From Eledone cirrhosa (Eukaryota), in contig OZ024740.1 of assembly GCA_964016885.1 (NCBI GenBank), forward strand, positions 112,158,001 through 112,222,000: a stretch of 64,000 nucleotides of DNA, in the 5' to 3' direction. This document shows positions 1-64,000 of the stretch, in pieces. The notes under the pieces were generated by a model that saw only the letters and a program-made list of their open reading frames with translations, made no database searches and was not told where the DNA came from. Positions within the stretch are counted from its first letter, which is position 1, and every line of letters starts with the position of its first letter. A program made the translations under genes and the position numbers.

Positions 1-18237: not shown

Positions 18238-18530
18238 TTTAAAGGTTAAACAAGGTTCAATGAATAAATCAAAGAATGAGTTTTACAATAGATATATGGT
18301 TTTCCGGAGTTATTAATATTAATTCAAAATATTAACAAGAATAGACATTCGTGTGATCAATTATATTTTATTATACATATTTCAGAGGTACTGAGCTATC
18401 TTCAACAGTACGTCCTCATCAGATAAAATAAGATGATGCATGACATACCCTGACATAGTAGATGATTAAGATTCAGTCATGGTAAAATATACTTGATCAC
18501 ACGAATGTCTATTTTTGTTAATATTTTGAA

Positions 18531-18537
<7 letters not shown>
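18238..18537 (-). mobile_element. Hammerhead-bearing module in (TA)n (family H2)
   Basis: 45-bp inverted repeat 18316-18360 / 18493-18537; second copy of the body at 57663-57833. Confidence 0.7.
18364..18430 (-). ncRNA. Type I hammerhead ribozyme with intact core
   Basis: TATTTTAT-CTGATGA-GGACGTACTG(loop)CAGTACCTCT-GAAA-TATGTA-TA-ATAAAATA: 8-bp stem I, long stem II, minimal quasi-palindromic stem III. Confidence 0.75.
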
Positions 18538-18577
<40 letters not shown>

Positions 18578-18757
18578 AGGACTACAATAGGTTAATCTAA
18601 CTCCTATAATGATCTCCCTACCACGGTTTCAAGAATAAAAGAAACAATACCACCCATTTCAAATCATTGAATAACCAATATTGGAAGAACTTACTCTAGC
18701 CTCGACAACAAAATGGTCTGTATAATTTATGATTAATATATATATATATATATATAT

Positions 18758-19158
18758 ATGAATGTATATATAGTGTATTTTGCAATACACTGTATGCTTA
18801 ATTAAAATCATTTTGAAGTCCTTACGCTATTGTTTTAAAGTAGCGACAATGTCACTTACTTCAATTTTCAGCAAACAGGGGAGATAACTGACAGAGCTCT
18901 GTTTCGTACTTGCTGGTACTTATCAAAGCTCACCACGCCTCCTGTTTGCCGAAAATTATGAATGTTGGATTCTTATAGAATTCCAGTAATAATCAGGAAC
19001 TGATTATACAGAGCGGTTGCCGGTCCAGCAAAAATTGAAAATTAGAATTGGTGCTCTGAAATAGCGATATATATATATGAATATATATATAGTGTATTTT
19101 GCAATACACGGTATGCTTAATTAAAAGCATTTTGAAGACCTTACACTATTGTTTTAAA
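18758..19158 (-). mobile_element. Family H1 module: one ~319-nt monomer plus a partial second tandem copy
   Basis: ATGAAT(G/A)TATATATAGTGTATTTTGCAATACAC starts at 18758 and again at 19077; flanked by (TA)n. Confidence 0.8.
18865..18955 (-). ncRNA. Type I hammerhead ribozyme with extended stem I (CUGAUGA box mutated to UUGAUAA)
   Basis: TTTTCGGCAAACAGG...AGCT-TTGATAA-GTAC(CAGCAA)GTAC-GAAAC-AGAGCTCT-GTC-AGTT...CCTGTTTGCTGAAAA. Confidence 0.75.
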
Positions 19159-20169
19159 TATATATATACACACACATACACTAGGCCACACGTATAGTTT
19201 TAAATCTCCAGACCAGTTTACCACACGTAAGGAGACGTGTGTTTGTATTCTTTAAGGAATTCTTTTTCATTTTGGAAACATAGCTGATTCAATTTTAGTA
19301 GTTAGTTACCATCAGTTTTCCTCCCACCCAGCTTACAGAAAGTTCAATATAGATGCCATAACACAGCTAATACCCCTGCTCAACACAGTATAAACAAGAC
19401 AAGTAGAAACTGACTATATAGATTTTTTGATAAAAACATCAAATAGTTCTTTGAAAAGACAGTCTTAAGCTGTTTCAATTAAGATCTATGATGATACCTT
19501 TGAAATGTTGAACTCTTCTTCAGACGTTGTCTCCAACTGTTCCAAAATGTATCCGTTCTTTTATCCATACTTACCATTTCTTGGTTTCTGTTGTGATTTG
19601 TTTGCGTTGGATTTGAAAGCTTTATGATAATTCTAGAATGTGTTTACCAAAGGGTATTAGACATTATTTATAGATTCCAACTGCTTCTTTCAATTATTCA
19701 CTTTAGAAATTTATTGTTTTCGTATTTTCTGTTTATTACAAATTCGGTAAAGATAAGGCGGTTGATTTAACAGAGTGATTAGAACATTGGATATTTGTTC
19801 TGGCTCTGTTCGCTTTGTGTTCAGATACCACCAAGGTTCATTTTGCTTTTCATCTTTCATGGTCGATAAAGAAAGTATTAGCTTACTGCTGATACGGCCT
19901 CTCTCCTTCCAACTGTCACATCTTCGATGATTGAGGGTGTGTCTGTCTTTTGTCGCGACTAATTAGACACCGAAAACCCATAACAAAGGCACAGTATAAT
20001 TACTACCAAATCATACTTGATTGTGGGTGATGACCGTAGTCATTTAGTAGTTCAGTAAATATAGTCATTGCAATCCTGTTTATATATCTAAAGATTAACC
20101 CTGCCCTACTCGAATGATTTTTCTCTGAATTTGAGATGAATAATTGCAGTTTTCTTATACTTCGCTAGT

Positions 20170-20568
20170 GTGGTAGATTGGCAGTATCGGTAAAGGGTTG
20201 GAAAACATGCTTTGCGGCATATGGTTATGCCCCTTTACGTTCTGAGTTCAAAGTCTGCCTATTATCCTTACAGCGTCGATAAATTAAAGCCCCAGGAAAA
20301 CACTGGGGTCAGTTTAATCGACTTTCTCCTCCCCCGCAATCGTTGGCCTTGTGCCTAAATCAGAAACCATTATTACTGCGGACGATTGGCAGTATTGGTA
20401 GAGGATCGGACTCCATGCTTTGACGCATAGAGTTATGGCCCTTGCTATTCTGAGTTCAAATCCCGCCGAGCTTAACTTTGACTTTCATCCTTACGGGGTC
20501 GATAAAATAAAGTACCAGTAATGTACTGGATAATTGCTGGCCTTGTGCCAAAAGTAGAAACAATTATT
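20170..20568 (+). mobile_element. Two tandem SINE family A copies
   Basis: Family A motifs at 20170-20374 and 20378-20568. Confidence 0.88.
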
Positions 20569-21575
20569 ACTGGATCTTCTAATGTCTAGTTTCAGCAAGG
20601 ACCTTAGACAAACAGTACTTTTATAATTATATCTGCATTGCCTCACTGGGCAGTCTTTTGTAGGAGAGCAATTTGTGTTTCGGGGTGTTTGTTGAAGATG
20701 TCCTCTTAGCTTTAGTGGTATCAAACTCAATCTTCGATGACAACTGGAATGATTTTGATGTTGTTGGGTGGCATTGACTACAATCTTGTGATTTCGATCT
20801 TCATATCAGTATTGTTACTTTTTCAATTTCTTTCTTGTGTCTTGGGATAGTAGCACCAATAATCTGAGATTATTGCGGTGGATTGGCAGTATCGGTAGAG
20901 GGTCAGACGCCATGCTTTGCAAGCAAGGAGTTACGGCCCTTTATTGTCTGAGTTCAAATCCCGCCGAGGTTACTTTGCCTTTCATCCTTATGGGGTCGAT
21001 AAAATAAAGTACCAGTAATACACTGGGAAAATTGCTGGCCTTGTGCCAAAAGTAGAAACAATTATTACCTATTTGGTGGATTGGCAGTATCGGTAGAGCG
21101 TCAGACACCATGCTTTGCAGCATAGTCATGGCCCTTTACGTTCTGAGTTCAAATCCTGCCGAGGTTAACTTTGCCTTTCATCCTACGGGTTCGATAAAAT
21201 AAAGCACCAGTAATACACTAGGGTAATTGCTGGCCTTGTGCCAAAAGTAGAAACAATTATTACCTATTTCTGAATATAACTACAATATCAGTTTTGTGTT
21301 CAAGTCTGCGGTCCACTTCGTCAATGAAGTTCCAAAATATCTTAGTTTTTGTCTCTGTCACCAAGGACACGTCTAAGATATACTGGAACCACTTATCAGA
21401 CATTTGATAGCCATATTTTTTGCACATTGGCCAATGAAGTTACATACAAACCGTATCGTGACTTTCATACACTTTTTTGAAATCGCATTTTCCCCACGTT
21501 CACTATGTGGGTGACACTTTCTGTATTAATTCCACACAGACGGCACTTTAGACTTTCACCAAGATGATATATTCC
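20566..21575 (-). pseudogene. 3' fragment of an R4/Dong-clade non-LTR retrotransposon (CCHC zinc finger plus restriction-like endonuclease), interrupted by SINEs
   Basis: Hand translation of the minus strand: KCRLCGINTESVTHIV...HDTVCM*LHWPMCKKYG...KW...KIFWNF...DIVV, then KEIEK...DMKIEITRL*...IKIIPVVI...IPLKLRGHL...LLQKTA...IIIKVL. Contains stops and frameshifts; adjoins (TAA/TTA)n at 21578-21626. Confidence 0.7.
20875..21261 (+). mobile_element. Two tandem SINE family A copies nested in the R4/Dong fragment
   Basis: 14-bp duplication ATTATTACCTATTT at 21061-21074 and 21256-21269. Confidence 0.9.
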
Positions 21576-22159
21576 TTTAATTATTATTGCTATTATTATA
21601 AATAATAATAATAATAATAATAATAACATAGATAAATAAGAAAGACCAAAACATTAGATATATATAAACAAAGGAAATAAAAATGATTGATAGATATACA
21701 GGCGATAAATAGATAAGATAGTGTACAGACAGACAGCTATCGAGATACGTAAACAGACACGTGTGTATGTGTGTATGCATGTATGTATGTATTATTCATG
21801 TATGTATGTATGTACGTATGTATTATGCATGTATATATGTTTGTCAAAAGAGAGACATGCATACAGACAGATACACAGATATAGAGATAAGGAAGCAAAC
21901 ACTTGTATATGTGCGTATATATGTGTGTGAAGAAAGACAGACAGTCTGACAGACATAAAGATATAGAGATAAATAAGCAGACACTTGTGTATATGAGTAT
22001 GTATGATTATGTATGTGTGACAGGAAAGAGAGACAGACACAGAGACATACACAGATATAGAGATAAGCAGACGATTGCGTATGTATGTACGTATGTGTAT
22101 ATGTATGTATACATGTATGTATGTATGTATGTACGTATGTATGTCTATATGTATGTATG

Positions 22160-22192
<33 letters not shown>

Positions 22193-22227
22193 GTATGTAT
22201 ATATGTATGTATATATGTATATATTAT

Positions 22228-22700
22228 GGTCAGGTCACCAGTTGGTGCTACTGGTAACATGTATCCCAGTACAACCTGTCTCATGGTCGGGTCGTTGGCG
22301 ACTAAACTGGCAACCCCACCAAGGTTTCTTGGTGAGGAGGGTGACTTTGGACATCCTGCAGGACTAAAAACAAAACCTGTCAAAGGGCAAAGGAGCTCTT
22401 AAGACTCAATGGCCATCCAAAATCACCGGGAGAGATGACCCCTTAGCCTTTGTCAAGGCAGAATTCTAGGAGAAGGAAAACTCTGATATAATACCTGCAA
22501 CCCTGATGGTATCCAATGATGTTGACTTGTTCTTCTTTTTGGTAAATATCATCTTGGTTAAGAGAGTGGGACTGGCTTTGTGCAGTGCCTTTTGCTCACT
22601 ATAAAAGCTTCACGGCACAGGCATTGCTTTATATCTGGAGATCTCTCTACAGTTGTCGTCACATGGTACCATGGGCCCAGAACTATGTGTCAATAATTGT
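22228..22700 (+). mobile_element. Probable 5' UTR fragment of an RTE-clade LINE
   Basis: GC-richer island containing ACCCCTTAG...CTAGGAGAAGGAAAACTCTGA, a motif I associate with RTE 5' regions. Recognised from memory only. Confidence 0.4.
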
Positions 22701-24098
22701 CACAAGTGTAGTGTTTGTACCAGAGTTTTCAAGTCGCTGGCTGGACTAAAAAGTCACACTCGTTCAGCGCATCGGTAGGGGTTCTCCTACATGGATATAA
22801 AGTAGTGGCCGTACTCGAAAACGAGTTGGCAGTCACCATATACGTATGTATATATGTATGTATGTGTGTATGTACATATGTATGTATATTTGTAAGTATG
22901 TATATTGTGTGTGTATGTATATATGTATGTATATATGTGTACACGTATGTACAAATAGATGTACTGTATACATTTTTTATGTGAACAGTGAAGCAGATAT
23001 ACAGATATACTGATAAGCAGACGCGAGTGTGTGTGTGTCTGAGTGAGTGAATGTGTGTGTGTGTGCGTGTGTCTGTGTGTGTGTCTAAATGTGTGCGTGT
23101 GTGTTTGTGTGTATATGTGTGTATATGCGTGTGTGTGTGTGTTTGTGTCTGTGTGTGTCTGGGTGTGTGTGTGTGTGTGTCCACCACCACCAATACCACC
23201 ACCAACACCAGCAACACCAGCAACACCACCACCGACACCACCAACATCACCAACACCACCAGCACCACCACCAACATCACTAACACCAACACCAACACCA
23301 CCATCATGTCTGAATATGTGTGTGTGTCTGAGTGTGTGTGTATATGTGTGTGTATGCGTATGGGTGTGTGTGTGTGTGTTTGTGTCTGTGTGTGTGTGAG
23401 TGTGTGTGTGTGTGTGTGTGGAAAGAAGGAGCGAGAGTGGCTTATTAGTAAAAATGGAACAGTAAAAAAAAAATATATGGACCTGATTGATTGATAGTTT
23501 AAAAACAAACACACACAAAACTGGACCGAAAAATAAAAATATATACTAAAAATAATAAAAGAGAAAGACTTAAAATAAATAATTAATACGAGGGTGAAAA
23601 GTAGGGAGATAGATGGAGATAAAGTCAGGATATGGGTGATAATGGCGTTTGTGTATATATGTGTGTATATGGGAATATATGTATGTGTGTCTATATATGT
23701 GTGTCTGTATATGTGTGTCTCTATATGTGTGTCTGTATATGTGTATATATGTTTGTATATATGTGCATGTGTGGTATGTGTACATGTGTGTGTATGTTTG
23801 TATACACACACACATATATATATATATATGTGTATAAGTACGTACGTATGTACGTATATATGTATATATATGTACGTATGTATATATATATATGTGTGTG
23901 TGTGTGTATGTGTATTTGTGTGTGTGTGTATGTGTATGTGGGTGAGTGTGTGAATATCTATGTGGGTGTCTGTATGTGTGTGCAGTGTTGGGTGGTCACT
24001 TGGATAGCGAGGAACATTAGCAGAGGAAACCCATTCTTTTAACTAGAGGCCAAAGATGTCAACGTCTGCTTACTTGCTGCTGCTGTTGCTGCTGCTGT

Positions 24099-24130
<32 letters not shown>

Positions 24131-24769
24131 CTGTCTATGATATGGAGAGCACTTAACCACTTACAGCCAATTTCACAGTTTCCACACTAACACTGCCGTC
24201 ATCGTCACAACCCTTCCGCCATTTTAGCAATGTCATCTTTGTCACTGCTACATACCAACAACAACATCATTAGAGCAAGTATCATCATCGCCACAACCAA
24301 CACAGCTAGCTTCACTTTCATCATGATGATGGTGATTGTTGTATTGGTGGTAGTGGTAATGGTGGTGGTGGTGGTAGTGAATGTTGTGTTAGTGGTGGTG
24401 GTGGTGGTTGTGGTGGTGATGGTAATGTTGTTGCTATTGGGAGTGGTGGTAGTAATGATAGTATGATGATGGAGGTGGTAGTAAGAGTAGGCTGGTAATG
24501 GTGGTTGTGATAATGATGGTGGTGGTAGTAAGAGTAGATATTGGTAATGGTGGTTGTGATATTGACAATGGTGGTGGTAGTTTAATGTAAGTACAACTGT
24601 ATATCTAAACATAGTTTTTGTTTAATTCTTAATGAAAGAATTTACTTCACATCCTCGAGAATTCGGGTTCAAATATCACTGCCTGACAGATTGAGCTAAT
24701 ATCTCTTGGAGTCTCAAGTTGACCAATAACTACCAGTAGGAAATGGTAAATAATAAATATATTACTACT

Positions 24770-25106
24770 GAATGCATGGCTTAGTGGTTAGAGCATTGGG
24801 TTTGCAAACGGAAGGTTGTGAGTTCGATTCTCGGACCGGGTGATGCGTTGTGTCATTGAGCACGACACTTTATTTCACGTTGCTCCATTTACTCAGCTGT
24901 AGAAATGAGTTGCGACGTCACTGTTATCAAGTTGTATTGGCCATTGCCTTTCTCTTGGCCATCATCGGTGGCGTGGAGAGGGAAGACTGGTATATATGGG
25001 TGATTGCTGGTCTTCCACAAACAAACTTTCCCGGTCTTCTACTTCGGAGGGAAATTTTCTAGGTGCATATCCCATGGCCATTCGTGACCGAAGGGGGTCT
25101 TTACCC
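24770..25106 (+). mobile_element. tRNA-derived SINE family B
   Basis: A-box TGGCTTAGTGG, B-box GTTCGATTC, then GTGTCATTGAGCACGACACTTTATTTCACGTTGCTCC shared with about 33795-33865, 62565-62855 and 35740-36060 (-). Confidence 0.8.
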
Positions 25107-25279
25107 TACTACTGAACTAAAGGTTAGCTAAAAGTGATTTGAGTCACATACATGAGTGTGTGTCCATGAAACATATACACATACTCAAGGTCCGAGCACA
25201 AAAGAACCAAACTCCCACAGTCACAGCCTCCGCTCTCCCCATCTCTCATTATCATGAGCAAATGAGGGCCTACACGCTG

Positions 25280-25650
25280 GACGTCCCGCAGCCCCGGCTG
25301 ACAGAATGGAGAAAGTGTTTCCCCGGAGGATGGTGAGGGAGTCGCGCTGAAAGAGCCATTCCAGTTCATGAGGCTCACATCTGCGGGTAGTCAACTCTGT
25401 GCCAATGGTAGTGAGCAGGGAGGTGGCTCTGGGGCCAAGGACACCAGATGTCTCCACTGCCACGGGCTCGATCGCAAGCCTGTCGGAGAGCGACCGATAT
25501 TTTGAGAGTTTACACTCCTTGGCCCGAAATGCAGCAGAGCCTGGGTTAGTCGTAGACTGCAACCAGGTTGCCACCGGAGTGAATTTTGTTTAACGGAAAC
25601 TGCAGAAGCCCGTTGCATATGTGTTTATATACCGTAAGTTAGCAGTTCGA
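25280..25650 (-). pseudogene. C-terminal restriction-like endonuclease fragment of a CRE-like non-LTR retrotransposon
   Basis: ORF 25221..25574(-): PGSAAFRAKECKLSKYRSL...EPVAVETSGVLG...WLFQRDSLTILRGN. The K..KY, P..VET.G and QR.S....RGN pattern is typical of CRE-type RLE domains. Confidence 0.7.
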
Positions 25651-25812
25651 CAACAAGAGATCGGTATAATAGGTACTAAATCTGCAAAAAACCACTGTAG
25701 TAAATATAATCGAGTCAATTTATTCAAACCTGAGTCCCAGCATGGCCGCTGCCAAATGTTTGGGTCTAATAAAAGAGCAAAACTAATTAGAACCATTATT
25801 GATATATTTCAA

Positions 25813-26006
25813 AGGGCGGTGGATTGGCAGTATCGGTAGAGGGTCGGACGCCATGCTTTGACGTATAGAGTTACGGCCCTTGCCATTCTGAGTTCAAATC
25901 CCGCCGAGGTTAACTTTGCCTTTCATCCTTATGGGGTCGATAAAATAAAGTACCAGTAATACACTGGGTGATTGCTGGCCTTGTGCCAAATGTAGAAACA
26001 ATTATT
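25813..26006 (+). mobile_element. Young full-length SINE family A with 17-bp TSD
   Basis: ATTATTGATATATTTCA at 25795-25811 and 26001-26017. Confidence 0.92.
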
Positions 26007-26899
26007 GATATATTTCATCTAAATCTATTTTCTTTAAAATAAGGATGCGCCTTATACGCTAGTGCGTAGTGTTCCTTAGAAAATACGGTAGATAAGACAG
26101 CCGTAAGAAGAGTGTGTAAGGAAGAGAATGTGTAGAAGGAGGGTGATCTCAAAAAGAGTGTTTGGGGAGCTGAAGTTTTGGAGGTAATAAATAGAGAGGG
26201 GGTGGGAAGAAGAATCAGACAGGAAGAGAGTAAGGATATAGAGTTAGAATGAGTGAGAGAGAGGGGAGAAAGAGGGGAAGGGGGAGAAAAATTAGTAAAT
26301 GAAGAAAAATAAGAGGAATGCGTAAGTGTGAGGAACAGAGAAACAGATATTAAGAAAGGGAAAGAAAAATGAGTGAGTGAAGGAGTGAAATTAAAAATAT
26401 GTATGCATGTGTGCACATATATATATATGTGTGTGTGTGTGTGTGTACGGGTGCATGTGTGAGAGAGAGAAAGAGAGAGAGACACTTCGTGTGTGTGTAA
26501 TGCTGTGTTTGTGGGAAAAAGCGAGAACGTACGCGAAAGTGTGACAGATAGACGGTAAAATCTGTGTGTGTGTGTGTGTGTCTTTGTGCGTGTGTGTGTG
26601 TGTGTCTTTGTGCGTGTGTGTCTTTGTGTGTGTCTTTGTGCGTGTGTGTGTCTGTGTGTGTGTGTGTGTCTTTGTGTGTGCGTGTCTTTGTGCGTGTGTG
26701 TGTCTGTGTGTGTGTGTGTGTCTTTGTGTGTGCGTGTCTTTGTGCGTGTGTGTGTCTTTGTGAGTGTGTGTCTTTGTACGTGTGTCTGTGTGCGCGTGGG
26801 TGTGGGTGTCTTTGTGTGTGTGTGTGTGTGTCTTCATGCGTGTGTGTGTGTGTGTGTGTGTCTTTGTGGGTGGGGGGTGCACGCGCGTGTGAGTCTGTG

Positions 26900-27260
26900 G
26901 ACGCAGCATGGCCGAGTGTTTAAGAAATTCACTTTGCAATCATTATGTCCTAGATTCGATCCCACTGCTTGGTGTCTTGGGCAAAGTGTTATTTACCATA
27001 GCTTCGGGTCGACTCAGGCTTGTGGAAGAAATTGGGTAGACGGAAACTACTTGGAAGCCCATCGGATGGATTGTGTGTGGTGCGATTCAAATGCCCAGGC
27101 GTGTTACATACAACGTCACGCTGAATCTTCCTGAGAATTATATTAAGTGTACACGTGTTTGTGGAATGCTCAGCCACTTATACGTTAATTTCATGAGTAT
27201 GCTGTTCCGTTGGTCGAACAATTGGAACGCTCATCATTGAAACTGACGTAGGTCCATTAA
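26900..27260 (+). mobile_element. tRNA-derived SINE (family B-related tail)
   Basis: TGGCCGAGTG A-box, TTCGATCCC B-box, GTCTTGGGCAAAGTG core; tail GTCACGCTGAATCTTCCTGAGAA...CTCAGCCACTTA shared with 62715-62855. Confidence 0.7.
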
Positions 27261-27632
27261 TTAAAAAGTGTGTTTGTTGGCAGAATATGGGTGGCGTGAA
27301 ACAAGCGAACAAGTGACGAGTCAATTCGGTCGCGCATGGTTGTTCGGTATAGTTGTATGGAAGAGAACTTACGCCCAGTTGATTAAGAGGCGGCAAAAAC
27401 ACACACACACTCATACATACACATCATACACACACACAGACACACAGGCACACGCACATACAAAAAACACAAACAAAAACAACAACAATATCCTCAGCTA
27501 GGTGAAGGTCACGTGGTTACACTGATTTATAGCGTCGGGAGGCAGCGGAACATAATTGAATCTAATTTTCAACAGGATACGTACACATACATACATAAAT
27601 ACATACATGGTTGCATATATAATGCACATGCA

Positions 27633-27720
<88 letters not shown>

Positions 27721-27744
27721 TATATATATATATATATATATATA

Positions 27745-27808
<64 letters not shown>

Positions 27809-27844
27809 TACATATATTATATATATATATATATATATATTTAC

Positions 27845-27893
<49 letters not shown>

Positions 27894-28287
27894 ATATATA
27901 TATATATACATGTATATATAACCATGCATACATATATCCATAAACTGATGTATACTCATGTGTGTGTGTATGTATAAATACCATATATAGAAATATTTAC
28001 GTATAATATATCATATATACTACATACACACACGTCATATATGCATTGTCTTTGACACGTGTCCTATACAATGATCTATCTATGCACATACACAACGAAA
28101 CGTTGGTGCACGCATGCTCAGACTATAAACAGTCGCGTGCATATAGCATATACAAATGCATGTCAACATACACACACACACACACATATATATATACACA
28201 CACACACACTTTCATCTACAAACACACTGATACACAAGCACACTCTTGTATAGCCTCATCTAGATAGATGGTTACGTAGATATATGA

Positions 28288-28330
<43 letters not shown>

Positions 28331-28375
28331 TGTTTCTTTATTAGCCACAGGGGCACAAAAGAAAGAGACAAATAC

Positions 28376-28376
<1 letters not shown>
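28331..28376 (-). mobile_element. 46-bp, severely 5'-truncated Tx1-like LINE (subfamily B) 3' end inside (GATA)n
   Basis: TGTTTCTTTATTAGCCACAGGGGCACAAAAGAAAGAGACAAATACA matches the 3' terminus at 42666 and 48635; (GATA)n on both sides. Confidence 0.9.
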
Positions 28377-28446
<70 letters not shown>

Positions 28447-28805
28447 CGCCGCTATATAAATAAATTGCAAGCTGGATGAATGAATTGATGGATGGATAGA
28501 TAGATACATAGATAGATAGATAGTTAGATAGACGAACTGTGACACATTAACACAAAAACATACAGGCTAATCATAGGAAGTCTAAGACAGGGCAAAGAAG
28601 CGAGATAAGAAGAAGAAAAAATGTTGAGTCAGTGAGGGCAAGGCGAACGTTGACATTGATAAATGTTGTTATGTTATTAACAAGACGACATCGGGATTGG
28701 TCTGTTACGGAATAGAATAGCATCGTCAGTAGCAATTTTGACATTGACACCAAGAATGCGTACATGCATATGGACATACGTATCCTACACATTGTACATA
28801 CATGC

Positions 28806-28841
<36 letters not shown>

Positions 28842-29069
28842 TTCTTTTGGATGCCAAAAGAAGCAATCGTTGAAACTTTGATGTCACTCCCACCTTTTTT
28901 CTTAGAAAATAAATCTTATACTGTGCTCACATGTTTTGAGTTCTCGTTCAGTTACTTTTTGAACATTTTATGTACATTAGCATTTAAAACATCCCCTTCT
29001 TTACAAACACACATTGAATATATTGTAGCCACAATGTAGATAACTATAGATAATAGTTGAATAGACAGT

Positions 29070-29340
29070 TCGGCTTTGTATTAGAACGTGCGTTGATTGA
29101 AGACAATTTTTTGAAGACATTGCTGTGAGTATTGTTATACAAAGTTGTTCATCATATTGTAATTCCTTCAGGCTAACTCCGACATTTTAATAGCTTTCAA
29201 ATAATTATTGTTAATTTTATATTTCTTATAGATACACTTCGACAAACTTGTGTCCAAAATTCTTTCAGGATATCTGAAAGTGTGTTGATGTTGATTAAAT
29301 CTTAATTTAAAATGATTATCAGCAACCCGATATAATCCTT
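29070..29340 (-). pseudogene. Degenerate GIY-YIG endonuclease of a Penelope-like element
   Basis: Hand translation: KDYIG / (frameshift) VADNHFKLRFNQHQHTFRYPERILDTSLSKCIYK, matching the PLE pattern YIG....FK.R...H...F.......T.LS..I. Confidence 0.6.
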
Positions 29341-29366
29341 AGGAAAGGAGTTGTTAACTACAAATA

Positions 29367-64000: not shown

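Follow-up and report, generated by a model that had tools for sequence, protein, structure and literature searches.

A 319-nucleotide hammerhead unit without open reading frame in Eledone cirrhosa, a likely Penelope-dependent element of the non-LTR retrozyme type

The repeat unit and its surroundings

The window, by which we refer to the entire stretch of 64,000 nucleotides (64 kb) of Eledone cirrhosa DNA that was analysed, contains two copies of a repeat unit whose RNA sense corresponds to the minus strand. The unit and its copies are defined by the following features:

18736–18757, no strand assigned: (TA)11 run, the target, adjoining copy 1 at its 3' end, read directly from the sequence
18758–19076, minus strand: full 319-nt unit of copy 1, with its 3' end at 18758
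19077–19158, minus strand: second unit, 5'-truncated to its last 82 nt, a terminal direct repeat that forms a pLTR-like partial tandem and brings the total to 1.26 units
19067–19076, minus strand: (AU)5 tract, internal and located where one unit joins the next, with the same junction found in copy 2; putative annealing site
18989–19007, minus strand: perfect hairpin of 8 bp, located in the unit's 5' part, the site of the template switch of copy 2, in a stretch common to a sibling family
5756–6008, minus strand: main piece of copy 2, unit positions 1–254, identical at 213 of 256 positions (83%), E 3e-70
6015–6060, minus strand: extra piece of copy 2, unit positions 72–117, identical to its main piece at 43 of 46 positions
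6062–6138, plus strand: inverted piece of copy 2, unit positions 279–319 and 1–38, spanning the end-to-start junction and followed by (TA)n

Copy 1 extends from 18758 to 19158 on the minus strand and comprises one 319-nt unit and 82 nt of a second one. As claimed in an initial annotation of this DNA, the unit restarts after 319 nt at 19077, with the resulting 82-nt terminal repeats differing at 5 of 82 positions. The same annotation had described a second copy with the same end-to-start junction in an inverted piece, and this copy is indeed found at 5756–6138. When read from 6138 to 6062, the inverted piece is identical to the unit of copy 1 across the junction at 70 of 79 positions and to the 3' end of copy 2 itself at 43 of 44. 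Because the pieces of copy 2 resemble each other (43/44, 43/46) more closely than they resemble copy 1 (87–89%), their sequences fit a single insertion event that would have drawn on a single template. No third copy of the unit was detected in the 64-kb window at E<0.25. Copies 1 and 2 start at the identical base, adjoin (TA)n and differ at their 5' ends. Circular permutation, which the initial annotation had suggested looking for, is not found in the two window copies, whose common 3' end is located at the (AU)n tract of the unit itself. Copy 1 is also followed by a short (TA)n run at 19159–19167, and a target duplication is not readable.

The proposed lack of coding capacity of the unit is confirmed, its longest frame starting with ATG encompassing 45 amino acids even on a virtual circle, and in copy 1 the sequence between the junction and the next 3' end, hammerhead included, lacks an open reading frame. 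The initial annotation had proposed checking whether copies are free of reverse transcriptase (RT) and GIY-YIG sequences, and in the window none of 56 frames of at least 60 amino acids located between 5990 and 25836 shows such a match, with a control LINE frame matching RVT_1. These are 56 of 86 listed frames, the other 30 lying beyond 26 kb. Several L1/Tx1-like LINE copies are located at 36600–48000 on the minus strand, where endonuclease-like and RT frames are broken by stops and frameshifts, and the nearest named relative of the encoded protein, at 64% identity, originates from Argonauta hians, in agreement with an octopod host.

Several further repeats are found in the neighbourhood. A second family inserted into (TA)n is represented at 18314–18537, where it adjoins copy 1, and at 57663–57839, with inverted ends of about 40–55 bp in one copy and 94% identity between the copies over 178 bp. 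Reading the neighbour at 18314–18537 as a hammerhead was rejected, as its minus strand, although it has a CUGAUGA box, lacks both GAAA and matching stems, and the descriptor used below returns no match. The region 57934–58036 is a near-perfect fold-back of about 100 bp (−96.5 kcal/mol) that ends on (TA)n and carries GAAAC-GUC on the minus strand, and it looks like an inverted Penelope-type end minus the first half of its hammerhead. A perfect palindrome of about 106 bp with 49-bp arms (53230–53335) is placed beside a long (TA)n array, and its Rfam matches to miRNAs are hairpin noise. Copies of a SINE-like repeat, which we take to be a common octopus SINE, are found at 6295–6480 and 20877–21269, with a 195-bp tandem at 20877. 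Finally, a (TA)n array of 3.8 kb at 1968–5776 is regularly patterned as (TA)n-TTCA/TGAA, similar to the unit's 3' end in copy 2, and may have been derived by amplification of the junction of this copy.

The hammerhead and its core

The unit contains a type I hammerhead on the minus strand, which is the sole match of a descriptor scan in the 64-kb window and which in copy 1 satisfies the descriptor with zero mismatches once a U3-A8 pair is permitted. Its elements are as follows:

18862–18958, minus strand: type I hammerhead hairpin including distal stem I, where 18955–18941 pairs with 18865–18879, extendable to 18958/18862
18886–18930, minus strand: proximal stem I, 4 bp in copy 1, where 18930–18927 pairs with 18886–18889
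18920–18926, minus strand: core box U3-U4-G5-A6-U7-A8-A9, with U3-A8 as covariant of C3-G8, assigned by the descriptor, by covariation with copy 2 and by a described variant (PMC3088659)
18906–18919, minus strand: stem II of 4 bp starting from G10.1-C11.1, with a 6-nt loop, where 18919–18916 pairs with 18909–18906
18890–18905, minus strand: GAAA box (18905–18902), 12-nt palindromic helix III (18902–18891) and GUC (18892–18890), assigned by descriptor and sequence
5923–5917, minus strand: core box of the copy 2 hammerhead (C3-G8), in which G10.1, C11.1 and G12 are all changed to U

The cut is predicted between 18890 and 18889, with the unit's 3' end following 132 nt downstream. Taken alone, the descriptor match constitutes weak evidence for a hammerhead, because 3 of 10 shuffled windows also contain one perfect match. 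The modelled fold provides stronger evidence, with the hairpin reaching a z of −7.0 in copy 1 and of −5.0 in copy 2 and none of 200 shuffles being as good. The palindromic character of stem III noted in the initial annotation holds for 12 nt in copy 1 and for 10 nt in copy 2. In the stem I bulge, in the form found in most reads (see below), a GUAC facing UAUC recalls what we take to be the tertiary-contact motif of canonical type I hammerheads. The contacts themselves are described, in passages that give no sequence, in PMC6155905.

The initial annotation had interpreted the cores of the two copies as carrying different lesions. For copy 1 this is not the case: its UUGAUAA box differs from copy 2 by a double change, with U3-A8 in place of C3-G8, which retains the pair, and it is not a lesion since U3-A8 is a natural covariant of the hammerhead core that was reported to be active in vitro (PMC3088659, PMC4209133). 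Conversely, copy 2 is defective as stated, by three changes in core and stem II instead of one. It fails the type I descriptor at G10.1, C11.1 and G12, and its ribozyme is predicted to be dead. Neither copy gave a hammerhead in the suggested comparison with Rfam, where 8 and 9 matches, respectively, were obtained at E<=10, and for the whole window, only microsatellite and hairpin noise is found among the 150 of 306 rows listed. The escape of the U3-A8 core from Rfam in this window implies that standard annotation may miss a large family.

Compensating changes in distal stem I, a further claim of the initial annotation, are found as described, with 15 of 15 pairs kept in both copies, three of them changed on both sides and two on one side. 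Because with two sequences 30 of 500 shuffles reach the same level of covariation, this stem is by itself suggestive, short of significance. When calculated without tertiary contacts, the active fold of copy 1 is located above the predicted minimum both as monomer (−33.3 vs −42.1 kcal/mol, a gap of 8.8) and as dimer (−78.1 vs −90.1 kcal/mol, a gap of 12), since the 5' strand of stem I is an alternative pairing partner of the palindrome. A rescue of the active fold by dimerisation alone was rejected, as it gains 16.5 kcal/mol per pair and still leaves this fold above the alternative. A circle of 319 nt is predicted to be self-paired, with a z of −5.3.

Copy 1 and copy 2 alike contain one hammerhead per insertion, and since each hammerhead is single, neither copy is, judged from its sequence, able to release a monomer or a circle. 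Two consecutive hammerheads at one locus were seen neither in the window copies nor among sequencing reads outside 19060–19158. The window copies are best read as dispersed, decaying offspring.

The family in public sequencing runs

The unit was compared at 80% likeness with four of eleven public sequencing runs (X2, X3, X5, X7, X8, X10 and X11 being left out). This comparison leaves out the junction region at 19060–19158, with tandem arrays lying outside its counts, and its likeness filter disfavours members resembling copy 2. The unit and its hammerhead are present in runs under three organism labels, including organisms B and C. In X1, 3244 contigs match the unit and 56 contigs continue beyond 19036 toward the end-to-start junction. 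The summed word depth in this run, which is not a copy number, amounts to 865,000 near the 3' end and to 455,000 at 18996–19009, and the comparison depth is 7.5–27 for the eight long contigs listed. Allowing for an up to 31-fold overcount by overlapping contigs, a rough reading of these values would correspond to genomic copies numbering from about 1,500 up to some tens of thousands. In X9, 6088 of 12.5 million RAD reads match the unit, of which at least 1525 belong to the sibling family. The unit family is multi-copy.

The reads also place copy 1 within its family. Positions 18921 and 18926 are absent among the 40 of 108 differences listed, whose rows reach down to shares of about one third, and from this U3-A8 is probably the majority core among copy-1-like reads. 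At position 18913 in loop 2, about 99% of the reads are unlike copy 1, on the 5' side of the stem I bulge most reads differ from it toward GAGUAC as in copy 2, and in proximal stem I most contain one to two additional bases at 18885–18887. Because most reads differ at these three sites, copy 1 is, by this comparison, a decayed member of the family. The hammerhead region is the most variable part of the unit in the reads. In stem II, the second pair changes from U-A to C-G with frequencies that are matched on both sides in X1 (1326/33550 and 1310/34277), X9 (172/1099 and 167/1037) and X6 (30.8/47.8 on both sides). Because stem I, stem II and the core pair all change on both sides, these sequences point to selection on RNA structure.

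The joints detected in the runs include eight of 15 listed that change strand, five of them in single X1 contigs and three in RAD reads, where the latter may be ligation artefacts, and one loose end in X6 is an inversion. In X1, the best-supported loose ends are variants of the unit (with 345 further loose ends outside those listed), and the share running on into unlike sequence is 0. Read ends of X9 at 18800, 18803, 18979, 18982 and 19036 were rejected as ends of the element; they coincide with TTAA or GAATTC sites present in the unit or in its common variant, and we read them as restriction cuts. The sibling family has its 5' part in common with the unit and diverges at 18994 (reads at 18994–19059). 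It exceeds the unit family in depth in organisms B and C (410 and 365), contributes 1525 of the loose ends in X9, and may represent a further passenger or a path to the driver. In the divergent branch at 18994, each of the three sense frames contains stops, as read by eye, in the 30 letters listed. At 18928, 207 RAD reads continue into another sequence, whose start presumably corresponds to a Tc1/mariner terminal repeat, and this joint probably reflects a single unit copy interrupted by a DNA transposon.

Origin of the unit and its relation to known elements

In light of these properties, we consider it likely that the unit is a non-autonomous, Penelope-dependent hammerhead retroelement of the non-LTR-retrozyme type. 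Of the retrozyme or circular-RNA interpretation offered in the initial annotation, the class stands, namely that of an ORF-less hammerhead unit copied from circular or multimeric RNA into (TA)n, whereas its reasoning from core lesions does not. Since the window copies with their single hammerhead cannot excise a monomer, the proposed mechanism would need a source locus that contains no fewer than two units and whose transcript has the sense of the minus strand. Hammerheads in this transcript would likely cut at GUC, probably as dimers via the palindromic helix III, and cleavage would generate 319-nt monomers, which may become circularised. A GIY-YIG endonuclease, putatively of Penelope type, would nick genomic (TA)n, and the nicked strand may then anneal to the (AU)n tract of the unit itself, where it would prime reverse transcription, as we infer from the location of (AU)n exactly at the 3' end of the unit. 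From this fixed point, reverse transcription would exceed the length of one unit, on either a circular or a multimeric template, with an early stop giving rise to copy 1 (1.26 units) and a template switch with inversion to copy 2. A fixed 3' end, variable 5' ends, more than unit length, template switching and flanking (TA)n are the features that target-primed reverse transcription from circular or multimeric RNA would leave.

Marks of Penelope-type insertion are found in the partial tandem of copy 1 and in the inversion of copy 2, and both window copies (2 of 2) are inserted into (TA)n, a sequence that is very common in the window. Partial tandems, inverted 5'-truncated copies and a preference for (TA)n are described for Penelope-like elements, including the octopus Naiad and the Hydra families (PMC8557442), and in the O. 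vulgaris genome 190 Penelope-like families account for 6.83%, with 31 being recently active (PMC13282606). In case of a Penelope-like element of the anole, internal initiation was found on AT-rich targets, there without homology, and insertion did not need cleavage by the hammerhead (PMC11167929). Of nine dimers from Xenopus, only one was cleaved in vitro (bioRxiv 10.64898/2026.07.22.740005). Short motifs of the unit and comparison by eye gave no real match to a parent or driver element in the supplement on Penelope-like elements (PMC8557442), and motifs gave none either in the supplement of the O. vulgaris repeat paper (PMC13282606), which does not include the repeat library itself, or in paper texts. 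Hydra-1_Obim was rejected as parent, since it differs by eye at the hammerhead and the 3' end. A match of 20–21 nt in metagenome contig L001 (51% GC) is due to chance, with no further similarity, and the unit was not found in pattern scans of genome-contig and viral-contig collections.

Three other explanations have to be weighed against a Penelope-dependent element. According to the first, which is unlikely, an ORF-less family does not exist independently, and the copies are only the truncated ends, from pseudo-LTR or 3' UTR, that an autonomous Penelope-like element has left. Such an origin would agree with the prevalence of 5'-truncation in Penelope-type insertions and of single motifs from truncated elements among genomic hammerheads (PMC4209133; bioRxiv 10.64898/2026.07.22.740005), and with partial tandem and inversion as standard Penelope arrangement (PMC8557442); the contigs are short, and a minority of copies could contain an ORF beyond the loose ends listed. 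Against it, copy 1 is ORF-less over the complete passage between junction and next 3' end, the best-supported loose ends of X1 all lead into unit variants and none of its share into unlike sequence, and the main divergent branch at 18994 is interrupted by the stops described above. We find it quite unlikely that a SINE-like unit, in which the hammerhead only defines the ends of the RNA, is mobilised by a LINE that primes on microsatellites (Dong/R4, RTE or L1-Tx1). LINEs of the L1/Tx1 type are present in the window, and twin priming of LINE-1 also yields inversions. Moreover, in O. vulgaris LINEs exceed all other elements in abundance and rank among the most active ones (PMC13282606), and they were named as possible drivers of retrozymes (PMC7229834), but neither a poly(A) or other tail nor a tRNA-like head is seen in the unit, which shows no similarity to the window LINEs, and terminal direct repeats in copies that exceed unit length mark the Penelope type (PMC8557442).

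Amplification at the level of DNA, as a satellite or MITE-like repeat in which the hammerhead is a relic, appears very improbable. It would account for the decay of both window copies and for the variability of the hammerhead region in reads, and tandem expansion of pLTR-derived units at the DNA level was proposed in a recent preprint (bioRxiv 10.64898/2026.07.22.740005). However, the copies are dispersed, their 3' end is fixed, their 5' ends vary and templates were switched, fixed terminal inverted repeats are absent, and the two-sided changes in stem I, stem II and core pair suggest selection on RNA.

The likely assignment as Penelope-dependent passenger can be compared to known systems. Metazoan non-LTR retrozymes have units of 150–450 bp (Cervera and de la Pena 2020, PMC7229834), and the unit shares with them the absence of an ORF in about 320 nt, low GC content, many copies, a single type I hammerhead in each unit, whose stem II has 4 bp and whose stem I is extended, a head-to-tail junction and a self-paired predicted circle, together with the presence of Penelope-like elements in octopods (PMC7229834; bioRxiv 10.64898/2026.07.22.740005). 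Unlike in these retrozymes, we find a 1.26-mer and rearranged monomers with no arrays seen, a core that is likely U3-A8 in most copy-1-like reads, a palindrome of 10–12 nt in helix III instead of the canonical 1–2 bp with a 2–4-nt loop, and a fixed, presumably (TA)n-primed 3' end with inverted 5' pieces. With respect to the absence of LTRs, the 82-nt terminal repeat is a partial tandem that is absent in this form from copy 2. Li, Clavereau and Pollet have argued that retrozymes are non-autonomous Penelope derivatives with many dispersed monomers, addressing the driver by homology and in Xenopus only, and by their definition the window copies would be monomer offspring and not active retrozymes (bioRxiv 10.64898/2026.07.22.740005). 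We refer to the unit as retrozyme-type, not as an established member: its size, its lack of an ORF and its type of ribozyme fit the class, which is further defined by tandem arrays and circular RNA.

Among autonomous elements, Hydra-1_Obim of Octopus bimaculoides (PMC8557442) resembles the unit in its (TA)n target, palindromic helix III, partial tandem and inverted 5' copy, and the sense-strand hammerhead of Hydra elements is similarly located about 100–200 nt from the 3' end (2403 of 2507 in Hydra-1_Obim). The acag..ctgt arms of helix III are the same in 4 of 26 Hydra rows, a weak similarity as half of the letters belong to the core. In contrast to Hydra-1_Obim, the unit contains no RT/GIY-YIG ORF and shows no sequence match by eye, and its distal stem I is long compared to the minimal hammerheads typical of Hydra-type elements. 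U3-A8 is found in about 1,300 Penelope-type hammerheads of Schistosoma (PMC4209133), and as in Cercyon of Schistosoma mansoni and in other natural variants (PMC3088659), it occurs beside C3-G8 relatives in one genome. The Cercyon and U3-A8 variants are minimal, with a helix II of 7–8 bp preceded by an extra base, whereas the unit combines a 4-bp helix II lacking this base with a long helix I.

The retrozyme class in corals, mussels, insects and vertebrates, the U3-A8 core variant and the link to Penelope-like elements are already published, and in the giant squid genome 235 Hammerhead_1 loci were counted (PMC6962438). In the literature searched, we found no description of a cephalopod hammerhead retrozyme family, which may already be contained in Repbase or Dfam. 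The unit would extend hammerhead elements of the retrozyme type to octopods, and the Penelope-type insertion marks on an ORF-less invertebrate unit are relevant to the identity of the elements that mobilise retrozymes. Circles, if they exist in abundance, would constitute a notable unannotated part of octopus transcriptomes.

Finally, two motifs resembling splice sites flank the unit junction:

18854–18859, minus strand: GUAAGU hexamer resembling a splice donor, 2 nt past the hammerhead hairpin and kept in both covering pieces of copy 2
19056–19061, minus strand: UUUCAG motif resembling a splice acceptor, just past the junction and kept in copy 2 and in loose ends of reads

Together they would bound an intron of 123 nt across the junction and an exon of 196 nt that holds the ribozyme. 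Both motifs, which were picked post hoc, occur together in about 1% of 5000 shuffles, the donor-like hexamer also belongs to a conserved hairpin, and no spliced joint is found among the DNA joints listed. Retention of an intron at the pLTR boundary is described for Penelope and Chlamys elements (PMC8557442). That this cephalopod retrozyme family harbours a working spliceosomal intron of the Penelope type over its junction (donor 18859, acceptor 19056), giving rise to two kinds of circles, strikes us as quite unlikely. If true, a single unit could generate both a ribozyme-made circle of 319 nt and a back-spliced circle of 196 nt with the whole U3-A8 hammerhead. A single element would then combine the two routes known for circular RNA of animals, and it would reveal how Penelope passengers are primed at a fixed (AU)n.
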